A DNA stretch of 64,000 bases from Parasitella parasitica NRRL 2501 (taxonomy: Eukaryota > Fungi > Mucoromycota). A program made the position numbers and the translations under genes. The stretch lies in assembly GCA_025201805.1 (NCBI GenBank), contig MU619300.1, positions 85,832 to 149,831 on the forward strand, read 5' to 3'. The notes under the pieces are model-generated. The model ran no database searches and had not been told where the DNA came from. It saw nothing but the letters and a program-made list of their open reading frames with translations. Within the stretch, counting starts at the first letter, position 1. Each line of letters starts with the position of its first letter. Shown one piece after another: positions 1 to 64,000 of the stretch.

Positions 1-1074
1 AAAAACCAAAGAGAACAGAACCCTGATGGGTGTCTTGCTAAAGGCAGGACGTATATTCATCGACCAATTTACAAAACACTCTGTTCCGTACTTTTCAAGC
101 GTTTTCAAAGAGCATTCACCTAGTATCCTTAGCATTTTCAAAGATTTACAATCTAGTACTCGAATGCTTCAGGTAAGAAAAAAAATAAGCGGTTTTGCTC
201 GAAAGATGTGTGTTTTTTTTTACAATTCATAGATTATATGCTCTCATGTTAAAGTGTTGAAGGATGTGTCTCAAAGTGCCTATGTACCGCCATTGAAAAA
301 GTCATTGGAAATTGTAATTTACCAGGTCAAGCTGGTCCTCATTGAAAACCGCATACCACAATCTGCATTTTTTATGGGTAAGCTGAGTCAATTGAATGAC
401 GACTTGATAGGGGAGCTAAAACTTGAGATTTTTAGGTGCATTGAAACATAGAGATATTCATGGCGCTGAAGTGTCATCACAGGTGATAATGATTGTCTGC
501 GCACTTTTTACCAAGAAACTGATAATGGCTCTAGATTCCAAAGGACCTCTCAGCATCTTCAGAAGAAGAACAAGATGAAATTGTTGATGAAGGCGTAGAA
601 TTGCAAGCAATCGAAGAGGAGGATGAGCAAGAAGAAGAAGATGAGACTGATTCCCAGGAGAAGAAGCATAAAAAAGCCAGAAAATCGGCCGCTCCCAAAC
701 GCAAAAGAAATAGCAGTGCAATCCGAAAACAAAAAAGTGTCCAAATTACTTACCGTACATCGAGCGTTGTGCCTTCTTCATCTGATGAAGACAATGGAGA
801 GCCTGAATACAAAAGAAAGAAAGCTACTAGAAAAGCACAATGCCAAGTTGAGGATGAGAGAGAAGAGGAGGAAGAGGGCGTGATTGTATTTACTGATGGC
901 GACCTTCAATCTGATGAAGATGAACCCATGGACGATAAAGAAGTATTACCGCCTTCTCTATCACCTTCGCCCTCACCATCGCCTCCACCTCCACCTATAA
1001 AGAAGCAATCTGCACCTAAGCGCGGCAGTCTTGGTTTATCGAAATCTTCCAAGACTTTCAATCTAAGTAAATAA
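1..1074 (+). CDS. FANCD2: Fanconi anemia group D2 protein, 3' part (5'-truncated by window; exons ~1-172, 233-377, 436-482, 535-1074)
   Basis: Spliced translation LKAGRIFIDQF...LQSSTRMLQIICSHVK...VPPLKKSLE...FFMGALKHRDIHGAEVSSQ matches the FANCD2 C-terminus (LKYGR.F...VPLLKK.LE...FW.GNLKNRDLQGEEI.SQ). An acidic/basic tail follows. GT-AG introns are visible. Confidence 0.8.
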
Positions 1075-1242
1075 ATGCTTCAATATGTATCGCAATGGTG
1101 CGATGTGTATAATTAAGATCTTTACTGTCTCGGTGCTTCGCATCTGTAGTCATGCATCTGTAGTCAAAGTATCATATCTAAATTGGGGAAAAAAGAAAGA
1201 AAAAAAAAAAAAGTCTTTGATAACTACATATGAATCTCATAT

Positions 1243-2959
1243 TTAGTTTGCTTTATTCCTTTTATAAAAACATGAGGGTATAGTTGTATGCATCGAATGA
1301 TTCCTTGATTGTTTCGGGAAAATGTAACGCTTTAAACAGTGAGCAAGAGCCAGTAGAACAATCGCAAACTTAAGCCATAAACTGTTATATTATGATTAGT
1401 TGTCTATGCATCTAAGTAGCCTTCTTTTCATCGAATCTGATTGCTTACCAATATTCCAATGAGCTGACTGATGAAAAGGCTAATGTTTGTTTCTTCAAAG
1501 ACATGGTCTGGTCTCCATGATGTGATTGAGCAGCTTCATTTTCAAATGATAGAGGAGACATAATAATCAAGCATAGAAACATGGCCATGAATGCTTTGTT
1601 GCCGTTGTTTTCAGTTGGTGTGTTTGTGTTGGATCGAGATTCGTTGCTGCCAGCAGTAGTTTGCTGCTCTTCCTGGACACCTGTAAAGATTGCGGTGTTA
1701 CGGCCGTTCTTTTTAGCTCTTTTACGATGTGGTCTTCGCGCGGCTTTTGGCAACAGTTCAGCCAAAGCCGCTCTCTGAGCCGCTCTTTCGCGCAGTATCC
1801 TTTGGTGTTCGGCTCTTTCCTGCTCCATTAACTCTTGTCGTTCAGCTAGCACTCTCTGCTCTTCTGCTTGCTGGAAATCTTGTTTTTGAGCTTGAAAGCG
1901 ATCCAAGGCCTTGGCACCACCCGGCATCTGAGCCAAGATTTGCTGCAGCACTTGGTTTTCACGTTCTGCCAATTCGTTGCTATGCTTTAAATGATGAATG
2001 TATTCAGTGGCTTTAAGTAAAATGGTGGCCTTATTGAGTTTTTTGGCGACTTCTACGCCTTCTACAATATCGACTGGGTTGGAGGAGACAGCGCCATCAT
2101 CATCATCAGATTCGGCAGCTTCATCTTCGTCATCTCCAGCATTACTCGAGCTAACACTCTTTTTTCTCCCTCGGATCTTGGCCTTGTAAAGCACAGGTAC
2201 AACGTTCTTCAAATCGCGGATACGGTCGTTAATATTGTTGCGATAACGGCGCTCAATGGCATTATGAGCTACTTTTTTCAGCTGGCGACCTGTTTCGACA
2301 GGAGAATTGCGACGAGTGGAGCGAGCCGCGATGGCGGCAACAGCAGCAGCGACCATATTAGATGTGTTGCTACTGACAGAATCGCTACGATGGCTCTTTC
2401 TCCCATGACGAATTTCGTGGCAATCTTCTTTTGGAAATTCAGAGACGACTACGTTCGTAAAACGTTAATTAAGCGCGTATTTTTAGTGGCATGATTGCTC
2501 TGTACCTTTATTTTCGCTGGTTGATTTTCGCCATTGATCAATTACAGCATATGCGTTTGCAAGTTGAGGAGGAGATGTCGGAGATACAGTTTTAGACGGT
2601 TCGGAAGTAGAACAGGGTGAGTTTGCTTCAGTTGAATGCAATGATGCGCGGGATTGAGGTGTACCAGGGAAGATAGCATCAGACATCGGTGTAGGAAAAT
2701 TAGTGGCATTGCTTGCCATAATGGTGGTAATGGGTGGTACACTGGCTGCTACAGCGAAACAATGACCAGATGTGACGGTAGTAGCTGATAGCTGCTCAGA
2801 ACAAGCAATACTATAGTTGCAATGTCCATGTGGGTGCCGTGCTGAGTAGAAACGACCAGGACTTGACAGACTGGGTTGACTGACCATGTCTAGAGTGGAA
2901 ACAGGAGTATGCTGATGTAGCATTTGTTGCTTTGAACACCAATTGAGCTCCTGGATTGG

Positions 2960-3019
<60 letters not shown>

Positions 3020-3205
3020 GTGTAGGTAATATTGATGCTGCTGTAATTGAGCAACAAAAGGAGGGGCCCCAAATCGATGGGGTAGTGTAGGATGAATAAT
3101 TTTCCCGTAGTTTGACATCTGTTGCTGGTGATTAGGATGCAGTGAGCTGGAGGTCACATCGAAATACGTATCGAAGTCTAAATCTGGCATTTCTTGTTGA
3201 AGCAT
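1243..3205 (-). CDS. SREBP-family bHLH-ZIP transcription factor (3 exons, two C-terminal TM segments)
   Basis: bHLH HNAIERRYRNNINDRI carries the SREBP-diagnostic Tyr; helix 2 is KLNKATILLKATEYI. Hydrophobic segments are AFMAMFLCLIIMSPL and, after the last intron, LWLKFAIVLLALAHCL. PolyQ N-terminus. Confidence 0.85.
2963..3016 (-). repeat. (CAG)18 coding microsatellite (19-Gln tract)
   Basis: Perfect ctg run on the + strand inside SREBP exon 1. Confidence 0.95.
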
Positions 3206-4569
3206 TGCGTTTTCCTGGCAAGCGACTTGATCAGCTTGTTAAATGAAATAATAAACAAGGAAGAAAAAAAAAGCCAACGCCAAAAAGAGGGGAAATATAG
3301 ATTCAATACGGAAATCAAGACATTGTTTCAGCATGAAAGTGGCATGTTGTTTTGGAAAAAGGGTCATGTCAATAGCAGCATTTCTTACATTACAAGTAGA
3401 AAAAAGCTTAGAGCAAAGAGTACTATACACAGGCAATGAATTTCATGATTCTTGTCTACATTTCAGGTCATTTACCAAGATTCTTTACGTACATTGTGTA
3501 TATTTTTTTTTTGCGTATACGCTATTTTAAACCAGACATTGTATTCGGAAGCATTTTGAAATAAAAAAATAAAAAAATCACTCTTATTTACAAAATACCT
3601 TTGAAACTTTTAAAATATAGAAATTTTGAAACAATTCAGAGGATGAAAATGCTATCAATAACTGTGATATTGAATAATACATTGTTTTATGCCACTAGAC
3701 TTGATGCAAAATAAATATATCAAATTAAAAGGCCTGTGGTACGTTCAAAGTTACAGACATTAATGCAATGCCATGTAGAGTGCTTAAAATCAGCTATCTA
3801 TGATATTGATCTTTTTCAATCCCCAATTAGCCGTTTGAACCGAGAAAAAAAAGAAAGGAAGTTTATCATGTCATTCAAGCTACTACAGTATGCTTAAAGT
3901 TAAATTAAGTTTCCAGAGCAATATACGAGGATCACAGTTATTCAACGTATATATGTCACCCATCCAGATGATATTTTAAAGCTAATAGTGGTTACCAATG
4001 CCAAAGATTTGGGAAGGGATACTTTTTTTTTTTTTTTTTTTTTTTTCTAAAAATAAAGCGCGGCTGTACTCAACTAGATATCAACTCACACTCTTCTTCC
4101 TGAGAGGTGTCCTCAGCATAGCGACTTTGGAAAGCAGCAGTAGTGCCAGCAACAATATGGAATATATAGAAAGGCTGTCCATTAATCGCAAAACGGTAGT
4201 TGGTCTTCGATAACTTGAAAATGGCAGTGATGGCGTCAAGTGCGGGCCCAGATGGCCCAAGGAAGATACTTGGTCGCGTTTCTAAAATCCATTTGCGTTT
4301 TACTGACATGGAATCATAAATATGTTAACGGTTTCACATGAATAAAATAAAACTAATGAAAGAGGCAAACATTGTATCTGGTACTGCTGTTATGACATAT
4401 ACTTTTAACAAAAAAAAAGGAACTTTGCTAATATACCAAACTCTTATTGCATTTTATCAATTGAAAATCAATAAGCGTCAATTCTGAATAAACAATGAAA
4501 AAATCAAAAATATTAGGTGTATTACGTGAGCACAGACTCTTTGAACAGAGCAAGTCGGGCGATACATTT

Positions 4570-6555
4570 TGCAGTTTCTGAAAAAAATTCAAGTAAACGA
4601 TAAAGGTCATGGTGATTGTGATAATATACATTAGGGCTTCTGGTAATAAACCTTTTATTTCTAATAAAAGCCAAAAAGAGAAATGTCTCCGTAAAAAGAT
4701 TTCTCTCCGTATTTAGAGAAAAAGAGCAATTGCTTTCTTTCATTCATAGTGAATATACAAAGAGAATGTGTTGTAAAATAAGCTATCTACATCATATCTT
4801 TAAGTTCAAGTAGTCTTTAAAAAAGATTACGGTTGTCTATTGACAAACATCAGTGATTCAGGGTGTTAGTGTGTCTGTTGACTATGGATCAAAAACCTTT
4901 AATTGGATTCAAGAACGGAGAGTATAGTTGAAGATAAACACATTTATGTCCTTAGGATTCCATAAGTTTCTATACAGACAGTTTTTTTTATGTGTACGCG
5001 TTATATTCTGGTGGCTGTTTGTTTGCTCTTCTCTGGCAGTTTCTTGTACCTTCAATTGATTTGGCGTCTTCTAGTGTATAAGGTCATGTCAGATATATAC
5101 CAAGCTTGGCTCCCTATATCCAATTGCACAGTAGAATAGCCATCCTTTCCATAACATTAGAAAGGTACAAAAGTGTGCGTAGATTTCAGGCGCCTGATTT
5201 TATTTTATTTTTTGGTCTACGCGAACTTCAGTGTGTTGTTGTCAGAAAAGAGACAAAAACTGTAAGAAAACAATGTTTAGCGATCTCAAACACTAAAAAA
5301 AAAAAGCAATGCAAAGTAATGCATTAGATTATAAGGCACCTTTTGATTACAAATTTGCATAGCTTAGAGCAAGTTTTTATGCTCTCTGAGTTGAAAACAG
5401 ATGAAGACAACGACTTTTCTGACTTTTTTCGGAAAAGTATTTTTCAAAATCGGAGCGTGAGATCATCAGGTCCGTTACAGATATGCAAGTGCTATCATTA
5501 GAAAGCCAAGAAGCACAAAATTTGAATAAATTAAATTGCAACTGTTTTTCTCTTCAATTGGGCAAGCTATGGCTTCTCAAAGCTCAAAAATCACTATTTT
5601 TCTTGGATAGCGGAGATTAATGTGTCCAAAACAAGGAAGGAAAAATTCTTTCAGATACTCCATTTGGACAATTTGAGAACAAAATTACTTTTTTCAGGCA
5701 AGATATCATCTTCGGATACTATGCATACCACGGCTGTCGTTCTATGATAATAGTTGTAGTTCTGGGCGCTCTACACGATGGTATCATTTCATAATCTCCA
5801 TATGTTCATGGAAGGAATTCTGTCGAAAAAACCTCAAAATCAGATCAAGCGAGAAAAGTCAATATTTTGCTTAATCAGAGCGCATCTCCAGTCTTTCAGA
5901 TCAAGGAATGGTCTTTTGCGACCATTTTCCTCTAATATATGCTATAGTAAAAAGTTTTATTTTTGAGGTCAAAATTGAGGATAATGCATAACTGATGATT
6001 TTGGATGTGTGGATACAAGGAAAAAACTGAAAAAAATCGGTCATTTTGCATCGAAAAAAAAATCATGCTCAAATTGCACCAAAATCATATATAATATTGT
6101 TTTTTCCCAATGGATACTATTTCCGGTGTAATCAGGGCACTTTTGACTATCAAAATCAATCAATAAATGGCACAGGAAGCTCAAGTTTTTGCTTTTAAGC
6201 TGTAAAAAAATATCTATCTGCAGATGATATCACGCCAATGTCAATTCTAATACATGACACAGCTCTATAAAGTAAGTATTCTTGATGCCACAAGTATACA
6301 TTTCTTCATAGTAGTATGGCAAAACAGGTATGGCTCATCGAGTTGGAAGCAAAAGAGGATAATTAATGAACCCAATGTTTTTTCTGTAATAACCCCTTGC
6401 TATTTGTGAATAATTACCAAGTTGCCAATTGCTAGTGGCAGAGAGGCCCTATTACCATTGTTGCTTATATAAATGATAAATTTCAGTTCTAGAGTTCCTT
6501 TTTTTTTTGTAATTTCAATGCTAAACTTGTAAAAATAGAAGGTAAAATTGAGGGT
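4570..6555 (+). repeat. ~2 kb non-coding repeat, left copy (inverted relative to 26330-28370)
   Basis: Reverse complement aligns to 26330-28370. 5778-5966 vs 27090-26902 differ at 5 of 189 nt; the edges are more diverged. Boundaries are approximate. Confidence 0.9.
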
Positions 6556-6699
6556 AATTTTATTAACAAAAGTTAGGCTTCATAATAAACTTCTCGTAGA
6601 TTTCAAGTTCCAGGCACTGTATTATCCAATTCTGAACAGGGGATAATTCGCTATACCAAGCACATTTTTGTATACCAACCCGTCTGTTTTAACGATCAA

Positions 6700-8040
6700 G
6701 CTGACGGAATATTTGATAAGAATGTGTATCGTTCGGATCTGGGGGCCGGAAAATACACCATCATTGCAGTAATGGTGCAAATGCGTCAGAAGCATTGGAT
6801 GCAGTGGTTGGGATGATGCATCCACAGACACTAAGGATATTGTTAAAGAACAATATGCCAGAAGAGAAAGAGACTAGCCCGCAATGAGAAGACCACATAC
6901 TGGGTTTGGCTTGGAATTACGAATGTAATATAGTACCCTGTATTGAGGAAGAAGAGGCATACGTTTCTTGACGTACAAGTGAATCAAGGGAACGGGTCCT
7001 AAGATTACGTACAAGTTGACTACGAGTGGACATGTCGCAAAGAAATTGGTAAGGCCGCGGCAGTTGAGTGATCCAGTATTAAATTTAAGAAGTATCGGGG
7101 GTTGTTGAAGTCGTGTTAGGAAAGTAAGCCGAGTCTATGGATATATAAATCGTATAGTTATTAGTAATAGGATCTAACAAATTCATTTTATTATGATTCT
7201 TTTTCAAAGCAACAGTGAGTTAAAGAAGAAGGACGTATTGGAAGCGAATTTGTCTGAAACCAGGCATGATGAGTGTGGGTAGGTTCGTGAACGTTCACAA
7301 CATCAGTAGAAGGGTCCGTAGGAAAAGATTCAGAGGCAACTGTCAATGTGACTGATATAGAAGTAGCATCCACGACAGTGAGAGAGGCAACAAGAGGTAG
7401 AAGCAGTAATGATCGCAGCGGGAGAGGTTGGGGAAAGCCCTGATGCATTATTAGCGAAAGGATAGAGGGGAGAACGACCCCCTGCTCAATGGCTCGTTTC
7501 CCGAAGAAGCTTTTCGCTTCTTACCACGCTTTTGCTGATCTTCATATATTACGGCGGGGACATTGCTTACGAATGTGGCCCTTGCATTCACATAAGCGAC
7601 AATTGACACTTTGAATAAGCGAACAGGGCAATCAACGAAGGTGCGGTCGACTGAGTGACATAGTAGTGAGGGTACGAAGGCATGGCTGCCCAAGTGGCAC
7701 AAATAAGGATCTAGTCAAGATTCGTGGTCAATGAATCATTGGTAGACGAGTAGTCCAATGGACGGTAGGCCCATTCCACTCGGTGAGGTAGTTTAGGTAT
7801 ATCTTGCTGGGCCGCTAATACAACGTAACCCTCACCAGAGTAAAGACTGGCCAAATCAGTTACGAAGCCACAACCAGTAGCAGAACTACATTCTTAATAA
7901 TTTTCTTGCATGCCAGAGTGAAGATTGTTCCTGGCGACCGTAAAAAAAAGGCCACTTTCACCGTGGCAACGAGGATTCAGGGATGTAGCCATAACACTCG
8001 ATTTCATGGAGACACCTGAGAAAAATTTTGACCATAGCTT
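6700..8040 (-). mobile_element. Degenerate L1/Tx1-like LINE 5' part (ORF1 zinc knuckle and start of ORF2 endonuclease)
   Basis: Minus strand encodes the CCHC knuckle CRLCECKGHIRKQC (~7560-7601) and APE-endonuclease starts SLNCRGL and QETYAS...SMWSSHCGLVSF. Stops and frameshifts are present. Confidence 0.7.
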
Positions 8041-8729
8041 TTTTGTTTGTTGAAAAATCACTTCTTCAGACCTTGCAAAGCACCGTTTGATTCTTTAGCG
8101 GAGGAAACCATGTTTGCAAGTACCATCTTCCTTAACAGATGTAAATGGGTCCTGTAGAACACTCCCGTATTACAAATAAGGGATTCCCTTTATACCAAGA
8201 GCGAAAATCAGTGCAAGATAGCTTACATTACCGAAATTTTACGGTGAAACCACTTTTGAAATGAAATTGTGAGGATCAGGTTTTCACTGATAAAATGCAC
8301 AATGTCGTGGATTCCATTACTCACCTCGTACATGCGGCAATTTTATTCGTGAACTACTATTTGCGTCGTTTGTTGGAAGAGAAGAACATTCCACCGTTGG
8401 CCCCAAACTACTTGTAAAATTGCTTTGCGTTATTTGCATATCAAGGCAAAAATGCTCCTACCTTACGTCAAGCAAACAGTAGCTGATTTCAAGAGTTCCT
8501 GAGTGGCCCAATGATTTGGACGAATTTTTAAAAAGACACAACACAGTGCTATCTCAATTGTGTCAATATTATGCCAATATGAAAAAGACATTGCCAATTA
8601 TGTTGCAAAAATTTATGAATCCGTGACAATCAAGCACTTTACTCATTTAATATCAATACTAGTGGTGATTCCTCTATAGATATTTTATTGAAAAATAGAA
8701 AAGCTCTTGCTTGTTTTGTTTACCAAGTA

Positions 8730-9260
8730 AAGATTGAAAGAGCATCTTGGCCACCATCGGTGGAAAAAACAGTTACAACAACAGATGGTGTACATTGATT
8801 GCTCAATCATTGGAACGAAGCTGGTGGAGGCTTTCCTATCCCTACAGACCCAAACTTATATGCACGATCACATCAATTTTCGGGATGGATTCGCCGGATT
8901 CAAGGAAAAGTACAAGAGGAGCCGTATATAATGGAGAATGTGCAACTAAAGTTTGCCTCAAAGAGTTTCTCTACAGAAAATTGCCAATTGCTGTCAACAA
9001 AAAGAATGTTGCAAGATTCTGCTGTCGGCTGTCGTGTTGGACCCGTGAAAAGTTTTGAGGAGGCGATATTCAAAAAAGCCTTCAACAGCAGAGACCGCTT
9101 GATATTGTTTTCAATAGATGAATACATGAGAAGTCAAGTAAGCAATGTATACATGCAAAAGAAACTCCATGATGCCTATAATCAAGCCGGATCAACTGTT
9201 CATTCTATTTTATATTGTCCTAGTTGCAAAATTTACCAACAGCTCAACAACAAAGCATGA
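8730..9260 (+). mobile_element. Degenerate Fanzor/TnpB-like C-terminal fragment
   Basis: LILFSIDEYMRSQV...VHSILYCPSCK resembles the Fanzor RuvC-II IDEYxTSQxC plus zinc-ribbon CxxC. Upstream GGK and F.DG-like pieces lie in shifted frames. The final RuvC-III NRD motif is not recognisable. Confidence 0.45.
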
Positions 9261-10169
9261 AAAATCTCTTTGCTGGCAATTGAACAAGTACTTTATCACA
9301 ATAGAATGTATTTACGGTCGTTTGATTTTATCATATACTCATTGTAAGTGCACGCGATACCTGTTCTGATATATATGTTTACGAAAATTGATTTACGCAT
9401 GACATATTTTAGAGCTTATTATATGACAACTGGATAGATTTCCAGAATCGAATATCTATTTTGAGGAACTCGCTTGCTGTAAAATCATTGGTGGCTATAC
9501 AGAAAACTCGAACCAAGGGACACTTGAGGTTGATTAACACCCATCTAATCTTTTGTTTCTCTTCCACTCCAAAAGGAAACCGAGTGCAAATTGAATTAGG
9601 ACACATGCAAAATTATGTAGATAATTGAAGTTATGGCATTTCAAAAGCAAACTGGGATTTATCGAAGTTACCAATGAAAACAGAGGTGATGATATCATTT
9701 TTGTAACCATGGTAGCGTCCCACAAACGTGGAGATTTGGCAGAAAACTGACGTATTATGATACACAGAATTCTAATACAGTGGCATTAAATGGCGATCTT
9801 TACCAAACTAGTGCGACGCACAATTACCACTATGAGGTAAATACTTCCATTTTAAACATAATCTGTCAAATAAATAAGACATTGTAGACTCAAAATTCTG
9901 TTTGCTGAACTGCCAATTACGAATGGAAAATTAAAGCCTTCGACCAGCGTTCTTCAACGTGTAACATGACGTATAAGAAAGAAGCGAAGTTTCAGTTTTT
10001 TCGCAGTGTATCGACGATATATACCCAATATAAATGCACTTCTCCGTCTAAACCTTAAAAAAAGGAAGCCTCATTCGGAAAAAATTCAAAAACCGTTTGG
10101 AAGACATTTATAAATGCACTGGTTGTTCATAAACTTTCATCAAACTTTCTTTCTCTTTTAATTCGCAAA

Positions 10170-11972
10170 ATGTCCAACGAAAACATTAGAGGTACAGCCG
10201 ATCTCTCAAAAATTCGTAGCAAATCGTACGACCTTCCAAGACTTAGACCCACAAGTGGGGCCCGTCAAGCCAGCCATGCTCATTTTGCTGACATTATCGA
10301 AGACGAAGGCGCTCCTACTTCTCGTCCCAACTCTGAAGCTATCACTACTATGCCCAATCACATCCTCCGCCCTCATTTCGACGAATCTAACAGAGTTAAT
10401 TCCACTGGTAATGTACGCATAGCGCCCAGACCCAAAATTTCAAGCAGAACCACTTCATTTGCCTCTGTTGCTGCCAAAAGAAAGTCTATAGCTAGAACTA
10501 TTTCCTCTCTTTCTTTGTATAGCAATTTCGCAGGCGAACGTTTAGATGACAACTATCGGGGTCCTGGATCACGTCGCAATAGCCTCGCAGACGCAGAGAA
10601 AAGACAAAGCTACATCTCGCAAAAATCTTCAATCCACAAGCATGAGGAATCTACTGTGGGCGACGAAATGGTGGAGGACATTGAAGATGCAGCGCCTAAG
10701 GCTTCTGTTGGGAAGGCCATGTTCATGTTTCTCAAAGCGTTCATTGGATCTGGGGTGCTATTTTTGCCTAAAGCGTAAGTTTATTGTGCTCGGGCGGGCG
10801 GAAAAATATGCGGGAAACTAACTCATTGTAGGTTTCAAAACGGTGGTCTAGCACTATCGATTGTATTGATGGTTGTCATTGCCGCTATTTGTTTCTTTGC
10901 TTTCCTGAGATTAGTGAATACGCAAAAAGTAATTGGTGGGTCTTATGGTGATATGGGAGGTCTGCTTTTTGGCCAACCCCTTCGTTTCACTGTCTTGTTC
11001 TTTATCGTTATCTCTCAAATTGGCTTTGTTTGCTCTTATTTCATCTTCGTATCCGGCAATCTTCTTAACGCTGTCAATGTGCTTTCAAATTGCACCGCCG
11101 GAATCGAGCAAAAATATTATGTTTGGATGCCCCTTGCTATTTTGATTCCACTTGCGTTGGTTAGACATATTGCAAAGTTATCTTTTACTGCCATTATTGC
11201 GGACGTCTTTATCTTGTTTGGCCTAGTTTGCATCATTTACTTTACTGCTGATCAATTGGCTCATAGTGGCGTTGGTCCCAACGTTGCGGCTGTCAACCCT
11301 GCCAACTTTGCCCTTATGATTGGTACTGCGACATTCTCATTCGAAGGTATTGGTCTTATCATCCCCATTGTCGAATCTATGGAGCATCCTGAGAAATTCC
11401 CCTTTGTGCTCACTCTGGGCATGGCTATTGTTTGTGTTATTTATATTTTAATCGGAACCATCTCATATCTGGCATACGGTGATACTATACAATCTGCTGT
11501 CATTTACAATTTTCCTCCTGACAACAACCTCACTATCGCTGTTGAACTGCTGTATTCTTTGGCTATTTGCTTAACTGCCCCCTTGATGCTTTTCCCTGCT
11601 TTAAAAATTATCGAAAATGGACTTTTCCGTAAATTCAGATCCGGTAAGGATAGTCTTCGCGTAAAGTGGTCCAAAAATGTATATAGGACTGCCTTGTGCG
11701 TACTCTGTGCCGCTATTGCTTTTGGTATCGGTGGCGATAATCTGGATAAGTTTGTCTCGTTAGTTGGCTCTGTCGCTTGTGTTCCTTTGTGCTTCATCTT
11801 CCCTGGCATGTTCCATTATAAGATTAGTAAGTCAACTGTGGACAAAATCCTCGATTCTCTTTTGATGATCTTTGGTTTGGGCATCATGATTTATACTTTG
11901 TATGTTTCAATTGACTCCTTTATTAATCCTGTATCCACTGGCGAAGCACTTGCGCCTTATTGCCCTGCTTAA
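10170..11972 (+). CDS. Aa_trans family (Avt3/Avt4-like vacuolar) amino-acid transporter, one intron ~10775-10831
   Basis: FLKAFIGSGVLFLPKA, FSFEGIGLIIPI, LDKFVSLVGS motifs; about 11 hydrophobic segments. Confidence 0.9.
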
Positions 11973-12175
11973 ATATCCTTTATATTTCCCCTTCTCCTAA
12001 ATATGCATATATGTATGTTGGCGCTTTTGTATTCATGCGAAATCAAGAAGCATTCTTTTTTTGTAAATATACCATATAAATAATGTAATCTTTTAATAAA
12101 ATTTTTCAATCTTGAAACAATATACTCAATTTCAGGCTAGATCCGTGCTATAAACAAATGGTTTTTATGGGACCT

Positions 12176-13258
12176 TTACAAGCGAGCACGGAAATAATCG
12201 CCCAGGGCCACCATCACCAAAGTTTGCCAAATGCCAAGACCAATGCGAGGTACGACGCCTCTGTAGAAGCCTTTGAGGCCATTCTTGCTGTAAATATATT
12301 TGGTTGCAGAGCCGATCGTCATTTTCTCAGGGCGCCCTTCAGTCCTTAGCTGACTTTGCATTTCAACGCGAATAACTTCAAGTGGTTGATTCCAGCAAGA
12401 CAACGCACCTGCAGCAATAGATGCCAAAGCTTTATCTATACCATCAGCTACACCTTTTTCTCCATGTCTTGCCTTTACAATGGCTTCCTGTGCAAATCTT
12501 GCAATGCCAAATCTAGAAGCCCAATTGGTACATTGGCGAAGTGCAACTGCGTTTACACCTTTATTGATGCCTGCAAACCCCTCCCTTCTATAGATATCTG
12601 CTGCAATCTTAAAAGTAGACTCAGTGCCAGCTGATAGGAGTGTTAGGTGCGATGATTACTACTACTCATTTCACGTATATACCTGATTTTTGTCTAGTCA
12701 CTTCAACAGTCTTCATAAATGTACAAAACCCCATGGTACTGTAAGCTTGAGCAATGCCACCACCCATCCCGCCAATAATACCAGCCTTTGATAGAGCATA
12801 TCAATTATATAGGTTTATGCCTAGCAATATTAACTTACCATAAATGGAGATGCACCAGCTACAGAAGCTCTGTACTCTAATTCTGAGGCAGTGAATAGTA
12901 ACACAGCGCCTTTGGTACTTGCTTCAATCCAAGCCCATGGGATGAGGCCTTGGTAGAAGCCAAAAACACCACCACGACCATAAATGGCCTTTAATCCCTC
13001 CCACATAGGCTGTCCGCGGTTGGCTGCCATTTGTGTCTTGATCACTTCAAAAGGCTGACCTAACGTTGAGGTCTCGAATAAATTCAAACCTGTTTTTGAT
13101 TGGAATTCACACGTCTTGTAAATGCCAATTCACATACGCTAGTAAAGAGCCTACATACCTGCACCAAGCAGCAATGTTTGATATGAGATTGGCTTCTTTT
13201 CAGCAATAGTTTTGTTAGAGAGAGGAATCACAGCAGTGGGTAACTTTGTAGTTGACAT
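12176..13258 (-). CDS. YHM2: Mitochondrial citrate/oxoglutarate carrier (4 exons)
   Basis: [50 protein letters not shown] and [14 protein letters not shown] closely match yeast Yhm2. Confidence 0.9.
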
Positions 13259-14219
13259 ACTGTTAAGGCCGAAATGGGGATTTACGAACTTGTTTGGAAC
13301 AGAAAAGAAAAACAGAGATGATTTTTATAACTAATTGAATTTATATGAGGTGACTTGAATGGTGCTTACTTCAAAGCATATCTTTTCCCTCGAGACATTT
13401 CACAACATGTGCAAAAAATCATGATAATATTCATAAACTTGTACTTGAGGGGATAACGAGCAAACCAGATGCACTAGTGTATGTGGATGCTCTGTTCAGT
13501 GTTTTGTACTTCAAAGCAGAAATCCATACATAATATGTGTTTGTTGTTACTGATGGCAATGTGCTCGGCTATATTTTCACATGTCAATTAAAAAAACATC
13601 CAGAATCTCACAATATTTATGAGCCCATAAATAAAGTATTTACTATGTTGATATCAAGGCACAAGAAGAAGGCGTAAAACTTTGATGGGGGTGGTGTATT
13701 TCCTTCTTGACGTGTTCAATTCTCCAGAACTAAATGGGCCGCTCAAACTCATAGTTTTTATTTAATGCCCTTTTTTTTAAATTGATACATTAGTCAAATA
13801 TAGTGCAACATATTTTACAAACTCGCAGAACACAGACTTTTTGTCGACCGGTTGAAAAAAGTAAATTTTCTTTAATCGCAGATCCTAAATGTGATGCCAG
13901 TAGGATATTTTTGGAAGTCTGCTTCAGATTTGCACGATCTTGCATTAATTTATGAATAAATGTATCTTTTAATAGCACGTTTCTAACATGAAACAAGGAA
14001 GGACATGCTCTACCTTATGCCAAGGCTTCAAAAACTAGAGTTTAAGGGCGGTTGCAATTCGACTAAGAAACATACAATATAGCAAGTTTTCCTGCTTTTG
14101 GATTTTCCTATTCAGGTTTGTACCTGTGCTTTCTCATTATACACAACACTGCTAATATAAATGGTGATATGGTAAAATAAAGAAAGAGATTTTATTGATT
14201 TATATACAAAAATAAATAT

Positions 14220-14417
14220 TTAATGAAGTTTTGGGCATTGCTTGGCCTCTTCAGTGTTGGTTTGTATATTTCCATGTTCATCAATTGTCATGGCATGACC
14301 AGTTTCCTTTTGATGAATTTTGTTTGCTTGTTCAGCAACCTTCTTGCGTTCATCATCGGTAGTAACTTGATGAGTTTTTTCGACAAGTTCTTCGAGTTTG
14401 GCTCCTTGAGAATTCAT
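14220..14417 (-). CDS. Small hydrophilic 65-aa hypothetical protein
   Basis: ATG in an aaaacATG context; TATATAAATA box ~55 nt upstream; charged composition; AT-rich 3' region. Confidence 0.55.
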   Translation of the reverse strand: MNSQGAKLEELVEKTHQVTTDDERKKVAEQANKIHQKETGHAMTIDEHGNIQTNTEEAKQCPKLH

Positions 14418-15674
14418 GTTTTATGTTGTAACGTGTGTACCGAATACTTGAGGTCTTTTGAAAAGAGTCTTATTTATATATAAGGCTTGTTTATGCGATT
14501 TTTGTTTCATTATCTCATCGGTACTTTACTAGTGTGGGAGTCTGATCCGCCTCAAACCAAGCAAATGTTGACTATGACGATGTTTCTCGGCAAATATGAT
14601 AGAATTTGCGACATTACTTTGTAGTCAGGAAGCTTGAAAATCTCTTACTTTATAATTTCACATTTGGAATAGCTAAATAAGTAAAAGTACCTAGCTTTTA
14701 TTGTGATACATAGTCGATTACTCTCAAACTATCCGTGAAAGACGGTGTTTTGCGTTTACAAAAAGGCTTGCCAACAGGGAGTAATTAATATGAAACCCAT
14801 TAAGCCAGGATTTTCATATACCAACAATCATTTCAATTGTCCCCACATGTTTCTAATGTGGAAGTTTGAAACGTCCTATTGCAGGGTACTCTCAAGCCTC
14901 ATGGAACTGAGAAGAGCATCAATCTAAATGTTACTTGGCCCACACTTGCGGGTAGTAAAGTTGATCTACTTGATAATATGAATGTTGACCCTTCACAGTA
15001 TCTCAATAGAAAGAAGGGGAAAGCAGAGACTAGATCTGTTAACTGAAAGAAAAAAAAAAAGACAAGTTCTTTCAAGTTTTCGAAGGGACCTAAATGTTGG
15101 AAAGAAAGACATTTACACGCTTTGCCTGCCATTAGAGGGCATTTGAAAACTCATTAAATCTGGTAGTCACCCTAGTCAAGAATTAACAAGTACTGGTATC
15201 TACTATTCGTGTCTAAACCGTGGAGCTAATCAACAATCATCAATGCAAAAAAATTAAAAAAAACAAAACCAAATATAACAGAAGAAGAAGCAGAAGAGCT
15301 CAATGAACAATCAGAGCTTATTCTGATAGAGATGAAGAGACAGCCCAATTACCCACCATTGTAATTAAAAAATGTGGTTCGTATTGAATTGGTTTTTCTG
15401 TGATATGTATTTTGAGGAAGAGCTTCACATCAGCAGGTCTTTTGAAAAAATTCGTGTCTTGACTGTATATGTCTTGCTTTCGACTTTTTACCAAACGTGC
15501 TATGAAACTCTCTGATAGGCCCAAATGAGCTCGGTGAAACTTATACATGAAATACAAGCTAAAGTCCGAAGTGGCAATTTAAATCGAATATGAAAAACAT
15601 GATCATTGAGATAAAATTAAATGATTTATTAAGTAGTAGATTGTAATTATGGGTTGCTAAAAAGTATTAGAGAT

Positions 15675-16788
15675 TTACTGAGGCGTGTTGGCTGGTTGAA
15701 GGACGGGCGTCTGGTAGCCGTGCATGGGAACAGAAACCGAATTGGGATCATTTACAACATTCGCGGTATTCGCAGTATTTGCTGTATTGATGCCATTGGG
15801 ATCATAAGTCTGTCCAGCTTGCATTGTGTGTGATATTCCAGGAGATAGTTGTTGTTGGCCCATGGAAGGAGAGACCATGTAGGGCTGCTGCAACATAGTA
15901 GCGTCTTGTCCATGCTGTGGTGTATGCTGAAAGACGGGAGAAGTAGCATACAATGGTTGGTTGGTGCCAGCAATGACATTGCTATCCTTGTAGTTGGGGT
16001 CAACTTGAGCCTTGTTTCTCTTACGACCGATACCACAACATCCACGACGACCACCAGTACCAGTAGAAACATCTTTGTAGCTATTATCGTAGTAAGAATC
16101 CTTCTTGCGACCACAGCAAGTGCCACTAGAGTAGCAAAAGAAGGAAACAAGCAAGGAAAGAACTGCGCCAATGGTAATCCAAAGAGCATTACCAGCATGT
16201 GCATTCCAAGTGTTGTCTGCGCTTGTTATCTGCCTGATGCCAGATAGTACCAGCACAAGAGCCAAGATTAGAGCAACCAGCATGATCATGAAGTTGATGA
16301 ACACAAGTGTGGACATGGAGTAACCCCATCCTCGTTTCTTCAAGCAGCAAATTGGAAGACTCATGAGCCAGAAAATGAAGCTCAAGCCGAGGGCAACGAA
16401 CACCAAAATGAACAGACCTAAAAATAGGCCTTTTGTCATCCAACTGTTGGCTAGGTTGGGAACAAGATTGACAATGTTGGGCGTCTGGGCCCAGTTGTAA
16501 GCAGGAGTTGGCTGAGAGCAGCTTGATATACCGCCATTGCCATCACCAGTGCAGTAATTCCTACCTGGAGTTAGACGAGCAAACAAACAAACAAACAAAC
16601 AAGCTTGATTAGGCTTACCACAAACCAAGGTTGTACGACAGATTCTGCTGATTATTCCATGCCGAAACGTAGTAGATCTCAGTCAAGAATTGCCTATTAG
16701 ACAGTTGGCCTATCATAATGAACAGTTCTAGTATAAAACTAAAGACCAAAAATAGGGAGCCTAATGCCGTAAAAGTAGGGAAACACAT
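15675..16788 (-). CDS. SUR7/PalI-family tetraspan membrane protein (intron ~16561-16618)
   Basis: N-terminal TM, YNLGLW-NYC...C motif, three further TMs, GNALW; Gln/Pro-rich cytoplasmic tail. Confidence 0.8.
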
Positions 16789-17699
16789 TTGTTGACTGAA
16801 TAAACAAACAAAAATAAAACAAAGAAATAGAGGTAGGCAGTAATGCTGATCTGAAGGGTTATATAACGTTGCATGAGACTGAAAGTCTCGGGGCATTACC
16901 ATGGTGGTTATCCAATGAGACCAAAGACCAAAAAAGAAACCCTTGGTAACATGTATTGTTTATGTCATGATGAGAAACACAGTTAGAGTCTATTTGGGTG
17001 CAATCGAATGCATTATGGTGCGACGTACTGGTATCCATAATAATCTTTTGTTTCATATAGATACAGTGCTTCTGGTGAATTTTAGCCTTCTTTTTAAAGA
17101 AATTCATGGAGATTTCTGAAAGTGGAAAGGCAGTTTTTTCACCTTTTTAAAATATAATATGCACTAGAGTATACCATTAACGAGCAATCTCAATTTTGCT
17201 TACGCTTGAGTCATCGTCGCTCTTTGAGAAGTTTATCAATCACTGCCATTCATAAGGCAAACAATTCTATTGATTTTGATGAATGCACAACAAAAAACTT
17301 GGTGTTTTCAATATATAAAATTTAGAGTGTAATTCAATTATAAATACGCCCTGTTTCAACATTGAATGTCAATAAAGTTTTAACAATCAATACGCAGGAT
17401 TTTGTATATAAAACTACTTATGATTCAAGAGAATTCGGGTGACAGTCAAGGTGAAACTATATAGATGCGCTGAAGAATAGATGCACTTTAATGGATCCAG
17501 AAAGGCGAGATTTACTTTACTGTATGCAGGAAACAAGCAGGCCATGGTGCATGCAAAGATGACAAGAACAAAAGCTATAAGACATTATGAAGTTCTAAGA
17601 AATAAACCAAACCTGCTTCCGTTCAAATCATCAGAAGCGAAGTTAGCAAAGACCAGATAATGATCAGTGGCTTTATTATCACAAAGGCTTCTCTTACAA

Positions 17700-17970
17700 A
17701 CAAATCATCAAATCAATTGATAGTTTGGGATCACTGAAAAGAACTCAATCACATCCATCGGCAATTCTTGATGAAAGGGCCTCTTCTTTGAAGAGCCTCT
17801 CTCTTTTTAGCTTGCTCTTGCAAACGCACCAAAACTGCTTAATGGGATTGAGCTTTGAAAGATAGACACATCTATATCCACGGCTTTCTGTAATGCTTTT
17901 GATACCTCCATTTATGTAAAGGAGGGGTTGTTGTTTTTGTCTATGGTCAAGCAAAATCATTAAAACCATT
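17700..17970 (-). mobile_element. Degenerate Tc1/IS630-like DDE transposase fragment
   Basis: ESRGYRCVYL-SKLNPIKQFWCVCKSKLKR matches the DDE_3 C-terminal motif YLPPYSPELNPIEQFW, with a small deletion and E->K. Confidence 0.7.
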
Positions 17971-18388
17971 TTAATGTAAAGTTATGAATGTTTGCAAGAT
18001 AGCTAATTGCAGATACAGTAATGTGTCTAAAACCTCTACTTTATTTACCGCCGTAGACATAAGAAGCGTGTTTGCCTTTATCCCTCTAATAACAGCTGCT
18101 TGAGTATACTGAGACACAATAAAGCAGATATTTATTTTCTTTGCATTTTCTACAACTAAACAAATACATCAATTCGAGTGAACGCAACTCTTAATGTGCA
18201 GCAGGTAGCTCTTCGCACTTGGAATGTGATGCTATCTTCCTACCATAGGAAATAATGACCTATGGCCCCAAAAGGTCAAGAGTCTCGTTTACAAGGGCAG
18301 TTTATGTTGTTGACATGAACATGATTACAGCAACAATTTCATTCAGGCAAATGATGGCATACAGCATAATGCCAACTCCTGCGCCACT

Positions 18389-18451
18389 TCGCGTTATTCT
18401 TGCATGAAAGGACCTTGCATTCAGCTTATCGTCACGCGATTTAAGACGCGA
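18389..18451. promoter_or_regulatory. Three MCB-like ACGCGA elements upstream of the RNR gene
   Basis: TCGCGT 18389-18394, ACGCGA 18434-18439 and ACGCGA 18446-18451, about 85-145 nt before the ATG. CGCG is scarce in this AT-rich DNA. Confidence 0.55.
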
Positions 18452-18533
18452 TGTTTATTTATTTATAATCCAAAAAAGGATGTTTCATCGTTTTTCCCTC
18501 TTTCTTTCATCAAATAATTTTCACTGCCAAACT

Positions 18534-21088
18534 ATGTACGTTCTAAAGAGAGGTAAAGTATAGATGTCGTCGCATGTACGCAACGTGCCGCTCACCAGCT
18601 TGCTTTATTCGAAAGACGGAACCCAAGAAAAAGTCTTTTTCGATAAAATTAGCTCTCGCATCAACATCTTGTGCAAAGGCCTGGATGAAAACTTTGTTGA
18701 TCCTCCCAAGATCTCTCAAAAGGTAGTTACTGGCATGTATCCTGGTATTACCACTGTTCAGTTGGATAATTTGGCTGCAGAGATTGCTGTGGACATGACG
18801 GACATTCATCCTGACTATGCCGTTCTGGCTGCCCGGATCTCTGTCTCCAACCTTCAAAAGGAAACGCATGACAAATTCTCAGATGCCATGCAAGAGTTAT
18901 ACAACAACAAGCACCCCAAGACAGGCGCTTCCAATCCTTTGGTTTCCAAGGAGTTTTTAGACATGGTTTTAGAAAATGCAGACAAGATCAATGCTGCCAT
19001 CGATTACCAACGTGATTTCGACTTCAACTATTTTGGTTTCAAGATTCTCGAACAGAATTATCTCTTGAAGGTTGGTGACAAAATTGTCGAGCGTCCTCAG
19101 CAAATGCTGATGCGTGTTGCGCTCGCAATTCACGGCCACGATTTCGAATCTGCATTCCAGGCGTACGACTACACCTCCCGCCAGCTTTTTACTTATGCCG
19201 AAACAACCATCTTGAATGCTGGTACTGCAAACGGTCAGCTCTCTAGTTTCTTTCAAGTTCAAATGAAGGAAGATAGTATCGAGGGTATTTACGATACTGT
19301 CGCAACTTGTGCTCGTATCTCCAAAGCGTCTGGTACTGTCGGTATGAGCTTTCAAAAGATTCGTGCCTCGGGCTCTTATATCGCTGGTACTAATGGTACG
19401 TCTAACGGTATTATTCCCATGTTGCGTGTATTCAATGATGCTGCACGTTTCATCACTCCTGGTGCTAAAAAGGTAAAGGGTACGTATGCTGTTTATCTCG
19501 AGCCTTGGCATGCCGATATCTTTGAGTTTATTGATCTCTCGAAAAACTCTGGCGAGGAGAATCTCCGTGCTCGTCATCTCCTTCTTGGTCTTTGGATTCC
19601 TGACATCTTTATGAAGCGTAAGTTTTGCATTGGCATAATTGTGCCATGTGTTCTGTGCTAACCCTGCGGTGGTTTTATAGGTGTCGAAGAGAATGGGGAT
19701 TGGTCTTTAATGTGTCCTAATGAATGTCCTCGTCTTGATACCACTTATGGCCAAGAATTTGAGGATCTCTATCTGGGTTATGAAAAGGCTGGTAAGGCTA
19801 GAAAGACTGTATCTGCTCAAAAGCTATGGTTCTCTATTTTGGATGCTCAAATCGAGAGTAGCATGCCTTTCATGTGTTATAAAGGTATATCTGGCTTTAG
19901 TGATGAAGAGATACATTTGCTAACAGCATTTGCCATGCGATAGATGCTGCTAATGAAAAAAACAATCAAAAGAACCTTGGTGTCATCTCTGGATCCAACC
20001 TTCGTGCTGATATCATGCAATATTCGGATGCTGAAGAGGTCTCTTCCACCAATATTGCCTCCATCGCTCTTCCCAAGTGTGTTGATGCTCACACTCGCAC
20101 CTTCAACTTTGAAACTCTTCACGACATTGTCAAGCTTGTCATCAAAAACCTAGATAGAATGATTGATGCCAACAAGTACGTACTGGAAGAGGCCGAGAAG
20201 AGTGCTCTCAAGCACAGAGCTATCGGGTTAGGTGTTCAAGGCTTGGCTGACGTATTCTTGATGATGCATCATCCTTTTGATTCCCCTGAAGCCCGCCAGT
20301 TGAACAGAGATATCTTTGAGTCCATCTATTTTGCTGCCCTCGAAGCTTCTAATGAATTAGCACAAAAAAATGGTGCTTATCCTTCATATGAAGGCTCTCC
20401 CATCAGTCAAGGCATATTGCAACACGATTTATGGAATGTGGAAGGCTCTGATCGTCTTGATTGGGCTACGCTTCGTGCTAATATCAAGGAGCATGGTGTG
20501 CGTAACTCCCTCCTCGTCGCTCCTATGCCAACTACCACCACTAGCCAATTTCTCGGTAACAACGATGGCATTGAACCTTATCAGAGCATGGTTTTCACTC
20601 ATCGCTCTGCTACTGGCGAATGCCAAGCTGTCAACCCTCATTTGCTCAAGGACTTGATTGAGCGCGGTATGTGGAGCCCTCAAGTCAAAGATATGTTGAT
20701 CCAATCCAACGGCAGTGTCCAAAAGCTTCCTTTGATCTCTGATGATCTCAAGAAGCTGTACAAGACTGTGTGGGAAATCTCACAACGTGTTGTCATCGAT
20801 ATGGCTGCTGATCGTGCTGCTTTTATCGACCAGTCGCAATCACTCAACTTGTTCTCCGCCGACCCTAATTATAGTCGTCTTTCATCTATGCATTTTTACT
20901 GCTGGAAGAAGGGGCTGAAGACTGGTATGCAATATCTCAGGACGAGTCCTCTTGAAGCAATGAGATTAACTATGGGTGAAGAACAAAAGGAAGATATCGA
21001 ACAGGAAATTGAAAAGACGGCTGAAGATTTGGCTGCTATCGCTTGTTCTCTTGAAAACCCTGAAGCTTGTGTTAGCTGTAGCGGATAA
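18534..21088 (+). CDS. RNR1: Class Ia ribonucleotide reductase large subunit homolog, predicted catalytically inactive (exons 18534-18552, 18616-19617, 19681-19884, 19944-21088; 789 aa)
   Basis: ATP cone MYVLKRDG..., [61 protein letters not shown]. Three GT-AG introns give an uninterrupted frame. Catalytic residues are substituted (see findings). Confidence 0.93.
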
Positions 21089-21424
21089 ATTGCTTGATTT
21101 TATTTTATTTTTTGCATTGTTTAAACTTGTATCATATAATATCATTGTCAACCACTCTCCTTTCCCCTCTCTCTTACTTCAAAGAATCAATAAACAAAAA
21201 AGAACCCGTTTTCGCTAAAAGTAGTGGTTGTTGCGCATATAAATATTCCTTTCCTCTTGGAAAATCACATTCACGAGGAACTACTGAGAAGCCTATTATA
21301 CAATGATAAAGCTAAATTTTATTAATTATTTTTGTATTTTTAATACAAAGACGTGTGTAAGAATGTATGCATGTACATTGGGTCATTCAATATAAAGCTA
21401 TGGCAGGGTTGCACAACTAGGAAT

Positions 21425-22570
21425 CTACTGTAAATGGACAGTATACTGTAATTGAAGTCGATCCAAGTAGCTACAAACAAGATTCTTTGCAAAGCTATTG
21501 TCAAGTGCAATCCCAAAGGTTCGTTCCTTGTGACCCGTTCGCGTAGAATATGAAATGACTGGATCAGCGTAATAAGAAGGGCGAAGAAACACTAATTTAG
21601 TCTTCCAATCTTCTTTTTCAGGTGGGAGTGTATTGAAAATATACTTGAGGTACGTTAAAAGATTTGCTGGCTTGATATTCTTGATGCATAATTTGCTGTC
21701 TGCGAGGACATTCATCCATAGCATAAAATCTCTGACGGCTTCGAGCTGACTCGGTGGTTGTGAATCGTTTACTGAATCAAAGATACTGATCGTCAACTTT
21801 TCAGCATTAGTGAGGTTGAAGAGGAATTTGTTTAATTCTGCATGGTTAAACCCATTTGCTACTTTTGATGAAATCTCCAAATCTCGCAATGAGGAATGCT
21901 CCTTGGCCGGTATACGAGACATCAACGGTGATTGTGTCAATTGGAATTTCACGTATGAAAGTCGAGTACTAGTATTTAGCACAGAGGAAATGATTGCAAG
22001 CGGATCAGTCAGAGCACCTAGAGTCAATTCTCTAAGATTGGGAAAGCCGCAATTCAACACTAGCTCGCAATTTACTTCAGGGCTTTGTAGATCAAGCTGT
22101 GTTATTGACAGCCGAAATTTTCGGACGCACAAGCCGTAGTATATATCATAGTTAACGATAGGGATGCGCTGGAGCCGATCCAAGTGCATATCATCAGGCA
22201 ATGAACTGAGTGAATGAAGCACAGCATTATCAATAACGTTATTGCTGGTTATTGAGCGTATATCTCTGCAGTATTGAATAAACGATCTAACAGTTGTCGC
22301 AAACCTGTGCATGCTACTAATCTGGTAGACATTGAAATGAATACTTTTGACCAATGAGCCGCGCGGTGAGGAGCTGTATTGAGACTTCTGCATGTAGAGG
22401 GTGAACTTTACGAGGCTTATCTCGGTATTAAAATCCACTTTTTCGTATGGCTTTGATCCAACCGCGATATGCCATGTGTGACAAACAAGCTGGCATGCTG
22501 CAAGATCTGTCGAGTACAAGTTATTAAGTACGTTTTCAAGTAGCTCAACAGGCAAATTAGAAATTGACAT
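21425..22570 (-). CDS. F-box protein (intronless, lineage-expanded F-box/LRR-like type)
   Basis: N-terminal F-box LPVELLENVLNNL...CQLVCHTW followed by degenerate LRR-like segments. Confidence 0.8.
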   Translation of the reverse strand: MSISNLPVELLENVLNNLYSTDLAACQLVCHTWHIAVGSKPYEKVDFNTEISLVKFTLYMQKSQYSSSPRGSLVKSIHFNVYQISSMHRFATTVRSFIQYCRDIRSITSNNVIDNAVLHSLSSLPDDMHLDRLQRIPIVNYDIYYGLCVRKFRLSITQLDLQSPEVNCELVLNCGFPNLRELTLGALTDPLAIISSVLNTSTRLSYVKFQLTQSPLMSRIPAKEHSSLRDLEISSKVANGFNHAELNKFLFNLTNAEKLTISIFDSVNDSQPPSQLEAVRDFMLWMNVLADSKLCIKNIKPANLLTYLKYIFNTLPPEKEDWKTKLVFLRPSYYADPVISYSTRTGHKERTFGIALDNSFAKNLVCSYLDRLQLQYTVHLQ

Positions 22571-24559
22571 TATAAAATGACTGATGTAAACTGAAGAAAA
22601 AAAACGAAAAAAAGAAAAGATACCCAGTACAGATTTATTCTTTGAGTGTGGAAGAATAAATTCATATGCATCAGCTTAATAGCTTGACGTCAATAGCATA
22701 TAACACTCTATAAAATAAGCAAATAATTTGTATCTGTGATGTATCCAAAATACCATGTGCCTGATTTAAGTAAACACATCATCTTTGTACTCTTGGACTA
22801 GGATATGACTAAAGACTTTTCTTGTGATATAAAATTCAATCTAAGCAATATGGTGGCTACATTGTACATATTGAAATGGCTCTCTTCAAACGAAGATTAG
22901 AAAATTTCAGATTATATTAGTGCCTCTTCCTATTAATTAACAAAACTGCGATGACGCATCACCTGTACATTATAAATATATTCTAGATTATCCCTATAGA
23001 ATGCACAGCAGTGGTGGCAGTAATTTATCAATTTAGATTCAATAGATCTAAAAGGACTCAAATTACAAGTGATTTACCAAATTCCAAGTTTATGTTTATT
23101 GTAAATTTAAACAATACCAAATAGATTCGGACGCAGCTAGTGCACAGTTCATATTTATATTCTTAAACTCTTTATCTTTAGACTTTGTTTATTGCTTTGT
23201 CTTTGTCGTTTATGTGGCTAAATAGTTAGATGTTCAGTCATCAGGGGGTAACCTTGATATTTCTGCTCCTTCCTCTTCATTTCCAGGAGTTAATGTGCTT
23301 ACCCAAAATGCCAAAAATCACCAATGCCATCGATGTCAGAGTCAAAAGGTTACTAGAAATGAGCTCGTTGTAGACTACTTCAGACAGAGACCTTCAAGCT
23401 TCTCCTTGCAAAAGAATCCAACCAAAGCGTTACAGAGAGAGGCGTTCCCGTATGGATAAAAAAAAACGCCATTAGTTCAATCACATTGCTTACCAAGTTT
23501 GAGTATGAAACGTATTACCTGAGCTTTTTTTCTTTTTTCTTTTTTGAACCAGCTGCAAGAAGAAATATCAACACCTAGACGGACATATTTATAAACAAAG
23601 CTTGTTGGAAGCGATGTTCTTACAAATAAGCGGGGTTGTCGCTTCTTAAGGGATAAGTACCCAAGTCTAGCTTATGCTGTGTTAAGCAGGCGGGCATCTT
23701 TTATCTTAAGTTCCTAGAAGGAATCCCTTAACGATAAAAAGAAACTGGGTTGGCGAAACTTATCTCATGGTTGAGTATGAGGTGAAGAGTCCTAGCCTGA
23801 GCAATATTTTGCTGATTCTTACAGAAGAAGAGCCATTTTCTTTTTCTTTTTTAACTTCAGTATTTGAACCGTTGAGATGCTGAATATACTGTATTAGGTA
23901 ATTGTGACAACACTTTGTATAAGGTTTACAAGTTATTCATGCATGAAAAAAAAAAGGTTTATGAGTTTTGTTAAAGAGAGTCTCAAAAGCACCATCGACA
24001 CTGTACCTATGCACGACCATAAATACCTTAAATCAAGAGATAGTTTTTTCTCAGAACATCCCCTTTCTGAATGGGATTTGACTAACTACATCAAGTATTC
24101 CTAATGAAAAACATTCACAAGAGCAAAAAATGCCCTCGAAAGAACGTTTTTATAACATCTGAAAAGCATTGCAAGAGATCTATCAATATCAGTGAGTAAT
24201 TAAAAGGCTCTGTAAACAATATCTTCAAAGAAAGTGAAAACAAAGATGAAAACCAGGTACGTCAAGGAAAATTGTAGCAGACGGTCAAGTCGCTAAACTT
24301 TAATTTGCAACGATGTCTTGTTGTAAGAATGAGTCAAGTTTATAAAATAAACTGCAATGTGATTTCTAGCAATATTGGCCTTATCGTTTCGTCAAGCAAT
24401 ACCACTATTAAAAAATATTGAAGGAAGACAAAATTTGAGGTATTTACGTAAATAACAAGTTTTAAGACTTTTTTTTTCTTGAATGATGTAGCTTTTTGTA
24501 AATATACAAAAGACAACAGCTACGTTAATGCTACAGATAAAGTATGGATTATGTAGCGT

Positions 24560-26203
24560 TTCCTCTGTTGGTAGCCACTCTTACATCTATATCTCCAACT
24601 GGTGCCAGTCTCCAGGTCTATACCATACAGAACTAAAGAATGAGGTGGTATGATGCAGATTCTACAGGATTCCTCCCTTAGGGATTCCTATTTGGTGTAG
24701 CTTAAGCCAACGTGAAGCCTTAATAACTACAATGCTCCAACAGATTGATTCGGTCCTGGAGTTGCACAGTCAACGCCACTTACCTTTCTACGGCAAAACA
24801 ACTATTGTCAATGTCCTCACTCTGATCAAGTTGTGGCATATCCTCCGTTTCACATTTCTGCCAAAGGTTTTCTTCCAGCAGATGCGCAACAGGGTCCATC
24901 AGTTCATTTACGGCAAAATGTTCGCCCAAACTGAAAAATAGCATCGTCTACCTTCCTCGAGGCAAAGGCGGTCTCGGAATTTTTGACGCTGAAGTCGAGC
25001 AGCAAATCTTTCAATTTTGGTATATTAAGGCTATGGTTAATGATTCTTTATCGATCGTCAATGTGGTGCCTTCATTCTTGGTTCACCTGATTTCGGATTC
25101 CCTAAAACCCACCTATGCGGCTCCCTTTCCTACCATGTCTCTACTGTTTGAAGATTGGCGCAGACCAAGATCTCCATGAATAACCTCTTCTTTCCTACCG
25201 CTTCTAACTCAAGCTATAGATGCCTGTTTTCCTAACATGGATCATGCATCCATCTGGCTTCGAATCCCTCCTGCTCCCTCCTATTTACCTCTGCCTATTC
25301 GTGAAGTCCTTTGCTGCAATCCAGATCACTCAGATCCCACAATCCATTCGTCAAAACATCTCCTAACATTGAAAGTGTCAGACTTTTTCTTTTTTGGCTC
25401 GACAGATCAACTCTTACATTACCGTCCGCCCGCTGAGTATTCCTATCCATGCACCCTGCGTAAACTTCGCAAAAATATCACTGAACACAAGCTTCTTGTC
25501 CAGCGGTACATGGCGTTTCATTTGGGTATCACGGCATCCCCCTACAACACATCCAGCACACATCAGACAAGTCATTAACAGCGCCTGAATTACAACCAAC
25601 CGTTTCTTACCACATTCCCTACAATTAAAGATCAATTTCTCTCCTTCTGCACGAACCACACCACCCGCCAATAGATCCTTTGTTCCAAACCACCCATCTC
25701 CCATGGTCGCTTCTATAACCCTCATATTTGCTCGTCTCGCTGTGTTTTCTGCAACCAAGTTGAAACCGCTGCGCATATGATCATTGCATGCCCTCGCAAA
25801 CAGGACATCTGGCCTCCTATGCCGCATTTCTACTTGAGCAACTCGGCTCGTTTCTCCTTGCATCGCGTCTTCACAGACCTTGGCAATCTTACTCTTATTC
25901 CCTACCTTTTCCGCCCGACAGTTTCTTCCATCACCATCTTTGACTTCTTTTCTGTGATTCCCTACCAAGTCTGGTGGGCCCATTTGAGCCATCACTTCGG
26001 CGCTGTTCCATTCATTCCTTAGCATGTTTTCCCTTTGATACACAGGGACCTGTTATTCCTAATCAAACAACAGCAATAATTATCTTTCTTTTGCTACTAT
26101 TTTGAGTTGTCCCTATTCTGTACACCACTCAATCCTAATTTTTTTTTTGAAATTTATTCATTTAACCCCTTTCATAAATAAAATCTTCCTCTCACAAAAA
26201 AAA
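24560..26203 (+). mobile_element. Degenerate L1/Tx1-like LINE 3' part (post-RT region, zf-RVT, poly-A)
   Basis: IVNVLTLIKLWHILR, LPRGKGGLGI, CVFCNQVETAAHMIIACPRKQDIW; AATAAA plus A-run at ~26176-26203; many stops. Confidence 0.8.
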
Positions 26204-26329
26204 AGTATCTCATTTTTCAACGCAATGGAAATTCTTTATCACTGAATCAAAGTTTAAACCAACTATTTTATTCTTTTTTCTCCTTTGATTATTTGTCTGT
26301 CCAAAAATTATAGCATATTCAAGAAAATG

Positions 26330-28370
26330 ACAATCTCTATTTTACTTTCTATTTTTACAAGTTTAGCATTAAAATTACAAAAAAGGAACTCTTGAACTGA
26401 AATTCATCATTATTATAAGCAACAATGGTAATAGGGCTTCCCTGTCACTAGCTATTAGCGACTTGTGAATTATTCACAAATAACAAGGGGCCATTACAGC
26501 AAAAGACTGTGTTCATAAATTACCCTCTTCTGCTTCAACACCTGTTTTATCATATTACCGTAAAGAAAGGTATACTTGTGGCACCAAAAATATTTACTTT
26601 ATAGAGCTGTGTCATGTACTAAAATTGATATTGGCGTGATATCATCTGCAAATAGATATTTTTTACAGCTTACAAGCAAGAAATTGAGCTTCCTGTGCCA
26701 TTTATTGATTGATTTTGATAATCAAAAGTGCCCTGATTACACCGGAAATAGTATCCATTGGGAAAAAACAATATTATATGTGATTTTGGTGCAATTTGAG
26801 CATGATTTTTTTTTCGATGCAAAATGACCGATTTTTTTCAGTTTTTTCCTTGTATCCACACATCCAAAATCATCAGTTATGCATTATCCTCAATTTTGAC
26901 CTCAAAAATGAAACTTTTTACTATAGCATATATTAGAGGAAAATGGTCGCAAAAGACCATTCCTTGATCTGAAAGACTGGAGATGCGCTCTGATTAAGCA
27001 AAATATTGACTTTTCTCGCTTGATCTGTTTTCGAAGTTTTTTCGACAGAATTCCTTCCATGAACATATGGGGATTATGAAATGATACCATCGTGTAGAGC
27101 GCCCAGAACTACAACTATTATCATAGAACGACAGCCGTGGTATGCATAGTATCCGAGGATGATATCTTGCCTTAAAAAAGTAATTTTGTTCTCAAATTGT
27201 ACAAATGGAGTATCTGAAAGAAGTTTTCCTTCCTTGTTTTGGACGCATTTAATCTCCGCTATCCAAGAAAAATCAGTGATTTTTGAAGGAAGTATTAGCT
27301 TTGAGAAGCCATAGCTTGCCCAATTAAAAAGAAAAAGAGTTGCAATTTAATCTATTCAAATGTTGTGTTTCTTGGCTTTCTAATAGTAGTACTTGCATGT
27401 CTGTAACGAGTCTGACGATCTCACGCTCCCATTTTGAAAGATCCTTTTCCGAAAAAAGTCTGAAAAGTTGTTACCTTCATCTGATATCAACCCAAAGAGC
27501 ATAAAAACTTGATCTAAGCTATGCAAATATGTAATCAAAAAGTGCCTTATAGTCAAATTAATTACTTTGAATTACTTTTTTTTTGTGCTTGAGATTACTA
27601 AGCATTGTTTTCTTACAGTTTTTGTCTTTTTTCTAATAATAACACACTGAAGTTCGCGTAGACCAAAAAAAAAAAAAAAAAAAAAAAAATCAAATGCCTA
27701 AAATCTATGCTGACTTTGCAGAGACACACACTTTTGAAGCATTCCAATGATATGGAAAAGAAGGCACAGGTTTGACTAGCTGTTCTACTGTGCAACTGGA
27801 TACGCAGAATCCAGCTTGGCACTTGCCTGACAAGACCTTCTACACTAGAAGACGCCAGGTCAACTGAAGGTATAAGGAAATGCCAGAGAGAAGGAAGCAA
27901 TCTGTCACCAGGATAATATACCCATTCATAAAAAAATAATCTGTATAGAAATTTATGAAATTCCAAGCACATGTAAATGAACCTTGCTGTCCGCTCCTGA
28001 ATCCATTTAAAGATCTTAGATCCAAAGTCAACAGACATACTCACACCCAGAATCACAAATGTTTGTCAACAGGCAACCGTAAACTTTTCTAGAGACTATT
28101 TTGAACTCCAAGGTATGATGCAGATAGCTTATTTCACAACACATTCTCTTGATATTTTCACTACGAATGAAACAAATTAAAGCAATTACTCTTTTTCTCT
28201 AAATATGGATATCCCCACTTGAAATCTTTCTAGGGAGCCGTTTCTCTTCTTTCAGAAACTTCTTGGCTTTTATCAGAAATAAATGGTTTTTTTTTTACCA
28301 GAAACCCTGATATGTATTGCCACAATCACCGTAACCTTTATCATTTTCTTGAATTTTTCTTTAGGCTGCA
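26330..28370 (-). repeat. ~2 kb non-coding repeat, right copy (inverted relative to 4570-6555)
   Basis: Colinear reverse-complement match to the left copy along its whole length. Confidence 0.9.
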
Positions 28371-28414
28371 TGACAAAAGCAGGAAAGAAGAGTCACTGTC
28401 AAAAAAAAAAAAAA

Positions 28415-28424
28415 NNNNNNNNNN
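28415..28424. other. Assembly gap (10 N) inside a poly-A run
   Basis: N characters in the sequence. Confidence 1.
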
Positions 28425-28510
28425 AAAAAAAAAAAAAAACAAGAAAAATTTTGACATCCCAAATCAGTTGATCACTTTTTCGCTTCCATCAAACTAACAT
28501 AGCACAAAGA

Positions 28511-30543
28511 ATGTCGAGTAAGCTGGAAACCCTCCTTCAATGGTTCCAAGATAACAAGATTGAATGGGATAAGGATGCTGTGGAGATCAAGGAGAAGGAT
28601 GGTTCGTTTGGTGTTTATGCGAAAAAGAGCATGAAGAAGGACAATGCAGGCAAGTTAAATGGAGGTAAATTTTCGAGCTTTCAGGCCAACAGTTGTGTAG
28701 TTGTCAACATCCCCAAGGAAAGCATTTTGTCCATCAAGACAACTGGCATAGCCAATCTCTTGGATGAAGCTAATTTGGAAGGCGGATGCCCTCTTGCTTT
28801 GGCAGTTTTGTATGAAATCGCTCAAGGCGAACAGTCTCCCTGGTTTGGCTATTTGCAAGCTCTGCCCGAACATGGCGAAGATCTTCCCATATTTTGGGAG
28901 GAGCAAGAAAAGGAATGGTTCCATGGCACTGAAATGGAATCTGCAGTTCACAATGATTTGGTATAGTAAAAGGACAGCATAAAATGCATTTTACATACTT
29001 AATTGCTATTTAGATTGATCTGGAAGATGATTATGAGGAGCTAATTGAACCCCTTTTGGAGGCACATCCTTATGTTTTCAACCGTGGCACCAATTTGGAT
29101 GACGATCCTTACTCCTTTGATAAATTTATCAAAATCTCTACTTTAATCTCCTCGCGTGCGTTCCAGGTCGACGCTTACCATGAGAACGCATTGGTACCTT
29201 TTGCTGATATTTTCAATCACTCGGGTAAAAACGAACATGTTCATTTTGAAACTGAATTCGAAGTCTGTGATGCTTGTGGGCAACTGGAATACTGTGAGCA
29301 TCAATATCTCAATTATCTGGATGACAGTAATGCTGAGGAAGGCGAGGATGCCGGATGGGAGGATGAGGATGCTGATGAGGGTCGGGACATTGACGATTCA
29401 GAAAATGACGAGCTTGAAGATTTGGGTTTAGACACTGAATTACCTGATCTGGAAGAACTGGAAAATGCTGGTGTTGATTTTTACAACGACAATGATTCTG
29501 ACGAAGATGAAGATGAGGACGAGCAAAAGAAGGATACTTGCGATATGGTGCTTGACCGTGATGTGCAAAAGGGCGAAGAAGTCTTCAATACATATGGTGA
29601 CCATCCCAACATTGCCTTGCTGAGCAAGTACGGCTTCTGTTATGACGATAACAAGAATGATTTTGTCTCCATTACTGAAGATTCACTGGTCGAGTGTTGC
29701 CTTGCCATCACAGGTGAACTTTTGAAGGGCGAATTCTCAAAGGCCTCTGCCAAAGAAATTGAAAAAATGGCTGTTGACCGTACTAGACCAAGATGGGAGT
29801 TCTTTTTGAAAAATGAGCCAATATTATGTCCTTCTGAAGATGATGATGAACATCAAGACGGAAGAGATGACTTCGATGAAGATTGCCAGGATGACTGTTG
29901 CGGTCCCGATGACCACGGCGATCATGATGGCCATGAACACGATCACAGCCATGGACACGACCATTCCCATGATAGCGATTCAGAAAAAGAGCACAAACAC
30001 GATGAAGAAGGTGGGTGTTGCGGCGGTGGAGACGACGAAGAAAAGGAGCAATCTCGTCCATATTTCATCAACTATGAAGGCCTTTTTGAAGATAAACTCA
30101 TGTGTTTGCTCCACATCATGTTTGTCAATGAAAAGAAATTTGCCACATTCACTCAGGACGTTGATAACGCATTAGCTTACTTTCAAGACGTCGCCAATGG
30201 CCAGGGTGAGAACAAGACCAAGGCTGCGTCTGATCTCAAGCGCAATATATATCAAGTATGTAATGCCCTTGCCGAGTTTAGACGTCTTGAGTATCTTGAA
30301 GATGGTGAATGGGTGCCTGTTGAAAAAGACATTGAAGAGCGCAAGAAATGTGCTGATAATTTAAGAAAATATTACGCTATGACATGTCGCATTAGCGAAA
30401 AAAAAATCATTGAAAGAGCTGTTGAATACTATAGTGCATTAGTCAAAGAATATTCACAGCCTGCTGCTGTTTCCTCAACAAACAGAAAAGGCAACAAAAA
30501 GAAGCCAGCTGTTAACAAAAAAAACAAAAAGATGAAGTTATAG
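28511..30543 (+). CDS. SET-domain protein lysine methyltransferase (SETD6/Rkm3-Rkm4-like)
   Basis: GSFGVYA, SPWFGYLQALP, ISSRAF, LVPFADIFNH, GEEVFNTYG..NIALLSKYGF motifs; introns ~28650-28700 and ~28961-29013. Confidence 0.85.
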
Positions 30544-30770
30544 ATAGCCCCTAGTTGCGTAGAAACGAGACGTGTACAATATAATTAAACCTCATATTAA
30601 AAAGTATTCTATTGCCCGTTTTGTGTATATATGTGAGAATACCATAAATGACACAATACCAGCACGCGTTGCGACATTTCAGATACACTGGACATTGTAC
30701 TTTTTTTTTTATTCAACATTGAATCATTGAAAACTGTAAAAACTTATTCATAGAAAATGTGAATGTAGGT

Positions 30771-33107
30771 TCAGATTTTAGAAGGCTTGAAACCAAGTCT
30801 TTGTTGACCTGATTTAGCTCTCTCTTCATGATATCCTGCGTTGGTGATTCTAGCTCAAAAGTTAGTAGTCATGTACTTGATCCCTAGTTCAATAGCATTG
30901 GACATACTTTCTGTCAAGGTAATAACATGATCGTTTCTTTCTATTCGTCAAAGTTATAGCTTCAAGAGCATCGCCTAAAGCATGATACTTTTTGATATGG
31001 ATCCGATAGCTATTTGCATGCGCAAACTTGACGTCACATATGCAGCAGTAATGGTTTGGATCAAGAACATCTGGTGAGACACCAGGCTCAAGAGGAGGCC
31101 GTGGTTTCAGGGCGCCAGGTCGCCTCTGGGGGATATCCATAAAGTGCATCTTGTTCAAATGAATCAAATAGCTTGATCTTTGAGTGTAGCCTCTGCTGCA
31201 GTATGCACAAAAGTAATCTGGATCATTCATGTCAGGCTTTCTTGACTCGACCGTAATGTCATCAACAGCAATGCGAATACCTGATGCGATGGTTAGATGA
31301 CGGCATATATTAAGCATGCACGCATACCTGGCGATTTATCGAAAGGAATGTCCATGTTGTGAACTTTTCTCAAGTGGTATGTATAAACCAGTTTTTGAGA
31401 ATAAAAGACATTGCACACACAGCAGTAGTTTTGGGGATGGTGGATATCTGGCAGAGGGCCATTGTATGCTTTTCTTACTTTTTCGGTGCTTAAGGCGAAC
31501 GGAAAGTTCATCTTGTGAGTGCCTCGTAGATGGACGTGGAATTTGCCTCTATCTGCATAGGTGATATTGCAGACACTACAGTGAAAATCAGGGTCATTGA
31601 CATCCGGCGGCGGACCCTTGTGCTTTAAAATAGCTGCTTGACAGTATCCCACTACGTACCACGTGTTAGTCATTTACAGCTTTCTAAAACGACTCTTATG
31701 ATAATACTTGCAGTTTTTGTGATTCTGAAGATATTTGCGCGATGGGTTTCTGACATTATTTTCAGGTTTCTCCATCATATTCCTCCTTTCTTGCTCCTCC
31801 ATCTCGTCTTCTTCAAGATCCAACTCGGTAGGTGACTCTCCTTTTCTGCGTTTGTGGGCTACTCTACCCAGCTTTATCTTTTCAGCGCCATGATGCAGTT
31901 CATTGTGATGCTGGAAACGGTCGTAGCTTTCGTATTGCTTTTGGCAGTGAGCGCAGAATAAAGATGCGTCTGTTATCTTGGGCTGTGGGCCGTAGTTGAG
32001 AACAATAAATTTGCGTTCCTCAATGTTGATACCGTGCTTCATGTTGACATGGTTAAAAAACGTTTTTTGCTTGTCAAAGGGTTTAGAGCAGACTTTGCAG
32101 CAGTAGTTGGGGTCAAAGATGTCTGGCTCAAGTCCATCGTGGATATTTTGAAGCAATACTTTGATTTGGGACAAGCTTAAATCAGTCTCAGGAGCAGCAG
32201 GCGGTGATGACCGCACAAAACGCAGTTCATCATCATTGGGTTCACTTTTGACTTTGCTTTGATTTCGCACTTCTACAGCATTAGCTTGTTCTTCGCTTGT
32301 CGTCTCTTCTGGATCAGGCTTGATAAGTCGTCTGGAGGATGAGCTCAGGTTATGACGAGGATTTGCAGACAATGGAACCTTTTTCTTTGGACATGTAGGT
32401 GCCTTGGGAGCCTTGGATGCACTGGGTTCTCTGGGTGCTTTGAGTGTTTTGGGTGTTTTGGGTGTTTTGGGTGTTTTGGAAGTTTTGGGTGTTTTGGGTG
32501 CTATGGTCGCTTTTGAATCGCTAATGCTCGTGCTGGCTGTTGTTTCGATTTTTACTTTTACATTGTTTTCAATAGAAGGCCGAGCAGGAGGTTCAGCAAT
32601 CGGTTTGGGCAATTTAAAGAATTTATTAGGGTCAAAATGTCCAGTCGAAAAGAAATCAGTGATCTTGCGTACTTTGGGTCCTTGAGCAGACGTAAGATTA
32701 GACGTCTCATTCAGAGCAGTCGAGGATGATGACTCACCGCTATCCCTTTCAAGGATATTCTTGGTGCATGCAGTTTCATCCGTTGGCACTTTTCGTACAT
32801 TTTGAATCAATCCAGGGATGGAAGGTGACTTCATGACTGGTAAGAACATGGGAGCAGGCACGCAAGGGCTTGATGGGCCTCTCTGGATATCAACTTGAGA
32901 AAGTGATTCACTGATTTGCTCAAAATCTTCTTCTTGTATCTCTCGAGAATCAGGCCTTGCTGTGGTGCGTCTTTTCGCGACAGGCTGTTGCTCTGCGTCG
33001 TTACGGGTCCGCTTTAACGCCGAGATAGCATTGCTCAAAGAAACGTCAGGTTCAATCTTGACGCTTGACGTTTTGAACTTGTCTGTTTGGTTTGATGCTG
33101 CTGTCAT
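30771..33107 (-). CDS. Multi-C2H2 zinc-finger protein (4 exons)
   Basis: Six PDxxDPxxYCxxC...HxxxxH type fingers across three ORFs that are joinable by short introns; PKT repeats at ~32400-32500. Confidence 0.75.
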
Positions 33108-33329
33108 GGCTGATGTTGGAAAAAAAAAAAGCAGCAGAAATTATGGCTGGCAGTGTCCTCTTTTTTTTTATGCCTTGTTTATGTCAACAAACAACTCTGG
33201 CTGTTGCCATGAATCAAACCCCATCGTACGTCATTGGTCGCTTACAAAAGTGTGGTTTTCAATTGTGGGCACAAAAGCAGACAGACTCCTTTTTTAATCT
33301 GATTTTACCCTTTTCAAAAAGAAACAAGA

Positions 33330-34258
33330 ATGTCGAGCACGATTCAAAGGTTTTTCGGAAAGAAATCGCCAGAAGAACTTGTAAGTAGTTTGTGAAAAGA
33401 ATCCCCTCCCCCCAAACAAGGAAATGTAAAAAAAAGCTTGGCAAATACGTAGGTAAAGAAATGGAGGCAAGAGATACGTTCACAGCAGAGACAAATAGCC
33501 AGAGAAATACGAGCCATCGATGCCGAGGAACTGAAAGTCAAAAAATCAATCAAACAAATAGCAAAGAAGGGAGACATCAAAAACTGCAAAATGCTGGCTA
33601 AAGAGTTGGTGCGCTCTCAAAAACACAAGAACCGATTGTGCACCAGTACAGCACAGATGAATTCTATTATTATGCAATTGGAAAGCCAACTGGGTAAGAG
33701 CCATCTGTAAACACATGTCTGCAAAAGCCAATCGATCAACGTTTTTTTTTTTCGTATAGCAACACTCAAAGTCGCCGGATCAATCCAAAAGAGTGGAGAA
33801 GTGATGAAGATGGTCAACCAATTAGCTAGACTGCCCGAAATCTCAAACAATATGCAGCAGATGTCCATGGAAATGACAAAGGTGAGCTGAAGGACATGGC
33901 TAGTCAGTTTGACCGACTATTTATGCTTTTGCGCTAGTCTGGCATCATGGGGGAAATGATTGATGATACAATGGATATGATGGATGATGATGATATTGAA
34001 GAAGCAGCGGATGAGGAGGTTAATAAAGTACTGTTTCAAATTACAGATGGCATGTTGGGTGAAGCTGGATCAGTCGGTCCTGTACTTGTCACTGCCGATC
34101 AAGAAGACGAATGGGAAGAAGAGGAAAGTCCTGAGCTGAACTCGATGAAAAAGCGTCTACAGGTAAAACAAAATGGGAATTTTAAAAAAGTGGCAGGGTT
34201 TCTTATGTCTTTTTTTTTTTTTTTTTTTTTTCCCTTGTAATAGGCATTAAAAGGATAA
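33330..34258 (+). CDS. VPS24: ESCRT-III subunit Vps24/CHMP3 (5 exons)
   Basis: [30 protein letters not shown]...[10 protein letters not shown]...[10 protein letters not shown]...[16 protein letters not shown]...MKKRLQALKG. Confidence 0.9.
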
Positions 34259-34596
34259 TAAGATATAGGAGCGAATCTATAATCAAACTTAATGACTTTG
34301 AATCCGGCTCATGCTGCCAATCACCCTTTGGGATATCTCAATTGTTTATAAAAGAGCTATTGTAGAGCAAGCAATCAATAAATCATCGAATTCTTTATTT
34401 CCTTAGTATTAGATACTCTATTTTTGATTACTTTATTGACATTGTCTTTACGATAGACACATCTGTTAATCTTTGTTAACTCCATCCCTACAACCTTCGG
34501 GGTCCTTGTTAAACATTTAAAGCACACTTTTACACTAAAATTTGTCAAGACGCTTGGAGTGATTAATCACATATAAAAAATTATATGTAAATTTTT

Positions 34597-35655
34597 TTAA
34601 TTCGATACATTTCTGACCCTTATATGTACGTGGGTATCTGTATCATTATAAAGATTATTTTTGAAAATGACGGTGCCATTTTGATAATTGATATGATCCA
34701 GGATACACTCCTTAATGTCATATTCTTTGTAATCGTAAAACATGAGATCGTAAACTGGTACTTTTTGGAGCGCATCAAGCACCTGAATATAGCAATATTT
34801 GATCTGTTCTTGATCTTGGTCCTGGTTTTCGTCTATACAAGTCATGTCGATGATGGCCGTTTCAATTTTTGAAAACTTTTGCGCCGCGTATTGAACACAA
34901 TTGGGCCAGGCACCAAAGTTTTTGGCTTGGAGAAGCTTGAGTGAATCGAATTTGTTTGAGCTCTCTGGCAAATCGACAGCTATCTCGTTGAAAGGCGGCT
35001 CACAATGGTAAAACTTTAGTTTATCTAACGAGCGTCTTTCGTCTTGTGAATGGCAACTGTCTATGGCGCGATCCAATTCCGCATAGCAGTTGACATTGCC
35101 TCCAACAACAATTGATTTGAGACATTTGAATTCATCCAGTTTCCGATTGTCATCATCCTGTCGAAGAGAAATGTATATTTCTTGCAACCTGTCTTTGAGG
35201 TGAGGAACCAGCAAAGTGTACTCAAAGGGAGGATCAAAGTTAGGGTGAGGGATAACAGCCAACTTGCTAAGCTTGTTCTTTTGATTTGTGATCAGTTTCA
35301 ACAGTTGGCCGTAGCATGCATCGTCATCAACCTCTCCTTCCAGGACCGTCAAGTTTGGAGTCAAGGCAAATAAATCCCAACAATTCTCCGTGAATGCTTG
35401 GTCAATGTACCATGGATAGTTGTCAATGGACAGTTTTTTGATCAATTTCCCATTCTCTGGATATGTTTTCAAATGATGGTAGAGTCGCAAAGCTTCTTCG
35501 CTTGAATTGAGGACAATCGGCCTCCCAAGAACACTTGGGCTAGCGATCCTATACCATTCCGCGCAGACTAGTCTGCATTGGCATAATTGTGCAAGTGTGT
35601 TGACGTAACCAAAGATTTCAATCAAAATTTCTGCAGGCAAGGAATTGTTTGACAT
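34597..35655 (-). CDS. F-box protein (intronless)
   Basis: LPAEILIEIFGYV...CRLVCAEW F-box. Confidence 0.8.
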   Translation of the reverse strand: MSNNSLPAEILIEIFGYVNTLAQLCQCRLVCAEWYRIASPSVLGRPIVLNSSEEALRLYHHLKTYPENGKLIKKLSIDNYPWYIDQAFTENCWDLFALTPNLTVLEGEVDDDACYGQLLKLITNQKNKLSKLAVIPHPNFDPPFEYTLLVPHLKDRLQEIYISLRQDDDNRKLDEFKCLKSIVVGGNVNCYAELDRAIDSCHSQDERRSLDKLKFYHCEPPFNEIAVDLPESSNKFDSLKLLQAKNFGAWPNCVQYAAQKFSKIETAIIDMTCIDENQDQDQEQIKYCYIQVLDALQKVPVYDLMFYDYKEYDIKECILDHINYQNGTVIFKNNLYNDTDTHVHIRVRNVSN

Positions 35656-36484
35656 GAGTTGGTATTTGGAAATACAAAAAGTATTGAATAACCAAAATAA
35701 ACAAGTGCTGCATATTTATATACACCTTACAACTGGCTGATTCATCATGGCACGCCTGTTTACAATGTCATCATTGTTGCAAACACAGGTAAAAAAAAAT
35801 AAAAAAATAAACAATAAAACCATCGCAATAGTTGTATAATAAAACTTGCAGCTTGCATGTATATTCAGTTCTTCAGACGCCTGTTATACTCGACCTTCCG
35901 GACAGAATTACTCTTTTCCACTAAAAGCCTCACCCCTAATACAGGCCTGTTACTGTACGAAAGCTTTGATAATGATGATAATAATAATTGTATATCCCAT
36001 GTCAGACAAAGGCCAGCTCTGCGTCATGTGCATTGACCTTGGACGCTGTATCGTATGACAAAACCACACCTTCTTCAAGTCGTCGTGGCCCCATCTTGAT
36101 CAGGAAGAAACAATATACCACTTTTTCCCGGCGATTAGTAAAATACACAATTAACACAGGCAGTGATACATGGTACATTTTTCGCAGTGTGGGAAACAGA
36201 AATACAGTACAATCTACCACACGCATGATTGTATAAAAATGAATTTTACAAGTGTTTATACATTCTGCAATCAGCATCTATGGATTGTTTGCCAGCTCAA
36301 TGGACGCTGCAAATACAGCGGAACGTATTGATTGAATTTGATATATGCTATACTGTATCCAATATGGCCAGCCAATCGTCGAATTCGGACAAAAGGAAAA
36401 TTAATGCAACTACTTTTGCTATAAATTTTGACCCTAAAATTCTCAGCTGGTTCCTCTTTACCCTTTCAACAACAAACTCTGCAG

Positions 36485-37660
36485 ATGGCTCTCAATAGAA
36501 AAATTAGTAAGTATTTTCTTGGATTGCCTAAAGCTGGAAAGCTCACCATATACTCAGCTTTAAACACTGGCGCTACAATGCCCTTGGTCGGGCTTGGTAC
36601 CTGGCTGTCCGAGCCTGATCAAGTCAGGAAGGCTGTCAAGTACGCACTTGAAACAGGCTATCGCCACTTGGATTGTGCGTATGTGTATCGCAACGAAGAT
36701 GAAGTCGGACAAGGTATCCGTGAATCTGGAGTACCCAGAAGTGAAATATTTATTACTTCCAAGGTAGAGGAATAAGACGCACGTCATACTACTGTATTTG
36801 ATTTTAAGCATGTTGATATACATAGCTCTGGAATACTCATCATCGCAAAGAATACGTCAAATCGGCTGTAAAGGCATCTCTTCAAGCTTTAGGTCTGGAA
36901 TACCTCGATCTCTATCTGGTCCATTGGCCAGTCTCGTTTGTTGTAAGTTTCAAGGATTCACGTAAATGCGAGATAATGACATACCAACTGCACGTTTAGA
37001 ACGCTGGAAAGCCCGAAGAAACTCCTGTAGTACCTACTGTTGACTATCTCAACCCGAAAAAGTAAGTTGGAACATATACAAGAAAGCGTACTTGGCAGAC
37101 GATTTTGATATTTACAATGCTCGGGTAGGGATGGCCAAATTCAAATTGAACAGGTTGATCCGCTGGAAACATGGAGGGCCATGGAAGAGCTTGTTGACGA
37201 AGGTCTTGTCAAAGCCATTGGCCTTTCCAACTTCAATATCCAAAAGATTCAGGCAGTTCTCGATGACGCCAGGATCAAGCCTGCACAACTGCAAGTTGAG
37301 TTGCATCCTGGATTGCAGCAGCCTGAGCTTGTTGAATTCTGCCACAAGAATGGCATTCATGTAACTGCCTATTCTCCCCTCGGCAACAATGTTTATGGGC
37401 AAGAGCGCATTGTTGATGATCCTATCATTGTTGATCTTGCGAAAAAGCTAAACAAGTCCCCTGCCCAAGTATGCATCGCGTTTGCCGCTCAAAGAGGCAT
37501 TGTTGTCATTCCCAAGAGTGTCACTGAGTCTCGAATCAAGGAAAATTTCCAAGATTTTGAGCTTTCTAAAGAAGATTTCGATGCCATTGCTAGCTTGGGA
37601 TCTAGAAATATTCGCTACAATGATCCTGGTGTTAAGGAATGGAATTGCTCCATCTTTTAA
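36485..37660 (+). CDS. Aldo/keto reductase (Gcy1/Ypr1-like; multi-exon)
   Basis: [54 protein letters not shown]. The D/Y/K/H catalytic tetrad is intact. Confidence 0.92.
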
Positions 37661-37816
37661 TAAACCTGATTTCAAGATGTTAGTATACTCGCTTGGATGG
37701 TTTTTTGTGTAATCCCAAATCGGGCGTCTGAAACCCCCCTCTTGAGCCATTTCAATCATTCGCCCCTTTTTTTTTTTTTTTTTTCTATACCAATACACAT
37801 CATCACTTGCTCGGAT

Positions 37817-38969
37817 ATGAGCGTACTGGATTATATCGGTAGGGCTGTGGAAGCATGCTCATACAATTTCAGACCTGGGAATGAGACTGATTTTGCAGAC
37901 TCTCTGGGAGGCTCATGGTAAGATTAAAGTGGCGGTAGATTATTCTCAAAACTGATGGATTCAAGCAAGGTATGTGTCTCCCACAGCACACGGCATTGAG
38001 TTCTTGACTGTGGTACCTTTTTATCTGGCCATGACGGCGTATTTTGGATATAAAGCCGTAGTCAAAAAGTAAGACGTTAGGGTTATATAATACGAAAATT
38101 GACAAGATGGGACTGAAGGCGTTTGCAGCACACAGAACTTCAGCATGCTGAAAACAGTGAAAAATAGACCCTCAAGGCCAGCATTGGAGACGCTTTGCTT
38201 GATCCTCGTGATTGCGTCATATGCAGTAACTGTTATACACAAGTCTGTTACAGGAACAAAATACTTTTTATTACAGGTAAACAGCAATATGTAGCCCGAA
38301 ACAAGATGCATGTCAACAGACTGAACAATCAAGAAATAGCCTTGCCATGCAAGCGCAGTTATTCTGATTGTCATTATGGCGTGGCCTAATGATATGCCAC
38401 AGTTTGTGCCTCAGCTACTATTCAACATCTATTTGCATACTTTATGGGGATCTGTTTTGGCATTGGTATTTCCAGATTTAAGAGACCATGACATGTTGGG
38501 CGAGGTGTTCAACTTTTTTTTGGGTAATTGTACTTGCATGGATGGGACACAGTCGAACAATCACATTGACATTTCGACAGAACATGGGCTCATTCTAGTG
38601 CTGCCATTCTACCTACTGACGACCAAACGATACGTTGTCCTACCACTCGATGTAAATATGGCACTCTTCAGCTTCTTTTTGTATGCATCCTATCATTCTC
38701 CTCTCCTCCATGCTGTGTCCCTATGGTCTGGCTATAATATCAACTATACCCTTGTTTCTCCTGCACGTAAGTTATTGTATACGCGCATTTTATACACGCA
38801 AGAGGTTAATCCTGCAATGGTAGTTGGATTTTTAATTGTAATTGGACATTGGTATCGCTTTGTCATGTACGGATCAGCATTTATTTTAATGTTTATAACC
38901 AGATATGTGGTCGTGGAGCTTTTCTCCAAGGCATTTTTAAATGTAAAAGACTCTAAAAAGTCTCTATAA
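37817..38969 (+). CDS. Hypothetical multi-pass membrane protein (exon structure uncertain)
   Basis: 197-aa ORF with several hydrophobic segments, plus plausible upstream exons with GT donors. Confidence 0.4.
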
Positions 38970-40567
38970 AGTGTGTCTGTGTGTGTGGGGAGGGGAGGGT
39001 AGCTTCCAAATATTATACAGCTCATAAACAATGAATGAAAATTTGCAAGTCTCTCGAATGCTTGATTTAGCACTGGGCCACGAAAAGGATGAATGGATGT
39101 TGCCAAAAGCCTCTCTTGCATTTCAACGCAGTCTGAGATCGAGGATTTTTACTTTGCAACTTTTTTCCATTTCGATACCTTGATACGCTTTGAAAGAATC
39201 CACCTGTTGTGTAAAAACCCACGCGAATGTGGTATTAGAAAGGCTAAATCACAGATTCACATTTGAAACATGGATTACCACAAAGTACTATGCCGATACG
39301 ATAATGCATCCCATGGGCTGTTAAATGTGTTGTTATACGAGACAGTCATGTATTGGTTCGACCATTAAACAGTTTTGAAAGCATATCGAAAATAATTCTC
39401 GCCTTACCGCTCTTGTGCACCAGCCATCTGCTGCTAATTCGCATGCTCATGCTCTGATAGGCTCAGTGAACATGACAGCGATAAGGGCTCTTGGGACAAT
39501 GCTTTGGGTATTTATTGCTTGTTACATACAGCACATATTTCGCTGATTTCGCTGATTTACGCTTCCTTTAATTTCAAAGCGACCATTAGCTTCAAAAAGC
39601 CGAGCCGTATGTTAAGTGAGACAATGCTTAATTCTGTTGACAAGTAAATATAGAAATGAGAAATGCTCGAGTTAGGGGGTTGGAACGCATCATGACCAGT
39701 TAATCAGCACTCAAAGAATAAATGAGTTTGATATTCCAGCCACAGATAGCATCGTCTACTAGTCCTACCAAGCATTGTGTAAGGACAGAAACTATAGTTA
39801 TGTTTGAAAATGTCTATTAATTTCTGGGGGAATAAATTGTCATGGGTGTGGCCCAGATTATGAAAAGCTGTTCATCACTATGCTGTGCACAGAATAATGC
39901 ATGCCTGACCAGTCGATGAATCAATTACATGTCTCTTGCTCAAACTATTCAATCTTTTCTTGGTTGCTCAATGCTTAATTGCTGTGCAATAGAGAGACAC
40001 TATGCCTATGTATTTCCATGTTGAATCATTGATAATAGACACACAAGGGTGACATGTTAGAGAGAAATGATTCCTGGCCTAGTTATCCTACATGTCGCCA
40101 CTCATTTAACGACTCAGTTTATGACAACAAAGATCAAAGCAGGAAACACAAAAGGATGAAGCGCAGAGATAAGCAGAGAATGGCGAGCAAAAATCTCGTC
40201 GCACGCCGAGCTGTCCAAAGTGATACTAAATTAACATAGAATATATGCCAACTCGAAATCAGGCAAAGTAGAAGGCATGCGGGTAGCACAAGTACGAATC
40301 AGGCCACAAAGATGCAAAATCAGTCGAAAATACCAAGAGTCTTGTCATTGGAGCCCAAGAGAACATTTGTCAAACGACAATGCACGAGCTAATATAAGCC
40401 AGAAAAAAAAAACCAGGAGGAACAGCAAGATAAAGTAAGGGTGAGGGGCTGGAAAGAGTTCCCCTTGAAAATTCCCTTTACATTTGATATAATGTTTGTT
40501 TGTGTACTTTGACCCATCTTGCTCTTTCTTTTCGTCTGCTCGTTTTTGTCTAAAAATAATTGCAAGA

Positions 40568-41383
40568 ATGGAGATTACAAGTGCGAGCAACGATTTTAAA
40601 CTATGGTCACCACCGCTGCTGGATCTATCACTGGATTCATTTTCTAACGATCTATTTCAAGAGTTTGACAAGACAAGATTGAGCATTCAAGACGGCGATG
40701 AATCTGATATCCAGACACAAGACAAGGTCCCTCCTGCACCTGCATTGTCTTCCAAGGAAAACTCTTTGAAGCAGCAGCACCAAGAACAAGAGCAAGACGA
40801 AGAAGAAGATGGCTCGTCAGCTGCAAATCTATTCCGTAAATCATCTACATTTCTAAAAAAGAAATTGAGTACAAACGGCAGCCAACGAAACAGTGCAATT
40901 TCCACTGCTACAATTAATAACGCAGAAGAGATATCCAACATTGCCTCACGCCAGTATCCTCCCAAGCCCTTGCAATACTCTCCAATTATTGAGCCTCCTT
41001 CTGATAAGAATAGCAGGCATAGTCGTGATAGTGCCAATGTGCTAACCATCACAGAAGAAGCGTCTGAAGAAGAAAACCACCATGACGCACAGCCAGCCAC
41101 TGATAAACAGCAGGAGGAGGAGAGAGAGAACGAAGAGAAGGCTGTAAGCCCTGCTCCTTCTTCTCCGTCTGTCATATATACAACAGCGTCGCCTCCAAAT
41201 GTTGCTATTACAGTAACGACATCTTTAGAAAGTTCCACTACAGCAGATCGAACAGCACCTGTGTCCAATGCAACTCGAGCTGTTGTCAAACCATCGACTA
41301 CCACTGCCGCCAATGCAGCACCAACGCTAGTAGCGCCTAATACACCCAAAAGACGATCCTTTTTCTCTTTTCGCTTTTGCTAA
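40568..41383 (+). CDS. Hypothetical disordered Ser/Thr/Glu-rich protein ending KRRSFFSFRFC
   Basis: Long open frame with coding-like composition; no family recognised. Confidence 0.65.
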   Translation: MEITSASNDFKLWSPPLLDLSLDSFSNDLFQEFDKTRLSIQDGDESDIQTQDKVPPAPALSSKENSLKQQHQEQEQDEEEDGSSAANLFRKSSTFLKKKLSTNGSQRNSAISTATINNAEEISNIASRQYPPKPLQYSPIIEPPSDKNSRHSRDSANVLTITEEASEEENHHDAQPATDKQQEEERENEEKAVSPAPSSPSVIYTTASPPNVAITVTTSLESSTTADRTAPVSNATRAVVKPSTTTAANAAPTLVAPNTPKRRSFFSFRFC

Positions 41384-41910
41384 ACCAAGAAGAAACTCTA
41401 TTTTTATATTGCATATAGATACATGTAGATGTATGCTGGGACATAAACAGGATACTATTTTCAAATTTTAAATTAGGGGATGCAAAAGGGATCATGGTGC
41501 GCTCTTTATGTCTCACTAGGAGAAGCAAATCTATATAATGTCGTCGATCCTACTGATCATTTAATACAATAAAGCATTCCTAAATTTCATTATATTACAG
41601 AAAAGTGTTGTGCATTGCGTTCAAGACGAATGTTCATTGGTGGAGATACTCATACAACGACACACTTTGCTATTGTAGAAAAATTACGTGCAACAAATGG
41701 AATGGAGACTCGATGAAAATTGCTTTCACGCAGCAAAAAGCAACAGGCAAAAAAAGTACTGACTAATTGCTTGTTTTTTCGATTTTCGGACACTCGTGTG
41801 TTTTCAGCACCTGTTATCCGGCGTGGTTTTGTGACATTGAGCACATTGAGGAACACATAATCTGTAAAACTAAAATTTTCTTTTCACTCCTTTTCTTCAA
41901 TTCAAAAGAA

Positions 41911-44900
41911 ATGGCGTCGCACTGCGGAAACCCTCTTCTACGGGACTGGATGAAGGAAGAAATGAACAAGATCCAAACTGTCTCCAAAAACATCTATTTC
42001 ACATACAAAAAAGTAACTCTACGATAAAGATCGCTTCCCTTCGGTTTCTGACACAAATCATGCACAGGCCTATGAATCTCTCAGTAAATGTCCTTTAGAA
42101 TTTGCGCATCCTGCCGAAGCTGTTGTGTTGGAGGGCATTGGGCCTGCCATTGTTAGGCTCCTCACTGACAAGCTTAAAGAATACTGCAGGGAGAACGGAC
42201 TGCCGATGCCCCCAGAGCCAACAAAAGGTACGAATCCTATCCATCAGCATTATAATTTTTTAAATTTTCCCCACTCATATCCGTGCAGTCAAAAGGAAAC
42301 GAGCGGCGGCCCAGTTTGAAGACGACAATATCCAAGTAGATGATAACGGAGAACCTATACCTTTTCGACCAGCTCCTAAAAGAAAGCAGAAAGCCTATGT
42401 CCCTAAATTTAGAAGCGGCGGCTATGGTATTTTGGTGGCCTTGTTAGATATCCACGACGTTGGTAGAGCGGAGGCAACAGAGCAGCAGATTTGCAGATTG
42501 GCCCAAGATCATTGTGACGCATCGTATACCTTGAAAGAGCCAGGAAGCAATTATACCGCCTGGAACAGTATGAAAACACTAGTGGAAAAAGGATATGTAT
42601 ATAAAAACGGAACACCAAAAAAATACCAGTTGACAGAGACAGGATTTACACTAGCCGAGAGATTGAAGGAAGTGAATAGCGCTAATAGAGGCAGTAGAAG
42701 TGGAGGGTCTTCTTCGACGCCCAGAGCGAGACCTACTGTGCTACCTACATCGTCAGGAGCAGCGTTTGCGGCAGCTATCGGCAGCGACAGCGATGAAGAT
42801 GTCAATGCCATCGATCTAAGCCAATACGTCCTTAACCCTGACCAGTACTCTTCCATCTCTATCAACGGCCGCTCATCTGGGCCATCATCTAGCAACCCAT
42901 CAACCGCGAGATTTCGTAGTTCCCGTAGCACATTTGACGATGATTTGGATTTGGGCAGTATTGATTGGGATGCTGTTGATCGACAGGAACGACCACCAAA
43001 TCCACCGCCATCTACGTTAACGACATCTTCGAGGGCTGATATTATGGCTGCGCTATCGGTTGACAATAGTAATAGTAGAGGCAGTAGCGCAAAGATTAGG
43101 TATACCAGAAAGCCAAAGAAAGACAAAGGAAGATCAACGGCATCCATTTTTGAGAGTTTGCTTGAAAGCATGGGAGGGGAAGAAGATCTTACTCGACCTG
43201 ATATGAGTCTATACGTGATGAACCCAAGTCAACATCAAACAATTTCGCTGAACGGTCGAACCGTCACCAATACACCATCGCTTAATAGACCTGCCGACCG
43301 AAACCATAGCAACAAAAGTGCCAGCAATATACCCAGTAGATCGCCATCGAGTGCTTCATCTATCACGAATGCCGCCAGTACCTCTGCTTTTGCGCAACAA
43401 GTCATGAACGAAACCGACGGTCCCTCGTTTGGCGACCTTGTAAGGCCGACTAAATACAAAACACCTGCGACCTCATTGATACTTTTAAAAGACGCTGCCA
43501 AAAAAAAGGAAATAGCAACGAACAAACGGCAATACAACGTCGATGAATTCGAAATGGATCTTTCTGACATGCCTTCTTTACCACTACTTTTAGGCTCGTC
43601 GCAGCTTTCTCAGCCAACTCGAGACGACATTGTTGATCTTTTATCATCGCCAGAGCCATCGCCAGAGCCATCGCCAGAGCCTCCATTTCGACCTGCTGTC
43701 TTGATGGACGACGATCTCACATTTGATAATGATGATGATGTTGATCCAGACAAAGACTACTTTCCACTATCTCAATCACGGAACAAACACATAGCGGACA
43801 AAGCATTTCATTTTACATATCTGGACACAAACAACCAACCGCAGAGGCACGTAGCCAAGGCAGCTGTGGAAATTGACCATGTTAGTGGTGGGCTGTCCTA
43901 TCTGGTAAAATATCAAACAAAGCAAAGCAGCCATCCTAAAGCGCAGCATATGATAAAAAAGAAGGTAAAAAATGATTTTACGATAGCGTATCTTCCAGAG
44001 TTGCATACGGAAACAGTGTGTCCTGGGTTGCCTGCAGCGCCGATTTTACCGTTGCATCGTGAAGAAGAGGATAGCTTTTGGCCAGACACGACAAGCCCAA
44101 AAACCACTGTGCGCCAAAAGACAGCTGATTCAGCTTCCATTGCCAGTCAATCCCTCATGCAGCAATCATCTCAGAATGACTTGGAATCCCAACCCTTTTT
44201 CCCGCCCCAGAAGCAAAAGAAACTGGACTTTGATGCTCTGGTAGCTAGAGAACCCATTACTGAAACATTGCTCCCCGATGAATATGAAATTGTGCTCATT
44301 TTGGACAGCCGAGAGATTCAGATGAAGGGCAATCGAAGCTATTTTCAAGACAGTTTAGCTGCCAAAGGAGTCCAATGCATTACGCGATCCATGGATCTTG
44401 GTGATGTGATCTGGATCGCACGACCTATTGGCAGCACTAATCAAGCCGAAGAATTGTTCCTAGATTATATCCTGGAACGCAAACGACTAGATGATCTAGT
44501 GTCCAGCATTAAGGATGGCCGATTCGTGGAGCAAAAGACAAGATTGAAAAGGACAGGCGCCAAGAAGGTGATCTATGTCGTGGAAAACTACAATCGCGAA
44601 GAAGCCGAACGTTTTAGCCTCCAGGCTGTGCAGACTGCCATGTCCCTTACGCAAATAATTGATGGCATTTTTCTGAAGCGCACAAACACAATTGACGAGA
44701 CCATTGAGTACCTCGTATCTGCTACAAAGCTTGTCAAACGCATCTATCAGGGCCATAAGCTGCACGCCATTCCAGGACACCTTATCACACGACAGAATTA
44801 TCTGAATCTGAAGCAAGCCTATTCTACAAAAGAAGCAAACGCAGCTGACCCAGAAGCCTATTTGGTGAGTTACCCGTTGTTTGGTCAGCTAAATTCAAAG

Positions 44901-45194
44901 AATGGCTCGGTCAGCGTTCATGAGGTCTATCTGAAGATGCTGATGACGATTCGCGGCGTCAATGCTGAAAGAGCTTTATCCTTGATGAAGGTTTATCCAA
45001 CCCCAAGAGCGCTTTTAATGGCTTTTAAGGATAAATCGCCAGACGACGCAAAGTGTTTGGCCAAAAATGCTACACAAAATCATATCAATCGGCGAAGATG
45101 GAATGCCAAGATCAGCGAAAACTTGTATGACGTTTGGGGAGCTTTGCAATATCCTACCGAGCCCGCAACTGACGATGAAGAAGGGGATCATTAA
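41911..45194 (+). CDS. MUS81: Crossover junction endonuclease Mus81 (3 exons)
   Basis: N-terminal HhH (NPLLRDW...LEGIGPAI), winged helix (YTAWNSMKTLVEKG), ERCC4 nuclease (LILDSRE, GDVIW, ERKRLDDLVSSIKDGRFVEQK), C-terminal HhH. Confidence 0.95.
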
Positions 45195-45429
45195 AAAAAA
45201 AATTACACTAGAAAGAATAAATACCAGGGAGTTTGCGTATTCATGTATCATTGTTATATAATACCACAGTTTGCGAATAAAATTACTATTGGCTGTATTT
45301 AGCCAATAACACATCTGATGACAACCGGAATTTCATTTCTGCCATCATCATCATCATTAATTCCTTGTTCAACAACCAAAAAATTTGTCTCTTTGTTTCC
45401 GTCTACTTTTTATGACACAAAATTCCAAA

Positions 45430-46146
45430 ATGAGCGACTCAAAGCAAGAGATTAAACATGACGAGAAGCAGAACATTGAAGAGAACAAAGATGTGACAAA
45501 AAATGTAGAGAATAAAGATGCATCGGTTGAAGAAAAGAAAGAGACAGAAGTAGATCTATCAAAATGGACTCCTGTGTGGGATGATAACGCACAAGCCTAC
45601 TACTGGTGGAATACAAACACGAATGAAACCACATGGATTGACCCAAGCGCACCTGCCGAAGCTTATACTAAAGAAAGCCCGTCAACAACAACAGCAAGCA
45701 CCAATCCTTTAGATTTTTTATTAGATAGGATTGATAATGTTGTAAAAAAGAAATTGGACGGACAAGACGAGAATACACCCTACCCCAATAACAGCACATA
45801 CACCACCGCCGCATCTTATGATCAATACTTTGACTCCAACGCTGGCACTAATGAACCATACACATCTCACGCACACTTTAATGCTAGAACTGGACGTTTT
45901 ACAACACAAGCCGATGTAAATCGTTTGAATCCAGAAATGCTCTCCATAGAAGCTCGTGCCACTAGACAAATGCAGAATTACTTTGACGTTGATAGTTATA
46001 CCGAACAAAGAAATGCGCAATTAAACATGGCACAGGATGGAAGAATCAACAAGAAAAAACCCTTGACACGCAAAGAAGTCGAATATTTCAAAAAGATGAA
46101 AAAGGAAAAGAAATCCAAAAGAGCAAGAGAATGGTTGCTGCAATAA
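45430..46146 (+). CDS. WW-domain protein
   Basis: WTPVWDDNAQAYYWWNTNTNETTWIDP; FNARTGRF motif; basic C-terminus. Confidence 0.85.
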   Translation: MSDSKQEIKHDEKQNIEENKDVTKNVENKDASVEEKKETEVDLSKWTPVWDDNAQAYYWWNTNTNETTWIDPSAPAEAYTKESPSTTTASTNPLDFLLDRIDNVVKKKLDGQDENTPYPNNSTYTTAASYDQYFDSNAGTNEPYTSHAHFNARTGRFTTQADVNRLNPEMLSIEARATRQMQNYFDVDSYTEQRNAQLNMAQDGRINKKKPLTRKEVEYFKKMKKEKKSKRAREWLLQ

Positions 46147-46417
46147 GCATACTTTGTAAAGTGAAAAGAAAATAAAGGCAGGTTTTTTTTAAACCATGTT
46201 TTGGAAAAGCGTTATTTTCTGTTTTATAGTGATGTGTTTGTCGTAGCTGAGTCAAGGCTCATCAAAAGCAAAGATACGTATCCATGACAACATGAGCAGT
46301 TTGAAGCAGAAATTAAGGCCATTTGACAGTGTTTACATTCGCAATCATGAGCAAGTAAATACTGGAAATACTGGAAATAATACCACTGGATTCAATATGG
46401 TAATAAGAAACGACATT

Positions 46418-48234
46418 TTATTTTTTAGAATCTGAATCGTATTTAGATTTCCAGATCCAATTGTTTCCCATTATACCTTGACCTTGCTTGTCAGCCATTC
46501 TATAATACTTGGCAGCCATGAATAAATTCTTTTTAACACCATGGCCATGATAATAGCAATGACCAAGGTCATTTTGTGCATCGGCATCATTCAGATCCGC
46601 AGCAATTTTAAAGTAATAGACGGCAGTCTCCTTGTTCTTCTTGCACTGCACAAAAGAGAACTGTAATATTAGCAAGGTCAAACTTGGTCGAAATAATCAA
46701 CATACTCCCCAGCCATGTCTGAATGAAACACCCAGCTCGTAGATAGCCATAATCAGTTCGCCTTTGGAAGCTGATGCACTTACTGCGTTGGAAAGATTGT
46801 TGAGGTCTTCTACAGCATGCTCAGCTGCTCTTTGAAGATACTGAAAGGCTAAATGTTCGTTTCTTTTGCAGCCCTACAACACATGTAGGTTTAGTATGCG
46901 AATCTACACCATTTCAAGACTTACCCATCCGTGGCGAAGAGAGACACCATACAAAAACATTGCAATTGGCAGATTCAATATGGAAGCCTGTTTAAACTTG
47001 TCTGTAGCTTGCTCTAATTTTCCAGCTTCATGATATTTGATACCTTCATGCACAAGACCCTCAGCTTTGTTTTCTGGCTGCAATGAAAGCTTTTTGCTGG
47101 ACGAAATTGCTTTCTTTAGGCTAGTATTGCGTAATATAGAGTGCGAACCCAATGGAGATGGAAGCGTATGATGGGATAGAGCTGTATTAGGTGAGGGTGT
47201 ACTAGGTGAATAAAATGGAGATAACCCCAAGGGAGAGTTAGCGCTCCTAGAAGAGCCTGGAGTACTAAGTCCACCTGGAGTAAATAATGTTGTTGTTATT
47301 GCAGGTGAATTTTGTTGCATGGAAGATGAACGAGTCGGGGTGGTAGCCACAAAATGTGCACTGTTTGGAGAAGAGGACGAGCGTATGGGAGTAGGCGGGA
47401 TTACTAGAGGAGTAAGAGGAGGTTTTGGCAATTTATTCGAGTTTACTGCTGTTGTAGAAGTTGAGGAGCTTGGCTTCATTGTCATGTTAATATTACTGTT
47501 GAGCTTCTTCTTTTGTGGTACAGGCTGTAAATTGAAGTCGCTGATTTGTTCGCATACAGCCACTGAATGCTGAGGCACGTTGACATATGCATGTTGAACA
47601 TGTAAAGGTGCGGACGTTGAAGTACCCGCTAATTGTATATTTGATTTTATGTGAGGACTGTGCTGTTTCTGATGGCGGTAAGGTTGAGGATTTACAGATT
47701 CAACCGCATGGGAAACAGGGATTTTATGCATAGAATAATTTGCAATTGAAGGCTCAATCACGAGCGTTGACATGTTGGGCTCTATGAAAGTTTCTCGAGA
47801 AGAATATCCATGATGACCTGCTGGGTCAATTAGAGATTCACGATCATAATAAAATTGCTGCTTAGTTTGGCTTTCCGGGTGTTGTAAAGACGATGTTCTG
47901 GCAGGCTGGATGTATGTCTTGAGTATGTATTTCGTATCTAGTGACTAAGCAAACTTACCTGTCTCCAGTAATCACTATGATTAGTCTATGAATTTACAAA
48001 TGTAAAATAATTTAGAGATAATATAGACTGGTACGACTCAAATATATATTATTACATGATAGTCATCGATGATAGATAAAGTAGAAGATATAGGAGCTAT
48101 TCTATTGGGAATCACATATATGAATATAAATTTGTATAGAATATGCATCTCATTCTGTACCTTGAGTTTGGAGTTGGATGGCTATTTTCATTATACAGAT
48201 GCTCTACTGGGTGATAGGTATTACTGTTAAACAT
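46418..48234 (-). CDS. Sel1-like repeat protein with Ser/Pro-rich N-terminus (Dsf2/Nif1-like)
   Basis: MFLYGVSLRHGWG, YELGVSFRHGWG, DADAQNDLGHCYYHGHGVKKN, GNNWIWKSKY; 5' exons approximate. Confidence 0.8.
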
Positions 48235-49514
48235 TAAAGGGAGAAGGGAAAGGAAAAATTGAAGAAAAGGTGGCTCGAAGGAGAATTCTTGCCTACAGCT
48301 TGATATTTTTTTAAAAAAAAAAATAGGGATAAAGAAATAAAGAAACAAGGATCTACGCACAACGATCAAGCACATAATATTTCAAATTATATATTGAAAA
48401 AAAAAAAGGGGGGGGGAGGAATTGGCTATTAGAGGCTACTGTAACACCATTTTTGGATAATTTTGTATCACGCATGTATAAACTATATATATTAATAAAA
48501 TAGCTTGGAAAAGCAATGTATTCCGATACCACTCTATTGAAATTAATATACGGTATTATATATTATTAGATAAATTCATTCTCCATGTACATTTTCTACT
48601 TGAAAGTACTACGGTGGCGCTGTGCATGCGCACAGAGAACGAACAATTGCGGTATGCTAAATTAAATTGATACCAGTAAATAGGGCTGATCCAACAAAAG
48701 TATACATTTTGCTAAAAAAAGGGAGTGAAGATTTAAAAATAGAACTTTGAAGCTTGACATAATTTTGTAATAGTTATTAGATGATTCAATCGTTCAAGTA
48801 AACATATAATTTATGAAGAGGTGGGGGCCTTCATACTTTTTATTTGGCCTCATATATTGCAAACTATCTTTGTATTACATTCTTATGCAAAATGCTGTGT
48901 CCCTAAATTATCTAATATGATTTATAAATCGTCGATTAAACATGGTTTAACAAGAAGATCTCGGACTTGCTAAGAATGTAGGAAGTCATCCAATGTATAA
49001 TTAATGCCTCGTTTGTTACGATAATAAGTTTGAAACATTCAAATACATCTAAACGACGCCTCGCCGAGAAATAAGATAAGCTGGTAGTAAAGGTTGGTAG
49101 GCTCTAATTGAACGTTTTGGCAACAAATAAATGAAAAATCAAAGGGATTTGTAGTATCTGATTTGCTCCAAACCAGAATCATACACAAAAAAAAAAGGCT
49201 ATTGTTTGGTATTTGGCAAGTATCAGTGAAATCTATTAATTTTTATATGAAGATTATAGTGCAAATTTATGCTATAAATATTTCAAGTAGTTGTTCTTGA
49301 CTGTATGATATAAAAAGAAGTTGTAAACACTTGCCGTATTCGTAATGTATTCAAAACCTGTTGTTTTTTATCATCACATATAATTGTCTCAAAAACAGAT
49401 ACTATTAATATCATTATTTTTTAAAGTAACTAGAAATACAGTGTTTATTGAGATGCTAAAATGTATGCTAAAGGGGTATTTTGGTATTTTGGTATTTTGG
49501 TATCATATGGTAAT

Positions 49515-51139
49515 CTATTCAGTGTATCCATGAGTCATTTGAACGATATCGAAAGCATTTTCAATCGACATGACAGTAGCATTTACTGCTGGTAAAGTAT
49601 TCATACAGTCTGGGATCGTGGTGGCTGAAGCTAACGGGGTCATAGATGGGGTGGCAAGCGGCGACACTGGTGCAGATCCATTTACTGCCATAGTATTGGT
49701 AGTTGTGGGAGTGACAGGCACCATGCAATCGCTATTGACGAGGGTTTCCATGACAACAAGAGGCTTTCTTCCCCAGCCCATATAGTAGTTGAAATACGAG
49801 CGGTAGCTTTCGCTTTCTTGGATGATTGCATCAATCATATCATTGCATTGTGCAGAAGACAGCTTATAAGCTTCCATAAAAAATATTTTGTAACTTTTTA
49901 TAGAGTCGCAAATACTGTTCTCCATTGATTCTGTTATCGAGCCGTCCATGCCAAAGCCAACAGAAATTTTTTGGTGGTAAATATCCGTTAATTCGCCTTG
50001 AGAAGCAAGAATTTCGCAGATGCGGGGTGTCCAAGTAACATCAACCGAGTTCAACTGAAACATGCGAACAGCAAAATCAGAAAACGTCTTTTCAGTGAGG
50101 GGCCCTGGGTGTTTGATGGAAGGATCAAGGTCTCTAATTTCGACATAACCACCAGGCTTGAGAATTCGATTGATTTCAGCGAGAACAAACTAAAAAATAC
50201 ATATAAGCGATGGTTTGCACATTGAGCGTGTTACTATTTACCTTGAGGTCAGCTTTAGAAAAACAGTTGTAAACTAGTCTCATGTGGATATAGTCAAAAT
50301 ATTCCTCAGGGTAAGGAAATCCATCCTTGTCTAATAAATCATGCTGCTGAAATGTTGTGTTTGGAGGTTTAATGCAATTTGGAAAAATAGTAGCAGCGTC
50401 AATGCCATAAAATTGAGTGCGCGGATATTCTGTTGCCATTTCTAGCAGCCAAACACCTGATCCACAGGCAACATCGAGCACTCTAGTAGGAGCCGACCAG
50501 CTATTCCTGATGGAGGACGCCGAGCAATTAGATATGGCAGATGGTGCTACAGAGACATTATCTTTTGTGGATGTCGTGGCAATAGGTATTGAATTGGTCG
50601 AAATTCGTGCAACAGATACAGATTTAGACAAAAGATCATGTACCGGAGCGGAAAAATTGTCGCCAAAACAATGCTTGAGAACATAGTGCTATCATTATAT
50701 GGTTGTTAGATGACAATCTACTTGAAGAATAAATAGAGGCACCTACAGTGTTAGTCAATCGGTCTTGTTCTTTTTCATCAACTGGCAAGCAATATTTCGT
50801 TGCAGTTGTAGTTGTTGTTGGTGTGCATGATATGTTGGGCGGATTCAGCAATGCGCTGTCAAAACAGCCTGCAGGTGCAGAAAAAGATCTTCTTGGCGTG
50901 GATCGATGTGATTGAAGCGTTACATCGAATGCAGATGATGATCTTCCTAGAATCTTACTAACGCAGTCTTTGACATCTCCCATTACTGACGCAGGCCTAG
51001 ATGTTGTTCTCGATGAACTACGGCTGAGGCCAGGAGTCGGGAGGGCAGATGTAGACAGATTTACTGAGTGCGATGATTGAAAGGATCTACGTCTGGAGAA
51101 TTTACGTTTCTGATGCTGGGCAGAATGGCTGTTTCCCAT
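49515..51139 (-). CDS. Class I SAM-dependent methyltransferase (LaeA-like/TAM type; 3 exons)
   Basis: YCLPVDEKEQDRL, RVLDVACGSGVW motif I, FYGID, FDYIHMRL, ILKPGG. Confidence 0.85.
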
Positions 51140-52792
51140 ATTGATAGTATTAAAGGAATGGGTGAAAGAAAAAAAAAAAAGAAAAGAAAATTACAGGAGA
51201 AAAACCTCTCAATTTTATAAGAAAATTCCAGTTGCCTCCCACCCCCCCCAGTTCCATCATTGTCAACTGGTTTCTAAAGGGCGAGGTTTCAGGACTGAAA
51301 GAAGTTGTACCAGCAAAAATAAACCGGACATGTTATTTTCATGTGAAATATGGCCAATCTTTTTTCTGAAACTTTTGGTCTGTAACTGTATCTTTTAACA
51401 ATCATCCGTTTGTTTAAAATCAGAATATCAAAGAATATCAAGCGTATTTCGTACGAGTTCTTGAAAATTTTGATGAATGTATATATATCATATTCCATAC
51501 TAAAAATCCTGAAACAAGGGTGGATATCGTATGCAATTATATATAGAGTGTATAAGCCTTTGATCAAGTTTTACAAGAGAATATAAGCTCCAAGCCATCT
51601 TTTTTTGAATCCACTTGGCAAAAGATCTCTTTTTTATATGTATATAAAAAGTGTCATTCAGCAGGCACACAAATTGACAACATTTGACGATGATTGTAGG
51701 ATTACATAATACATACATTAATACACAAAACGCAGCATCTTGATAATGTGCATAATCCCTGTTGTTTTGCAAGTGGCACGATTTTTTATTTTTTTTTATT
51801 TTTGGCCCTCAAATGCTGTGCTCGCTCCTTGAAACAGACAGGCTGGGGCCATTTGTCTAAATAAAGCAGGCGATAATTTTTGTTTGACATCTATTAATTT
51901 GTAGACTGAAGAAGCCCAAATCAACTATACCATAAATACATTGTTGCTGGATTATCAAAGATGGCAGGAATAACTGCTGCAAGTAATTGACCTGTTGGTG
52001 TCTAGAGAGGCAAACTTTTGTGGTCCATTGAAATCTAGATTGATTATGTAACATATAATGTGCATACGAACAAAACCTCGTATGCACAAATATCACAATA
52101 TAGATTGTAGTACGTTGAGCTTTATAAATAATAATTTTCTTACATATCACAGTGGAAAGGTGGATAAAAAAAAAAGACATTTTTCATATGATTATGCAAA
52201 AAGTAACGGATCAACTTGTTTGCACAATCATATTTGTTACACATATTGATCTTTTTTAAGCTATTGTAATTACCATCATCTCATAGCCAGCCTAAAGTAC
52301 TCTTTGCCGACAATTTGTTGCAAGTCAATAATAATAAAATATATAGGGATGATTATATCAATGAATATGTACTCAATTGGCTCTATAGTTCCATAAACTG
52401 CTGCCATGGTCTTTTGAAAAAAAAGTATGTATACCGGTATACCCGGATTGGAGCAAGCGTGGTTTTGGTCCTAAAAATAGGGTCTTTATATTGCATTGAC
52501 TAAATCCTGCCTAATATTTTGATTTCATGCGGGCAGGGAACATGGTTCCCCCCAACTCCTTTATGTTACAAACGTACAACGAAACAGTATACGATTGTTT
52601 CACGACAGGAGCTGTGCAGCTTGAAATCCTTTGATTTGACGCATATGGCATGCAAAATGTCGTTTTATTTCGTCATAATGATATTGTATAACCTACACAG
52701 CCGAAAGGAATGCAATCAGCTATACGTAATGAATGTAAAAGCCCCAAGTTTATGTGTGCACAGCAATTGATTTACTCATTTACAAACAAGCG

Positions 52793-54409
52793 TTACAGCG
52801 TCTCCTCTTCTGTTTCCTCGGTAATGGCATTGGAGACCACGGTGGATAGTGATGAGGGGGCTCTTCTCTTTTTGGCATTTGCTTTCAGCATCTCCCACCT
52901 ATCTTTGTACCTATTTACTAGCATTTTTTGTTTCTCATTCTGCAACCTCAGTTGCTTGTTTTCTTCTTCCAAGTCTCGTAGGTGAGAAGCTACAGCCAAC
53001 AGTTTCAATAATAGACAATATATCCATTTTCTATGCAGCACTCACTTAAATCTCCCCCACCTGATGCCAATGGCGAATATCGTGATCCGTGGAGCATGGA
53101 GTGATTCCCTGCTAATAGTGAAGAAGACGATCGCATGGACGATTCATGATGGGATTGCATGATCCTCTTGGCTTGCTTATGAACATCGTCTCTGAATTGC
53201 AGCACACTGCTCTTTAGCATGTCGTTTTCTTCCGCCGACTTTTATATTGAAAAAACATGTAGATCAGTTTCCACGGGCCACTCGCACACAAGGAAAAACT
53301 TACTGCTTGCAGCTGCTTTAACTTTTTTTTCAAATGCGTTAATTGCGCCTGCAACCTCTCGTTTTCTAGCTTGGGAGTGTTTGCGTTGTCAGCAGCAGTA
53401 GCGCTGATACTGTTGATGGATAAAGAGTCCAACTGCTTTTGCAAATTGCTGACCAAAGATTCGTCTTTCGGATCAGCAACAATAAAATAGGAATCCATCA
53501 TTGCACCGTTATTATGTGATTGCAGCAGGATGGTCGACTTTTCGTCTAATTCTGGTATTGGGTTATCGTGCTCATTTAAAGGCGCTGATGTAAATGCGAC
53601 AGCAGGATTGCACACTTTATCCACAAGTTTGTTGACAGATTCGAAAAAGTTGAGAAAATCCAACTCTTGTCTTTCCTATTGCGAAAAAAAACAATACCAC
53701 CCCCACCACCTTCAGCGTTAATGCGCAGCTAAAGTATCCGTTCCGTCGAGACTTACAATATTCGGCAACAAGGTATATGACTCTCCAATGTCTTCTCCAT
53801 CCACTATCGATGAATTTATCCCGGCTAATCTAGATATGATGCTACTGCTGGCAGAGCTGCTGTAATCCTGCGGCTGATGGTAATATTGATGGTATTGCTG
53901 CTGTGATGATGACAGAGCATTACGGAGCCCTCCTCTGCTTCCAACCATCTGGTGTATTCGGTTTTTGGCTGCTGCTTTTATTAGTCTCTGTGCTTTACGG
54001 TTCAGCTCGTCTGCCTTCTTTTGGTGGCTTGATGATAATAGTCGCAATGTTCGTATTGCCTATGTGTTTGCCGAGTAAGGGCAGAATTCACAGTCTTTTG
54101 TATGGAGTCGCAACCCAATTACCTCGTCGTCTACTGAATCCTGTATGGCAATCTCAAACTGCTCTATAGTAAAGCATCTATTATAAACATCCAGGAGTTT
54201 TTGAGTTTTTGAAATGAAAACCTGGTCTAACCTGCTGCTTTCGAGTGTGCCTCTGCTGCTTTCAGCCAGTTTTCGTTATCTTCAAAGTTTTCGGCTTCCA
54301 CAGCATATCTATGACCCTAAGTTTTGGTGGAACGGATCTAAGCATTTCATGTAAGTTATGTCGTATTTCTATATATACTTGCGGCATTTGTAGGAGCTTC
54401 GGAATTCAT
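52793..54409 (-). CDS. MIT-like plus coiled-coil protein, probable Atg38/NRBF2 homolog (multi-exon)
   Basis: Spliced N-terminus HRYAVEAE...AAEAHSKAA/EQF...DDE/AIRTLRLLSSSH is MIT-like; C-terminal coiled coil RYKDRWEMLKANAKKRR. Confidence 0.55.
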
Positions 54410-54631
54410 TTCATCAAGTATTTTGTGCCCAAGATAAACGAAGAAGAAGAAAAAAAAACGCAAAATGCATTATCCTCATCAACAACAGCGGCTCTTGAAT
54501 CATCATCATTGTGCTGCTGGTATAAGATCATGCTTCTTGTGAATAAAAAAAAAAAAGAATATGCACCATAAGGATAGCCTTTACCAATTAGTTTTATATC
54601 CCCCTCCCCTTTTTATTATTCATGTGTTTAT

Positions 54632-56081
54632 TTATTTTACAATCATTTGAGCTTTCATCAAGTTCAATCTCAACAAGAGAGCTTTGGAGGACTTTTCAAA
54701 GTCGTCTCCTGCTAAAAGGGAACGCTCAATCGCTTCATGACGCTTCTCTTGCTTTTTGGTACAGAGTATCTAGCATTTTAAATTAGCAAGAGTCAGTGGG
54801 AATCAGAGCAAAAAACTACCTTTTTATGGTTATCAATGCGAGCGGAAATCTTGTTCTTTCGGATCAAGCTGACCAAGTCGTTTTCCAATACACTGACCTC
54901 GATATTGAACGCTTGGGCCATCTTTGTCATGTCAACAATAGAGTAAGGTATGCAGTACTGAATCATTGCCTTTTCACGCACAAGATGCAATAGGTTGTCT
55001 AAATGCGGTTCCAAATACATGTCCAATCTCAAGATGTGCCTGTATTTCTCTAAAAGTTCAAAGCAGGTAGCGTATCTCGACTGGTAAAAGGCCTCGATTA
55101 ATTCCAATAACATTGGCTCCAGGACCAAAAAGTGCTTAAAGTTGCTGTTGTTTAGTACTTGAGCCTGCAGCTGGCGTCGGTCGTAAAACACCAAAGCGCA
55201 CAAACCACCGTAAATGGCGACATCATTGGCCGACATGATGTCGCTAAACGAGCTGACAGAGTCAAAGGATACCTCCAGCAGTGCCGATGCAACAGAGTGA
55301 TATCGATTGGGGTATTCTGATCTGCCCAATAACGACAATACTTGACAACATTTCAATTTGCTCATGGTGTTGGTTTTGTCAGGGATATTGGGCGTGGATT
55401 CTGCTCGCGAAATGTATGTCTGCACAACATGAGAAAAGTTGCAGTCGTCCAAATAGACCTATTACACACACACATACACACACATACTCAGCTTATCAAT
55501 ATGAAATCAATTGCTGTTTGCTCCTGGCTTACCTTGATTGTGTTCAGGCACATGTCCACGACATTTTGGCTTGTCATGCAATAGTCTCTTGTGCGCACAT
55601 AGTTCTTCATGGCTGATGGAAGATCGCCCTTCTTGTAGAAATAGTCACCCAGCTTGATATGGCACATTCTGATGTCCTCCTTCACAAGACTAGCTTTGGC
55701 TGCTTTCAGCTCACTCTCCAAAGAGTCAGCCAATGCCTTGTTTTCTCGCTGAGCTTGGCTGACCCAATCATGGTCAAGAGGGACTGGCGGTTTCCCTTCA
55801 CTTTGCAAAGCCTCATTCAAACATTCAATTGTGTGTGTGTATTTCGCTGTGTTGCGAGTGTTTTGTTGGATATAGTGGATGGCTGTCTTGTACGCTTCAA
55901 CTGCAAGGCCTTGGCAATGTTTGGCAATGAATAAGCTTCTGCTGATACGAGAGTAGCCTATGCCATTTATGTCAGCGTAGGGCGCTCAGTATGGGCTACG
56001 TGTGGATATACCTTGGTAGTTGCTGATATAAGTTTCAAAGTCAAAGCCTTCTGGTATGTCAGCGCGTGTGTCTTGCATCAT
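54632..56081 (-). CDS. CSN1: COP9 signalosome subunit 1 (PCI domain; 4 exons)
   Basis: FDFETYISNY.G..RI, LVKEDIRM..LGDYF...Y.RTRDYC, DVAIYGGLCAL..YDR, ISARID. Confidence 0.92.
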
Positions 56082-56684
56082 TCTCCTTTTTATTTGATAT
56101 CGGCAGCAGAAAGAAATGATGAAAATGTATTTTTGTGGTCATAAAGTGAGCGAGGGCCCCTCGTCCCCTACAGACACACCCGGGGAGCGTTTGATACCAT
56201 CACAAGCTTTTTACTCTCCCTCCTTAATGATTCCAACCAAGACGACTTGGCTACCGTATAAAAGAGCGGATGAAAAGAAGCCATGTTTCATTGACAAAAG
56301 TAGTTTTAATGTGGTTTAGTGCTGCTGTAGTGATTCTGTTATTTTCAACATTGGTTCAATCCGGTATGCAATAGAAACACTCATCTGCCTTTTTTTACTG
56401 TCTGACATGAGTCTGTATGCGTATATAGTGGCATTCTCGACCCAATGCTGGGAGGTCCTCAATGGGTATGTGCATATTGGTACATGGCTTTTACACTGAT
56501 ACAAGTGATCTGAAATCAGAGATTATAGAAAACAAAACATGTTCCAAGATGGCGTGTGTCAACAGATCAATCAGCTGAATGGGAGTGGTTGGAGAACACA
56601 ACAAACGGACGATTGGATCTACTACCCTCAGCAATACGGTATACCCACCACACTGCGCATTGAGCGTACTGAGTACATCTAACC

Positions 56685-59358
56685 ATGCCATTAGTCAACA
56701 TCTCAATGACTGCTGCCACGGTGTCTGTAGCTTTGGTAGGAGGCTGCTGTGCTCCTAATAGATACAAACCAACTGGATCTCTCTACCAAGATGATGGCAG
56801 CACCTACTCTCGGACTGGAAACAAAATTGTGGCCATAGCTGATAAGCCGCTTGTGCAGAACCTGGCCGTAACCGGATGGTACATGAAGAAATTTGTGGAC
56901 GATCATGCTATGAATCTCACCATCATCCCGTCCATCCACCACTCTGATAAACAGGCACTGTTCTTTGAGATTACTGCATTTGACAGAGCCATGCTGGTGA
57001 ACTATCAGTTTTTTGACTATCAAAACAAGCATATTGGCCATTACTCGAGCGGCGTATTGCGAAACATAAAGACAATTCCAGATATAACACTTCCGAGATA
57101 CACTCGGTCGATTGTACGGATATGGGCTGAAAATGTGCACACAAAAAAGTATGTTCACGCTACTAACCCAACGTCCTTTCTATGCAGGTTATCGAGCTTT
57201 ATGGGTCAAGAGCAGACCCCATCTGCTTCTCCTATCTGTACGCTGGCCTGTATGTCCATAGTCCTTTTGCTTCAGTGGCCAAGATCTCTGCTCAAATCGC
57301 TTCTGTACTTCAATATCTCTCTCTGATCAACTTTGTCACTGTTCCCATAGTGTTTGCTATCATGAGTCTGTTGTCGGACTTTAGTTTTCCGCCGCAAGTA
57401 TCTACAAAGAGATTCTACGAACAAATCATCAACAGCTAAATAACTGTGTGTTTAGGCCTATTCGATTCTTGTGTCGAACCCCATCACACAAGGTTCTGAT
57501 GTGCATCGTGATTATGCTCGGTAAAACTTGATAGAATCCAACCGTCTGTTCAACATGTGATTCACGCTTGTACGAATAGGGTCATACATATCAAATCAGG
57601 CATGGAATTTGATCAATTCCCAATCAAGCATCTTTCATGAATGGCTCCCCCGTGCTGCGAAAATGGTAGGCAAGTATATATATAGATATATACTGATTAT
57701 GACATATTGATCCATGCAATAATGTGCTTGTACACAGAGCTCTTCTTGTCGTTCTTTTTGTATGCCGTGTATTTTTACCCTGTATTCCTATGCTATCATG
57801 CCAGTTACAGATCTCGCTTGGCCAACTTTTTTGGTAAATGTTGATTCACTCGCCATGATTTCGTAACTAATCATTTTGCATACAGGAGCTTGGACCACCT
57901 GCACTCTCTTTGGACTTCGACTCTCGTTGGATTTGCCATCCTATGTGATCACCTACGCTCGCAGCATACCCTTTCTGACTATCAATCTATTGGCAGCTGT
58001 ACCAACTTTTATAGCGTATTTCATCGTGCTAGTATTCTTTGTAACACGCTGCATTGCATTTCAGCATTGTACGTTTTGCTGCGTTGAGTTTTTGCAGGTT
58101 CAAGACTTTGAAGAGGAATACGTAAAAGTATTGATGTCAAGACACAGCAAAGAGAAAGCAGCGCCGATTCCACGTACATCTATTATTGGGTTAGTATGGC
58201 TTATTGTCAATAAAAAACTATGGCAGAAGCTGGACCTCAAGCTCATTGTGAGGTTCATGTGTACCCGAGAATTCCTCAAGAAATGCCTTCGAAAACTGCT
58301 TGGTGTCCATGAGCATGTCAGGATCCCGTTTGCTATCAAAACTTCCTTGACATTGCTTTTGTATTGCCTGGGACAACTGGTAAATACATACATTTCAAAA
58401 TTACATACATATTGTGCTCATAAAACAGCTTCATAGATTCCTCTGCTCATAACACAGATGATCGGTGTAGGTGGGGTTGTACCTGTTCATGTCTGTAGTT
58501 GGACGCCCTATCTGTCTCAATTTCAATACCATCCTGACCCTATGAGCTTTGCAACCAAGACATTTATGCTGATGCAGATTGCAGTGTACATTGCAACACT
58601 GGGTGCTGGTGGGTGTAAGTACATGTGTGTGTGTGTTTATCAACGCTGCGCACTGATTCGCTCTATAGTATGCATGGTCTACTCGCTTGGTCTCCTACGT
58701 CGTTTCACAAAGGATATACTTTTGCTGAGAAAAGGAAACTACTTTTTGTTCAAGGGAAAGAGGAATAATGGGCAAGTCAAACCTTATGGAAGCTAGACAG
58801 TACCGCAGAATAGACTGACACTCATGTATAGAATTGACCTGGATGACTCCATCCGATTTCTCGGTGTACTGATCGGATTCGGATTTACAGGCACGCTGTA
58901 TTTCATGGTAGAGATAAGCGTGATTGGGACGTTGATTACTGCCATCATCCAGCTTGACAGAGTGAGAGACATTGTATTTCGACATGTCGGATATGGCGTC
59001 TTTTTCGCCAGCTTTTTCATCGCGTTCATAGTCCAAATGATCCAGAAGCGTATCACTAACCTTGTGTTTGTAGAGAATCGCACAAGATTCAGCATACAGA
59101 ATCGTGCTCCATTTCTGCATTACTGGTATTTTATGATGCTCACTTCCATGACGAGAGCCTTGACATCGTACATCTTGCGCACGCTCAAACTGCTTTTCCG
59201 TTATCCACTGTTCAGTGTGCGTGTTGATAGAAATGCAGAAACATGGAGCGTTCGTCGAGGAGATGGAGGTAAGGGGACTCTTCACAAGATGGTGTGAGGT
59301 GCGCATTCATACATATTGACATGTCTTTTGTTTAGGCTTTACTGCATATTGTGGCATG

Positions 59359-59399
<41 letters not shown>

Positions 59400-59835
59400 C
59401 GCCCTTGTTGTCTATATAGGAATCTCACCTTTTGCATATGCGTAGCTGTTGGCTGAGCACGAATACAACAACCCAATCGTACTTGTATTTGTCGAGTGTT
59501 TACTAGACAGCGTGGATACAAGTACAACAAATCGACTCTTGGGCAGAAATGTCAACTTGACACTATGTAAATCTCATTTAAAGAAGCGTTGCATCATGAA
59601 TGAAAAAGATATAGAATGTTGCTCTAAGGAATCGAAAAAGACTCTTGAGGATGAGAAACACAGTGATTCAATTGCGATATCTAAACGAGCTCTAACAAGA
59701 TGGTTTTTAATGTATACTCTGATTAGAAACCCAATGGTAATCTACTTTTTGCCGTGTAAATATGATTATATGATTAACATTTTATTGTCTGTGCAGTTGT
59801 TACAATACCGACAGAAATCACAGAGTAGAAAATGA
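56685..59835 (+). CDS. STRA6/RBP-receptor-like multi-pass membrane protein (many exons)
   Basis: C-terminal motifs NR..F..YF, R.D......DGGFTAYCGML..E...NNPIVLVF..LL and RALTRWFLMYTLIRNP parallel vertebrate STRA6 (DPGY.TY..FL..E....HP...F..LL; RARWGLAYTLLHNP). About 9 TM segments. Confidence 0.75.
59361..59396 (+). repeat. (GT)n microsatellite in an intron
   Basis: Perfect tg run of ~17 units. Confidence 0.95.
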
Positions 59836-60523
59836 TGATTGCCGTACTCTTTTTCTTTGCCTTGTTAAAAAGTGCCGCAAACACCAGGTTTAACAAATAA
59901 ACGCAAATGTCTTTTCCACTAAATATAAATATATATACATATGTACAGGCGGACAAATCGTGATATGATCTTTACAGAGATTTACAGAGTGTTCAAGCAA
60001 CAGCTTCAATAGGATGCTAATTAATTGAAAAATCCACAAAGGCTATTTACTCACACGTATTAAACGATGGGTTGGTAAGGTTATTCTGTATTTTTCAAAA
60101 CTATAAATATCTTCGATGTGCCTTTTAAAAATTTGGAAAATCTAATCTGCTCCAACCCCAATGATGGGTACAGAGCCGTGCATGCACTACATCTAAGGCT
60201 TCACCTTGCATTTTCCATAGACTGAAGCGTTGGTGAAAAATATCATTTTGGATTTTAAAATCGATCGCGTATGCGTATACAGCACAACAAGTGCCAAAAG
60301 CATCAAATTGCAGCAAGTGACCAACAAACAAACAAAACCACATGCCTTTTTGTAGCGACTAAAATGAACAAACAAACAAAGCTCAATACCTTTACTGCTT
60401 AGCCATGAGCCCCTACACATAGACTAGGATGCAGCGCATAGTACACATTACCCACGCTTCGTTCCTTTCTGTCCTTTCTTTTCCTTTTCCTCCTCTTTCT
60501 GTCTTTTACAAGGTTCTCGAGCT

Positions 60524-60978
60524 ATGGCGCATTTTCAGCAAGCCTACAATGCATACCCATCTCCTGCTGTAGTACTGGCTACACCCACTCCTGTTGCATA
60601 TTCACCCTATTCCCCTTATCCGAGCAGTAAGCGAACGGTAGAAAGCCGTGTTTTGTCCAGCTAGCATCTAATCTTGTACTCGACCTATAGTGCAGCCTTC
60701 GTATTATCCCGCAGCGCAACCTCAAATGATTCAGCAGCCGTATTACCACCAACCTGGAGGGGGGTATATCCAGAACAACACATCTTGTTTGACACAAATG
60801 TGCATGTGGATACTGTAAGCATAAATCTGATTTGATGGATTCTCACAAGCATGTAACCTTTATTCTCCCACACAGCTGTCTCGGCACCTGTGTTTATTGC
60901 TGTAACGAAGGATGTTGTGGCTCTGATGATTGCTGCGGAGGAGGAGCATATAATGATGACTGTTGTGGATGTTGCTGA
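60524..60978 (+). CDS. CYSTM-like small Pro/Gln/Tyr-rich, Cys-rich tail protein (exons 60524-60626, 60691-60814, 60876-60978; 109 aa)
   Basis: Two GTAAGC..AG introns join MAHFQQAYNAYPSP...QPYYHQPGGG...SCLTQMCMWILCLGTCVYCCNEGCCGSDDCCGGGAYNDDCCGCC*. Confidence 0.75.
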
Positions 60979-61199
60979 ACCTCAATATAACAACGCCTAG
61001 TAGAATATGACATGTACAATATAATACGCTAATATATAATAAACTGGCCATCTAATGTTTAGATACTTGCTACCTACTTGATGTTCTCTCTCTGCAGTAA
61101 AGGGTTTCAAACTGCCGCCACTGTAGACTTTTTTTTTTTTTTTTGTTCAAAGCTATATCCAATACGTAGCTGCTTGGATCATCTCACTGACAATCGCAA

Positions 61200-63150
61200 C
61201 ATGTAGGTCGTCTTCTCTTCTGCTGTCTTCTGCTCCAAGTTGTACGGAACAAGCTTTACCCTTGCTCCCAGTATTAGTATTTACAGCGTTGAATAGTGTA
61301 TGAAGATAGTATACGTGAACTTATTGATATGCAAATAAAGCGTGGCTCAGAGAGCATTTACCACATCGGAGGCCGGAGCGGAGGCAACTGAGATTGTCTT
61401 GGACACGACAAGCAATTTGGACATTTGTGAGGTTGAATTGCCCAAAAAAGTGAAGCTAATTTGGCCAACAGTTTGAAAATAAATTGCTTGCTTTTGAGAA
61501 AATAATTTGACCAAATATTAAAGCGATTACAAAGGTACTTCATTCGCGTATTTAGAGAATACATTGATCAAATATAGGATGAAATTTGGTTTGTGTCCAA
61601 TAGAAACATCCTAGCTGTCTTCAGTTCCTCTTGACGAACGTGTTCTTGTATCTGTCAATTCACCACTTCTGACTCGGTCCTTTAACACTTTTCAAATTAT
61701 CTTTATAGGATTGAGTTCAAGCGAATTAGACAGAAGATACATCGACATGTAATTCCTCTCCAACATGATGGGGTCAATAGTCTCAGAAGAATGAATCGGG
61801 ATATTATCCATAGCACTATGACATTCTTTCGTGTTGAATTCGTCTATAATATCTAACGTATCACTGGCAAGTTACACATACATAATGACAGCTGCATAGT
61901 TCCTTTTGATGTAGCAGCAGCAGCATCTACATGTGCCTTTCTTCTTTTAGCACCAACAACTCTTCTTTTCTTTCTCTCTAGCTTGGGGATGGCCGGTACT
62001 AACCTTTATACTGAGACTTAGATCATCTTTTATGAATCCAGCAGTCGCTTATACTGATGAATTGAACCATGTACTTGATCTTTTTTACTGTGTCAATACG
62101 TTAGTTCTTCCATACTTTCATATTTTTGTTTCCGTCATACAAATATGTTTACGCGATATGCATTATCATTCCATGAAAAATATACATTGTATATCTTTTC
62201 GTGATGATATATTGTGATTATATTGGCATTAAAATCAGTAATCTTATGATTCAACAGATCTTTTATATGCCAGTGTTTTCTATACCTTGTTTTGTATAAC
62301 AATAGCGTTCCAATAACGGAATAATAGTATTTCAGTAGTTGTCGTTCCACATATCGATGAACTATAACAATGTCTATTTCAAAATAAACAAGAAACTGAC
62401 AAGAGACATCAATTAACTGCTGATTGCAGAACATCCGACAAATTTGCAGGTTTTATTTTATTAAGAATCAAAGCAAGAGTTATAACACATGAAGTGAATA
62501 GAATATATGTTGAGAGCAGCAGTAGTAAAAATAATGCAAAGAAAGCTACTGTTTTTACTAAAGTTACAGAAACTAAAAGAGTAATACTTGGTTTTTTTTA
62601 ATAGGGTTTTTGAAAGGTGGTCTCTTGAATGATGCCCTCTATGATTGACTTCGTTGACTTCGGCTAAGGCCTAAAATCATTCGTCTTGAGCGAGTCAACT
62701 CTTTCTAATAAATTGCTATTAGTTCATCAATTTTTGAAAAGAAATACATATAATTACATCAAGATATGACAGTATATTATAGCAGGTAGCAAAAGCATAG
62801 TATCCAGAGCATCTCGTAAAGTACGAAATTGGGCTATTAAACGAGATCGATATTCAGCCTCGTATTCAAGAGACATTTGGTATAAATGACAATCATAGCC
62901 TAAAAATTCACAATGAGCTTTTTGACAGAACTTATACTGTAATGAGTGCTTACCTTCAACTAGAAGACCGTAGCAGACTGGATTTTTAACACCCAAATCA
63001 ATTTGTTGATTAATTAATGATTGTTTTCATCTCTTGTTGAACCTTGAGGAAATCGGTTTCATACTTATTTGATGAGCAACCTGGTTTTTTCATCTCACAA
63101 ACAAAAAAATCCATCTTGATGCCAAACTTCAGCTATTGATTGAGCCACGT
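61200..63150 (-). pseudogene. Degraded transposon-like coding relics
   Basis: Short interrupted frames (KHWHIK, MULE-like; PVCYGLLVEG) with many stops; family not firmly assignable. Confidence 0.3.
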
Positions 63151-63249
63151 ACCCTAAGAGTAAATAGTCATAGTGAAGAGGTCGTTGCAATTTAAAGGAT
63201 AATTGATTCAAGAAATGAAGGGATAAAAAAAAAAAAAAGAATCAAAATT

Positions 63250-63930
63250 GACTACAGGAGGGAATGGCATTTATCTTTTTCAATGATCTGACGAACATTG
63301 AATCGGATAGTGGCCAGTATCGCTATGGGATGAATGATGGTTTTGTCAAAAATAAATCTCATATGAGCAAGCCAGATTTGAGAGAGAGAGAGATGAGGAG
63401 AATTCTGTATGGAGTTATTCCTTCAAGTTGACAATGCCAGATGTTGGAAAAATCCAGAGACAGAAGAGCTTCTTTAATATCAGCAATGGAAGTAGTCGAC
63501 TAGAAAAACTCAAATATTACACCCTGCCAGATTTTTTCCTTGGAAGAACAATGGAAGAGCAGATGATGAGAGGAGTCAGAGGCAGACAGGCAGACTGGAC
63601 AGAGAGGAGTTTCAAAGACACGAGGATTGATAAAATGTAAAAACATCGGTAAGGAATACTTCCCACAATGAGCCGATACACTACGTTTCTTTGAACAGAG
63701 GTCAATGCCAACGATCAAAAACGTTTCCAATTGGCAGCAGAGACATTATTAAGAGTTGTAGGTGGGACAACGGAGGAGAGTACAGCTTGGCGAAACGTTT
63801 TGGCTGATGATTTGACATTTGCCATGGACTGACCTTCGGGAAGAATGAATTGCTTGATCAATGGTATAAACGAGACTTCTAGGCTGTAAGATGGAGCAAG
63901 ACTACAAGTTGTACCAGATATAGTCAATTA
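63250..63930 (-). mobile_element. LINE 3' fragment (zf-RVT)
   Basis: NWKRF..LALTSVQRNVVYRLI, CPVCLSASDSSHHLLFHCSSKEKIW; frameshifted. Confidence 0.8.
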
Positions 63931-64000
63931 AAGATGTTTTACTCATTTTCAATAAGATGTGTGAAAGTGTAGAAGAGGCGTTTTTTTTTTTTTTTTTTTT

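What the first reader, a model, noticed from the sequence alone, without database searches (positions are those of the whole stretch)
18534..21088. Intact ribonucleotide reductase alpha subunit with its catalytic machinery removed: candidate RNR pseudoenzyme
Seen: a full-length 789-aa frame with canonical introns and no stops, yet the chemistry-critical positions are changed. SSCF->SSFF (TTC 19248-19250, proximal redox Cys, E. coli C225 equivalent). SNLCTEI->SNLRADI (CGT 20003-20005, thiyl-radical Cys C439, plus E441->D). AVCNLAS->SSTNIAS (ACC 20048-20050, distal Cys C462). GMYYLR->GMQYLR (CAA 20930-20932, first Tyr of the Y730/Y731 radical relay). Loop 2 YVDQGGNKRPG->[11 protein letters not shown] (Q and R lost). 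HASPT->YAETT and PTAST->PTTTT (substrate phosphate site). Known: these residues are essential for class Ia catalysis. Inference: the changes cluster at the active site while scaffold motifs remain near-canonical, which suggests selection for a non-catalytic role rather than random decay. It would be an alpha-subunit counterpart of the inactive yeast beta' subunit Rnr4. I do not know of a described case.
Basis: partly seen in the sequence, partly recalled or inferred. Interest (0 to 1): 0.92.

Follow-up and report, generated by a model that had tools for sequence, protein, structure and literature searches.

The report
Conserved catalytically dead RNR alpha paralogue
This Mucor gene makes a full-length, expressed and strongly conserved copy of the large subunit of ribonucleotide reductase. 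The copy has lost every residue needed for the chemistry, so it is a non-catalytic "alpha-prime" subunit, shared by Mucor, Rhizopus and their relatives and not described in any paper I could find.

Summary
A four-exon gene (18534-21088, +) encodes a 789-aa class Ia RNR alpha homologue. Relative to human RRM1 it carries C218F, G247T, Q288P, R293V, C429R, E431D, C444T and Y737Q. N427, Y738 and the C-terminal CxxC tail are kept.

It is neither a pseudogene nor an assembly error:
- **Expression:** a public run holds a contig that lies on the gene with all three introns removed and no differences.
- **Orthologues:** at least 15 exist across four families of Mucorineae (Mucor, Mycotypha, Cokeromyces, Rhizopus, Choanephora, Gilbertella). 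None is broken and none keeps the full catalytic set.
- **Phylogeny:** the clade is monophyletic on a long stem inside a Mucorales alpha-paralogue clade that is canonical at all 15 scored positions.
- **Selection:** pairwise dN/dS is 0.04-0.12.

The genome also holds three alpha genes with the catalytic residues intact and three beta genes with intact metal ligands and radical tyrosine.

Conservation is kept in the ATP-cone, the specificity site with loop 1, residues 701-735 and the CxxC tail. It is relaxed at the catalytic finger and the phosphate site.

My best reading is a non-catalytic alpha' that still assembles with RNR partners, probably as an alpha·alpha' heterodimer; this part is inferred.

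Known precedents are yeast Rnr4 (beta side) and the inactive betaherpesvirus R1 homologues. I found no paper on a cellular dead alpha. The scan had already noted this same stretch (s1-785490), but not on other DNA.

The parts
18390..18450 (.). Cluster of three ACGCG (MluI-cell-cycle-box-like) cores, 88-144 nt upstream of the ATG
   Evidence: the cores lie at 18390-18394 (-), 18434-18438 (+) and 18446-18450 (+), and only 27 occur in the whole 64 kb; similar cores lie 90-210 nt upstream of all three canonical alpha genes and upstream of the L012 orthologue. A role as a G1/S element is inferred, not shown.
18524..18533 (+). 5' UTR, at least as far as the transcript contig reaches
   Evidence: the contig of run X1 begins at 18524.
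18534..18552 (+). Exon 1 (M-Y-V-L-K-R and the first base of D7)
   Evidence: joint skips 63, GT..AG. The same 19-nt first exon and intron position occur in orthologue L012.
18553..18615 (+). Intron 1 (63 nt, GT..AG)
18616..19617 (+). Exon 2: rest of the ATP-cone, the all-alpha domain and the start of the barrel, with F218, T247, the specificity site with loop 1, and loop 2
19248..19250 (+). TTC = F218, in place of the proximal redox Cys (human C218, E. coli C225)
   Evidence: In the clade this position is F in 14, A in 2 and D in 1.
19452..19481 (+). Loop 2, [10 protein letters not shown] (residues 286-295). Q288 to P and R293 to V are fixed across the clade.
   Evidence: P in 17 of 17; V in 16 and I in 1.
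19618..19680 (+). Intron 2 (63 nt, GT..AG)
19681..19884 (+). Exon 3 (barrel domain)
19885..19943 (+). Intron 3 (59 nt, GT..AG). It is absent from orthologue L009.
19944..21088 (+). Exon 4: rest of the barrel, the linker and the CxxC tail; stop codon at 21086-21088
19997..20011 (+). N427-L-R429-A-D431. The thiyl-radical Cys and the catalytic Glu are replaced; the Asn is kept.
   Evidence: In the clade position 429 is H9 N3 Y2 R1 S1 C1 and position 431 is D9 N6 A2.
20048..20050 (+). ACC = T444, in place of the distal redox Cys (E. coli C462)
   Evidence: Across orthologues it varies (A, T, S, V; C in four).
20930..20935 (+). CAA TAT = Q-Y, in place of the Y737-Y738 radical-transfer dyad
   Evidence: In the clade the first position is Q in 16 and H in 1.
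21038..21085 (+). C-terminal tail [16 protein letters not shown], with CxxC at 21068-21079
   Evidence: Within-clade identity is 88%, at least as high as in the canonical sister clade (81%).
21089..21205 (+). 3' UTR, as far as the transcript contig reaches
   Evidence: the contig ends at 21205.

Best explanation
The gene encodes a non-catalytic paralogue of the class Ia RNR large subunit, which I call alpha-prime.

**Origin.** It arose by duplication of the Mucorales alpha paralogue whose loop 2 reads V-T-Q-G-G-G-K-R (C106 in this genome). The duplication lies at or near the base of the suborder Mucorineae.

[quoted passage not shown] It cannot reduce nucleotides.

**What is still under purifying selection.** The ATP-cone, the specificity site with loop 1 and the dimer-interface region, residues 701-735, and the CxxC tail that thioredoxin or glutaredoxin recharges. 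From memory, residues 701-735 include the cleft that docks the beta tail.

**Most likely mechanism (inferred).** It still assembles into RNR complexes as an alpha·alpha' heterodimer with one of the three catalytic alphas. There it would supply the effector-binding half of a specificity site, whose effector is read by the loop 2 and catalytic site of the adjacent, active subunit. It would also supply a CxxC tail able to re-reduce the partner's active site in trans. That makes it an alpha-side counterpart of yeast Rnr4.

**How likely.** That it is a conserved, expressed, catalytically dead paralogue: about 0.9. That the heterodimer-partner mechanism is right, given that: about 0.4.
For: **Shown**
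- All catalytic positions are replaced.
- A spliced transcript exists with no differences from the genome. Intron-free 789-aa contigs of the orthologue that clusters with Mucor hiemalis occur in two further runs, one starting right after an adapter remnant.
- 17 sequences were compared; the 16 orthologues are intact and span four families of Mucorineae.
- The clade is monophyletic (100*) with a stem of 0.61 changes per site, inside the canonical Mucorales clade.
- dN/dS is 0.04-0.12.
- The clade keeps 240 of the 291 columns that are invariant in canonical alphas.
- Region-wise identity within the clade versus within the canonical sister clade:
  - ATP-cone: 83% vs 83%
  - Specificity site and loop 1: 92% vs 93%
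  - Residues 701-735: 86% vs 87%
  - Tail: 88% vs 81%
  - Catalytic finger 421-447: 64% vs 92%
  - Phosphate site: 71% vs 100%
- Three canonical alpha and three canonical beta genes lie in the same genome. The beta tails end in FTLDADF or FSLDADF.
- ACGCG cores lie upstream of this gene, of all three canonical alpha genes and of one orthologue.
- A predicted complex of the M. lusitanicus orthologue with a 45-aa beta tail gave weak support only. The score was 0.57 and the best control 0.00. That mark was reached by 51 of 78 solved complexes and 2 of 108 mismatched pairs, but a score of 0.60 or under was seen in only 5 of those 78 solved complexes and in all 4 mismatches that passed. The runs agreed in at least 19% of contacts and the partner's pLDDT was at least 37. 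The pass may reflect memory of solved Rnr1-peptide complexes.

**From the literature**
- Loop 2 links the specificity site of one subunit to the catalytic site of the adjacent one, and Q288 and R293 read the substrate (PMC3483043).
- The C-terminal cysteine pair re-reduces the active site (PMC4078304, PMC6382339).

**From memory, paper not readable here**
- Zhang et al. 2007 (PNAS 104:2217) showed that the yeast Rnr1 tail acts on the neighbouring monomer.
Against: - No physical evidence of any partner exists. Heterodimer and homodimer cannot be told apart from sequence, and the size cap of the complex tool excluded an alpha-alpha' test.
- Loop 2 is not merely relaxed. It is fixed in a new form ([10 protein letters not shown], 88% identity within the clade), as are F218 and Q737. 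That hints at a new, conserved use of the old active-site region, which the partner model does not explain.
- Pfam scores are lower than in the canonical sister: ATP-cone 35-44 bits against 58, barrel about 590 against about 733. Nucleotide binding at the activity site is therefore not assured.
- The clade evolves faster than its canonical sister in matched species pairs: 68-74% identity against 83-88%.
- dS is saturated (1.0-2.9), so the ratios are rough.
- The role of ACGCG motifs in Mucorales was not tested.
Confidence: 0.45

Rival explanations
1. Built-in negative regulator or decoy. The dead subunit titrates beta2 through its tail-docking cleft, or poisons alpha dimers and hexamers. It would damp dNTP synthesis much as Sml1, Spd1 or Dif1 do in yeasts, or buffer it against nucleotide levels through its retained allosteric sites.
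For: - Residues 701-735 and the ATP-cone are conserved.
- The predicted beta-tail docking has weak support: 0.57 against 0.00 for the best control, with all the caveats.
- The dimer-interface and specificity-site region is 92% conserved.
- The promoter carries the same ACGCG cores as the catalytic alpha genes.
Against: - A pure decoy has no evident need for the CxxC tail, yet the tail is the best-conserved part relative to the canonical clade (88% vs 81%).
- Nothing here measures stoichiometry or effect on activity.
Confidence: 0.25
2. Moonlighting nucleotide sensor or scaffold outside RNR. The fold and its ATP/dATP and dNTP sites are reused to report nucleotide status to another pathway. This would resemble the way herpesvirus R1 homologues were repurposed for signalling.
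For: - New residues are fixed across the clade in the old active-site region: F218, loop 2 as [11 protein letters not shown]737 and M624.
- There is precedent in the inactive viral R1 homologues.
Against: - There is no added domain or motif; length and architecture are exactly those of a canonical alpha.
- The RNR-specific tail is retained.
- No partner outside RNR is suggested by any result here.
Confidence: 0.15
3. It is still an enzyme, with altered chemistry or an altered radical route.
For: - N427 and Y738 are kept in the window's protein.
- A new Cys at residue 635 (G-E-C-Q) is present in 12 of 17 sequences.
Against: - The residues at 429 and 431 differ freely among orthologues (H, N, Y, R, S; D, N, A). 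This is the signature of relaxed positions, not of a new catalytic centre.
- Y738 is F in many orthologues.
- The radical relay and both redox cysteines are gone.
Confidence: 0.03
4. It is a young pseudogene or an assembly or annotation artefact.
For: None was found.
Against: - A spliced, identical transcript exists.
- The frames are intact in 17 sequences from four families.
- dN/dS is 0.04-0.12.
- Introns differ between species while the frame is kept.
Confidence: 0.01

Closest known systems
Yeast Rnr4 (beta-prime), the non-catalytic partner of Rnr2
   Same: A paralogue of an RNR subunit that has lost the residues needed for its part of the chemistry, yet is conserved and expressed beside catalytic paralogues.
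   Different: Rnr4 is a small (beta) subunit that lost its iron ligands, and its heterodimer with Rnr2 is shown by experiment. Here it is the large (alpha) subunit, and the partner is only inferred. All three beta genes of this genome keep their metal ligands and the radical tyrosine.
Betaherpesvirus inactive R1 homologues (HCMV UL45, MCMV M45, HHV-6B R1)
   Same: Alpha-subunit homologues that have lost enzymatic activity and persist under selection (PMC5469499, PMC11772975).
   Different: Those are viral and act on host NF-kB and cell-death signalling. From memory, they are far more diverged and carry extra N-terminal parts. This protein is cellular, sits inside the Mucorales alpha clade, keeps about 64% identity to its canonical sister, and retains the ATP-cone and CxxC tail.
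Canonical eukaryotic class Ia RNR alpha (human RRM1, yeast Rnr1/Rnr3; own paralogues C157, C172, C106)
   Same: Same length and three-domain architecture; E about 1e-130 to human RRM1 for each half; conserved specificity site, loop 1 and CxxC tail; ACGCG cores upstream.
   Different: C218, G247, Q288, R293, C429, E431, C444, the A605-S606 motif and Y737 are all replaced.

Membership tests
Class Ia RNR alpha as a catalytic enzyme (NrdA/RRM1/Rnr1) | ATP-cone, all-alpha domain and ten-stranded barrel architecture | tested here: met
   Pfam PF03477, PF00317 and PF02867 matched exon by exon and on full-length orthologues.
Class Ia RNR alpha as a catalytic enzyme (NrdA/RRM1/Rnr1) | Thiyl-radical cysteine on the finger loop (human C429, E. 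coli C439), with N427 and E431 | tested here: not met
   R429 and D431; N427 is kept. These positions vary among orthologues.
Class Ia RNR alpha as a catalytic enzyme (NrdA/RRM1/Rnr1) | Redox-active cysteine pair C218/C444 (E. coli C225/C462) | tested here: not met
   F218 and T444. No orthologue has both.
Class Ia RNR alpha as a catalytic enzyme (NrdA/RRM1/Rnr1) | Tyr-Tyr radical-transfer dyad (human Y737/Y738, E. coli Y730/Y731) | tested here: not met
   Q-Y in the window; Q-F or Q-Y in all other orthologues except one, which has H-Y.
Class Ia RNR alpha as a catalytic enzyme (NrdA/RRM1/Rnr1) | Loop 2 residues Q288 and R293, which read the substrate base | tested here: not met
   P288 and V293, fixed across the clade. 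Their role is taken from PMC3483043.
Class Ia RNR alpha as a catalytic enzyme (NrdA/RRM1/Rnr1) | C-terminal CxxC shuttle | tested here: met
   A-C-V-S-C-S-G at the C-terminus, conserved in all 17 clade sequences.
Non-catalytic RNR pseudo-subunit (Rnr4-like concept) | A paralogue of a catalytic subunit that lacks the catalytic residues while catalytic copies coexist | tested here: met
   Three canonical alpha loci lie in the same genome. The canonical co-orthologue is also present in R. microsporus and R. stolonifer.
Non-catalytic RNR pseudo-subunit (Rnr4-like concept) | Maintained by purifying selection and expressed | tested here: met
   dN/dS 0.04-0.12; spliced transcripts.
Non-catalytic RNR pseudo-subunit (Rnr4-like concept) | Forms a heterodimer with the catalytic paralogue and is needed for full activity | not testable with these tools
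This needs co-purification and reconstitution.
Betaherpesvirus inactive R1 homologues | Viral descent | tested here: not met
   The clade nests within the cellular Mucorales alphas with 97-100* support. The gene has spliceosomal introns at positions shared with the canonical paralogue C106.

The most novel reading that the evidence does not exclude
Mucorineae run part of their ribonucleotide reduction through an obligate asymmetric alpha·alpha' large subunit. One protomer does the chemistry. The other is a dedicated allosteric and redox-relay protomer that supplies the effector site and the CxxC tail in trans. This would be the first cellular alpha-side equivalent of Rnr2·Rnr4. It would also be a natural experiment on half-sites reactivity in class Ia RNR, in a group that includes the agents of mucormycosis.
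Probability: 0.3. Interest if true: 0.9.

Novelty: new variant of a known kind. Interest (0 to 1): 0.78.

Why it matters
RNR is among the most studied enzymes, and its large subunit is regarded as universally catalytic in cells. The only known dead alphas are viral, and the only known cellular pseudo-subunit is on the beta side (Rnr4).

A dead alpha that has been kept since near the base of the suborder Mucorineae, expressed and constrained at its allosteric sites and redox tail, gives a direct handle on three open questions:
- Do the two protomers of an alpha dimer need to be equivalent (half-sites reactivity)?
- Does the C-terminal tail work in trans in vivo?
- How do organisms without Sml1-type inhibitors tune dNTP supply?

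There is also an annotation problem. In public records these proteins are named "alpha subunit of ribonucleoside-diphosphate reductase" or "ribonucleotide reductase". Counts of RNR genes in Mucor and Rhizopus, and any reasoning about RNR as a drug target there, currently include a non-enzyme.

Tried and rejected
- **Representative search.** The search of 50%-identity representatives with exon 4 gave only canonical or intein-bearing alphas at 44-64% identity and no orthologue. The apparent odd motifs among its hits were mostly intein gaps or retained introns in gene models.
- **Length limits.** The 0.55-1.75 length rule hid full-length orthologues from the exon-4 query. L012:7429-8826 could not serve as a longer query because its intron holds a stop. 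A stop-free stretch of orthologue L009 (1012-2370) did serve. Its first five codons are intronic and were excluded with the region option.
- **Joined model left out of database tools.** The joined 789-aa model of the window was never sent to a database, folding or look-up tool. Database searches were made exon by exon, by reference. As a result, no full-length query search, no structure prediction and no exact look-up of the window's own protein were run. The exons were joined only inside local scripts, read from window.fa, for alignment, the tree and dN/dS.
- **Complex prediction.** The prediction of the orthologue with a beta tail gave weak support only (0.57 against a best control of 0.00). 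I do not count it as evidence of binding.
- **Heterodimer prediction.** An alpha-alpha' prediction was not attempted. It exceeds the size cap and would not discriminate.
- **YN00.** It failed to converge for most pairs because dS is saturated, so NG86 values are reported.
- **Literature.** Zhang et al. 2007 could not be read. Searches for a fungal or cellular dead alpha found nothing.
- **RNA runs.** Only one public run holds the window's own sequence, kept as contigs and labelled RNA only as a guess. Expression level relative to the catalytic alphas could not be measured.
Full report
**1. The observation**

Reading the sequence and translating the in-frame parts of the exons gives a four-exon gene on the + strand:
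- E1: 18534-18552
- E2: 18616-19617
- E3: 19681-19884
- E4: 19944-21088

The three introns are 63, 63 and 59 nt, all GT..AG. The joined frame has 789 codons and no internal stop. Pfam finds ATP-cone, Ribonuc_red_lgN and Ribonuc_red_lgC across the exons. Each half matches human RRM1 (3hnc) and yeast Rnr1 at E about 1e-125 to 1e-135.

- C218F (TTC, 19248-19250)
- C429R (CGT, 20003-20005)
- E431D
- C444T (ACC, 20048-20050)
- Y737Q (CAA, 20930-20932)
- Loop 2: Y-V-D-Q-G-G-N-K-R-P-G to [11 protein letters not shown]
- H-A-S-P-T to Y-A-E-T-T
- P-T-A-S-T to P-T-T-T-T

G247 is also replaced, by T. N427, Y738 and the C-terminal A-C-V-S-C-S-G are kept.

**2. It is expressed, and the sequence is right**

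Only one public run holds this stretch. It is kept as contigs and labelled RNA as a guess. One of its contigs, 2498 nt long, lies on 18524-21205 with all three predicted introns removed exactly at GT..AG and with no differing letter. A contig that skips three introns is a spliced transcript. It also rules out an assembly error at the cysteine codons.

In two other runs, contigs of 2.5-2.7 kb carry the uninterrupted 789-aa frame of an orthologue whose 90% cluster includes a Mucor hiemalis protein. One contig begins right after a sequencing-adapter remnant. All five genomic copies seen here have introns, so these contigs are most simply cDNA.

**3. The genome has its working enzyme elsewhere**

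A six-frame Pfam search of the window's own assembly (32.8 Mb, 450 contigs) finds three more alpha loci, on contigs C157, C172 and C106. All three carry S-S-C-F, S-N-L-C-T-E-I, A-V-C-N-L, P-T-A-S-T, G-M-Y-Y (G-Q-Y-Y in C172) and Q/R in loop 2.

There are also three beta loci. Each has intact metal ligands and the radical tyrosine, and ends in FTLDADF or FSLDADF. There is no Rnr4-like beta.

C106 is the closest paralogue, at 65% identity in the N-terminal half. Its alignment breaks where the window gene has introns 2 and 3.

**4. Orthologues**

Searching exon 4 by reference found six fragments at 78-82% identity that share the losses. Their contigs (L009-L015) hold the rest of the gene, with partly different intron sets.

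Full-length relatives lay outside the length rule for an exon query. I therefore used a stop-free stretch of L009 (1012-2370). Its first five codons are intronic and were excluded through the region option. This brought in named proteins from:
- Mucor mucedo
- M. lusitanicus (92% identical to the window's protein)
- Cokeromyces
- Benjaminiella
- Mycotypha
- Rhizopus microsporus, R. arrhizus and R. stolonifer
- Gilbertella
- Choanephora

None of them has the full catalytic set:

| Position | Residues found in the clade |
|---|---|
| 218 | F, A or D |
| 288 | always P |
| 293 | V or I |
| 429 | H, N, Y, R, S (C once) |
| 431 | D, N or A |
| 444 | A, T, S, V (C in four) |
| 737 | Q (H once) |

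The next hits, at 60-65% identity, are canonical at every position scored. They come from Lichtheimia, Syncephalastrum, Phycomyces, Cunninghamella, Apophysomyces, Pilobolus, Umbelopsis and others.

By NCBI taxonomy, the species that carry the dead copy fall in four of the six families of the suborder Mucorineae. It was not listed for Pilobolaceae, Backusellaceae or other suborders. That is a failure to find it, not proof of absence.

**5. Phylogeny and selection**

A maximum-likelihood tree of 47 alphas (quick search, LG+C20+F+G4, metazoan outgroup) puts the 17 dead sequences on one side of a branch with 100* support and a length of 0.61 changes per site. That branch sits inside the Mucorales clade with V-T-Q-G-G-G-K-R in loop 2, which also contains C106.

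Inside the dead clade, Choanephora groups with Gilbertella, the three Rhizopus group together, and the Mucor sequences group together.

Selection:
- Pairwise NG86 dN/dS between the window and four genomic orthologues, and among those orthologues, is 0.06-0.12 (dN 0.07-0.18, dS 1.0-2.2).
- Against the M. hiemalis-cluster cDNA it is 0.04.
- dS is saturated, so the ratios are rough, but dN is far below dS.
- In matched species pairs and columns, the dead copy is 68-74% identical where the canonical sister is 83-88%. It evolves roughly twice as fast but remains strongly constrained.

**6. Where the constraint lies**

Of 291 columns that are at least 95% invariant in the 30 canonical sequences:
- The dead clade keeps 240.
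- 26 are lost and variable: C218, G247, C429, T430, E431, A605, S606 and others.
- 25 are replaced by a new residue that is itself conserved: P203T, T282A, V286I, Q288P, R293V, Y737Q, N624M, E55Q, T63I, D327H and others.

Mean pairwise identity by region, within the dead clade versus within the canonical sister clade:

| Region | Dead clade | Canonical sister |
|---|---|---|
| ATP-cone | 83% | 83% |
| Specificity site and loop 1 | 92% | 93% |
| Loop 2 | 88% | 97% |
| Residues 701-735 | 86% | 87% |
| CxxC tail | 88% | 81% |
| Finger region 421-447 | 64% | 92% |
| Phosphate site | 71% | 100% |
| Residues 611-700 | 68% | 88% |

Loop 2 is only 39% identical between the two clades.

Pfam scores of full-length orthologues are lower than those of the sister clade: barrel about 590 against about 733 bits, ATP-cone 35-44 against 58.

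**7. Mechanism**

What is shown: the protein cannot carry out the radical and thiol chemistry of RNR, it is made, and it is under purifying selection. That selection is focused on the nucleotide-effector and dimer region, the ATP-cone, residues 701-735 and the redox tail. From memory, residues 701-735 include the cleft that docks the beta tail.

What follows from the literature:
- Effector binding at the specificity site drives dimerisation.
- Loop 2 links the specificity site of one subunit to the catalytic site of the adjacent one.
- Q288 and R293 read the substrate (PMC3483043).
- The C-terminal cysteine pair re-reduces the active-site disulfide and is itself reduced by thioredoxin or glutaredoxin (PMC4078304, PMC6382339).

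From memory, and not readable here: Zhang et al. 2007 showed that the tail of one yeast Rnr1 protomer serves the neighbouring protomer.

Inference: a dead protomer that keeps the effector-binding half-site and the tail, but not the substrate-reading residues of its own loop 2, is what one would expect of the silent half of an alpha·alpha' heterodimer. I give this about 0.4.

The alternatives:
- **Decoy or damper of RNR (0.25).** It explains the docking region but not the tail.
- **Role outside RNR (0.15).** It would explain the newly fixed residues in the old active site.
- **New chemistry (0.03).**
- **Decay or artefact (0.01).**

A predicted complex of the M. lusitanicus orthologue with a 45-residue beta tail gave weak support only:
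- Score 0.57; best control 0.00.
- That mark was reached by 51 of 78 solved complexes and 2 of 108 mismatched pairs.
- A score of 0.60 or under was seen in only 5 of those 78 solved complexes and in all 4 mismatches that passed.
- The runs agreed in at least 19% of contacts, and the partner's pLDDT was at least 37.

It may reflect memory of solved Rnr1-peptide complexes and is not counted as evidence of binding.

Three ACGCG cores lie 88-144 nt upstream of the ATG, out of 27 in the whole 64 kb. Similar cores lie upstream of all three catalytic alpha genes and of the L012 orthologue. This suggests shared G1/S-type control, which is an inference.

**8. Comparison with what is known**

It works like a pseudo-subunit. 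The nearest cellular analogue is yeast Rnr4, but that is on the beta side. The nearest alpha-side analogues are the inactive R1 homologues of betaherpesviruses. This protein is not of viral descent, and it keeps far more of the canonical protein.

It fails the defining catalytic features of class Ia alpha, so it should not be filed as a ribonucleotide reductase enzyme, although public records name it so.

Eight full-text searches, five of them aimed at a fungal or cellular dead alpha, found no paper describing a cellular dead alpha. This is absence within the library searched, not proof.

**9. Verdict**

I file it as a new variant of a known kind: a pseudoenzyme paralogue of an RNR subunit. 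Interest is 0.78. It is a surprise in a very well-studied enzyme, it makes the questions of protomer asymmetry and trans-acting tail directly testable, and it corrects the annotation of RNR genes in Mucor and Rhizopus.

Noticed in passing
P0057 (UniRef A0A7E4W9P5, Panagrellus redivivus, 962 aa) and P0051 (Logan contig, 866 aa): Two other alpha-like proteins, one from a nematode, have lost several of these residues: P0051 reads C218S, C444S and Y738K and keeps C429 and E431; P0057 also has N427S and E431G. Neither ends in a CxxC tail. They are about 47-48% identical to the window's protein. This may be an independent case of a redox-dead alpha paralogue in a cellular organism.
   Followed up: partly
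G000 contig C55:90414-93133 (loci L017, L018) and C7:367495-368268 (L016): The genome has three beta (small-subunit) genes, two of them in tandem on the same strand about 1 kb apart. All have intact metal ligands and the radical tyrosine, and all end in FTLDADF or FSLDADF, the same heptapeptide as the mammalian R2 C-terminus.
   Followed up: partly
G000 contigs C157 (L001), C172 (L002), C106 (L004/L006): There are three catalytic alpha paralogues of two deep lineages. C157 and C172 group with Backusella and Calcarisporiella. C106 belongs to a separate clade with V-T-Q-G-G-G-K-R in loop 2, which also includes a Mortierellomycotina sequence (Benniella). What distinguishes the two catalytic lineages functionally is unknown.
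   Followed up: partly
one search hit list (P0305, P0306, P0320 and others): Alphas of 785-793 aa from Bacteroidota (Cyclobacteriaceae, Roseivirga) are 54-56% identical to the fungal query, with the same three-domain architecture. That is as close as the animal alphas are. It suggests an old transfer of the eukaryote-type class Ia alpha between eukaryotes and Bacteroidota.
   Followed up: no
window 21425-22570 (-): The gene downstream on the opposite strand is a 381-aa open frame. From memory, its N-terminus (L-P-V-E-L-L-E-N-V-L-N-N-L) looks like an F-box. It was not analysed.
   Followed up: no
L012:9719-10972 and 11878-14647: In the metagenomic orthologue's contig, the dead-alpha gene is followed by a PALP-domain gene and a FancD2-like gene. 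Synteny with the window was not checked.
   Followed up: no
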